Assembly (NCBI GenBank): GCA_951406725.2
Contig: OX597825.1
Location: 38,006,001-38,070,000 of the forward strand
Length of the DNA stretch: 64,000 bases
DNA from: Octopus vulgaris
Taxonomy: Eukaryota
Reading direction: 5' to 3'
In this document: positions 1 through 64,000 of the stretch, one piece after another
Layout: each line of letters begins with the position of its first letter
How positions within the stretch are numbered: the first letter of the stretch is position 1
Position numbers and translations under genes: made by a program
Notes under the pieces: model-generated
Told to the model about the DNA's origin: nothing
The model's input: the letters and a program-made list of their open reading frames with translations, nothing else
Databases searched by the model: none

Positions 1-2345
1 TGAATATTTAATTATCCTTTGAACACAATATCGTTAGTTGAATGTATGTATCATGTAATTCCGTATTGCATATTTCCTATAGTCACAGTGTCAAAAATGT
101 GCGTTATAGGATATTATATATTTGTAGTTTCGGATCACCAAGCACTTCCACCACTTCAGCACAAATACGAAATGACTCAAATTTGTGAATCAGGGTGCAG
201 TCGAGTATATCGATCCGAGTACTTTATTAGTACATTATCTTATCAATCAGGAAATGAAGCAATGCAAATTTGACCCCGGCGTAAAAAGAAAAAAACAACG
301 GAACAAATTCTCAAATAATTACTGAATATATTTCAATAAGAACAGTGTAACAATTTTCAATAGTATAAAAATTCTATTTATTTCAGTTTCTCCTCAATTT
401 GTTGCGTATGAAGCAAGGGACTGCATCACACTGTTTTCCCTTTTAATGACTTCCTGATGAAAGCGATAACACAGCATCATTTTTTTTTTACACTTCGCAC
501 TGCAATTGCACTTTTTCTTGAATCCGACAAATATCAGTTTCGTGTTTCAGGATTTTCCTCTAGTTTTGTAGAGACGTTACTTTTACAAGTGACTCCCAAC
601 CACACACACAAATAAACACACACACGCTCACACGCACATATACACACACATACTACTTCCTGAATCATTAGGTTGTATTTCCTGTAACATACCGGGTCAT
701 TGAGTTAACCTTTTAAGACCACGCTTGGTCTGTTAAAATTAACTGACAAATCTCATTCAGACCATATCCTAACAACAACGTCTTTCAAGAATTATGATAC
801 ACGAGATAAAGTAAACAAAACCACAGGATGCCCGGGGACTAAGATTCTTTGATCATGCGTCTGCCTAATCAGGGCAAAGCAGAGGTTAATAAAAACGTCT
901 ACAATGTTTGAAGGATCTAAAAATTTTGTAACGATTACAGTTTAGAGTAAATATGAAAGGAAACACGTATAGAATATTAAAGCTGGAAGTATCTAAATTA
1001 CCTATACTACTGAACTTGAGAATATTTTCAACGTCTAATAAATTGATTTTGATTATATATAGTTTCGATAACTAACTATATACATAAATAAGTGAATATA
1101 AACAAACGGATGATAATAGCCATTAGAAAACCAGACTCTAAGACACCAAACAAAATTTGGCATAACAAAAGGAAAATGAATTAGCAAAAACGAAATGAGA
1201 TTGTAAACTACGTCTAGGACGATAAACACTGATGAAGTTATAGCCTGTAGTTCAATGAAACGGAGTGGGGGAGCGGCAACTACGTTGAATTCTGTGTATG
1301 GTGTGAGGATATATATATATATAATAATAATATATTTGAAGACAAGGCAGACTACAACAACGCAAAAACAGTTACTACCAATAAACGCAGGAGAGAAAAT
1401 ATATTAAGGGAATAGATATATTAGATACACAACTAAGAAAACAATATAGAAGTTAGGGAATGGAAAACGAATAATGACTATATTATTAATATTACTTTTA
1501 TAATTGAGAGATTGAAAAATTCTGTCTTTGCTTCGCAAGTATATTTATAAGAGTAAAAACCAGTACCCTTATTTTATAAATGAATAACTTCAAACTATTT
1601 TGTCAAGTATATTCTTGTTTGAGTCACACTCGAATTGAAAAGATATATGTGTCGACACATACTAAGAATAGAAGATCAAATTTTCAAATACTGACACTTG
1701 AAATTGAAATATTTTCTACATACCAATCAGACTCAACTCCTTTCATGATGTTTTCATTGAACAAACAATAAAACAAAACAGAAACCGCAAATTAAGAAAA
1801 GTGTTTCTTGAGTAATTTTCCTTTTTAACTGAAACGTTCAATACGTTTCGCATCACATCTCAAAACGTGTCTATATTATGTATGGATAGCAGAAACATGT
1901 AGATTATCCAATGAATCGGTTATGAACTAGCATCACCTCCTGCTGCTTCTAATACATATTTCTAACGTAAAACATTTGACACCCGAAGAAAAACGAATAT
2001 ATGAAGATGCAATGAATAAAGCTTGGTAGTGTCATATTCAATGATTACAGCGTTTATGTTTTGAGTATTTATCCTTGCACAACTAGTTAAAAGCGCTTGA
2101 TGCGTACACATATCTACATACGTACAAATACAAACACATACATACAAAGATATGCACAAGCATATGTAGACAAATAGTTTACAGCATTGCTGGTGACAAA
2201 AAGGATAGTTTAAAATCTAAACTGTGAGGCTCATATCAATTTAAGGCGGTACTTGCAATTATCACGAAATAAACACTCGTAAATCATAAACAGCTACATT
2301 ATACACACTCTTATACTATTTCATATATATATATATATATATATA

Positions 2346-5300
2346 CTACCTGATGTACTCGGTAATTTCTGGAAAAGCGGGGTTTACCCCTTCGTTCCGT
2401 TCTCATTATTGTTCCGCAAATCCAATAACAACGATACAAAGTATGTAACCCATAAAACTGTTCTGTGCATTTACAGCAAATACCGAACTGTCTTATATAG
2501 GGTCTTGATTTTGAAAAATCCCAATAAGTTATGAATAACCAAATCGTGAAGTCAGTTACGTAAGGACATGAAATTAGTTACCCGATAGTAAGAATTCAAA
2601 TATAGTAGCCAAGAAAAGTGTTTTAATGCATTCCCAGAGTATATGTAATTTAGGAGAAAATACCAGTAAGGTATGTATACCAAAATAATGAATAGTGTTA
2701 CGTAATAACAGGCTAATCTGATATGAGGTAATAACAATTCAAAGTAAATGACTCAGAAAAGGGCTTTTGCGCGCCCCCAGAGAATAAAAGCCTTAGGGGC
2801 GCTAGTGTTGAAATAGATTTACAAATGAATGTGGAAATAGGCTGACATTTAGTTTTCAGTTGGCATACAAATAAATTTGCATATAGATTAAAATAAAATA
2901 TCTTAGATTATCAATACATTTACAACACTTACAAATATTACACTTAGATAATTAATACCTGATGGTTTTGGGAGTGTTATTAAGTTTGCAGATCTTCTTG
3001 ATAAACAACATTTTTGGTCTTTCCTTGCGGGGCATAAATAAACAAAGCATTAGGATTTCCGTCTCTTGAGCATCCTACATAAATTTGGCCATGCGAGAAA
3101 ACAGGTTCCGCAAGGTTTAGACTTAGCAGGACTGCTAAGGACTGTCTCTGGGCCTTGTTAATGATCATTGCAAAGCTCAGTTTCAACATGAATTGCAGCA
3201 GCTTGTACTGGAAAGGCACATACGAGGGAGTAAATGGAATCCTAGAAATAAATAGAGGCTCATCGATTTACCAATCAAAATTGTTGTCTCCAAGACTGTT
3301 GGCATCGTCTTCTTTATAATAAGCCGTATGCCATTGCAAAGCGTGGGTGAACCGAAGTTTCGAAGCAGCATAACTGGTGTCCCAACCTTGAGGTGGAAGG
3401 TGTTAGGTGGGAGGCCGGGTGGTGTTAGACTATTCAAGAATTCATTTGGATAATTTACAGCTTTATCGATGTTGAGTACAGTGTGAATGGAATTGTAGAT
3501 GTGACGCCCACCTGGAAACTGTTCCAGAAGTTTGATGTTCAAATCATCTACTCCCACATTCTTGGGAGCTAAAATGGCAAGGGTTCTCAGCCAGTTGTGG
3601 TCTGTAGACTGATTCCTCAGGTTAGCAAACACCTTAATTATTAGTTCCTTTAAATCAGATACCATATATCCAAAAGGCAAGCTTACCCGGCCATCCTTCT
3701 CACCAACTGATGTGCAATTACCTACGTCCAACAATTTCTTTGAATAGATTCTGTCTGCATCATCACCACTGAGCTGCAGTCTCATGTTGGTTGTGAATCT
3801 CAGCTTTTGCACACTGCTCCATAGGTAGGACGACTTGATTCTGGCATTTACCTCATCAGCTCTTGCTCCCTTTGGAACCACGGGAAGAGTTTGTCTAAAG
3901 TCTCCTGCAAGCAAGACTGGCACTTCCCATGAGCCTGGTGTTGTGTTGAGATCCTTGAAGGTCCATGTCAAAAGTTTCAAAGAAAACCTTATGTCTCATT
4001 GTCGCCTCATCCCAGACGATCAACTTGCATTTATTCAGTAGTTTGACTGATGTTGCATTTTGCCTTCTCTTGGACAGGTCCGAAGGGAGTTTGAAACAGG
4101 AATGAGCTGTGGCCACCACTTAGCAGTGTTGCAGTTATTCAACTTGACGTCACTGCTATGGTATGTGTTTCATTTGACGCAGTTTAGTCAGAAAAAGCTT
4201 GATGACAAATGTCTTGCCAGTTCGACCTGGAACATCCAGAAAGAAAAAAACTCCTCTTTCACTTTCAATGCTCAAAATAATGGTCTTCTGAACACCCAGT
4301 TGGTCCTTCTTCAGTTTGTGTTTGTTATCAGATATATACACCGTCATTTCTTCGATGTCATAGCCCAGTTCTTCGCAGGTGCTGAATTGCGAGATTGTTT
4401 GCTTCCTGCCCGGTTGAGGCAGATCAAATGTGGCAACGCTTTGACCTCCCATAGCGTGCACTCGGGTGTACAGATCAAGTAATATCTCATTGTAAAAGGC
4501 GTTATTGATCGTGGCAATTTCTGCTGAATTTTGCCTTTGAATCCTTTGTAGGATGTTCTCAGCCATGCTGTTTTGTGGGTCGATAAAAGCTTGAGAGGTT
4601 CAGGCAAGCCCCATGTTATCAACATGATAGAAAATAGCTGGCACAGTTGACTAGTGCCAGGTCTCAGTGAGTATCGTCCTCCAGTAGTCCATGTTTGGTG
4701 CAGGTTTCACTGTAGGTCGTGTAGAATTCCCCTATGTGTCCTAAAAGGACTGACAGTGTGCAACCGTAGACGCAGAAAGAAGCACTCCTACCGATTAGGG
4801 TGCATAGTGTACACCTGGCCGATGGCTCCACTTCTGAAGACTGCATGATTTCCCCAGCTGTTCCTTGCTTGCATCTGTTCCAGCTATTGTGTGCCCAGGT
4901 AGAATACACGGAAACGTCAACATGCAACAGTGTTCGGGAAAACATCACATTGGGATAATTTTAAGGTTTCTGGTGGATTCAGAAATACTTTTTGAGCACT
5001 GTCGTCTGTGAAATATACACGCTGGCCATTTTGAAGATGTACAGAGTTGGATGCCTCTCGAGGATTTCGAAGCCATCGTTAGAGAAAATATACATGCTCA
5101 ACTTATATTGCTGAATTTTATATTTATATTGCCTCCTGCTCAAGTTCAAAAACCACCATATCTGAGCCCTTATTGATATATTTACATATATATTTAATAC
5201 TTTTTATAGAGTTACATGACTCAATATTAACATAGGCCTGCAATGATTTATACAGCAAAGGGTTGCAGGGCACGATGCATCTGTAGTCAATTTCCATCCT

Positions 5301-5598
5301 ATGATCATTAACCTTGAGCTTGGTAGTGTTTAGGGTGATCAAAGGAAAATGAACGGGTTATTTTCCTTGACTAGCAAACTGAATGGATTAGTTCCCTTGG
5401 CTCTTCAAGGAAAATATGTTGGCTATATATGTAGAATCCTTCTAGGGTCCCTAGACATCCAAATATAGAGCTTTATTAAGCTTCAATGAGCCTAGTAACA
5501 AACAGGATATTATTTTAACATGTTTCTTAAGTTTCACGAAAATTCGTAAACGGCACTTGACGCAGACAGACATCCAAACAGACAATTTGAGTTTATAA

Positions 5599-5605
<7 letters not shown>
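2346..5605 (-). mobile_element. Helitron, internally deleted, degenerate RepHel copy with both termini still recognisable
   Basis: Minus-strand fragments encode the Rep HUH-nuclease tyrosine motif (NIESCNSIKSIKYICKYINKGSD, 5124-5342), VHLQNGQRVYF (~5000-5042) and PIF1-helicase motifs (see next feature). The 5' end reads ATATTTATAAACTCAAATTGTCTGTTTGGATGTCTGTCTG. The 3' end reads CCAGAAATTACCGAGTACATCAG-GTAG|T, a decayed hairpin plus CTAG variant. Both ends abut TA tracts. Confidence 0.9.
2980..4566 (-). pseudogene. Helitron PIF1-like helicase pseudogene with multiple frameshifts and stops
   Basis: ORFs 4156-4566, 3895-4119, 3183-3980 and 2980-3219 hold consecutive PIF1/SF1B motifs in different frames: FFLDVPGRTGKTF (Walker A), LIVWDEATM (Walker B), GDFRQTLPVV, LRNFGSPTLCNG, FAMIINKAQRQSL and VFSHGQIYVGCSR. 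Confidence 0.92.
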
Positions 5606-5681
<76 letters not shown>

Positions 5682-5713
5682 TGTATGTATGTATGTATAT
5701 GTATATATTATTA

Positions 5714-5744
<31 letters not shown>

Positions 5745-5894
5745 CATCATCATTATGATTATTATCATTAGCATATAGTGTTATCATAATACACTAAATC
5801 CTGTTAAATATAGCTACCCGGCATTTGTTGGTTGAAATAATATTTTATTTCGCCGTCTATGAAGTTGAGAACAAGACCTGGGTATATATGCGTG

Positions 5895-5938
<44 letters not shown>

Positions 5939-6919
5939 CGTAAGTACACTCGTGGAGGACTTTTCCTTCCGAGTATCCGTCGTTACTTTCTTGTTTATAT
6001 CATAGGCAAATTTAGTTAATTACTTCTTTGGAGAATTTTTTTAAAAAACACTTAAATACACTTACATACACTTTTGGATACACTTAAACATGTTTCATTT
6101 TAGTTCGTGCCTCATAAGAAAATACATTACCTATATATTGATATATTTGAATCTTCTTTCGGTATAAGCAAATGCTTTTTTTTTTTAGGAAGATTCAGGT
6201 ATATCAATGAATATATCTTTAAATACATTCAGCCAATGTCAGTATCATGATAATCCGTTGAGGATCCTGCATGATTCTTATGTATGAAATGCCCATGTAG
6301 TGCTAAAAATGTATCCAAAATGTTTGAAAATAATTTAATATTCATTACATAAAATCGGGTACTCATTTAACATTTCTACAAAGTAATATTAGATATATTA
6401 TAGCTAACCACAAACCTTGTAACATAATAATAGATGCTGTACATTTTGCCCTTTCGATTTGGGAACATATCCCTAGTGGCCGCATATATCTGTTCACAGA
6501 ATAGCAGCATATAGAATATGTTAATTTCTATTAACAAATACGAGAAAAGTCTATTGCAAAAGAGACGCGTAAAATCTGTCAACAAGCGAAATGGTAGATA
6601 TCGACATTTGCCTCATAAAGGGAAATTGCAGAGGTAAAGCGTTAAATAATTCAACAATAAACACTATGAAAACCATTCAGTAGTCACACAGGACGAGACT
6701 TAATGCTAGGCAAGCGATCCAATATGTATATCTAGTCGGTTATATCCTTATTTTAGTTTATCAAAGCTTACGCATGTCTTATGTATAGGGTTTAATTGCA
6801 CAACGAAACTATATATGTACCTCTACTCTGGATAAATTTCATATTTATAACAACTTCACACTTCCAACGACACCGAAATGATACCACAAAAATACAGAAT
6901 ATGCATACACACACGTGCA

Positions 6920-6956
<37 letters not shown>

Positions 6957-9900
6957 CACGCTCACTGATAATCATAAGAGAAACTTGAAATGATATACAA
7001 ATATATATTTACAAGTTAACATATCTCTTTAAAATTAATGTTAAAAAATTTTTGACAGATTTCATTCAAAAATCATTCTGCTATTATGTATATATCTAAA
7101 AGAAATTGAAGAACTGGAAACTAATTGAAACGAACTATTCTTATTTTCGAAACTCACTTTCACAATTACTACATAACTAAATAAAATGTGTTTTTCTTTT
7201 CGTAGAACAGAATCTAACTTGTGGTTTCCTTTGGGAAAAAAATATAATTTGTTTAAGTATTCATAGTGAAATGCGTGTTATTCATGGACCTTTACACACT
7301 TCGAACTCTCTTCACGATTTTGGTGCTCTGCTGTGCTGTTTGAGAAACATGCGAGACAGAATAAGATAATTCGACATTTAGAGGAGTGCCAGTCAAGTGG
7401 CACTAGCTGAACAAAGTGTCTCTTTATATTTCCAGAACCCACCGTCATTAAAGGAATCTCTTAATTGTTTAAGTTAATGGAATTGTAAAGAAAAAAAAAT
7501 TGTAATATCACAAAGTATGCTTTATTGTATCTCTTTTCAGCGTTTTGAAATTTTGATTAAAATATTCTTCATCTGAGATATTGTTTTCATTGATGATAGC
7601 GGAGAAAGCGCACCATCCTGTTTTCGAATCGATTCTAAATGGTTCCTCTCCATATCATAACGGGAATCTAATGAATATTTTAAAAGTTGAGTCGTCTCTG
7701 AACAATAATGATACATGTGATAGTTTAAATGTTGAAAGTAGCTAATGATATAATAGTTAATATGTCATGGAACATGTTTGAAAAAACTCGTCATGATACA
7801 ACTAGCAATCAAATTTTGGCCTTTCTACTTTCCATTTAAAGTATCATTGCATATTTGAAACCAAGAAACTCAGTCTAAATAAAACGTAAATACATTGATC
7901 ATACATTCGCTCAGATCTTGGCTGCAAAGTTCTTGCTCAAGTCTCAAATTTTTCAGAAGTAATTCCTGGATAAACAATAACAGCAACAACAAAATAAGCA
8001 TAAACAAGAAAATATTATTTGGAACCGGAAAATTATCATAGTGATTTAATTTCATTTGGAATTTTAAGGATGTAAGTGAAAATAATACCAGCTAGATCGG
8101 AAGAGTAAAGCGAAAAAGCAAAGCAGAAATAAATAAAAATAAAATGATAAAATATTAATAGCTACATAATAGCCTATGCACCGCTTCGAAATATGTTACG
8201 TTGTTACTCGAATATTTTTTATATATTTATATTATTTTTACATAACATTGTTTGTTTTCGCTTGTTTGCTCCAAATCTCTGGTAACAAAACATACTTGCT
8301 CCCTTAGGCTTTCATTTAACAGAAAGTGGATAGTTTTACATTACTAAAATCTAAACAAGAATCAGTTTCCAAGACGGTATAAAGTGTAAAGTAACAACCA
8401 TATCAAAATACAGAACTACAGAACTTACTTTCACGTCAATCGTAATTAATGATGCCACATTGTGAAACACTAATTTAAACTGTTATTATTTAAACAACAG
8501 CGTTTATTGATTTAATATAAAATAATATTGAGTAAAATTGAACCTACAAAGGGGTACTGGATCGAAGCACTATGTTTAAACTGTGTTTCCAAATTTATAA
8601 CATTGTTTGTTCTTCTAGAAGGCAAGTTCGAAATGAGGACCTCATTGATATTGAGTAATATTCTAGAGGTAAAATATGAACTCATATTTGTGTTCAAAAT
8701 TATTATTTTCATATTTTGATGAACTAATATCCTAGGAAATGATATTGCTATGAATAGAAATGACACTATATAATATTTAATATTTCAGATTTTAAAATAT
8801 TAGATATAAGGATATCTCGATGTAATATCCATTCCATAATATAAATAACATGTCAAACAGATATTCATAGAAATTACATATAATAATTTTCTGTTTCAAA
8901 ATAGTTACTTTTGCAATAAAGATTATGCATGAAACACAGTTACAAAATATTCATTTAATTTTAGAACTTTAGCTTATTTCTCTTAAGCACTAATCTTCTT
9001 AGGAATCAGCTTAACATTGAATAGTTGCATCAACTCAGAAACAAAAATTATATTTTCGTATTCCATATATGTCCTTATATATTTATTTGGTTTTTGTGTT
9101 TTGGGATTCAAAAAGGAAGATAAATGTTTAAAAATTTCAATATTTTGCATTTAAGAGAACCGCAATATCTATAAACGGTAATTCGATTGCAGAAATAAGT
9201 GGAATAATTATGGTTTGCATGAACACTTTCAGTATCCAAGGAAGGGTCATATAACATCAAATATGTTTATATAATTAAATTTGTCATACAATATCAGAAT
9301 TGTCTCTGCTAAACGAATGCGTGTTAAAAGTTGCTGATATATTAGATATTAATCGTTTAAGAAAGAATTAACATGTGAAAAACCAATATAAGATTCAAAA
9401 TAAAGAATGAAAATACTGTATAATAAATATAGATTAAGATAACCAACAATGAAAACCATTCGACAACATATTGTAACTATTAACTATACGCCACTAAAAT
9501 TGATTACTGCAAGCCATTCATACATGCAAACATTCAAACTTTGAATCAATGATATATTTTTGTTTCTCGAAATTCAAAGAGAATATAACACAAAAAAGCA
9601 AATAGAAAATCCAAAACCCTAACAATATCATGAAAGGCAAATGCGGTAAGAGACTGATGAAACGATGGCAACAAATATTTAAAAGCCAGCCAGCTTTTGT
9701 GATCGTGTGTTTGGACTTTGTGATAAGCTCACTACATGAGTAAAATGAAATGAATCGAAAATCGATTTGTATCTGTCATACTGTTATTGGATTATGGACG
9801 TGCGGTTGGTGATCTCATTAGCTTTGATATATGAAATCCCTCAATAAATTTCTTTATCTTTTTATCTTTCCCCTTCACTCTTTCTGTCTCATCCATTTCC

Positions 9901-10352
9901 TTTCTTTCTATTCATCTCTGTCTATTTCAGATCCTTTACGATATTCTCCAAGCTGAGTATCAATAAAATTCTGAGTTGTGATGAATGATATATTAAATAT
10001 CAACATGGCATTATTGATAATTGAAGAGAAAATATAGCAAGAAAAGTGTGGGAATATATGTGTATAAATTTCTGCATTTATTTGTGTATCGGCATCTCTG
10101 TATAAATGTGCTCATATTTACACATTCTTACTCGCAATCACCAACCTGCAAATAAACACACACACGCACGCATACATATATAGGCACACAGACGCACAAA
10201 CACAAACACACATATTTAATATATATATATGTATATATGCATATATATATATATGCGTATACATATTTGGATGCATTCATACATGCACAAACACATATTC
10301 ATATGTGTTCTAATGTATGACCAAAGTGGTCGTTAGAATTTATAGTTGGTTG

Positions 10353-10397
<45 letters not shown>

Positions 10398-11707
10398 TTA
10401 GAATATCTTGAACAGCTATTAGGCATAGTGCAGTTGAGAGCAAAAGTAATGCGTTTGGGTATAGCGCTATTCAGGTTGGAGTCGTCATGCGTGGGTGACT
10501 GTATCAGTATATATGATGTTGATTTCGCTAGAAGTCTTTTTTTTATTTAACAGATGAGAGGCAATGTTGACCTAGCAAAAAGTTGCAACATGTGTGTATA
10601 TCTATTGTTCCCGAAATATAACTTTGTGATGCATTTTGCTGTTTCAGTCATCCTGCTATATTATAAGGATTTTCGGAAGGAAAAATTGGTTACTTATAAG
10701 TGAGACCTTAACATACGCACTCTGTTCTATTGTAAATATTACGTAGTAAGAGATTTAGTTCAGTGCTATCGAAACTTTGAAAGGAGCGAACAAGCCATAT
10801 CTGTAAGGGAAGTGTATGTGTTTGAGAATGTCTGCATAAATGTGTGTATGTATATATATATATATATATATGTACATATATTGTTTGTAATTTAGTGAAC
10901 AATAGGAAGACGTGTGCAAAATATAACAGGAGATATGTTGTACACATAGTTATGAATACAGCTTTTGACAGCATTCTTTCGCAGGGTTATTTACAGCCGT
11001 CTGCATCCGTAATATTATGATATAATATCGAATATAAAACAGTATTTATTACGCCAAATATCTATTCGTATAATATTTATTTCCAATAAGTAACGAAGCG
11101 TAACATATCTTTGTTTTATAGAAAAGCTTGTCGTTTTTCATAAATATAAAAGATCGTTTTAAAACATATTTACGTCTAATAATTTTTCAATTATTAGGCG
11201 TAAATATATCAGATAAGGAAATACCAATAAGTGAAACGCATTATTTCAGTTAAAGAGTACAAAGCTTTTTTAACCATGTATTGTGTTCAACACTCTGTAT
11301 ATAAAGAGGAAATATCTGTAATTCCTGCATTATATATTTTTCAGCATACACACACACGCGCGCGCGCGCGCGCAAACAAGATACCCCATAATCACACACT
11401 AATAAGACCATCAACTATTCTTGATATTGCAATAGAAACACATTCACACTATTAGTTAAATAGACTTCACTAATATATTTGTAGTTGTGTGTGTATGTAT
11501 GTGTATGTATTGGAATTTAATGCGCTTGGCTTAGATTTTCCTTTGGGGCTTGCCAGGTCGGAGCAATCTCAAGATTAATCAGCCGAAATTGCGAAAATGA
11601 TCCGGTTCTTGACTGAAGATCGAAGGCTTCGAATGCCCCGTCCGTTTTTTTGTATCGTCTTCTAAATGTTTTGCGTTCTTGTCCCAGTTTGCGTTTTTTT
11701 ACATTTA

Positions 11708-11741
<34 letters not shown>

Positions 11742-11752
11742 ATATATATATA

Positions 11753-11790
<38 letters not shown>

Positions 11791-12374
11791 TGCATATATA
11801 CATATGTATGTAGGTATGTACATATATGTATGTATATATGCATACAATTATATAATATATGTATTAATATATGATTGAACGCCACGCATCCCTTTCCAAC
11901 TAAGTTATATGTTAATTACGATGCGCACTCTTCTATCTCTACTATCTCTTATCTGTCTCTCTCTCTCCCTCTCTTGTTCTTCATCGTTTCTGATTTTCTC
12001 TCCCACCCTTCTCTATTCTTTTCTTCACCTCTTCACTGTTCCCTCTCTCTCACTCTTGCTCATTGACTCCCGTCGCTGACACGTGACGAAAGGGAATCTA
12101 TCTTAAAGACAACATGTACTTATACATGTCGTCTCTCATAAGCTCGTCTTCCTAGCATTCATAATAATTTTCCCATCGTCTTGGCTTAACAGCCCTCACC
12201 GTTTGTTTTTACTGTTTTGTTCTCACTGTCCTGTTCTTGTTACCACTTTCATCCTCCACAAAAAATCTAGAATTTTATTTAATATACCTTGCGGGATAGA
12301 TTGTTTCAACGAAGTCGCGTATTGTCCTTGCCTTCGAAAAAGCGGAGTAGATGATATTGTCAAGATAAACACTG

Positions 12375-12612
12375 CAGTGAATATAGTGACTAATTATATA
12401 AATTTATAAATAAGGATAATATCGATATTATTAAGTGGTTTGACTGCTATTTCCGCAATGTAGTGTCTCTCAGATACCCTTATTTATAGTTGTGAAAAAT
12501 TATTACCGTTGTAGGGTATTTATTCTCATGCTGACGACTTGATAATATCGATATTTAAATATCGATATTATCCTTATTTATAAATTTATATAATTCGTCA
12601 CTATATTCACTG
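12375..12612. repeat. 55-bp inverted repeat (12375-12429 / 12558-12612)
   Basis: CAGTGAATATAGTGACTAATTATATAAATTTATAAATAAGGATAATATCGATATT and its reverse complement, with one mismatch. Confidence 0.95.
12433..12480 (-). ncRNA. Hammerhead-ribozyme-like motif (type I, core with one extra nucleotide), copy 1
   Basis: Minus strand: GGGTAT-CTGAGAGA-CACTACATTGCG-GAAA-TAGCA-GTC-AAACC. Stem I is imperfect (GGUAU/AAACC), with a GUC site and a short helix III. Confidence 0.45.
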
Positions 12613-12719
12613 ACCATTTCGCGCTTACGAGGTAGTTGGCGGGCAATTTAAATCTGACCTTGTACATACGTGCATATATATGTATGTCTGGACGCTCGTA
12701 TATGTAAGTATAACGTGTG

Positions 12720-12781
<62 letters not shown>

Positions 12782-12802
12782 ATTTATGTGCTAATGTGGT
12801 AT

Positions 12803-12861
12803 ATTCAACTGACGAAAGCAGAGCTTATTTGAAGCAAAGTTAGAAATCCAGGATCTTGAAT
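12803..12861 (+). ncRNA. Hammerhead-ribozyme-like motif (type I, canonical CUGACGA/GAAA core)
   Basis: ATTCAA-CTGACGA-[AAGCAGA GCTT ATTTG AAGC AAAGTTA]-GAA-ATCC-A-GGAT-C-TTGAAT: 6-bp stem I, near-palindromic helix III and an AUC site. The base of stem II is imperfect. Confidence 0.6.
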
Positions 12862-12950
12862 TATCCAGTAATATCTTTTTGCTAGTTTATTTTGTCTTTC
12901 TGTCTTATCTCGTGGTGCGATATGAACATTTTAGGTGTTTTTTAGAGTTA

Positions 12951-12994
12951 GGGTTTGACTGCTATTTCGGAATGGCGGTATCTCTCAGATACCC
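12951..12994 (-). ncRNA. Hammerhead-ribozyme-like motif, copy 2 (direct repeat of the 12437-12493 segment)
   Basis: Minus strand: GGGTAT-CTGAGAGA-TACCGCCATTCC-GAAA-TAGCA-GTC-AAACCC. Stem II pairing is poor. Confidence 0.4.
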
Positions 12995-13479
12995 TTATTT
13001 ATAGTTGTATATATATATATATATACATATACATGATAGAAAATAATACCTTCTCTAGTCATATAAAGTCGATTAAGTATTATTAAAGGGGAGGTGAGTT
13101 TAACAATTAATTGGTACCCCTGATGAGATTATAGAAATTCAGCAGTATCATCAATGGAATTTTCGCATTTAGAACTAACGCAAACATAGAAGTAGCTGCT
13201 TTATCATTAATTACAATATAAAATACTTACATGTTCTTGGAATACTAAAATAAATTTGTCGTAATTGCTTTACGATTATTGTTAAATAAAGTTCATTATA
13301 ATATTTTTCCATCATTTATATATTTGTATTATCCTTATTCTTTTTCCTATATATTACTGTATACTGTATATGGTTTGTGGTATGACAGACTAAGGTGCTT
13401 TTTTATCAGTACCGCTGGATTACTTGAACCCAGCTACAGTCACTTAAACATATATATATATATATATGTGTGTGTGCAT

Positions 13480-13563
<84 letters not shown>

Positions 13564-16500
13564 TCTAATGATTATAACACATAGTTCTGAATCTCTGGCT
13601 TTATAATCTATGTATTTTATAGCTGGAAAACATCATAAAACATGTTATATTAGAGATTTTGTTATACACTGTATTATACAATGGATAATACGTACAGCAT
13701 CAAACACTGAAATACGCAAAAAATGTCTGTGTTTTTAACCATTACATTTGCATGAAAGAAATTTCTCCATTTTAGCAGTTTTACTAGATCAGAAACGAAG
13801 TTGATATCGAAATGAACATAGAACATTCAGTGAGTAAAAAATAACTATAAGAGAAATTTGGTACCGCCAATGTAAAATACATGAAATTACAGTGTAATAA
13901 TGCGCAAGTTTTGAATGATACATAATATATCCATTAAGATTGTCACTGCATATTGCGTCAGCTATCATATCAAATACTATGTATCAGATATCGCAAGGTG
14001 CTTGGCAAAAGATATCATAGAAATAGCTGAAATGAAAGGAAAAACGGCAAATATTGTATATGGCATCATATGACTGTCATGTGTTATATGAAGCATAGAA
14101 CACTAAAGTTTACTTCGTATATTTCACAAAATTATATCACTAGCAGCAATTATCAAGTTAAGTAAGTAACACTAGCACAGAAATACCGCAATATATAGAT
14201 AAACGATATTATATCTTTCGTTCAAAATGTTTTAAGACATTGTCTTAATTCAATAAATATCATACAAAATTTACTCTATCAAGTCTAACATGGATTCCTG
14301 AGATACGTTATATTTTATCATATATATTGAAAGCAGCTGCCATCAGACAATGTGGCATACATTGTAGCAAACATCGGTAATTTTATAACTGAGAATAAAA
14401 TCATAAACCGGATACAAACTAAAAAAAAAATTTCCCACACACAATCAGAAATCTGAAAATGTCTCAATGAAGCGAAATAAATAAAACAGAAGTTAAAAGA
14501 AAAGCGACGCTTTCAATACAATTTTCGTCCACACAAAACACTTTCCTTGCAGTCTATTACTCCTACACAAAACTAGCTAAAATATAACACATTAAAGCAT
14601 TATATTCCAGAGTTTACAATTTAATATCTCTAAACAAATAATTTCTTTAAAAATGTGAGACATTTCGATTCAATAAACCCTATTGCTATCTATCAGATAA
14701 AACTTTAACATATTCTTAGAGCATTTGTTTTAAACCATCGGACACATTTTCTATAAAGTTTGCCAGAAATTACGTATCTTTGTATTCAAGAAATTATACG
14801 TAGAAACAAGCCCAAGGCAAACTGATGGTGACGTTTTTGTTTACATAAGTTCAAATGAAGTTAGAATACAAGGAACCTGACCGTTATGAGATTGAGAGAA
14901 TATTTTAGATAGAATGTGCAGATGTTATTTCCTTTCAAACAAATGATTCGTCTGCGAACGTCAGATGCCAATTCTTTCCGGGCACAAGGTATTTAGAAAC
15001 ATGAGCTTAAAATAAATCCAGTACCTAACCTTGGTTTCCCTGCAGTTATATAAGCTCAAAGGTATGGACAGCACGCAGAATGACGGGACCCCAGCATGGT
15101 AAAAGGATAAAAGAATAAAAGAATAAATCTTTCTTTCAGCTACAACACCTAAGCTATGTAACTGAAAAGTAAGGTAAGATAAGATGACAGTACTCAGATG
15201 AAAATATATAATATTAATTTTCCAGGATAGTATATCAATGAAGTACGAGTAACATTTTAACTATCATCTGTGGTATCCAAAATATATACACATGAATTTT
15301 TAAAGGGCTTACAGAGAAGACCAATTCTTATTAAATGCAAGATTCGCTTAAATACGACTAAGCGATACATTGACATTGCGAGGCGCACTGCGTGAACCGG
15401 GTTTCCAGTTTAATATCAACATTGTTCGGAAAGATGTCAATATCAAGGTATAATTTGCACACATGAAATACACTGAAATTTATTAGAAGAAAGATGCGTC
15501 ATGTGTTCTACCTTCAAATTCCCGAAGATCCATTTTCCATGATCATATATAAGACACCACTACATTGAATTGCTTTGGGTAACCTTATTTCCTACGTCGC
15601 ACTGTAAAATCTGGAACCCAATGAATTTAACAAAAACACTGTGTTAATTATGTCGTCAAATGCTCCAATATTAAGTTAACGTTTTCTAAGTCAAATCCAC
15701 GAAATACAAGAGCAGCAGAAAAAATATTTTTTATAGTACTCTGGCGTTAATCATTTTAATGTACAATTTCCTAAACAACAATCTGAGATGCCCAGAAGCA
15801 TATAACAATATTCAAAAGCTAGTAGTTTTAGGAAATTAGTATATACATTTGGCTATTTAGTGCAAACAATGTTCATCCTTCGAAGTTGTCTCACGATATA
15901 ACGAGGTCAGGCGCCTCGTTATTGTGGCAACACGAAATCGGACGCATTGTATTTAAAGACATTAATATAAGAGCTGATTCAGCAAAAACAAACTGTGTAT
16001 TTGAATTTGACCAAAGAGCCTCTATTTTTGCGAATGCGTGAAAATTATAGGTTGAGTATTCAACTTCGTTACCCTATGCCGACATAATTATTAAGATATG
16101 TGTTCTAACAGAATTTCTAAGAAATATCGAATTGAAATTGCTTTAATTTATTGATCTAGGTAATTTCGTACTGACTATTTATTCTGATATATGGATAATT
16201 TCTTACTAATTATTTTACAAATTTATTTAGCGGAGACAATGAATTCGAATCTGAACAATTTTTTTATAAATTGATATAAACAGGGATCCTTGATGCGAAA
16301 GTTCCCTGATCACAAAACGGGATATCTCAAACATTGCAGATACTTATAATTTCAAAGAATTTGTAAGATATGGGCTCAAACGTTTTAGAGCCCATATGAT
16401 ACTTGTGTTAGGAAAATCATATCTAAGTACAAAAGCTGTGGCAGAAATGCTTTAGCTTTGATCTATGAATTTTTAGACACTTGAAGCAAGATTGTAACTT

Positions 16501-18574
16501 TTGTTACAATAGGTTATCCTTTTAGGATTTTTATAGTGTTCATTGGGATGTTTAGACAAGAGAGTTGTTTATCCCCATGCACTACATTTCACTATATTTA
16601 ATAACGTTTATAGTCTGATCTGAGAAAAAATATGAAAAACCATGCTGGTCATCTCTTTCAAATGTTTGGTAAGAAAAGTTGCTATGAGGCATTTGACGGC
16701 GGGATGTATTTATGAGGGTTCCTATTACTTCACTTGGTCTAGAAACAGGACGACCTATAGTCAACTCTGTAGCATAGCAAAACACTTAACAACCATTGCC
16801 TAAGGCGGTAGGGTATTTATCAATAGTAACTACATGGTTTCCAGTGAACTAAACATAATGAAATTGAAGTATCTTCGTCAAACACATTGAGGAGATGACA
16901 GATACGAACAAAAACTCTGCGGCATTTTATCGACTCCGGCTCCTAGAGATATCAGATGTGTTTAAGGAGCCGTTATAATTTGAATCACAACCATTGTATA
17001 TAGCAACAGATGGTGTGAATGTGGTTTACGAATGAAACAAAAATAATTGTGGTACTATTTTAAAAGGAATTTTCCTTTAACGCTGAAATCACGAACCTCT
17101 CATACATTGAACAATCTAAAGATAGCGGTGAAATAGATTTAAATTGAAAAGTAGAAATTCTTTTTTAGCTACTTGAATGCCAGTTTGAGTTGATTATGTA
17201 TTCCACAAAGCAGTTTGTCATTATAAACTATTTATTTAAATCTAGCTAATTAGCACCGAATACCTCTTGAAAAATTAAGATCATTGTCAGATGCTCTCTA
17301 TCATCTGGTTGCGATAAAAGAAAATGACACAAATTATGTTTGAAAAGTATAATTATAATTGACAACTTCTAAGAGGATGGAATCTTTTAATCGATTTTAC
17401 AGGCGTGGGGGATTTCAAATATTTGTTTATTTTCTATATTAGATTACTTTGTCTTTAACAGAGAGATGTTTTCATATTCGTGGGCTAAATTAAAAATGAT
17501 CGCATCACGTCGTTAACGTATACCTCACGCACAGAACCATATAAAGAAAAATCACCTCACGAAATGATTTCTGTGGCATCTTGCTCTTTAATCTATGATG
17601 CTTCGTGTAGTTTTCACCTCACAATGAACACATTATTCTAAATGAAAGCAATATTATAGGGACATGATTATGTGAAAATTGTGGCATTCATGCATCTGCC
17701 TAAATGTGTAAAGTAATTCTAGAATCTGACCAAAACTAATGATATCTGCTCAATGGATGTTTGATGTGGTGCAGTGAAACAATTCACCATTTCTGGATTT
17801 AATACGTGGTTATGCATAGAGAGGTTTTAGTGTGTTTCAGTGTGATTTTAGATAAATCGGTATGCTTAAAGTTTTAATTATGAAAGTAAGGAATGTTAAT
17901 TGATCAAATTCATAGTCATTGGCATTCTTTTATTTTGCACATAAATAATAAATATGACGGTGTTAAACTGCACGCATTTCGATCTTTAATATCTATGAAC
18001 TACATTTAAATGTACTTGACATGATATTACAACGGAATTCGTATGATATTTCTACTGAGCAAGAAAGCTTTGTATTCATTAGATACGATATTAGTTTTCA
18101 CAAAAGTCATGGGCATATCATTAATATCGTTTGGCAACAATGTGGTCTGCTGTTGAAGCGAACTATATGCTAGAACCGAGTGAACCCTTTAATGACGAAT
18201 GGACTTTCAGAAATGATATGAGCTTGAAACTCCATTGGAAAGACTGCTCCTATATGAGAGTGAAATATTCGATTCATCCTCAAGTGTAAGGCGTTTACAA
18301 CATTTTTATGTGTTATTCTGAGAGTTCGCTGTTTGCTGCCAAGATTTAAGGACAGTTCTTCCCACTGATGCTAAATTTGTCCTTTTTTCACATTATAACA
18401 GTACTCACGGATACAGGCATATAAACTTAGGCACTCACAAATACATATCTATACAGATATAAAATGTTGGGGTTTCTATTTATTGCAGGTTTTGCAAAAA
18501 ATTAAAGAACATAATAAACTGCTTTCCCACATTTGCTTATGAAAATATACGTAACATAAACGTTCACATTCCAT

Positions 18575-18690
18575 CAAGATTGAGTTTGTCTTTCATCATT
18601 TCGGGGTCGATAAAATAAGAACTAGTCGAGCAATGGCATCGATGTAATCGACTTGCTCTTCCGCCGAAATTGCTGTGCCGAAATTTGATA
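18575..18690 (+). mobile_element. SINE family B fragment (MetaSINE-like central domain)
   Basis: TTTCATCATTTCGGGGTCGATAAAATAAGAACTAG matches the core of the full copy at 62820-63030. Confidence 0.7.
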
Positions 18691-19189
18691 TCAATTAATT
18701 AAAATGTTGATATGCAATGCACTGAGTTTTGAAAATGTGGGTTTTACGAACGTATATTAATGTAAAACTACAGAAAAATATCAAAATCAATTCTGATTAT
18801 ATCAAATGGGATGTAAGACGACCATTTGAGCATATTACAGATGTGAAAATAGCGGAGAAACTTCATAAACATGATGACTAATATCTATTCGACAAATGCA
18901 AATTGCTTGATAAGCGCCTATTTTGCAACTGGAAAACATCACCTTCAATCTAATGCAACAACATAATTACACATGCACTCGATATTGACTCATCTAAGAG
19001 ATATGGGATTTTGTCGTTCTAGATTTCCTTCTGCTATCACTCCAATATATTGATTTTGTGCCCATTTTTCTTCCTTGAATTTTTTTTACACAAGATCAAA
19101 TCCCATTTTTCCCTGCGAAGAAATGAAGAATTACCTCCTGTGATTACACGTAGCAATTCTTTCTCTACTCGGTTTCAAACATTTTACAA

Positions 19190-19410
19190 TATTACAGTTA
19201 CAGTCAAGCGCTGGTAGTATCTCTACTGCAACTAACAAAATGCCTTAGCAGCATTTTTTCCGGTTTTCATTTCTGAGTTCAAATTTCATAGGGGTCGTCT
19301 TTTCCCTTCATATGTGTAAGCTCGATGAAATAAATACCAGTGTAACACTGGGGTCGATGTAGTGCACAACACCGAAACAAGAAATCAGAGGTCTTGTGCC
19401 AAAATTTAAA
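19190..19410 (+). mobile_element. SINE family B, degenerate
   Basis: B-box-like GAGTTCAAATTTC, followed by GCTCGATGAAATAAATACCAGT...GGGGTCGATGTA and a CTTGTGCCAAAATTT tail. Confidence 0.65.
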
Positions 19411-19845
19411 TCCAATATTGCTATTAAATTCAAAAGTAAATAATTCAGACCAAATATTAATCTTCACGGATCTGTAGTTTAGAAAAACAATTATCTATCT
19501 AAATATTGATTATAATATCGTGAAGCTAAAATGAACCTGAAGTGAGAGATGTCGAATCAAATTATGATCGACATGTTAACGTGTATTTCTTTAAATTTAG
19601 CAATACTCCTATCGACATCACTCTGCATGTTGTATATACTGTAATAATTTTGGTATTATTTATTAAGCAACATACAATACACACGCACGCACGCGTTTTC
19701 GCACGTGCACTTACGCGCGCGCACCCACGTATATATACAGTTAGGCAATTATATACTCATTATCATGTCCACATATAAATACATGCAAACAGGTACACGC
19801 GCGTATATATGTACAGATATCTGTATATCTGTACATATATAAATG

Positions 19846-20170
19846 TGAAGGTGCGTGTCCTAGTGGTTAAGGTATTCAGCTCAAGATCATAATGTCGTGA
19901 GTTCAATTCCCGGCGACGATTTGTGTGCTTGAGCAACACACTTTATTTCACGTTGCTCCAGTTCCCTCAACTGTCAAAGATGAGATGTACCTGTATTTCA
20001 AATGGCCGGGCTTGTCACTCCCTGTGTCACGCTGAATGTCTCTGAGAACTACGTTATGGGTTCACGTGTCTGTGGAGTGCTGAGCCACTTGCACTTTAAT
20101 TTCAAGAACATGTTCTTCCGTTTATCGGACCGCCTGGAACACTCGACGTCGTAACCGACGGATTGCTGGT
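19846..20170 (+). mobile_element. tRNA-derived SINE family C, near full length
   Basis: A box TAGTGGTTAAGG and B box GAGTTCAATTCC, then a CORE-like TGTGTGCTTGAGCAACACACTTTATTTCAC segment and ~200 bp of non-tRNA body. Confidence 0.8.
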
Positions 20171-20253
20171 TCTATTTTCTTACATATATCTGTATTCATA
20201 TATAAACAGGTATGTGTAAAGATATAGACACATGCGAAGAATATGTCTGTCTG

Positions 20254-20340
<87 letters not shown>

Positions 20341-21979
20341 GTCTGTCAGTCTACATAGATATGTTATGGTGCATACGTTTATATATATATATATTCATGT
20401 GTACATATAAATGTGCACTTACAAGTGAAGAGGGAATACGAGTGGGAAGAGAGGTAGAAAATAAGCAGCGAGGAAACTTTAAGCATTCTAACTTAATCAA
20501 CTTAATCAACTACCTCAAATACGACCTTAATTCCAATATATATGACAATTATTAGATTTCTTCAAACATATTCCGGTAACAGCTATTATTGCAGAACAGA
20601 TACCGACGCCTGATATTTATTTATTGATTCCTTAAGTATTAACATCTGACAATTTAGTGATTATCTCCCGCCGGTATCTTATGTAAATTAATAAACTCAG
20701 TGGGTAAGAATTTGATGAATTTAGACAGTATAAAGAGAATTATCAGTTGTATTATTCACTCTGATCTTGTCTAAAATGTCTATATCAAATTTAGATGCAC
20801 ATACGTACATGGGTAAAATTACAATATTCAGCTTCATTTGTGCACTTAACTTACAGTTTATGGTAGCAACAGAAAGTGCCTGGAATAAAACTGTAGGAAT
20901 AAATTAAGGTGTGAAATAAGGGACGAAAATGAAACTATTTCTGAAAATATCTAAGCGTATTGTACAAACAGTATCAAGAGAATTCAATAGGAATCAATGG
21001 AATAATTGTAACTTGTATCATTATATAATAAAACACAGGCCAAAATAGTCCACTATATTAGTGTTAGTCGACACTAAAAGATGATATTTTTTAATGATTT
21101 CCTGACATTGTAAAATGCTGATGAGTTTTACCCTGTAGGACATTTGTTTTCTCGTTGACTATATGAAACATGACTGGCTTTCTTGTATACTGTAAGACTG
21201 TTTATGTATCTGAGGTTCTCTTTGTCTCGAAAAAATAACCACAGATTTGGGGGGTAACAAAAAATACCACGTTAGCGAGTATCGTGAAATATATTGAGTC
21301 AAAATTATATATAAATATAAAAATCAACATTTTCTTATAAGGTCACATTGACAAGTCAATTTCCACTTCTCGATGTAAATAATATGAAACAATTTCAACT
21401 GATTTTAATATCAAAATAGCAGGACTTCATATGAAATTGAGCATTTTTACTACCCGAGGAAATCATGCGTATTCTCAGATGTGACTAGGTTCGATGATTT
21501 ATAGTTACATTAATCAGAATTTTTTTTTATCATTCAAATGTTTTCAATTAAATAAATAAAAATAAACAAAAGAAATTCCTACATTAATTTCAGTCATTGC
21601 TGTGCGATGTCTTACGACACCGCTTATCTAAAACAAATCGTTGTCTTTTATTATTAATTTAAACATATTTTATTCATGGAACAAATTAAATCAGCATCAA
21701 TTAACCCTCATCATCAAATATTTATCCTAAAATCTACCATATCTCCTGCTGGGCGTAGCGAAGGCGGACACATACATAATAATTAAAAAGTGACATAACC
21801 GTTGTTATGCTCACCACATCTTCAGTTAATATAAATATTATTTACACCCGGTAATTTATCAATTTCTATTATCGAAGGGTTAAAACTCATTTTCACGTAA
21901 GCGTGAAAATATACGCTGAATAACGTAATTAATTTATAAGCAGGAAAACAGATGAGGATAAATAAATACATACATATTT

Positions 21980-22048
<69 letters not shown>

Positions 22049-22065
22049 GTCTCTCTCAATCTCTC

Positions 22066-22125
<60 letters not shown>

Positions 22126-22128
<3 letters not shown>

Positions 22129-22307
22129 CGCAAGGTATAGCTGTGTGTTAAAAAGTTTGTTTCTCAACCATTCTGTTCCGGGTTCAGTCCCAGTGCGTGG
22201 TACCTTGTGGAGGCGCATTCTCCTATAGCCGAACAAAGCGTTGTCAGTAGATTTGGTTGAGAGAAACTAAAAAAAAAAATCATTCCTAAAGTATAATAAT
22301 ATTAAAA

Positions 22308-22359
<52 letters not shown>

Positions 22360-22810
22360 CAACAACAGCAACAACAACAACAACAATAATAATAATAATA
22401 ATAACGGAAAGCTACTTTAGAAATGAAATCCCAGTTTCGAAATTCTCCCAGGACACTTGATGAAGACTGGAGAGTACATCAGCCCAAAAGTTGTTTTAAC
22501 AACAAACAAGATAAGGCCAAATATCCGTCAAATGTAAATAATATAAAATAATGTACATAATTCCTCGCCTCTCAAATACAGAACTGTTTAAGAAACTCTT
22601 TGTATGTATATTTATATATGTGTGTGTGCGCTTGTGTTTATATTTGTCCCCTACCATAGCTTGACAACCGGTGTGGGTGTGTTTATGACCCGGTAACACA
22701 GAGTTTGAGTAGAAAAAAACGTGAAGTTTTATAAAATACGTAATGGAGCTACAGTTCTTTAAAGCAGTGCTACAGCATGGTCTAATAACTGGAACAAGTA
22801 TAAAAGAATA
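22126..22810 (+). mobile_element. tRNA-derived SINE family A, split by an (AAT)n tract and an HHR-bearing insert
   Basis: 5' half at 22126-22270 (B box GGGTTCAGTCCC; GATTTGGTTGAGAGAAACT). 3' half at ~22610-22810 (GCTTGACAACCGGTGT...GCAGTGCTACAGCATGG). Matches the copies at 46070 and 53150. Confidence 0.8.
22405..22600 (+). mobile_element. Short Penelope-pLTR-like insert after (AAT)n(AAC)n, carrying a decayed HHR (22452-22497)
   Basis: GACAC-TTGATGA-A-GACTG-GAGAGTACAT-CAGCC-CAAA-AG-TT-GTTTT. The HHR layout is kept but there are several core and stem substitutions. Confidence 0.55.
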
Positions 22811-22850
22811 TATATGTGCATGTGTGTAGATAAGTATACTTACATATCCC

Positions 22851-22901
<51 letters not shown>

Positions 22902-22985
22902 TGAAATTTACAGAAAAATAAAAGACGAAGACAGGTATATAAACAACAAGTATACATACATACATATCATACATACACACACACA

Positions 22986-23065
<80 letters not shown>

Positions 23066-23399
23066 CTGCGCAAACTCAGTCTTTGTTATCGAGTTTCTCT
23101 CGACATAGAATAGGCAAGCCGGAGTTACAATAGCAGTGACAGGAGAAAGAGGACTATCAGCTTGATATTACGGAGAACGATGAGAGACAGTTGTGAACTT
23201 TCTAACTATTTAGGTATCTATGTACCTAAATATAAAAGTGTGATCTTCGTATTTCAGTCGCTTTTGTTGTTGGATATGCAGTGTTTCTGAGGACCTCATT
23301 TCTTTTGTCGTGTTTGTTGCTGTTGCTTTCACTGTGGTTGTATTTTTACCTTCGTTCTTGCTACCCATTCTGTTTCAAAGAACATGTCCTCTTGCACTG

Positions 23400-24460
23400 T
23401 TCCACAATGTTGTTTGCGCTAAATCTTCAGGTTTGTATCTATAATCGTCAGTCCGTCGTGCCTTGCTACAGTTCATGCATGACCAGACTGCAGTGGTGCT
23501 CATCAACATTCTGTGGGAAGAGCAGATACTCCAGTCTTGGGAAATTGTTTTCAAACACCTGGAGAATGGAAACTTGTCATGCCGTGACTGATGATGTGCA
23601 GACATGCATTAAGGCTGTAAAATCTTCAGAGTTTCCTTGACGGTGAGTTGGACACGCTTTAACGCAATTCATATATTTGGAAGAGCTGTGGTCTTGGATC
23701 ATGCAAAAACCGATCCTGGATTGAACTGCCTTGCACACTGAGTGCCGTCAGGTGCTCACAAACCTCCACAGATCAGACCATGCAGTCAGTGGAAGTTCTA
23801 TTTTAGAGTTAAATTGGCAGGCAAAAGTAACGACGTTTTAGGGTAGACTCAAGATGGTGAAGAGAATCAACTGGCTGCTTTGTTCCTACGACTTTCGGGA
23901 TGGGGCCTTAAGACGATTACCAAATATCTCTGGGCTAACATTGATAACGGGAATAAGGGCAGAATATTGACGATTCAATATAAATTTTACAGACATGGTA
24001 GTTTCGTCTACCTGACTGGCCTGAATGTGCGCTGAGTAATTCTTCATTTCCGGGCATCGCGTATAGGAGGTGTTTGCTATCTACTAGGTCTATTGTGAAG
24101 ATAATCCCGCTGTGTGCATTTCACTGGCAAGTACAATCAATGGTGGCCTTAGTAAAGAATATTGCGTGTTGGCCAGATTGAAAGGTATGAATACTGTACC
24201 TCTCTATATGTTCACGTGTACACCAACTTTTAAACTTGCACTTGCAAAGATAAGTGAAAATTGACAGACAAGTGCTGCCTTGTAGCAAGTTTACTTAAAT
24301 GTGTGAGATTGCGAAAATGGTGCCATTTGTGAACGGCCAAGCACGGGCTTAAAGTTTGAGAGAGAATCGTGAGCAAGGGCTCAAGTGACCAGGGATACGC
24401 GTGATTCTTAAGGGTTATTCATTGATTCCTTGGAATTGTCCTCTACATATTGGAGAATTC
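23400..24460 (+). mobile_element. Highly degenerate DNA-transposon coding remnant, possibly hAT (Ac/ZBED-like)
   Basis: Relatively GC-rich unique block. Translation gives HAVTDDVQTCIKAV...VGHAL (cf. hAT VTDNAxNMxKA...CxxHxL) and a frameshifted D-H-A-V-R-W-K-S (cf. D.xTRWNS). No TIRs found. Confidence 0.35.
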
Positions 24461-24629
24461 TCTTGTTTGAACTTTTATTTCTTAGTTTGTTTTCTTATTT
24501 TACTCTTTTACACCATCTTATAAACCCCAAATCGTGTCTTTTAACCCCCACAACGTATCATATTGTGCCTTACTCGATCTGTTTGTAAACATTTGGTACT
24601 TAATAAAGGAAGACACTATCTCTTCCTCC

Positions 24630-24801
24630 TCCTCCTCATCCCCCGCATCATCATGCTCATATTACTATTATCATTATTATTATAATTTTAGTAATAGTAG
24701 TCATAGAAGTTGTAGGAATAGTAGCACCAGCAATGATGGTGGTGGTGGAGGTGGTGGTGGTGGAGGTGGAGGTAGTAGTAGTAGTAGTAGTAGTTGTTGT
24801 T

Positions 24802-24866
<65 letters not shown>
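24630..24866. repeat. Compound trinucleotide microsatellite (TAT/TAG/GGT/GTT/AGT)
   Basis: Directly visible. It accounts for the poly-S/G/L/P ORFs. Confidence 0.95.
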
Positions 24867-24867
<1 letters not shown>

Positions 24868-25140
24868 TCTTGATATTAGCGTATATCATTTATTTCATAT
24901 GCTTGCTTATTTAATTATTTAACATTCTGTATAAATTTTGATGTATCTTACAAATCATCATTAATCATTATTCATCAACGTCATCAAATACTCACTATAG
25001 ATTAGAAACATAAATGTGACTGAGTGAGGAGGGAATGGACATTTTCTCGTATTACATACATGCATACATAGAAACATATATATATATATATATACGTATG
25101 TATGTATGTATGTATGTATCTCTCTCTCTCTCCCACTCTC

Positions 25141-25180
<40 letters not shown>

Positions 25181-25757
25181 TATAATAAATAATTTGACTG
25201 CAAAATGATCGTTGTTACACATCTCGTCTCAATATATTACTCAGTATACTGTGTCCGTGTTTACTGCAAGTGCTATCTGTAGTTGAAATTCGAAACATTC
25301 GGTGATTGACAGAGACCAGAGGTGACATAATAGATATGATGGTTTGCAATGATTTACAATATATGTGTTTAAGTATGTATGTGTGTGTGCGCGCGCGTGT
25401 AGTATGTTAATGTATGTGTGTATGTGTGCGTGTGTGAGTGCTGTCGCGTAACGCACTAGAAGATATCTTATATGTTAATAATGGTTAATTGAAGACGTGA
25501 TGTCCATGGCGAATGGTGATTGATGATGTGGGAGAAAATTTCCTAGGGTAAATGAAGTGAAAGAAGAAAACACTACAGCCGACAATATGTTTGAAAAAAA
25601 TGTCTAAGTATACTACTATGTTCGCTAAAATTATTATAAGACATTGATATTAAGTTTTGACCGAAAATTTCAGGTTCAATCGATAATTATTTTAGCATTG
25701 CCAGCTAAGAATTGCAGCATATACTACACTTCTTTGCACACTAAATTCTATTTTTCT

Positions 25758-26105
25758 CAGCGGCCATGCTGGAGTACCACATTTGGTCGAGCAAATTGAC
25801 CGCAAGTCTTATTCTTTGTAAGCCTAGTACTTATTCTATAGTTCTCTTTTGCCGAACCGCTAAGTTACGGTGACGTAAACACACCACCATCGGTTGTCAA
25901 GTGATGTTGGTGGAGGGGCAAACACAGATACACAAACACACAAACACATATCTACGACGGGCTTCTTTCAGTTTTCGTCTACCAAATCCTCTCACAAGGC
26001 TTTGGTCAGTCCGAGACTATAGTAGAAGGCATTTGACCAAGTTGTCACACAGTGGGACTGAACCAGGATTCATGTGGTTGGTAAGCAAACCACTCTTGCA
26101 CCTAT
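25758..26105 (-). mobile_element. SINE family A (left arm of the inverted duplication)
   Basis: Reverse complement has the B box CTGGTTCAGTCCC, the body GGATTTGGTAGACGAAAACTGAAAGAAGCCCGTCG and the tail CCAGCATGGCCGC. Confidence 0.85.
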
Positions 26106-26149
26106 AAATTAATGAGGGTGTAGCATATTTATACATATATATATATATG

Positions 26150-26360
26150 TGTGTGTGTTTGTCTCGTGTGTACCGTTGGTGATTTTTTTCCTCTGTCTTC
26201 CCTTCTCTGGATCTTTCCTTCTCCTATGTTTCCGACGAAGAGCTCCGCTCGAAACGTTAAACCCTCCTTCTTTCCTTCTTTCCTGAGTGTCCAATAATAC
26301 TATATTTGTTCCACGTCCTCGCGTTGTTGTGTTTTTTTATGCTTTCTTGTTTGGATTAAT
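26150..26360 (+). mobile_element. Pyrimidine-rich Penelope-pLTR-like element between TA tracts, with a minimal HHR at 26228-26262
   Basis: GTTT-CCGACGA-A-GAGC-TCC-GCTC-GAAA-CG-TT-AAAC: 4-bp stem I, 4-bp stem II, loopless ACGU helix III, GUU site and a U4C substitution. Related to the element at 53610-53838. Confidence 0.7.
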
Positions 26361-26377
26361 ATATATATATACATATA

Positions 26378-27188
26378 CACGTTGCGATGGGTAAATTGTC
26401 GTCATTATATTTTTAATTTCGCGCATGTACTTTGTTTTTCTATTTTGTCGACTCCACAGTATAGTAGGATCAGTCTGGCCTCGTCTGTGAGAAAAACAGC
26501 AACATCGCGCAATTTTCGAGCGACATGCTGTACTGCTCAAATTTCGCAACAGAAGCTCCAATACGAACATTTCAGAGTATTTGTGTGTCAACCTGAGGAC
26601 ATGTACCTAGTGATAAAAATCAAACATCCAATCAACATAATAGAGTTTTGTAGTGGAAACTAGTGATAGCGGCATTATGTCCCCAATCATCGTCATCGTG
26701 GATCGAGAAAGTAATGCTGCCAGGGTCAAGAGGATAGCAGACCCTATGTCTGGCAACAGGACTCAGCGCAATGCCACACAAGCAGGAGAACAGGAGACAT
26801 GGCTGTCATATAATTTCTGCGACCACATCACCCCTAACATCTGGCCACTTAATTCCCCAGACTGTAAACCCCTCGATTACTATCTGTGCGCGCGCAGCTG
26901 AACGACAGACCAACTAAGGTCCTTGTAAAACAAAAGATGGACTGTAGGCAAGGATTATGGTAGCATTCACCAACTTAAATAAGGTGATCGTCCAGAAGAT
27001 TTGTAGAACATTCCGAAGTCGTCTGCAGGCCGTGTTTGAAGCCAATGGTGATTGTATTGAGTTAATTTAATCTTTAGTATTTGAGGATTTTTTAAATGTA
27101 ATTCTGGTAAATATATCTGTTAAAATGAGATGTCAGTGTTATTTCTAATTTTGCGTAATTTAGACAACAGTTTATTTACCGCACCCTG
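26378..27188 (+). mobile_element. Deleted Tc1/mariner-superfamily element (maT/DD37D-like)
   Basis: Ends TA-CACGTTGCGATGGGTAAATTGTCGTC and GACAACAGTTTATTTACCGCACCCTG-TA (CAGGGTGCG-type TIR). Transposase remnants KIKHPINI and NIWPLNSPDCKPLDYY. Confidence 0.85.
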
Positions 27189-27209
27189 TATACATACATA
27201 CATATATAC

Positions 27210-27268
<59 letters not shown>

Positions 27269-27295
27269 TAAATATGCCACACCCTCATTAATTTA

Positions 27296-27556
27296 TAGAT
27301 GCAAGAGTGGTTTGCTTACCAACCACATGAATCCTGGTTCAGTCCCACTGTGTGACAACTTGGTCAAATGCCTTCTACTATAGTCTCGGGCCGACCAAAG
27401 CCTCGTGAGAGGATTTGGTAGACGAAAACTGAAAGAAGCCCGTCGTAGATATGTGTTTGTGTGTTTGTGTATCTGTGTTTGCCCCTCCACCAACATCACT
27501 TGACAACCGATGGTGGTGTGTTTACGTCGCCGTAACTTAGCGGTTCGGCAAAAAAG
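27296..27556 (+). mobile_element. SINE family A (right arm of the inverted duplication), 3'-truncated
   Basis: Near-identical reverse complement of 25847-26105. The ORF-track peptides at 25901 and 27293 differ by one residue. Confidence 0.85.
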
Positions 27557-28079
27557 ACCTATTTTACGTCTCCATTAATTATGACTTCATTTGTGGAAAC
27601 GAACAGTAATACCTTCCAAGGTGGAATATTGTGACAAGTAATTGAACAGCAATAAGTCATGCGAACTGTTCATTTTTTTATTAGTAGGATTTCGCTTTCT
27701 TTCCTTCATGCTTAAGTACCTTATTTCGCGTACTTTTCAACTGTAGCGGCAAGACCGTTTGATAGAATGAGGAGAACAGTGTGAAGATGTATTTAAAACA
27801 GGATGTTTATGTTAAAGAAACTAAACATTGTACAAAAGCATTACTATATATATACACACATCTATGTGTGTGGGTGTTTGTGTTTTCCATGCCATTCGAT
27901 ATATCAGAGAGCAGGTGTTAAGCTAATATCTTATTTGTTAAAATTCCAACCTCGTGCGTTATATTTTACATATTGTTCACTGTGTTTACACCATACACTT
28001 AACACATATGCAGACGTTCTCAAAGTTTGACATCGGAAATCCAACTCAGGGCTGTATATTAGATTATTCTCTTAATTAA

Positions 28080-29110
28080 TTTACATATGTTTTTACTTAA
28101 TCTTCCGTAACCTCCTCACCTGTTTCTCATTTTTCTGTTCGTCTTCTCTCATTTCACCTCTTGTTATGTTTTATATATTTATGTTTTCCTTTTGTCATCT
28201 CTCTTTTTATCTTTCTCCTAGTCACACCTGTTCTACCAGCTAATTCTCCTCCAGCATTTTTTCTGCATCCATTTCTTTCACCTTATCATATTGATTTTCC
28301 GACCAACTACTTCTCCACCATTCTTCACTCTAACCTGACTTACCCCTGTATTTTCTTCAGCACCCAATATATTTGCCGCAAAACGTCTTTTAACTTCTAT
28401 CCGCCGGTTTCACATTTTCACTTCTTTAAACTTTGTTACACCAGCCACGTCACTTTTGTTACCCGTTGCCTCCGTCTCCACCTAATTTCACATGTTTCCT
28501 GACTCTACTTTCACGTCACCTATTAATCTTATGTCTGTTAAATCCATCTTCTTCCGCTCCTATTAATAGTTTATGCAGGCCACTGTTCCACACATTCCCA
28601 AATGCGCTCTCTCATCCCTCACGTTCTCAAAAGCCTCTCCTCCTTTCCAACTCACACTATCATCTACTGCATCTGCCAGCTGAACCGTATACTTTTACAT
28701 TTATGACGGCCATCATATCATGCAAATTGCATTCACTTTCCACCTCAACCCTCATCAGCAATCACTCCTTAATAAGACCCATTCCTTTTCTTCCCTACTC
28801 CCCCTTCACATTCCTGCACTTCTTCTCACTCGCTCTACTGTATTTTCTTCCATCTCCCTCTCGTTCCTTCATTTAAATGACCCTTAGCCTACGAAGAATC
28901 CTTGTCCATATATATTCTCCTGCCCAACTCACCTCTTTTTTCCGGATCACTTTCATGTTACAGTCCCTGCTGCTACACAAGCCCTTTCGTTTCCAACGAT
29001 TCCAGCCCGATCGAACCCAACTACTACTACATTAAGAACATTGACCAACGATTCTCTCGCCACATTACATACCAATGTAGATAAACCTCTTTCCCTTCAA
29101 GAAACTTGCC
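28080..29110 (+). mobile_element. Degenerate Penelope-like element remnant (Zn-finger linker / GIY-YIG region)
   Basis: Strongly C/T-skewed block. Translation gives LRRILVH...SGSLSCYSPCCYTSPFVSN...YYIKNIDQRFSRH, resembling the PLE pattern NLRDxLVH...GxxxCxxxxCxTCPF...YIGET...RFxEH. Confidence 0.45.
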
Positions 29111-29132
29111 GGTATCATTCTCAAGGTATTTG

Positions 29133-29545
29133 GGATCTTTTCGGTTTGAACGGCAGTTTTTTCTAGCGGTGTCATATGAAATTGTCACCGATAATTATGA
29201 CCCTGGTATCGATCTATAGCATTTCAATCTCTTTTAGGTTAGGGTTAGGGGTGGGGGAGGGTATCTTTTTTTCTTCACTAATGTAAATAAACCCAATCTA
29301 TTTTTTAAACGAGGAACATACTCATACGGCATAAAATGTTTTCACCTCAATAGACGTCATTGATTGGTTGAAATTGCAGAAATTGAAGAAAAAAAGCAAC
29401 AAATATCTTTCAAACTATAGAATTTTCTCAATAAAGCTAAGAGAAAAAGATGTTTTATAAACACATTCTACCAGTATACGAAGTTTTAAAGTGTTTAGTT
29501 ACGTGGAAATTCTTTTAAAAACTGCCGGTCAAACCGAAAAGATCC
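29133..29545. mobile_element. 413-bp MITE with ~28-bp TIRs and an 8-bp TSD
   Basis: TIRs GGATCTTTTCGGTTTGAACGGCAGTTTT / AAAACTGCCGGTCAAACCGAAAAGATCC (1 mismatch). TSD GGTATTTG / AGTATTTG. Internal TTAGGTTAGGGTTAGGG. Confidence 0.9.
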
Positions 29546-29699
29546 AGTATTTGTAAATCTGGCTCCAGCGGCAGCAACAACAAGCAACGCTGCCCTTTCT
29601 TCTAACTTCCTTTATGCCGTAGACTTGGTCATATGGTATAACGGGTAAAGTGTGTCTCCACCTTCACCATGAATACAGTTCTAAATTTGAAAGGCTCAA

Positions 29700-31040
29700 A
29701 CAAATGAAAAATAACTGATAACAGTGACGTACAACAAAAACAAATTGAAACTGCATTATACCTCCTTACACTGCCCAACGATCAATCCCATCAAACAGAA
29801 AGAACTATGGGAAAACCATAACATCAAAGGAAATAATCAAGCACAACATATTACCTGCGCAAGTGACTAACCAGCGAGGAAGCTTTTTTACTGACTCATC
29901 TGGAATTTATGAAGGCCGACCTAAGCCTGGAGATATACCGAGCTGTCAACAGATATTTCCCAAAACTAAAGCAACATTCACTCACCATCAACGAGAGCAA
30001 CACTACTGACATACAGCTGTGTACAGAAACTATCCTCGGTGAATGCCATTGAAGAAGAAAATATAAACAAAGCATGTAGAACGATACAACCAAAAATTAC
30101 CTACCTTTCAATATTCCTACTAAATGCACGTGGTCTGAACTCATCACTCAATACCCTAAAATGGAATATACCATTTATAGACAGTTGGCTTGCAGAAATA
30201 ACACCCTATATTCCTTTCTTTATCCTAACGGAACCAGACCTAAACAACACTCACATGGATGTCAAGGTAAAAGAAAAGCACACAATCATCCCTGCATGTG
30301 AAGGTAAAAGAAAAGTACGCAATAATCACTGGCTAAAATAAAGGTAGTGAAGTAATTTTCCTCCATGATTCTTTGCCATGAATGCGAAGGATATATTTTC
30401 CAATGGTTACTGAGAACCCATATCGTTATGCAACAAGTTTAATAATAGAGCCATTGTCAATCTCTACACACTTTTGTAAATACTGCCTCAACAAATCTAG
30501 TACAATGCCAGGAATATATTGATGGTGGGAGATTTTAACCTTCCTTTTGTAAACTGGATTACTAATACTCTGAAGTATCAGCAAGCCAGATTACGTAAAG
30601 GACTATACGAGACGTAGTAGCGGCAGAATTACTATCTAATTTAATATATACATTTTTCCTAACCCATCTAGTTCTTGAACCAGCAAGACAGAATAAAACG
30701 ATATGGTTCTGATATTTAAAAACGCTCTAGTTCCATCTATAGCATTTCTGTTGGGAATATCTTCCTAGGACAACGACATGGTTCTCTGCAACCTTTGTTT
30801 CCAGCATATCTAAACCGAATCAGCACATGTTCGACATCATACATTTCCACAGAGCAGAATAGGGAGCTATTAGAAAGATCAGTCACTTATAGACTAGTTC
30901 TTTTTCACAGTTTCTCTAACATTGGAACAACACGACAGCGCTTTGAGAAAATTGTCACTTATACGTGCTCATAACACGCTCCTACGAAACTCACAAGCAC
31001 GAACAGAAGCAGGTTTCCAAGAGAGGAAATAAAGACACTC
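29700..31040 (+). mobile_element. LINE fragment (CR1/L2/Jockey group), APE endonuclease remnant
   Basis: IFLLNARGL...FFILTE at 30110-30235, ILMVGDFNLPFVNW at ~30515-30557 and LVLEPARQN at ~30667; frameshifted. Confidence 0.8.
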
Positions 31041-31453
31041 ATAAAATATTGACGCATTTCACACTCACACAGTACAACACTCACGCTCTCACTCACTCAC
31101 TCACTCACGCACAAACACACACACACACACACACACATATGTATATTTAACCCGTGGAAATCAGATTGTGGAAAAGTGTTATATACCACTATGCCCGTCC
31201 AAATGTGTCTTGTTTGCGCTTACAATATAATCTACCTGTCGTGAATCTTTTGTAGGCAATTGAGGTTCTTTCCTATTCGTATTCGCATAGCTTATCGTTG
31301 ATCTGTGATTTCGGCGATGATTATGAAACCAGCAGCGAATGAGTGCGTTAGTATCTCGCCATCTATGTCAACGCTACATGTCGTGTCAATGTCTCTGATG
31401 ACTATTTCAAAGCATGCGTTTAACTCTCTAACTCTTTCTCTATCTATCTATCA

Positions 31454-31514
<61 letters not shown>

Positions 31515-32690
31515 GCTATCTATCTATCTGTCTATCTATCTATCTATCTATTTCCATATATAAATGCATAAAAACGCACGAACACACAAACATGTATATA
31601 TATATATATATATATACGATGTGTATGTATGGGCGTGTGTCCATGCATCTGCGTATAACTGCATGGTGTCTCATCGAGGTGAACGTTTTAAACCTTATGC
31701 TTGTGAATGTCAAAATTAATATTATCTAAAAGATGTTTATGAATGTTAGATTTATATTTGAGAAGTAGATATTTGTCTACATAGTTCTCATTTGTTGTTG
31801 GACGGGAATTTCGAATACACTTAATCTCATGCTTATGTCTACTAGCTGATATTGTATTGTAGCAGAATATCGCAGCTGTGCCGATATTTTATTTTATTCG
31901 GTGATAGCTTATAGAATACTTTTACAATATTCCTGCTAGTAAATTAATCTCTAAGTTATCTTCAAATAAACAAAAACTTAAACGTTCTCTAAGTCAATGT
32001 CTTTTAAACTGTGATTATTTGCTGAGCGAAATTATATCTCACGTCAATATCTCTTACCAGTCAAATGCGTTGTTACACAGTAATTGATGCTCGTCAAATG
32101 ACTCCAAAGTTACGCAGTTTTAGTAAACTCAAGCCACTTCATTACGAAAGGTTTCTCGATATAATTACTTCCTCAACTGTATTTATGTGTATTTTAATTG
32201 TTCCCTATGTGTAGAAAAACCGGTAATTACTAAAACAACAACCGAGCTAGTATATACAGGCTTACTCATATCTAATAAGCTATAAGGTTATTAATAAATT
32301 GTATACATATTAAATAGTAGACAATTATAATTTCATGCAGTATAATTATATAAACGTGTGAAGGCTATGTGTGTACCAAATTTATGAGAGTTGGAAGAAT
32401 ATTATATTTAGCTCTAGATAAATTGCTAATAAAATACTAAATTCCAACTGAAGCCATTACGATACTTCACAGCAAATGTGAACAGTTACCATTGGAATAT
32501 CAAAAACTATACATCAACAGCAACTGTTTCAGTGTCAAAGAGCTAAAGAAACCAATTTAGATAACAGTTTGTTTGCTCAGTAAGTAATCGTAAGTAAACG
32601 TCTCGTGCAATTTCAAATACAATTGTTATAAGGCTCTTGCAAGTTACCAGTTACACTTATATAAATATTCCTTCCCGGAATAGTACATCA

Positions 32691-32792
<102 letters not shown>

Positions 32793-32828
32793 TATGTATG
32801 TATGTATGTATGTATGCATGTATGTATG

Positions 32829-32865
<37 letters not shown>

Positions 32866-32882
32866 TGTATATAGTATATATA

Positions 32883-33758
32883 CGAAGTCTGATCAATAAG
32901 TGTCCAGACTGTTGCAATCCTAACGAACCTAGAGCACTTAGAGTAAAGCCGCTCGGTAAAGATTGACCTTGAGCTTTGCTGTCATAAGCACTAAGTTTAA
33001 ACGCCCTAGCTCACTTCCGCTGTTTACAGCAGTACTTGGAAGGAAAGTATGTAGCGTGTGACTGTCGCATTGACCATGACAGAGAATGTTTACGTGGCGA
33101 TACCTGTTCAGAGGCCAACACAATGATGCAGAAAGTGTGAGGAGAGGAGTGTATTAGCCGTACACATGTATATGAGTGGTTCAGACGTTTCCAAGATGGC
33201 CGAAAAATGTCGATATTGCCAAATGTTCTAGGAGACACGTGACCTGCAGAAGTGAGACAAACATCGCAGATATGCGTTGAGATATGAGAAGATATCGTCG
33301 AATCACCATCCTTGAGTTATCAGAGGATGTACAGATTAGTTACGGTTCAGTTCAGCCCATTATCACTGAAGATTTGGATATGAGATATGTGTCTGCCAAC
33401 TTTGTGCCAAAACTGCTTTCAGCTGACTAAAAAGACACTCGCGTTTCAGTTGCACAAGATCTCCTTCATTGTTTTGAGGACGATGAAAACTCTGAAAACT
33501 TTGTGTAGGCCTCTGAGCAGGTATCACCAAGATTTTGGCAAAATTTATGCCAATTCTCTGCTCAACATTCTCTGTCATGGTCAAATCGACGATCAAACAC
33601 TACACACCTTCCTTTCAAGCATTTCTGTAAATTGCGGAAGTGAGCCAGGCTATTGAAACTTACAACGTATGCACAACAAGGTTCAGGTTCAATCTATGCT
33701 AAGTGGTTTCAATTGGCGTGCTTTAGCAACAGTCCGAATTCTTATTGATCAGAACACC
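32883..33758 (+). mobile_element. Non-autonomous mariner derivative with extended inverted ends
   Basis: TA-flanked TIRs CGAAGTCTGATCAATAAGTGTCCAGACTGTTGC / GCAACAGTCCGAATTCTTATTGATCAGAACACC. Internal mariner N-terminal HTH remnants (SRTHVYEWFRRFQDGR; ISYGSVQPIITEDLDMRYVSANFVPKLLS). Confidence 0.9.
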
Positions 33759-36726
33759 TACACACACACACACATACATTTATGTATGCAGAATTAATGT
33801 TAGTTGAAATATGCTTGTGGCATATTTCCACTCCTAAAAGGAGTGCTACAGACATATTTCAAGTTCAGAGTGGCAACTCTTAGGTACATCTCATTGAGAT
33901 GAACCAAGAAGATTGAAACATCGATGTCTAGGCCGCCTAACAGATGGTAACGCTGAACGAAGCGAAAGTTTTCACACCTTTTTACCGTAAGGGAGATATA
34001 TTCTCCGTGGTAACTCTAGTGCGTTTACGTTTTAGCAGATGAAATATCTCACAAAGGTAATTATTTCAACTAACCGAAATTCTGCTTATGTCTGAACACA
34101 GCTTAGCACTATTTCGATATATATATATATATGAGAATATAATTTATATGTATATAGATACACACACAAACACACACGTTTGACTATATATGTATATGGT
34201 TTCTTCTACTCGTTTAATAGGAAAAGCTCTCACGAGAGATCTTTGGCTGACCAACATTTTATGCATTATATAGGAAACGACATAACATACTTGAGTGGCA
34301 TAAATTGTAATTAGAATAGCTTTTGCTAATATTGCATTTCTGGAGCCGAATTGATGATTAATTACATTTTCTCATCACAGCTCTAATATGAATTAACTGA
34401 ATCACATTTTAACAAACTAGATGATAGTAGCATGTAGCACTATACAGAGAGTCACATATACACATTTATCAAGTGTTTATATACATATGAGTGAATGCAA
34501 TATTTCGTCGTCATTACATAGACTTAAACAGTTCTTTGAGCAAGTTTTCGAGAAATATCATACAATTCTTTGAAATCTATGCGCCAACGACCACATCCCA
34601 TACCTTTACATGTTAAATATTCGAATAACATATTTTGCAATTACATCGGTTCTGTTTATAATGACAGATATTAATACGAGCAAATAAATATTTCGTAATA
34701 TATGTTTTATTCTCATCAATTGGTATGAGGTTATATTTCACATAAATCAATTAATGGCAATGTGCTTTGTTAAGCTTTATTTCTCTGGTCGTAAGGCCAT
34801 TCTGACGAGGGACATGAAACAATGAACGATTCTGCCATTTAAGATCCATATTAATATATTTGGATGTTGTCCAATAATTCACATTGCTTTTATAAGGTGC
34901 TTTCTTTTATGTTCTTTGCTTGTGTTTATCTACGTATTATTCGTATATATTTGTCCAATATGATTATTGTTCCATTTCATTCATAACCTTAATTGTATTA
35001 CGTTTACATTATTGAATATATTTTCAATTTTATCTATTGATGCAATCCTATGTGTATTAGATCTGTTTCAGTTATTACTAGGTATTGTTATATTGGTATG
35101 TCTTTGGGGGAAATATTTGGTTTTATTACAGATAACAGAATCAAATAAAGTATTTCCATTTGGGCACAGCGTGTCAATCTGTGAGATATGCCGACAAATA
35201 ATGCTTTAGTGAGAGGAACAAAACAGTGAAAACATTTTAATGTACGTTGTAGGAAAAAAATCTAAATATTTTATATAAGTTGATTTTAAATATAATGTAC
35301 TATGAACACTCAGACAACAAAACGTATGTAGTAAATAAGAAAATACAAGCAGTGAAATGCAACCGTTACATTACATATAAAACATGTAGTAAATTTATTA
35401 TAATTTTGTTGGGTTCGGTCATTGAACAGTCTCCATTCCGAGGCGAATTAAACAATTATATCGGAGGCGTTATTTTGTATTGTAAGTATTTTAGTGTCTT
35501 CAAAAAGTAGACGGCCCTGAAGCAATGAACTAGAACGAAAGGTGAGGCCCTACTACTTCTCCCAACGCTTCATATGCTTGCGCGCATATACATATATTCA
35601 TGTATACGTACAGGCCAATATGCATACGTACACGCAAATATTCTGGGTCGTACAAACAAGAGAAATAAAACATTCTAAAAAACAGAAGCCACATATATCT
35701 GTTTATTTAGCCTTAAAACACACAAATGTTTCAAAGGCCCAGAACTTTTGAGAAATCCTCTAAACAGCCTACATATTTTGCATTATGTTGATATATAGAC
35801 ATGAAGTTTGAGGGTAGTGCTCTACAAGTAAAGAGCACAGAATAGCGTAATGTCGTAAATAGGGAAAAAATCGTGAATAAGAATAGTGAAACACAATTGA
35901 TTTTAATGATCATGCTACATAAAAAAGGAATTGACAAGCACCTTGTGTGTGACAATGGATACTAGGCCCTTGGATCACTTAGATGGGGTTTCACCAATGA
36001 ATTGCACTCGCACAAATAAAAAATAAGCTTTGTATATCCTATAGAAAATATCAAATATTAACGTTGATGTTACACAGTAGTCCTGGAACTAATATTATTT
36101 ATCATAATAATGTAGATTTAAATTTTCAAATTACCATATTTGAAGTTTCAAATTATTTAGCCAATAAATATTTATATATATATGTACGTACGGATGTATG
36201 CATGTAAATATTATGTACGTGAAAGAGTGTTTATTTCTGTGTGTATAAAATACTGGCCCGTCTTACACGCAACTTCCGGTTATAAATATCACAAGGTTTA
36301 CGTTAAAAAAATGGTTTAATAAATGGCATCAGTTTCCCTGCAAAAAAAATGAATACAGATCAACAACAGGCACATATTTGAGTAACACTTAAAGCTAATT
36401 CCGATTAACTCTATGCAATATATATAAACATTTCCTCCGTGCTGTTTGATTTTCGGAGCGAAACACATTATGTAGTAATGGAAAATCCGTTTTCCTCTCA
36501 ATCATACACATAAAATTGATATATAAATTCAGACGGAATTTACCTATATGCTATTTAACTCTTTTCCGAAATGCCATATATATTCATACATACCAACGAA
36601 CATACCTACATAAATAACCCTTTTTTTCCAGCGCAAATACACATCATTACACACGCATATACTCATATATATATACACGTGTGTGTGAGTGTATGTATGT
36701 ATGTATGTATGTATGTATGTATGTAT

Positions 36727-36799
<73 letters not shown>

Positions 36800-36947
36800 T
36801 ATACATAAAAACTCACACATATACACATATATAAGTATGATATATATTCTTATATAATGTATGCGCAGATGCACCTATATATGCACTCTTCCTTACATAT
36901 TAAAAATTTAGATTTGAATAACATGTGTACATGAATTATTCGGTGTG

Positions 36948-37017
<70 letters not shown>

Positions 37018-37598
37018 CATACGTATATACTTACATGTGTGTGTATGTGTTTATGCTTGAGTGTGCGTCTATGTCAAGGCAATAATATATGTGAATAAGC
37101 GTATTCACCGTATCTAAGTATTCTCTCTTCGCAATTTTTCACAGGCTTTTATGATGAGAGATGATTTATGTTAAATATTTGGGATTAAATAGTTTTGCGC
37201 TTCTGCAGTGCCACGTGCATTTCTATCTGGTGAAGATTTACGGAAACTTTTGCGCGGGATTAATGTGCTTAGCAACGGGACACATGATGTGGTGATTGTA
37301 AATTAAAATAGTGAAAAATTCTCACCGAATAGAAGTTTCGAGTTGTAAAACATATAACAATAATAATCCTGGTTATTTTCTCTGGGGTAAACGAAATATG
37401 TCGGGATCGTAATGTGCCATTAGCGTTTTAAAATTATTGATGTCACTTATGGGAAACATGGCTGTTATATTTTAGCTCAAAATTTCTAAATTTTTAAAAA
37501 ATTCCACTTACTGTATGTATGTATACTTACACACATATAAATACACACACATGTATTATACACACACACACAAACACACACGCATACACATATATATA

Positions 37599-37641
<43 letters not shown>

Positions 37642-37682
37642 GCCTATACGAATATAAATATATGTGCATGTGTATGTATATA

Positions 37683-37713
<31 letters not shown>

Positions 37714-39679
37714 GTATCTATTAATCTCTCTCTCTCTCTCTGTATATATATATATATATTTACATACACCCATACATACAGATGTAAATCTAGTAATAAG
37801 TGCATAGATTCATTTGCATTCGCTTATGCATTTATGAATTTTCAATTTGATTTAGCTTTGTAGATTCACCAGAACCAAGGTGTTAGATATTCAGTCACCT
37901 AAAATTTCATTTCTATGCACAGAAGGTAATTGGTGAAGATCAACTTATGCATTTATAGAGAATGCAATGTCTAATATGGGTTTGATTGAAACCCATATTA
38001 AAAGAGTAAAATCGATACGAGTTTAATCTCTAGTGTATATAGTAACCTGCAAAATATATCGTAAGTATTGAAAACGTGTTCTATATATATATGTGTGTGC
38101 GTGTGTTTGTGTGTGTCTATAAATGTGTATATATATGCATATGTATTTATGGAGATACCTTTATGTGTATATATATATATGTGTGTGTATGTGTGTATTG
38201 CGCAAATTTAGTGTCCATCGTTATATTGAATTAGTATTGCTAAGTATTTAAAACTTATTGCGTGTAGAGTTTTTCTTTAGACATCTTGGTAGTGATATGA
38301 CTTTAGTAGATTTTTCGTTGAATATTTAAATCTTAACCAACTTTTTCTGAACAGCAAAAATGCTTAAATACTGCATTGAATAAAGATATTTGTTTTTTGA
38401 GCTGAAGAACAGCAAATTTGCTAATCCTAAATGTTCGGGTATTTCAACTGAGCTGACGATGCGTAATTTGCTTTTATTTCATTCTAAATGAAATAACTAA
38501 ATCTAAAATTTAATAAAAAATAATAAATAATTTGAATTAGAGAAACAGGCAGCATGCATTTGCGATATTTCCATCTGTGAACTAATACTGTATTTTCCCT
38601 TTCTTGAATAAAGGTATATATTTTATTGGTTTGGGACTTTCTCATTCACATACTTTGCTTTACGCTTCATTCCATGCTGCCTCCTTTACAAAAGTACTAA
38701 TTTTCTGCATTTAAGTAGCTGTATTTTGTATACTTACTTATTTCAATATATATATATATATCATAAACAAGCTTTGATTGTAATTGTTTATGATTTTAAA
38801 TTCAAAAGCCTGGTGAGAATAGGTCTTGTAATATCAACATTTTGGGAAATGTTCAGTAGGTTGGCGCCGAATGCACCTGTACAATTCAGAGCTACATTTG
38901 CGAGTAGGCATTTGCTCTTGACGGTCAAGGTATTAGTGCACTTCCTTGGCTGACCCTAGTTGAACTCTTCCTCGTACTAGGAGAAACGCATCATCTAAAT
39001 AATCAAATATCTTAAAATATATATACGTTTTATCTCATTTCTCCCATTTTTACCCATTCAAACGTTTAAACTTATACATCCGCACAATGCAACTCGTTTG
39101 AATAACATTCCTTTAACCCTTGTCTTTCTACCCCCCACCCACAAACGTTTAGTCTTCCCTCACTTGCAGCAAGTTATTGTACCCACAACGGAAATGTTCT
39201 CCTTGTGTGAACACAGCCACATAGTTAGATGCCATGTGCATGTTCATAGCAAAATTCCATTGAAATGACGAGAAAAATAGACGAATCCATAATCAGTTAT
39301 AACATAACTATCGCATCCATTATCTGACATATATTTTGTTAAACGTGTTCGTGTAATTTGCAACACCTACATACGATTACACATTGTTTAACATCGTATT
39401 TAACCTACGGCTTAAATATATCTGAAACTGAAGCCTTCATTTCTTTCTAATATCCGCAGGCTCTACGAATAATACTTCAATTACAAGCTTGCCTTTATCA
39501 GTTACTGGTTTCCATTGATACGAAACGGCAGGAATGTAAATATATGAAGTGTATTCTTGCATATGAAGTAAATGAAGCTGTAATAAACACAAGACATAGT
39601 TTTGAAATATTTTGTTTTATATTAAAATGTGCTCTCACCTATATGATAAAATTGTAACTATATATGCGTATAACACCAT

Positions 39680-39717
39680 TGTTGTTGCTGCTGCTGCTGT
39701 TGTTGTTGTTGTTGTTA

Positions 39718-39790
<73 letters not shown>

Positions 39791-39823
39791 CATCATCATC
39801 ATCATCATTATTATTATTATTAC

Positions 39824-39856
<33 letters not shown>

Positions 39857-39880
39857 CATATCATCATCATCATCATATCA

Positions 39881-39952
<72 letters not shown>

Positions 39953-39960
39953 CATTATTA
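39680..39960. repeat. Long (ATT)n/(ATC)n/(GTT)n microsatellite
   Basis: Directly visible. It accounts for the poly-I and poly-L ORFs. Confidence 0.95.
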
Positions 39961-40556
39961 TTTCCATTAGCATCTTCTTTCAATTCCGTCTCCATTTCTT
40001 GCCGAGTATCTTCCTGACACCTAGGGCAGAGAAACGTAGTCTACACATTGGTAGGCCATTAAAACAAGAACACCAGATTGTTCATTTACAGAGTCATGTG
40101 ACAAAGAAAACAGTGAAGACAGAAAGAAAAACGAAAACATAAAAACAAATAAAATAAAGAGGAAAAGGAGAGAAAATTTACAGCGGCAAAGCTCTTCTCA
40201 ATATGTGTGTCATACCTGCTAAGACAAGTTTTGGCACTTCAAGCATGGATGGTAAGCCAGGGATCATTCTTAAATAAATTTCTAGTGCTTTTTTCATCAT
40301 TCCAAGTGCGCCTACAATCACTGCTATTGTAAATATCTTAAGATGCCGATTTCGATTAGCAGATCTTTATATTTTTGAGCTTATCAAATGCTTTTGCTAA
40401 GTCACAGGGTGTGCTCATGTCAATCAATAAACAGACTTTATTGCTTTTGTCTTTCACATCAATATCTGGTCTATTTGCTTTGATGGTCCGATCTGTATAT
40501 ACTGGAAAGTCCCAAAGAAGAGTTAAATTTTCTCCCTCAGTTACAGCCTCATAATC
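39961..40556 (-). mobile_element. Dong/R4-clade non-LTR retrotransposon 3' end (restriction-like endonuclease + 3'UTR) inserted in (TAA)n
   Basis: LLWDFPVYTDRTIKANRPDIDVKDKSNKVCLLIDMSTPCD is the RLE PD-(D/E)xK region, followed by C-terminal LAGMTHILRRAL. TAA tracts lie on both sides. Confidence 0.88.
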
Positions 40557-40689
40557 ATTATTATTATTGTTATTATTATTATTATTATTATTACTATTAT
40601 TTGTAGTAGTTTGCTCTGTTTTTTTTTTTTTGTGGCGTAATACAGGGAAATTACCCTTGCATACCAACTAGGCCTGGTTATTTCCAGTT

Positions 40690-41300
40690 TGGAATATTGT
40701 TGCCATCATTATACTGTTCTGTTTCACTTCGTTTTTCTCCTTCAAACATTCAGCGTCTTCCTGGTGACTCATTTTATTTCAAACCCCACCAGCTTTCCTC
40801 AGCCGAAGACATTTTTTCTTCAGATCGGTTTGTCACTGCAGTTAACCTTGCCATTCAGTTGATAATAAACTCATTTCTGACACGTTTGGAACAATCTATT
40901 CATCTTACATTGTTCAATTATTTGATCATACCCCTTATTTTTTCTAACTTTATCCTGCACTCATTTTTTAGTTCTTCAAGATCTTCATTTAACACATTTT
41001 TCTTGATCTATGTTCGTATTCCTGATCTTTCTCCTACTCGAATCCATCTTGTTCCTTATTTTCACGGATGTTGATATGTGTTCACGTTTCCATTCAAAGT
41101 CATGCACTCTCATTCTGTATCCTCTTGTTAGTTTCCCTTTATCATAAACGGGTCTGTTGAGAATTTAAGATTCCATGACATTATTATTCCTCACTCTAGG
41201 CCCTCTTGTTCTGACAGCTTTGTAATGACGGCCGGGCTCGTTCTGCTCAACCACTGCACACCTGCCGAGCGAGAGCCCATTGCCTGATGTTCCGTACTCA
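40690..41300 (-). mobile_element. Dong/R4-clade ORF N-terminal remnant
   Basis: Minus-strand translation GRHYKAVRTR...NNVMES*ILNRP...RGYRMRVHDFEW and KIRGYD...EQCKMNRLFQTCQK*VYYQLNG, typical of R4/Dong N-terminal regions. Confidence 0.7.
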
Positions 41301-41464
41301 TTTACGCTCTTGATTGAATTAATTCATTTATGCATTACCCTCATATAGAGGGATGTACTGAAAGCATTTCTCAAAAGTGTGTTAGTGACTTGAAAAAGTT
41401 GACGTGACAGAAAAAGTTAAGTGACGCTTAAGCAGAACATGCCAAAGGAAATACAAGATACTAA

Positions 41465-41537
<73 letters not shown>

Positions 41538-41660
41538 GAAGAAGAAGAAGAAGAAGAAGAAGAAGAAGAGAAGAAGAAGAAGAAGAAGAAGAAGAAGAAG
41601 AAGAAGAAGAAGAAGAAGAAGAAGAAGAAGAAGAAGAAGAAGAAGAAGAAGAAGAAGAAG
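41465..41660. repeat. Compound (AAT)n-(GAA)n microsatellite
   Basis: Directly visible. Confidence 0.95.
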
Positions 41661-41699
41661 GCAGGAGACTAGATTGACCGGTGCAAGCGAAGATTGAAA

Positions 41700-42010
41700 A
41701 GTACCTATGCCCAGTTTGGAGGTTGAAAACTTATGTCGTTCGAGGGTGATACTGTGAAACAATGGACATCTCGAATATGCCAGTGTAGTCATGAGCGTAC
41801 TCCATCTTGTCATCTACGTCATATCTAGATAGAGTTGTAAGCCGGTCAAGAGATGAGAATAGCATAATTTGGTCACTTTTCAAAATCGTCGGTTACTCAG
41901 ACCATAACTTTGTAATCTGCAAAGTCGGTCTATATAGACTTCGTGGGCAGGGACTCGGCTAATAAAAGCTGAATGCGTTAACCATGGCGTACCAAATTTA
42001 CCGGGACCTC
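41700..42010 (+). mobile_element. L1/Tx1-clade LINE fragment (end of APE domain)
   Basis: SSTSYLDRVV...VGYSDHNFV...GQGLG**KLNA matches the L1/Tx1 pattern SxLDR...SDH...GPGYWKLN. Confidence 0.7.
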
Positions 42011-43020
42011 ATTAGCGATAATGAGGTTGATATTGCAGGTTGTGCGCATATAGTAAACAGAATTGTCTTCCGTGGGATTTAAATGCTACTTTGTTGCCCA
42101 CATTGCAAATAGTATCTAGTGCTGCAGTAACAGAGTCTACATATTTCGAGGAAACATCCCAGATAGATACTATACAATGAAGTAAGCGTGTGCTCTGCAG
42201 TATTAAAACCGACCGGTTGAACAAATTGATATAATTGCTTAAAAGCATATTTCAAAGTCAGTAATTAATTATAACTCGACTCTATTATTATTGAAAGAGT
42301 CTGGAGAAGGGGTCAGTGTCAAAGGCGTTTGGTGTGAGGTTTTAACACGACAAGAACCCTCTCCAGTGCAAGTAGAGAGCAACACGACTGGTTGTACAAC
42401 TTTGAGTGTGGATGAGTGACTTCTTGGTAAGCAGTGTGTTAGCCATTGGTAGGACGTTTCCATTTTCAAACATGGATGAATAGTAGCCTATTGTATATTC
42501 ACTTCAGCTTCATGTAAGATTAGAGAAGTTTGGAGGTGCTGATATATTTTCTAATCTTAAGTCAAGAGATCAGATTTTATGAAATATATCATTAAGTTTC
42601 GTAATTCTGAAGCATCAAATACGCAATTCTGGCGTCCTAGTTAAAATAAATGTTGAAATAAATAAACTTACAAAATAAATAAATAAAGAAATTAATAGAT
42701 GGATTGCTTTTAATACGAAGTGCAACTACATGCCATAAACAGTGATGCTGGATGAAATCCAAGCCTTCACCCAGGGTTGTTTTCGATTGACTGGATTACA
42801 TTTGGACCAGACTCACACGCTCCCCCATACACTCACACATGAACACACGCAGGCATGCATGCACGCACATACACGCACACATCCACACACGCATCCCCCA
42901 CACGTACACAAATTGTGTTGCATCGTTTTATTACCATCGTAATCGATTATGGTTTTATTTTTATACTAAGAATTTCATCAAAAGCAGCTATCCGGCTTTT
43001 CGTTCTAAGCGTATGTGTGT

Positions 43021-43098
<78 letters not shown>

Positions 43099-43958
43099 GT
43101 ATGTCCTAATTGCTAGATTTACATGTACTGCCACTTTCTGTCCAGTGTTTCTACCACAGTCAATAATATGCAACTCAATGGCTTTCCTAATCTCTTCTCT
43201 CATCTCCGCATTATCTGTATCTCATATTCACAAAATGTTGCCGATCCCAGCGTTTGGCGGTAAGCTATGCGGCATCTAGATGCTGAAATTGAGGTTTTCT
43301 TTATCTTTTATATTTCTCTTTACACCAATTCGCTGAATACACACACTCACATATACACACACACACATACACACACACACATACACACACACACATACAC
43401 ACACATACATATACACACACACACACTCATGTTGTAAGAAAAGAGCAATATATGTTCGCTTAAAGATTTTTTAATGTGGGCGGTGGAAGGAATGAAAAAG
43501 TAGTAGTCACGCCATTTCATTACTACATATTTATATACAGATATTTTCTTTCATGTACACGTTGGTCGATTGACATTATATCGTTGGGTAAATTCGCAAG
43601 GGAAATATTCCCTTGTTTTTCGATCCCATGTTGAAAATCAATCGGCAATGAACTTCACACTTCATCTATCCATAGCGGATGAGCGAAGTTTAAGGCTCGA
43701 GAAACTGTGAGTTTCTATTAGTCTCTCGCATTTATCGCCCTTTATCGCAAACCTTCCTTGCACATAATTTGCTTTGAAATGTCCGTAAAGAACACTAACG
43801 CTATTCCCTTCTATTCAGAAATTGAGTAGAATTGAGCTACAACTCGAAACCTATTCTCACCTACTAAACTATAAACATAGTTGACACCAAGAACCATCAT
43901 ATCATTTTACAGCACAAAACGATAAAAAAAATTGCTCTGATCAGATCAACATACACAG

Positions 43959-44042
<84 letters not shown>

Positions 44043-44194
44043 CGAAACTGTTCTATGCATAAGAAACATGAATGTAGTTGCATATGATCCCAATAAAAAT
44101 ATCCAAGCATAAATCGAAAGATTCATATTACTTTCCGACTAGAAAGAAAATATTTTCGGTTCGGAAATTAGGAAATTTCCAAAGAAAGAACCGC

Positions 44195-44234
<40 letters not shown>

Positions 44235-44701
44235 CACACACACACACAAACATAAACATATACACATACACACAGAAACACGCACGCACACACACAATTA
44301 ATATACAGAGAAATGCATAGAAGGAAAGGAAAATAAATTAACCCCTAACTGAGTTAGCATGCATGGACTTTGTAACATATATTTCACCACCAGATCGTAC
44401 ATCACTGGGTATCATATATGTAAATATATGTAAATATACATACATGCATAAATATGATACACATAAACACACAAACATTTACATGTATATGTGTATATAA
44501 TATATACACACACACACACACATATATATAACATATATATATATATATATATATATAATTAAGAGAGATAACCTCTGTTAAGTAATTCAATAGTGAAAGG
44601 CATTATCTATACTATATAGAAAAAAATTAAATATACTATAATAAATATTATTCAAAAGTTGATATAAAAATTAAATAAAGATTATATTCCCTACTGCTTC
44701 T

Positions 44702-44800
<99 letters not shown>

Positions 44801-45194
44801 TAGAAAAATATTGTGGGATATTGAATATTTGACGAAAGTAACCGACTAGCAATCAACTAGAGTTAATTAAGTGAGAGCTGTATGTGTCTGCTATTACGTG
44901 GTAGGTGGTGGCGTTGTATAAACACATAATGTAAGATGTAGAAATTTACATTTTAACAGTGTGACCCATGAAAGAAACAGCACACTGCTTTGCTGATTAG
45001 TTATTGTTCTGTTTTTTTTTTTTCTTTTAGTTATTTATCTTGATGGTTGTGAGGAAGAGTATAGAACCCAACCAAAACCAGCGAAGAATATATATTTCCA
45101 CATATGTACAAATCACATATACGTATAGATTCACACATACTCAAACACTAGTCACACACACACACACGCACACACACACAAACACATACACACA

Positions 45195-45300
<106 letters not shown>

Positions 45301-45921
45301 TATACGTTCAAACATAGACATGCAAACTCAAATATGGAGTTAACCTGAAAAGACTAATATGTTACAGATGCGCTCTACGAAAATTTTATCAATAGTTGCT
45401 TATACATATCTACACGTATATCTTAATGCATAGCTGCATATCAATAGACACTCTTGCATAAACACAAGCATACGTGTAACACATACAACATCAATCCTTC
45501 GTCAAACTCAGTACTATAGCTATACATATACAGTTCTCGTAAACTTTTGTACGTTCATTGATAATATTCACCGCATATATCTCCAACGCTGTGGATCACT
45601 TGTGAACGGTGAAAGATGTATGGGATGAAGATTCTTTGCATATGAGAATAAATCTTCTAATCTGTGCGGCAGAAGTTGTCATGTCATCTTAGCTATATTT
45701 TTTGAGGCAGACATACCGTTAGCTACTTTCTACATATACATACATATATACATATGTGCGTAGAAACACGCACACGCATACACACACAAACACATATATA
45801 AATATATATCATTAATAACCTTCTCTATAAATGAAGCTATAACATTTCATTTGATGCTTTTCTTTTCACGAACTAAGAAGATACATTGCGGAACTATTAT
45901 TTTAGTGAGTTGTGCCTATTT

Positions 45922-46027
45922 GTCACTCGAAGAGATATATCTGTACCGCCAGATGCTCCTGAACCAGTTGTTAAGTATCCCACCCGTAAGGCATCAATGC
46001 CAGATGTGTCGAAACAATTGTAGTTAT
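45922..46027 (+). ncRNA. Hammerhead-ribozyme-like motif with long stem II and palindromic helix III
   Basis: GTCAC-TCGAAGA-GATATATCTG-(57 nt)-CAGATGTGTC-GAA-ACAATTGT-A-GTTAT: 10-bp stem II, ACAAUUGU palindrome, GUA site. Core reads UCGAAGA instead of CUGAAGA. Confidence 0.55.
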
Positions 46028-46069
46028 TCATAAAAATCCTTGTAACTCCTTTCTTTCGTCTCTCATTAA

Positions 46070-46226
46070 CCAGGAGTAGCTATGTGGTAAGAAGCTTGGT
46101 TCCTGGTTGAGTCCCACTGCGTGTCATCTTGCGTGTTACCTTGGGCAGGTGTCTTCTACTTTACCCTCGGACCAACCAATACCATGTGAGTGGATTTCGT
46201 AGACGGAAAATGAAAGAAGCCTATCG

Positions 46227-46314
<88 letters not shown>

Positions 46315-46328
46315 TGTGTGTGTATGTG

Positions 46329-46398
<70 letters not shown>

Positions 46399-46596
46399 TG
46401 TTTGTCTATACATCATCGCTTGATATCAGATGCTGGCGTCTTTATCTCCCCGCAACTTAGCGGCTCGGCTAAATACACCGATAGAATAAGTACTACGTTT
46501 ACAAAGATTAAGTCCTCTGGTCAATTTCTTCGACTAAAGGCGGTACTCCAGCATGACTGCAGTCAAATTACTGAAACATGTAAAATAATAAAAGAA
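46070..46596 (+). mobile_element. SINE family A, near full length, with expanded internal (TA)(GT)n
   Basis: CAGGAGTAGCTATGTGGTAAGAAGC head, GGTTGAGTCCC B box, CCTTGGGCAGGTGTCTTCTAC, and tail GGCGGTACTCCAGCATGACTGCAGTCAAA. Confidence 0.88.
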
Positions 46597-46674
46597 CATG
46601 TATATAATTATGTGTGTGCGTGTGTGTGTATACCTATCTATCCATCCATCTATCTATCTATCTATCTATCTATA

Positions 46675-46772
<98 letters not shown>

Positions 46773-46776
46773 CATA

Positions 46777-47683
46777 CAAGACTACGCGAGAGTCGTTGGG
46801 TCAGCGGGCATGTCTGAGTTTCCTAGCAACCGCTTTTTTTGTTTCGTATTATGTTTTGTTTTCCAGGTTATTTCGCATGCGTAATCGGCTCCTTTCCCGA
46901 GAAAAGGAAATATTTAGTTGCTAGTTCTTGCACGCCCTGCTACCATGTAACTGGTATTTCATGTCCATTATCGCAAATAGTTGTTACGTGGTAGCAGAGC
47001 GTTCTAGAAATACTAGCCAAACCTTTAGAGGTGAGATTCGTTGAATGCGCTCGGAAAAAATAGAAAAAAATTATTTCATATCAAGGTTACGAACGGGTCT
47101 TTTACGAAATATTTTCCGTATTTGTAAAGCCCATTTCACTTTAAAATAATTTTTAATTATGCCAAAATTTTATTGTAGTGGCATTCACTTGAAAATAATT
47201 TGAAAAAACATTAAAATATTGTATTTTTAAAGAAAGCTAAAATATAAATATATACTGTATAAACAACTTACATTTTTGAAATCACATTCACTTAAAAATA
47301 TTTCTAAATTATTAAAATAATATGTTTAACAAAAGCGAAAATAGAAACATTTACTGTAAAAAAACAAATCGTACTTATTCGTTGTCAACTCACTGTGTCT
47401 AATCGAAAGGTAAGAGTTTTTTCCCTTCCAGTATTAAGTGCTTTTCGGATTATTTTCCAATTATACACCGTTTTTGGTACTCGTACCCAGAAAACCCTTA
47501 ATATCTCCACAACCACTTGTCCAATTTATGCGAAACTTGTTTTAATCCATTCCGTATTCACATTTCAGGGGTAAATTATTTCATAATATTGCCCCGTTAT
47601 CCGCCAGTTTGGCTGGCTAATGTTGCAAGCTAGCAAGCAATCTAACAAGCAGGCAAGATTCAAGCAGACTTTTAATGTATTAT
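46777..47683 (-). mobile_element. Putative non-autonomous Helitron/Helentron-like element
   Basis: Minus-strand 5' end TATAATACATTAAAAGTCTGCTTG followed by GCTT/GCCT tetramers. 3' end GACT-CTCGCGT-AGTC hairpin plus TTGT abutting a TATG/TA tract. Internal 20-bp stem at 46932-47001. Confidence 0.45.
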
Positions 47684-48197
47684 ATATTTGTCATATAACA
47701 GTAAATGATTTTTTTTTTCAGCATACTCTGTCAGCATTGATTGGCGCAAAATGTGTAACTGAAGAGTCAAACTGGTGAATATTTTGACCTTTGCAAAACC
47801 ATCCACAACTTACAAATTTACATAACAATTAGAAAGATAATACTATAAGGAAAGCCATTGAATCTCCTTGCAGTATATCTAGAGAGTTATCAAGTTAATA
47901 AATAATGGCTTCTAATTTAAGCACAGAGTAGAAACTTTTTCGGGACTGGGCGCTGTCGATACCATCTAGTTTATTTTGTCTGAGGTACTAGTTTATTTCA
48001 TCGAAGCCAAATGGAGGAGAAGTAAACTTGAATTCCATGTGATTTTTAATGCAGGACATACATGCTTGGAATTTATGACCAAATGCATTTCCTCGCATGA
48101 TGCAAAGGCACCACCAATATGCCTCCATTAATATATATACATACATACATGTATAAATATATACACATACATAAACATTTGTACATATATATATATA

Positions 48198-48250
<53 letters not shown>

Positions 48251-48838
48251 GTAGATACATCTATATACACAAAGACATATCTGTCTATCTATTTATCTAT
48301 ATATATATATATCTATCAGTATGCATGTATGCTTGTTTGCATGTATGCATGTATATGTATATTTGTATGACTGTATATATGTATATATGTGTGTTTGTAT
48401 GTCTGTACCTGGGCCGTCGAACATGCATATATGTACGCGTGTATATGCTAGTAAATTGTGACCACTTGTGCGTATGGACTGCAGCATTGTGAAGGTTGTT
48501 GAACCAAACAATGTTTACTGTACTATTTAGTCAAAACGAATATCCTCATCCATTTTGTGTATCACTAGTAGATAAACAGGAATGGATAACTGGAATACGG
48601 AAGGCGGTGCTCTAGCAACGCCTCGGTCCAATGGCTTTAACAAGAACAAGAGTAAAAGAAAAACAAAACATTGAATTTGATACCATCGTTTAAAATCCTC
48701 AAATGTATAACACCGATTTAATACGAGAAGGCTTTAAATAAATGCAGGATCAAACAATACATGCATAAAAAAACCGGGCAACCATACACATATATATGCA
48801 TGCACTGGTGTGTACACATATACATATAAGTGTGTGTG

Positions 48839-48893
<55 letters not shown>

Positions 48894-49839
48894 ACAGACA
48901 GACATAGAAACATTTCATCACTAGAAGTAGATACCACTTGTTATCATACTCATTAACTTCTTTCGATGAAGGCATATATCACCATGAAGAGCAACAATAG
49001 GTTATACGGATCTCGAAATAAAAGTGTCCTTTTATATCGACCAGTCGTCGACTTGCTGCGAAAGGTATAAAGATATGAAGGGAAGTGAAGACAAATTGTA
49101 GGAAACACTATATTTTCCTGCCCATATCTCAATAAAAAAACATCATCAAATATAATAGTAAATTTGGAAAGATATGTTGGTATTTGTAATATATAACACA
49201 ATCTAAAATTTAGCAAACTATACCAGAATAATAGGAAGAATGTATAAATAAGGGCAAAAAAGAAACATGGTCTTTCTATTGGTTGTATTGTACAAACACT
49301 AATTATAATGCAAAGAAAAAGTTCTTGCTATTGTATATAGAAGCATATAGCGGTTATCACAATCGATTCGGTGTAATCGAGAAACATATTTAAATTTATA
49401 AACTGTCTGACCTGGATCAATATTTAATGTTATTGGACTTTACAATGAATGTATAATGGTACTCGAAATATTTACAACTGAATTATGTATTTTAGCACTA
49501 CGCTGAATTTCCCAGTTGTCAGCAGTCGCTAGATATTCAATTATTCCATTGAAATGAACAGTTTGGAAATGTTATTAAATTCTGTCATGTTTTGTTTTCT
49601 AAATTATAATGGTGCCATCCTAAAAGAAATATGATGTGTCATCAGAAAGGATGAATGCCTAATAGGCGGTATCTCCCTCAAGGCGATTCCGAGGCTATCA
49701 TTGCTTATCGTTCCTGCATTTTTGTTAGATTGGTGCATTAACTGTACTGAGTAGTCGAGTCGGTAATGCCCATTATACACATACATATATTATTAAAACT
49801 ACATACAGACACAACACACATAATAACTAGATAAATGGA

Positions 49840-50470
<631 letters not shown>

Positions 50471-50971
50471 AGAAATAGACAGAGAAATAGGCATACAGGT
50501 ATATAGACAGTTAGAGAGAGATGAGTAAATGCATTTTTCTAATTCAAGAAATATAAAAAAATTAGCATTCAAAGATTTTTCAATAGTTATACCATGATTT
50601 AGAAGTTTCTGCTTACTCACAATCAGCACTTCGATGTCAGAGAAAACTTTTCCTTTCTTTGTGAATGTAATCCACCCATCCATCCATCCATCCATCCATT
50701 CATCTGTCTAAAGCTAGCTCCCGTATCTGATGAGCTAGCTTAGTTTATTTGTATTGACTTGTGAATAGACAAATTGCATCGTAGAATGCTAAGCAAACAT
50801 ATTAATGAAATCATGCACGCACAATTTCTTCCGTAAAGAAATTAATACTACATGATATTACATTAATATTACATTGTAATATGGCTGTAATCATAAGGAA
50901 ATCACGTGGTTAGATTATGTGTATTCAGCCCTCTTACCTTTAGACTTCATGGATTTATATATATATGCATA

Positions 50972-51858
50972 TAGTAACCCTTCGAATATTGCGGGTGTTA
51001 TGTTCCAACCCCTCCCCCATCGGTGAAAATCTATGAAATAGAAAATGTATTGTATTGTATATTTTTTATTGTATTTATAATTTGTGTATATTTATTTTGT
51101 TGTAAATGCAAAGCAACACCACGGAGGAATCGACGTATACAGAATTTGTTTTTATTTACACAAGTCTATTCCCCATATTTTAAGGAGGGGTAGCCACAAG
51201 AAAACACACACCAGGCATTCCATTCATTTCCCAGCTCAAAGAGACGAGCCCTATTCTATGCTCGGATGAAGGCATAGAAAGCAACCCCCAGTATCAGCAG
51301 TGAGGCCCGGCCGCATGTACTGGTTTACCCCCGCCGTGTCATGCTGGTTCCGTACCCCTTTGAGCAACATCAAATTTACTCATCGGTCCACAGTCACCAA
51401 GCTTTCCTATCATTTATAAATTTTCTTGCCTCTCTCACCCCAACACATCTAACCACCAAAGCTTCCCTCACTCCATTCATCCACACAAACCGAGGTCTGC
51501 CTTTGGACCTACTGCCTACCACTTCTGCATTCATCACCCTCCTTACCATCAGCTCCTCACCCTTATTGCCAAACCACCTCAACATTCGTCCATCCATCTT
51601 GGTTGTTAGTTCTTCTCTCATTCCTACTCGACTTCGCACCTCCCCTTCCTCATCTCGTCCATCCGTGTCACACCACCTATAACCCTCAAACATCTCATTT
51701 CAAACGCAGCTAGTCACCTCCTTTCCGCCTCTCTCAGCACCCTAACCCACGTCTCTGCACTATATAACATTGTCGGCACAATCACGCCCTCATACACACC
51801 TCTTTTCGCATAAAAATATACCACGATTGGTGAACAGCGATATGACGAGGGATTACTG
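50972..51858. mobile_element. pogo/Tigger-like MITE interrupted by an RTE insertion
   Basis: TA-flanked TIRs TAGTAACCCTTCGAATATTGC (decayed CAGTAA..) / GCGATATGACGAGGGATTACTG. Confidence 0.7.
51130..51808 (-). mobile_element. RTE-clade LINE, 5'-truncated 3' end
   Basis: YEGVIVPTMLYSAETW...FEMRCLR...MLRWFG...GSRSKGRPRFVWMNGV, characteristic of the RTE C-terminus. Confidence 0.9.
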
Positions 51859-53149
51859 TATATGCGTACATAGGTATATACAAACACACACACACACATT
51901 ACCTTCATTCTGAATATTCATATATGTAGTATCGTGTACAAGCGGGTTGCCGAAACACTGAATTGTGGTATTATAACTTTGTTAAGCTATACACAAACAA
52001 ACTAGTGGAGACGAGAATACATTTACCAAAGGTTTATTACTTTAGGTACAATAGGGCTTTAAGTCGTTGGTTATTTTTTGTAGAGTTCACTCAGATTCGT
52101 TCCGCGCACGCTGCTGACATTCTTCTGCTTTCATTCTCCTCCCAGAAGTCCTTTTCTTTCCTGTCGACCAACTTCCTAGCTAAGTATCTGTCTACAGTTC
52201 GTCTGTCACGAATCCTGCCCTAGAGTGTATAATATATTAGTGTAAGGTGCAATGGTAATTATAAGATCATCTTTCAATATAGATTTGTCATTGATTCCTG
52301 TATAAACGCTACTTCTTCAGTACGTTTCCGTGTGTGCATTTTGTTGCAGATTCATCGTAGCTAGATATTTCTAATTTTCTACTGAGATAAGATAGATGTC
52401 TCTCAGACAGGAGACTAGATTATATCATATCCTTTATTGTAGACAACGTGTTTCTTTTGCTTTCTTTTTCTTCTTTGTCTCATATATATATTTCGGGGGG
52501 TCGAGATTATCTTCTTACAAAACTGAAGGTTGAAATAATACATTGAATTGTTGGAAATGATAGAAATATTTTGAGAAGATTCTTCCACTTGAAGTATGAT
52601 GAATGCTACTAAGTTCATCAGATCTTTACCACTATATCGATTGTAATAATAATGCATTTATAATTTACATCATTCTGCGTATGTAGATATTAAAAAAGAT
52701 GATGTGAAATTTACGTAATAATGCTCCGCGGTGTTCTGTACGTGACAAAACAGATGAATTGATTATTACTTCGAACAATTTTCTATGTGGCAAAATAGGA
52801 TACCACGTGTATATCTGATAGTAAATGAGATCTTATAACATAACTAATTGAGACATTCATGGCCAGCACATCTATAAAGATGTAAAATACTACGAGTTTT
52901 TTATCTACACGACTTAGTTATGTAAATAAATAAGTTCGCAATGTATGACATATGTGTGTGTGCGTGTGTGTGTGTGTTGGTATATATATATATAAATACA
53001 CACACACACACGGCTACATGATAAGAACTTACCTTTCCAACCAAATTCTTCCGCGTGGTGCCATGAGAGACTATCTTCTAATTTAGCGAGGGGACAGGAG
53101 TGGATTCGGTAGACAGAAATAGAAAGAAGCTTGTTGTATATGTACGTAT

Positions 53150-53383
53150 ATTCTTTATTTCTTCTATTCGTTTCAGTCATTTCACTTCGGGCATGCTGGA
53201 GCACCGCCTTTAGTCGAACAAATCGAACCCATGAATTATTCTTTGTAAGCCTAGTACTAATTCTATCGATCTATTTTGCTGAGTTACGGGGGCGTAAACA
53301 CACCAGCGTCGGTTGTCAAGCGAAGTTAGGGGGACAAACACAGATACACAAACATGCACACAAACACACACACACACACAAAT

Positions 53384-53433
<50 letters not shown>

Positions 53434-53597
53434 GATGGACTTCTTTTAGTTTCCTTCCACCAAATCCACTCGCAAGGCATTGATCGACTGGAGCCTATAG
53501 TAGAAGACACTTGCCCAAGATGCTACGCAGTGGGACTGAATCCAGAACCATGTGGTTGGTAAGCAAGCTACTTGCCACTCGGCCACTCCTGCGCCTA
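53150..53597 (-). mobile_element. SINE family A, full length
   Basis: Reverse complement begins AGGCGCAGGAGTGGCCGAGTGGCAAGTAGCTTGCTTACCAACCACATGGTTCTGGATTCAGTCCC. Internal (TA)(GT)n and tail GGCGGTGCTCCAGCATG. Confidence 0.9.
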
Positions 53598-53609
53598 TAT
53601 ATAATATAT

Positions 53610-53838
53610 CACCTTCTTCCTAGCTCTCCTGTGTGACACCTCTCTCAACATTCGCCAGATCGCTAGCCACTAAACCTTTTTTTTTTATTTTACCTCCCTG
53701 TTTATTTCTGTGTTCCTTTCTGTCGAAGAGCGTAAGCTCGAAACGTAAAAGACTCTCTCACTTACTGAGCGTTAAACAAATACATCTGTTTGTTGTTTAC
53801 ACACCCGTCTTCGTCTTTTGTTTTTTGTAAATTAATAC
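53610..53838 (+). mobile_element. Penelope-pLTR-like element with a minimal HHR at 53716-53751
   Basis: CTTT-CTGTCGA-A-GAGC-GTAA-GCTC-GAAA-CG-TA-AAAG: perfect stems I and II, GNRA tetraloop, loopless ACGU helix III, GUA site and an A6U core variant. A T-rich tail runs into a TATG/TA tract. A short copy of the same tail is on the minus strand at ~22897-22950. Confidence 0.75.
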
Positions 53839-53850
53839 TATGTATGTATG

Positions 53851-53882
<32 letters not shown>

Positions 53883-53901
53883 TGTATGTATGTATGTATG
53901 T

Positions 53902-53959
<58 letters not shown>

Positions 53960-53964
<5 letters not shown>

Positions 53965-54315
53965 TATTTTATGTCGTAAAGTTCTTATATGATGTAATCT
54001 CAACCTTTGTGGGGGATGTATTGCAAGGGGACCAAGGCTAGAGTGAATTGTAAACATAATACCGATATCATTTGGAAAATATTGATGGAATATTTTCCAC
54101 ATGTTGCAAATAATATATCGCTCACGGCGTTGTTGCAGAGAATAGAGCTTCAGCTGTTTAAGTACAGCCCAATAATAAAGTCCCATCATGCCATTTAGTT
54201 TTTAGTGATTGATTTTTGTGGCGCTTCCATCCTCGTTATGTCTTGTTTTTTTTTGTAGGGGGATCCATAATGGGCAGCAGCATTCGAACTGGGACCTAGC
54301 GAATGTGGAGAAGGA
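53960..54315 (-). mobile_element. CR1/L2-group LINE, C-terminal ORF2 fragment
   Basis: FARSQFECCCPLWIP...YWAVLKQLKLYSLQQRRERYIICNMWKI. Confidence 0.85.
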
Positions 54316-54323
54316 TTAATACG

Positions 54324-54366
<43 letters not shown>

Positions 54367-54751
54367 ACATACATAATTATATATATATATATATATATAT
54401 ATAAGATGCATGTATGTATGAATCTCCATACTTGAGTATACTTGTTTTATTTATATATAGGTATGTGTATATATTCATGTACGAATATATATGTCTTAAT
54501 GTCTATATATACGTGTATGTTCGTCTATATTTGTACGAGCGTATGTATTTATGTATGTATGTGTATGTATGTTTTTACATTTGCGCATGTACGTATATGT
54601 ATGTCTATGTTTGAGAATGTCTTATGTCCTTCCCTTTTTTCTTCGTGTCGGATTTAATCATTTTACTTCTCTATTCTATCATCTACGAATGTGTGTGTAT
54701 ATGTGTGTGTATGTGTGTGTATATATATTTATATATGCTTGTATGTGTGTG

Positions 54752-54845
54752 AGAGACGGGTTTTTCACTTTCCGTCTACCAAATCCCATCACAGGGCTTT
54801 GGTTTGCCCGTGGCTATAGCAGAAGACACTCGGTCAAGATGCCAA
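54752..54845 (-). mobile_element. SINE family A internal fragment
   Basis: TTTCCGTCTACCAAATCC...GGCTATAGCAGAAGACAC matches the other copies. Confidence 0.75.
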
Positions 54846-55316
54846 ACACACACACACACACACACACGCGCACACACGCGCACACACACACATACACTCA
54901 CATACACACACATATATATATATATACATTATACGTGTGTGTGTATGTGTGTGATTGTGTATGCTGATACATGTACGTGTTATACATATATCGTTATTGT
55001 TAGACCTATTTTACATCTATCTACATCCATGCTGATACACATGTCATGTTGGAGCCACTGGTATTCAACCTCTTCATGTTTCTTTTTTCAATGGTCATTC
55101 CTTTACACAAATATATGCATAAATGTTATTCTTTTATCAAAAGAATTTCACGGCTCCGATGAAGCTATAAGTCACTCGACTATGATTCCACCGTACATCA
55201 TAGGAGAAACATCTGTAAGCTAATGGTGTTCGTAAGATAATCGTTTATTTTTTGTGATCTATTTATTAGCATTATATACATACATATATGTGTGTGCTTG
55301 TACGTGTTTGTGGGTA

Positions 55317-55350
<34 letters not shown>

Positions 55351-55385
55351 CGTGTACTTGTGTATGCAATAATGTATTACAATTA

Positions 55386-56248
55386 CGACGTGTATTCTAG
55401 AAGTTTTGAGACTTCTTAGGAAAAGCAGTTATGACTGTTCTAGATTATTTTTATCTTTCGTATATCATTACTATACTGAAACGCCCTCTTGTTTTATTCC
55501 CGGTTGAAATATATGACTGTGACAGCACTCTCAATAGTCACAGCTGACTAGTGTGTACAATACACTCAGGACATTTGGAAGCTCACTATGCAATAACGTT
55601 TTGTCTTAAACAGGACAAAAAACTCCATAGACACTTATGAAATACTCCAGAATTCCACATGGGTTAACTTTTTTGCTGGTACAAGAGACTCGAGGCCAGT
55701 AGAAACGATGTGAGGGTGGGTAAGAGGTGTGAGCGGGAGAAGGACGTCAAAACATGAGAGGTGGTTGAAAAAAGTTGGAATTTTTTTAATGAAGACTGTC
55801 GGATGTCTTTAAAGACAGTAAGCATAGGGCTTTGTGTTACTCTGACAACTGTATCTGAATTGTTCATGAAAAACTGAACTTGTCACAAATTTGTGCAAAG
55901 TTATTCGCTGTGTGCATATTATCGTGTACCCTGGTATCTAACTACTTGACAGAATGGACATCGGAACTATTCCCCACCCATCCTACAATCAGGATTTGCT
56001 TTGACTTTTGGTTGTTCTTCAACTGGAGAAGAACCTCGGGATACGTCATTGTAAAGATGCCGGAGACTGTGACAAGGATCCTGGACACATTCACTTTGGA
56101 GAACAATCATGAGGCTTTCAGGAATTAACTCGAGTCCTCAAAGAAGAGCATTGAAGTCAAAGAATTCTACTTGGAAGGTAATTAGAGATTTTTACTTCCT
56201 TGAAATTAATAAATGTATCTCCTGAAAAAGTCTCAAAACTTTATCAGT
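55386..56248 (+). mobile_element. Deleted mariner (DD34D) element
   Basis: TIR core AAGTTTTGAGACTT / AAGTCTCAAAACTT. Decayed HPPYSPDLAPCDFWLF motif (HPSYNQDL..DFWLF) at ~55972-56020. Confidence 0.75.
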
Positions 56249-56322
56249 CTATATTAGGATGTATTAAAATTCATAACTTATTCTCACCCTTGTTATATTA
56301 TGAATTGAAGCTGGTAGTACAT

Positions 56323-56371
<49 letters not shown>

Positions 56372-56373
<2 letters not shown>

Positions 56374-56502
56374 TTATTTTATAGAAGGAGCTTCTGCAGG
56401 ACTAGAACTGTTTCATTCAAAAGAAATCATCAGGAAGCTCCTGATGATTTCTTTTGAATGAAACAGTTCTAGTCCTGTAGAAGCTCCTTCTATAAAATAA
56501 AT
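56372..56502. repeat. 131-bp near-perfect palindrome (64-bp arms, 3-nt loop) with an HHR-like core in each arm
   Basis: 56372-56435 is the reverse complement of 56439-56502 with one G:T. The arm begins TC-CTGATGA-TTTC-TTTT-GAAT-GAAA-CAG-TT. Confidence 0.95.
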
Positions 56503-56565
56503 TAATTTACTCTGCTATGTATTGAGTACCTTATTTACTGTGGTTAACCCCGACTCAACCCGGGA

Positions 56566-56647
<82 letters not shown>

Positions 56648-58074
56648 ATATTTAGACGGTAACACTACGCAACAATCTCGTACTGCGGGCAGTTGTACCT
56701 TGCTGTGTGTATATATTCAGAGAATTACGGCGTGCAGTATAATCGGGTAAACTACCGGTTATAACATATCAAGCGCTCGCGCTTGTATAAATTACTGTTT
56801 CGCCTGTATCACTGATACAGTTATTGTATCACAGCTATGTCATGATATTGAAAAACGATACAATGATTAGATAACATCCAGTACGTTAGTTAAACTTTAT
56901 ATAATGAAATATATTTATAAATAGGTTTCTTATATCTGCTATGAGTTTTAATTGTATGTTAACGAAGTGAGAACCATTTATTCACGGAGCAAACCTTCTG
57001 TTGTCAAATTGAATATTCACAATTAAAGATATATCTGTTACATAACCGTTCCTGGCTTTTGTAATAAAGTTATAAAAAAATAATGACTTCTTATCTCGGC
57101 GAAAATAAATCGATGAAAAGCATGTATTCAATTGCAAAAACTAAGGGATTGTTGAACCATATAAGGAAAACAAATTTTCTTCAAATTAATACAAACATTT
57201 ATACATTGGTTTTCTATATTAACTGCCGATAGAATTATAACTATTGGATTCCGAGAAAATAGAAATGAGATATGGTTTTAAAGAATTATTCAGAAAAGAA
57301 ATTGATGACAACCATAGCGATGAATGTTATTTTGCGTGAATAAGAGAATAGTTTTTTGCAAAACATTTAATATAATAGAGAGTAGCGAAACTACATTCAT
57401 TAATTATTAGAGACGGATAGAGTATTAATACTAAAAAGTGATCTGTCTATCCAACTTCACATGGATGCCTTGTTAGAACATCAAATACGGCGTTATTAGC
57501 TTATATGAGATACTCTCATATAACCGATTGGTGTATAAAAGCACACATATAGATTGTTGTAGGCAAAATTCGCCTGCCATGGGAGCCAGATATCGTATAT
57601 CACATGATTTTGGTTTTTTGGATCTCCTCAGTGTAAAGCAATACGCTAGTCAAATCTCGCTCCTACTGTATATAAGATTTTAACATCTTTTAGACATTCA
57701 TGTTTGTTTGGCATTTATGTTCGAAGGCTATGAATCTGTAGTGAAAGTATTTGCAAGGACGTAGTTTAAAATAGAGTTACTTCTAGAAAGGAAATTGTGT
57801 AGTGCATGCAATGTTGGCGTATAATGATATTATTAAAAAATATTGGAGTGAACAATATTCATAACTACAAGGAAAAGCATAGGCCCTTATTCCTGCTTAG
57901 AAACAGTGCGATGTAACTATAAGCCATACATTATATAACATTGTTGAGCAAGCTGTTGCCAAACAGTCTAATGATTTGGCTTACGTCAAAGACAATTTCG
58001 TATGTAACGACATTTCGTAGTTTATGACAAAAATCAGAATTTTTACGTTTATATTTACAATATTATCGTTCGTT

Positions 58075-58400
58075 TATAATTTGTTTCAGGCATCAGACTG
58101 CGGCCATGCTGAAGCACCATGTTAAAGTGTTTAGTCGAAATAATCTAACCCTCTTCTTATTTTCTTCGTCTGAACCGTACCCTATTGCTCTCTTATCCCA
58201 AACCTTCAAGGTTAGGAAACATAAACTCACCAACACCGGTTGTCAAGACGACGGTGGGTAAGAAATAAAAGGACACAAATATTTATATATACAGAGTGCT
58301 TCCAAATTGTTGGTGTCTACCTGCTTCACTCACAAGGAATCAGTCGAACAGGAGCTATATTAAAAGACACTAGTTCACCCTATTGTGCAGTGGGACTGAA
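58075..58400 (-). mobile_element. SINE family A, degenerate
   Basis: GACTGCGGCCATGCTGAAGCACC, CACCAACACCGGTTGTCAAG and GCAGTGGGACTGAA. Confidence 0.75.
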
Positions 58401-59848
58401 GCGAAACGACAATGCAAGCTTCGTAACCAAATCGAAAAAAAAAATGTTGATAGTTCCTAACCAACAAAGGTTTTGCATTAGTATAATTATGGATATACGA
58501 CCAAAATATGTGGAGTAACATTTGTGTATTCTTGTATTCACAACATAGCTGAGAGTAACAGTAAAGCACATAAATAGAAATAGCAACGCCATTATGAGAT
58601 GCTAATCCATCTAATTATAAATAATGTGTTACAAATGCATGGCACCTCGCATTTCAATCTAAAAGAAATATATGATTATCTTGTCATATCAAATCCACTA
58701 TAAGGTGTAGAAAATGAACATTTCTTCCACTGTTATAGCAGCTGTTCCTGGAAGAGAAAACGTGGTTGTTAAAGAGAGTGAAATAAGTAAAGTGTAGAGC
58801 GGGAGGAAATTGAGAAACCGGTAAAATTATCGAGTATGAGAAAGTAGGGTGAAATAAAGAAAAGAGGCTTTAGACCTTTGCTGGAATTGAAGTCTATGCG
58901 GAAAGAGCTGAAAGGAGATAAAAAGACAGCGAGACTGAAATATATCAATGGAGTCGAAAAGAAATGAGAGTCAAATATTTTGCAAAAAGTAAAGTGGGAA
59001 AGATTCAGTATTGAGGATCAAAGGCATAAAAGAATATTTTGAAAGAAACAGTGAGAGAAAATGAAAGAAAAGTACGTTACGTGAGTAAGTAAGGTTGATT
59101 CCTAGAGTTTCACATAAAAGCCAAGCTAGTGATAATGAAATGAGAATATCAGAGCAAGTGTGAAATAAAAATAAGTATACGTAATCATTAAGAAACATGA
59201 GGAATAAACAGCTTAGATAGCTATCACATGCTTGTAACCACAGCTAAACATCTCTTATGTGATATCCTGAAGACATAAAGACATAAAGAGGACACATAAA
59301 CAATCAAGTCAGCCTAAAGATCAAAATGGCCTAATTGAAAACAGATATTACTGATGTTTTGCATCATGTGTGTGTGTGTGTGTAAGTTTGCATGTGTGTG
59401 AATGTATATGGTTATGTTTTTGTCGATATACGTACAAATTCGTGTTATCTTTTTATGCTCTTCACCTTTTGGTATATTAATATATACAATAATTGTCATT
59501 TTTGTTCTTTATACATATATAATAAACACGAGACGGGTTAGAACACACTAAAGGTTATATGGGTTTAGGAATGGTATTGTTCAAAACAAAACTTTAAAAG
59601 ACGTGAAGGATATTATAAAAAAAACAATTAAAGCGAATAATTTGTGAATTCAATGTAAAATGCTTCAAAGGGTTGACTGCTATTTACACATATTTACACC
59701 AAAATATAATTACGCGCGCACACAAATATGCACATACCTATAAAAAAATGTATTACAATGTGTACGTAAGTGTAAAAAAAATTACGTATATATATATATG
59801 TTTGTGTGTGTGTATGTGTGTCTATATTTATGCATACATACATTCATA

Positions 59849-60362
59849 TAGGGTGCGATGGTTAAAATGTCGTCATTTTATATTTTCATTTTCTATTTCG
59901 CAAATGCAAATGTTTTTTGTTTTTCTTTTGTAGACTCCACAGTATAGAAGGGTCTGTTAGGCAGCGTCGGTGAGAAAAATAGCACCATGACACAATTCAC
60001 TACTGCAGAAATTTGGAAACGACATGGTGCACTATTTGGTATTCATACATGAAGCTCCAATACGATCAGATGAACACACAAAACAACCGTTGGCTTGCCG
60101 TATCCCCACAATATGTACCAAGAGTGATGAAAATCAAACATCCAGTCAACATCATGGTGTTTGGAGTGATCACAGGTGATAGCGTCGTTATTCCTCCATT
60201 CATCTTGCACACGGCTTCAAACTCAACACGGAATCCTACATCAAGTGCCTCCAAGAGTTAGTGCTGCCCTGGGTCAAGAGGGTGGCTACTGGAGGACCCT
60301 ATATCTAGCAACTCTGTACTACGCCGCACTAGCAAGGGAACCCAGTAATGGCTGTCAAACAA
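59849..60362 (+). mobile_element. Second copy of the maT/DD37D-like element, 3'-truncated
   Basis: TA-TAGGGTGCGATGGTTAAAATGTCGTCAT left end and VMKIKHPVNIMVFGVITGD. Collinear with 26378-26810. Confidence 0.85.
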
Positions 60363-60479
60363 TATACATATTCATATATATTACAAGTACGTAAGTGTAT
60401 CCTTATGTGTGTATATGAATATAGACATGTATGTATGTATGTATATATGTATGTATATGTCTCCTTTTGCAATATACTT

Positions 60480-60712
60480 CCTACAGCGATTAGACTGAAG
60501 CATTGTCTAAAATTTTGACACAAGGCCAGGTGTTTCAGCAGATTGAAAAGTCGATTACATCAGCACCAGTACACAGCAGGTACTTATTTCTTCGTCCCCG
60601 AAAGGAAGAAAATTAAAGTCGTCCGTAGCGGAATTTATACCCAGAATGTAAAGAATAATGAAATACTGCTATGCATTTTGCCTGGTGTTCAAACGATTCT
60701 GCCAGCTCACCG
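60480..60712 (-). mobile_element. SINE family B
   Basis: GGTACTTATTTCTTCGTCCCCGAAAGG...CGGAATTT...GATTCTGCCAGCTCACCG, collinear with 62820-63030. Confidence 0.75.
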
Positions 60713-60752
60713 TCTTATATGCTTCTATGGTGTGTATGTATGTATGTTTGTA

Positions 60753-60867
<115 letters not shown>

Positions 60868-61769
60868 GTGCGCGTGTATGTATGCGGTGCAGAGAACTAA
60901 GTATAATGAGAGGAACATAAAGACAGAACGATAGATGAGGCTTTGTGTGGGCGGGAAGGGAAGAGTGAAAGGAAGGCTAAACATTATGAATTCCTTAGCG
61001 TTCGGTGCGCAGGCTGAAAATCAATTTTAATTATATCAGTGAAAAACATTACAAGGACTTATTGATAAATATTCTGAAGTGAAAGCACATTCGATAATAG
61101 AGAAGACAGAAACAATAGGTAGTGAACGCCAAATTACACACATAACCAAAATACTTCAATGCAAGTGATGTCTACAAACACTTGTGTATTCAGGAAGGAA
61201 TCACAATCTATTGTTAAAAGTTCAAAGAAAAACCTCTGATTAGCCGTCTTCTTCTACTTGGCAAGTTAATTCAGGAGAGCCAATTGAACATAAGAATTAT
61301 ACAGTTGCTATTCAGAAAACTCGCTATCAACTTTGCGACTAATTAATTTCATTATCTCGCCTACGAATCTATGGTTGGTGTGTTCTAGATATGTTATGTT
61401 GGCTTTTTACACTCATGCACACTCACATACGCACACACACGCACACGCGCGTTCACATGCGTGTGTGTGTTTGATGTACGAGTGAGTATGTGTTTGTGTG
61501 CCTCTGTGTGTGTGCGCATGTACACTGACATATATAACACATATCTATATCATACGTCTGGAAACTCGCCAGTTTCGACGATGACCATTTAGGTGTTTGA
61601 GCCGAAGAGGCTGAATATTCCACAGAGAAGTATGTAATTTACTCAATTCTCAAGGTAATTCCAACTTGTACTTAAATTGTTTGATAAAATCTCTCCGTCC
61701 ATCCACCCCCTCTCTTGACAAATATTTAGATACTCACAAATACAGAGCGTTTTTTGGTTTTCTTTATGT

Positions 61770-61985
61770 TTTACCTTTTACTTATTTCAGCCAGCTGTCA
61801 ACGGCCATGCTGGTGCACCACCTGAAAGTTTTTAGTTGAAACAAAACAATGTCAAGATTAGAATTTTTTTTTAACGTTCTTGTACTTATTCTATCCGGTT
61901 GTTTTCGCGAACCACTAGGATACGGACATGGAAACACATCAATACCAGTTGTCTTGCGGTGGTGCGCGATAAACACACACACGCA
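61770..61985 (-). mobile_element. SINE family A, 3' half
   Basis: CGGCCATGCTGGTGCACCACC...GTACTTATTCTATC...CGAACCACTAG...ACCAGTTGTC. Confidence 0.7.
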
Positions 61986-62211
61986 CACACAAGCCCATAG
62001 GCATACACTTGCAGCTTCTGTACGACATGCAGTACGACATGTCGTTTTCAAATTTCTGGCAGAGTGAACTGCGCTATGGTATTGTTTTTCTCACAGCTGG
62101 TGCCCAACTGATCTTACCATACTATGTAGTAGACAAAATCAAAAACAAACAATACGTATATGCGAAATAAAGACTATAATCTGCCGACAATTTAACCAGC
62201 GCATCCTTTAT

Positions 62212-62289
<78 letters not shown>

Positions 62290-62290
<1 letters not shown>

Positions 62291-62674
62291 TAGCAGTATC
62301 GCGTGGCGTTGCTCGGGTTTGTAAGGGAAATAACTATATAAGCATTTTTAGAGAGTTATAGCCAAAAGATAGCAAAAAATGCATTAAAAATGGAAAACAA
62401 ATGATGGTAAATTTTTTTTTTAAATCGTTGACTCATCGTAGACATTTTTAGAGAGTTACCTCCCTTATATAATAGCGAAAAAATGCATTAAAATGGAAAA
62501 AAATGATGGTAATCGTAGACTCATCGTAGACGCGCGCTAATACCCAGAATGGCTCGATATGAATCACGACTATAAGATACCCGGTTTTGGTTAAACTGCA
62601 CCGCAAAATGTGGGAGTAGTTAGGAATCTAAATCGTAGGAGACAGACACACAACTTGACTTTTATATATATAAA
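62290..62674 (-). mobile_element. Non-autonomous Helitron (~385 bp) in a (TA)n tract
   Basis: 5' TTTATATATATAAAAGTCAAGTTGTGTGTCTGTCT. 3' CCCGAGCAACGCCACGCG-ATACTG-CTAG|T. Internal tandem duplications (CATTTTTAGAGAGTTA x2; AATGCATTAAAA..TGATGGTAA x2). Confidence 0.85.
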
Positions 62675-62819
62675 TATATATTTGTGTATGTCGTAGCATT
62701 TGTATTGTAACTGCAGCTCTCATGAACACGTATCTACTTACGTGAAGTCACTTGGACTGTCACGACTAATCTAGAAATAGAATATAAGCTCTTTAGCTAA
62801 CGCAGTCATAGATATAAAG

Positions 62820-63030
62820 CTTTTCTGCTCAAGGCACAAGGTCCAAAATTTTGGGGAAGGGGGCAGTCGATTAGATCGACCAGTACGGAACTGGTACTTA
62901 ATTTATCGACCCCGAAAGGGTGAAAGGTAAAGTCGACCTCGGCGGAATTTGAAATCAAAACGTAAAGACAGACGAAATACCGCTAAGCACTTCGCCCTGC
63001 GTGCTAACATTTCTGCCAAGCTCGCCGCCT
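62820..63030 (-). mobile_element. SINE family B (MetaSINE-like), full length
   Basis: Reverse complement: GGCGGCGAGCTTGGCAGAAATGTTAGCAC...GATTTCAAATTCCGCCGAGGTCGACTTTACCTTTCACCCTTTCGGGGTCGATAAATTAAGTACCAG. Confidence 0.85.
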
Positions 63031-64000
63031 TGTAGCCGTAGATATAAGTGACGCCATGTTGGTCATGACATGATCGCTGTTTTCGAATTGGATATTACTC
63101 ACGTTCTACATATCAAATTTAACACTAGAATTGAATTTGTTCTGCTATTGCTCACCTTTCGAAACTGACCAATAAACAAAGAATAATGGGACTTTGTCAA
63201 TGTTTTTATTACCAACAATCTTTTAGCTTACACATTCAATTCGCTGTTGTTTTAATATATGACTGTAACTCTATTTCATATACACAAGGGTGCTGAAATG
63301 CTTTCCATCTCGTGGAAAACTTTTCCCTTTTGTATAACATTCAATTCTAATGAAATTTGTTGCGTAATACATTTCTATCATTAATTGTTCAATGTGTAGA
63401 TCTATTGAAGATTGCTTCGAAACTAATAGTAACTTCACATTTGACGGTGTTTTGGCGAAATTGCTACAAGGTTCGAAACATATATTTGCAGTTTTTAAAC
63501 ATACAATATTTATTACCGCCATCTGTACATCCTGTAATCTATACACGAAATACCAGTCGAGTACTTCGGTTAATTCAATCAAATACAATCTACGACTACT
63601 TGTTTGGAAAGGTGCCAATATTAAAAATCTATACTTTTGCCACTTAGGAAATAAAATACGTTCATTAATGATACATCTTATGAACGATATTTTGTTTTGC
63701 ACATACATTTCTGCTGCCTGTGTGGCGATTAAATAGTTGATATATAAAATATAGGTTATATTATATTCGGAGTTGCACTTCAATGACAAGCGACAAGATC
63801 TGAGAACGTACGTTAAAACTATAACAATTGCTTCGTTGAGGAGGCATTGTAGCCTTACAATATTTGTTTTATATCATGATAGAAGAGATAGGAGGACGTG
63901 CCAAATAACTTATAGTAGAGCTACGGCCTGGTCATTGACTTAATTCCACTGTGTACGGTATTTAATGAATAAAAAAAAACTAAAAACAACTGAATCATAA

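Follow-up and report, generated by a model that had tools for sequence, protein, structure and literature searches.

The closest described relatives of the locus analysed here are the animal non-LTR retrozymes. As portrayed in the parts of the reports drawn upon (PMC7229834; 10.64898/2026.07.22.740005), they share with the present family a non-coding, low-GC sequence, head-to-tail units that each bear a single type I hammerhead, co-occurrence with autonomous Penelope-like elements (PLEs) and a proposed mobilisation by the latter. In the 2026 preprint of Li, Clavereau and Pollet (10.64898/2026.07.22.740005), it is argued that such retrozymes derive from PLEs and are not autonomous; one out of nine dimers tested there was cleaved. 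The unit found here falls within the 51-972 bp range given in that preprint and is longer than the circles of 170-400 nt that Cervera and de la Pena demonstrated in 2020 (PMC7229834). It also differs from the retrozymes in that most copies comprise 1-1.7 units with inverted arms instead of long arrays, and in the hammerhead itself, a dimer-dependent one of PLE-like type whose stem II has an A.A at its base.

Another related system is the pLTR of EN+ PLEs, which carries minimal hammerheads (PMC4209133, PMC8557442, PMC11167929). The pattern of PLE insertion, as given in the sections consulted of PMC8557442, includes 5' truncation, partial tandems, an inverted arm, a tail and (TA)n targets. Two internal start sites of reverse transcription have been reported for an anole PLE, and the hammerhead is described in the same source as protein-assisted and dispensable for insertion in vitro (PMC11167929). 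Dimer-type PLE hammerheads are known to have a palindromic stem III, and minimal hammerheads lying 100-700 bp apart on opposite strands had already been noted in 2014 (PMC4209133). The family here resembles the EN+ PLE pLTRs, as those excerpts present them, in how its copies are built: they are truncated at the 5' end, form partial tandems, have an inverted arm that is itself 5'-truncated and lie at (TA)n targets. Also alike are the two 3' ends (the 'tail'), the palindrome in stem III, the position of the sense hammerhead close to the 3' end and the stem-loops in the region where reverse transcription starts. However, the family here has neither an ORF nor a found parent, and its tail is about 100 nt long as against 30-40 nt.

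Avsunviroidae and viroid-like RNAs carry ribozymes in both polarities. Like the family here, these RNAs, in the outline that their abstracts give, are small, structured, non-coding, hammerhead-bearing and possibly circular. The present family, in contrast, has a supported ribozyme in one polarity only, is encoded in the genome with a retrotransposition footprint, and its monomer is predicted to fold into a branched structure (about 30-34% GC, 65-68% paired). The earlier note on this DNA had proposed an integrated, ambisense, retrozyme- or retroviroid-like family. Its hammerhead-bearing retrozyme or Penelope-type part holds well, while the ambisense ribozymes and the viroid-like architecture find no support. 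The reading preferred here, at a probability of about 0.72, is that of a ~490-nt family with one plus-strand hammerhead, inserted in trans into (TA)n by a Penelope-like reverse transcriptase-endonuclease, its minus-strand motif being the mirror of plus-strand hairpins. The locus is judged to represent a new family among the known animal non-LTR retrozymes, with predicted self-cleavage and possible circles. In the abstracts covered, neither this family nor an ambisense animal genomic retrozyme is described.

The window, that is, the whole stretch of 64,000 nucleotides that was analysed, is AT-rich and laden with microsatellites, and it belongs to a 2.8-Gb animal genome of 227 contigs. The element within it is a member of a dispersed, protein-free family of ~490 nt. 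Each half of the locus drew ~2,000 first-look candidates genome-wide. The monomer measures 515 nt in the window copy (12437-12951), and natural monomers of 484 and 496 nt were seen in two other copies. The longest ATG frame over doubled monomers is 36 aa in subfamily A and 42 aa in its sister subfamily B, and the unit is thus non-coding. A 19-mer of the plus hammerhead has 294 exact matches across the genome, a 22-mer from the minus motif has 668, and a hairpin 20-mer spanning all subfamilies has 1,717; each reversed-pattern control gave 0. Subfamily B (about 2,300 candidates) is ~72% identical to A. A FastTree tree built from 162 pieces, each spanning 85% or more of a ~235-nt query and shorter ones being left out, separates the two; it has midpoint rooting only and no outgroup, and hence no direction. 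Terminal branches in B and A are similarly young (0.033 versus 0.037). Both strands of the whole monomer fold better than shuffles, the plus strand more so, with z-scores of -5.7 for plus and -3.7 for minus.

The family also occurs in contigs of two sequencing runs labelled as other organisms. Contigs of four runs, two of them under other organism labels, span all 30 bins of a family copy; as one of the runs is only guessed to be RNA, and strand and level are not visible in contigs, they are no evidence on expression. At L051:1468-2085, in one run guessed to be RNA (run X2), a single subfamily variant next to the core of the hammerhead accounts for 116 of 183 in depth, as against 50 of 17,293 in a large run with that label; coming from one contig, this is a lead to an expressed copy only. 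A 1.85-kb near-palindromic insertion built of four subfamily-B arms was also observed (L239:1949-3794).

The arrangement of the locus is given in the table below. The copy in the window contains one hammerhead only. The 57-nt direct repeat (12437-12493 and 12952-13008, 88% alike, 515 apart) was confirmed and exists because the window copy exceeds one unit, the repeat being the overlap. Two minus-strand motifs reported within it, of the form CTGAGAGA...GAAA...GTC, are indeed present with starts at 12473 and 12988, and they represent one position in consecutive periods of a single repeat. Likewise, the 55-nt inverted repeat (12375-12429 and 12558-12612) is real and owes itself to the inverted second arm. 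This arm overruns end site 2 by about 40 nt and adjoins another repeat, with no TA run. The palindrome has a form shorter by 14 nt in some family copies.

Coordinates of the features of the studied element in the window
Feature	Position	Strand	Remark
Forward (sense) arm: full monomer plus 57-nt overlap	12437..13009	+	3' end is end site 1, then (TA)n
Inverted, 5'-truncated second arm	12353..12439	-	Head to head with forward arm
Type I hammerhead motif (predicted)	12796..12868	+	Cleavage predicted only
Plus hammerhead, stem I	12803-12808/12856-12861	+	Distal extension 12796-12799/12865-12868
Plus hammerhead, core CUGACGA	12809-12815	+	
Plus hammerhead, two-part stem II	12817-12841	+	A.A mismatch at base
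Plus hammerhead, GAAA	12843-12846	+	
Plus hammerhead, palindromic stem III	12846-12854	+	
Plus hammerhead, predicted cut	after AUC at 12855	+	
Three consecutive hairpins	12946-12960, 12961-12971, 12977-12993	+	Directly 5' of end site 1
Hammerhead look-alike, copy 2	12952..12994	-	Reverse complement of the three hairpins; no N7; mismatched helices
Hammerhead look-alike, copy 1	12437..12479	-	Equivalent position, one period before copy 2
32-nt perfect palindrome	12541..12572	no strand	5' of end site 2
End site 2	12580..12592	+	Internal in window copy; elsewhere commonest 3' end, then (TA)n
Internal (TA)n tract	12725..12777	no strand	Expanded in window copy
(TA)n target run at 3' junction	13009..13034	no strand	

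The order of motifs in this one copy would fit two circularly permuted units of ~250 nt, or else two unrelated families, lying side by side around a TA tract. The two halves are, however, contiguous at many other loci and share no alignment longer than 14 nt, and natural monomers are, as given above, 484 and 496 nt long. The second plus-strand CTGACGA near 12532 is private to the window copy (1 of 109 family copies; 75 read CTGGCCA). The TA tract, earlier taken as a divider between copies, is internal to the unit and appears as (AT)4-6 in 22 of the 28 copies scored. The plus and minus motifs belong to one family, not to independent families adjacent by chance, and the side-by-side arrangement is refuted, with next to no probability left to it.

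The type I hammerhead motif of the plus strand (12803-12861) is well supported as a predicted ribozyme. The motif whose core begins at 12809 goes beyond chance, being family-wide and covarying. Over 88 subfamily-A copies, 94.9% of the cells of the alignment are paired. Five pairs show changes on both sides, with a covariation score reached by none of 500 shuffles; the copies being related, these counts reflect a few changes in master lineages and are inflated by kinship. Subfamily B retains the core and exchanges stem pairs: across subfamilies (n=115), one pair of stem I reads A-U in 85, U-A in 23 and C-G in 5, and an inner pair of stem II reads U-A in 74 and A-U in 29. The core is intact in 95 of the 124 copies scored. 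Duplex formation of stem III with itself was computed at -7.6 kcal/mol for the plus motif, against -2.3 for the minus motif.

Some properties of this motif are unusual. It has an A.A in place of the usual G10.1-C11.1 pair, which the excerpted literature reports as highly conserved in minimal hammerheads; a similar mismatch at the base of stem II is seen in a PLE pLTR of the same genome. The local fold in the window copy is no stabler than shuffles (z +0.45). The hammerhead models of Rfam did not recover the motifs described earlier, there being no match at gathering score in the window, nor at E<=10 in 11500-14000. Rfam hammerhead models may not cover minimal variants of the PLE type.

The minus-strand motif behaves differently from the plus motif. 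Its supposed helices are paired in 70.5% of the cells (112 copies), and 424 of 500 shuffles do equally well or better, with no covariation. Stems I, II and III each contain a pair that is broken in 105-111 of the 112 copies. The core had been said to contain an extra nucleotide; when the G10.1-C11.1 pair is assumed, it is better read as lacking N7, with helices that find no support, and that pair itself reads G-U in 25 of 112. How the absence of N7 affects hammerheads is not addressed in the abstracts covered. Moreover, the minus-strand CUGA tends to sit buried in the mirror hairpin. On the plus strand, the same letters give three hairpins, with 95.8% pairing over 133 copies. One hairpin pair is G-U in 53, G-C in 52 and A-U in 23 of these, and a second is U-G in 104 and U-A in 24; mirrored on the minus strand, the two are mismatched in 54 and 85 of 112, respectively. 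No pair in the hairpin alignment is altered on both sides relative to its commonest pair. In subfamily B, the hairpins are retained, with CUAC or CUAU for CUGA and GCC for GUC, and the differences between A and B fall in plus-strand loops or preserve plus-strand pairs. The pattern of substitutions points to selection for pairing on one strand only at these hairpins. The minus 'hammerhead' is, in this light, likely to be the mere reverse complement of the three plus-strand hairpins. It follows the outcome that the earlier note had itself named as adverse: in A the stems do not covary, and in B the core and the GUC are absent.

The possibility that the motif is a decayed relic of a true antisense hammerhead, such as one acquired early with an inverted piece of a pLTR, and is kept by the plus-strand hairpins, is distinctly unlikely. 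It would account for CUGA, G...C, GAAA and GUC standing in the correct order and spacing, an arrangement rare in shuffles. In 20,000 Markov shuffles, the pattern arose at 0.035% when tight, a form fitted post hoc, and at 1.6% when loose. In the background rate, masking missed later loci, so that the 8 tight-pattern matches all belong to the family and the rate for the loose pattern is too high. CUGA and GUC co-occur in subfamily A (62 of the 104 copies scored) and are both missing in B, and in a tree with no outgroup, loss in B is indistinguishable from gain in A. Among the first 100 genome-wide matches listed, as counted by hand, the CUGA state is found in 46 and missing in 54. Against a relic stands the finding that a complete CUGANGA in the context of the minus motif has 0 matches in 2.8 Gb, and the loop states CTC, CTT, CGT and CAT differ by substitutions, as expected of a free hairpin loop. 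The location of the A-B differences described above also argues against it. A derivation of A and B from a complete minus core through two single-base losses was considered as well and ruled out by the same 0 genome matches.

It has also been considered that subfamily A may be a working ambisense retrozyme, in which both strands self-cleave and replicate by a symmetric rolling circle like Avsunviroidae. Both motifs lie in one unit about 100 nt apart, the minus letters are at least 90% conserved within subfamily A, and the minus strand, too, folds better than shuffles, as given above. Such a ribozyme would, however, have to work with the poorly paired and broken helices, the missing N7, the wobbling G10.1-C11.1 and the buried CUGA. 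Furthermore, subfamily B, though similarly young, has spread with no minus motif, and the fixed 3' ends described below occur in a single polarity. This makes a working ambisense element extremely improbable. A milder version, that subfamily A has a second, N7-less hammerhead on the opposite strand which overlaps the reverse-transcription signal and cuts weakly as a dimer, is very improbable. If it were true, this would be a genome-encoded animal retrozyme with ribozymes of both polarities that links Penelope-mobilised retrozymes with viroid-like replicons, a state gained or lost in the history of one family.

The insertion footprint was studied in 280 distinct pieces at 215 overlapping loci, picked by best matches and patterns and not at random. 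Plus-strand 3' ends fall at two sites about 100 nt apart in 215 of the 280 pieces (window equivalents ~13009 and ~12592), and such fixed 3' ends are seen in one polarity only. By contrast, 5' ends are scattered over the whole unit. On account of the fixed 3' ends and the footprint, the plus strand is taken as the sense strand. A (TA)4 run is found at 185 of 218 ends at the two sites, where the unit itself is TA-like. More than half of the pieces (160/280) have a head-to-head inverted neighbour; 62 are longer than a monomer, and since 10 span the cut site two times, head-to-tail tandems with at least two hammerheads exist. A start lying no more than 6 nt from the predicted cut is seen in only 4 of the 280 pieces, so cutting has left no 5'-end footprint. 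Two-armed insertions number 81: the arms end at different sites in 49 and share a site in 6, and the other 26 include an unclassified end. The footprint of the family matches the published Penelope-like pattern and the two internal start sites of reverse transcription known from the anole PLE. In three instances (L221, L127 and L238), family copies lie tail to tail in the (TA)n tails of other PLEs, and the targets are thus held in common.

The genome does contain autonomous PLEs, with reverse transcriptase plus GIY-YIG frames of 781 aa (several) and 574 aa. Their pLTRs are anchored in (TA)n, and hammerhead-like cores in sense orientation lie in them at 75-150 nt from the 3' end. The unit could, in principle, be the detached pLTR of such an element; the copies would then be 5'-truncated pieces from the end of the parent, and an RNA circle of their own would not exist. 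The dimer-type, non-canonical hammerhead is like that of PLE pLTRs in the excerpts of PMC4209133, and the TA targeting and the position of the hammerhead are as in the autonomous elements of this genome. The search for a parent was also not exhaustive: 148 of 6,136 GIY-YIG candidates were listed and 20 compared. Among these 20 loci and 8 longer regions, compared by DNA and covariance model, no autonomous element sharing sequence with the family was found; the best non-self match (E 0.014) was the hammerhead of another family. Nor was any ORF-linked copy found among the 215 overlapping family loci by tblastn with two or three PLE proteins and by comparison of flanks. The 62 over-length pieces align unit after unit and not to an ORF. 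Fragments of reverse transcriptase or endonuclease in the neighbourhood of family copies are placed tail to tail with them, a common TA run standing between, or else far off, and flanks held in common occur on both sides (among the matches listed), as for unrelated common repeats. A detached pLTR is, on balance, a rather unlikely explanation.

A young autonomous PLE of this genome (L111:906-5672, also at L112 and L113) has a second ORF upstream and a 781-aa RT-GIY-YIG frame that is intact in many copies. It carries short tandem repeats with TGATGACGTC in its 3' region and a 456-nt pLTR, the hammerhead-like core of which reads UUGAUAA, a variant of the U3-A8 type.

If the preferred reading of a trans-mobilised, one-ribozyme family is correct, a tandem copy would be transcribed into plus-strand RNA. 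Two hammerheads would pair via the palindromic stem III and cut, perhaps with the assistance of a protein, and the monomer may re-ligate into a circle. The helper protein would then nick both strands of a TA run, and reverse transcription of each arm would begin at an internal site of its own, the two sites being separated by about 100 nt. The three hairpins adjoining end site 1 are likely to be a recognition signal for the helper reverse transcriptase. On a circle or an uncut multimer, the enzyme would read through the ribozyme junction, and the two cDNAs would finally join at their truncated 5' ends.

Several other features were observed in the window. To the left lies a different high-copy repeat (11860-12354, plus strand; 2,958 first-look candidates), which is truncated at 12354 by the studied element. 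Its intact copies (L245-L253) show parts of a hammerhead whose order is not circular: first come a GUA/GUC site and one strand of stem I, then GAAA-bearing segments, then the other strand of stem I and CUGANGA. The first GAAA is not constant; the second, which is constant, pairs upstream. The order resembles the type-SGC of PMC10085705, as outlined in that source. In the window copy, the first part survives (about 12300-12354) and CUGANGA is gone. To the right, at 13060-13440, is an older repeat with 70-80% identity and 148 candidates; its CTGATGA at 13120 was found in none of nine other copies scanned.

Farther away, 3183-4706 of the minus strand holds broken frames of a PIF1-like helicase (Pfam PF05970 and PF21530 for 3183-3992), likely a Helitron remnant. 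A 311-nt inverted repeat (25838-26148 and 27252-27562, 97% alike, about 1.1 kb apart) may represent the two arms or the terminal repeats of another young element. At 56433-56470, two inverted short CTGATGA...GAAA motifs, with starts at 56441 (plus) and 56433 (minus), diverge from one point and are possibly a small fold-back ribozyme stump.

The locus carries a warning for ribozyme scans, as a CUGA...GAAA...GUC on the opposite strand can mirror plus-strand hairpins. The asymmetry of G-U pairs and a sister subfamily are what expose such a mirror-image ribozyme. The class to which the family belongs is already known; its value is that of a natural data set on the Penelope-type copying of passenger RNAs. 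In it, the arms of one insertion end at different sites far oftener than at the same site, and the hairpins by end site 1 offer a small candidate RNA signal for the PLE protein.
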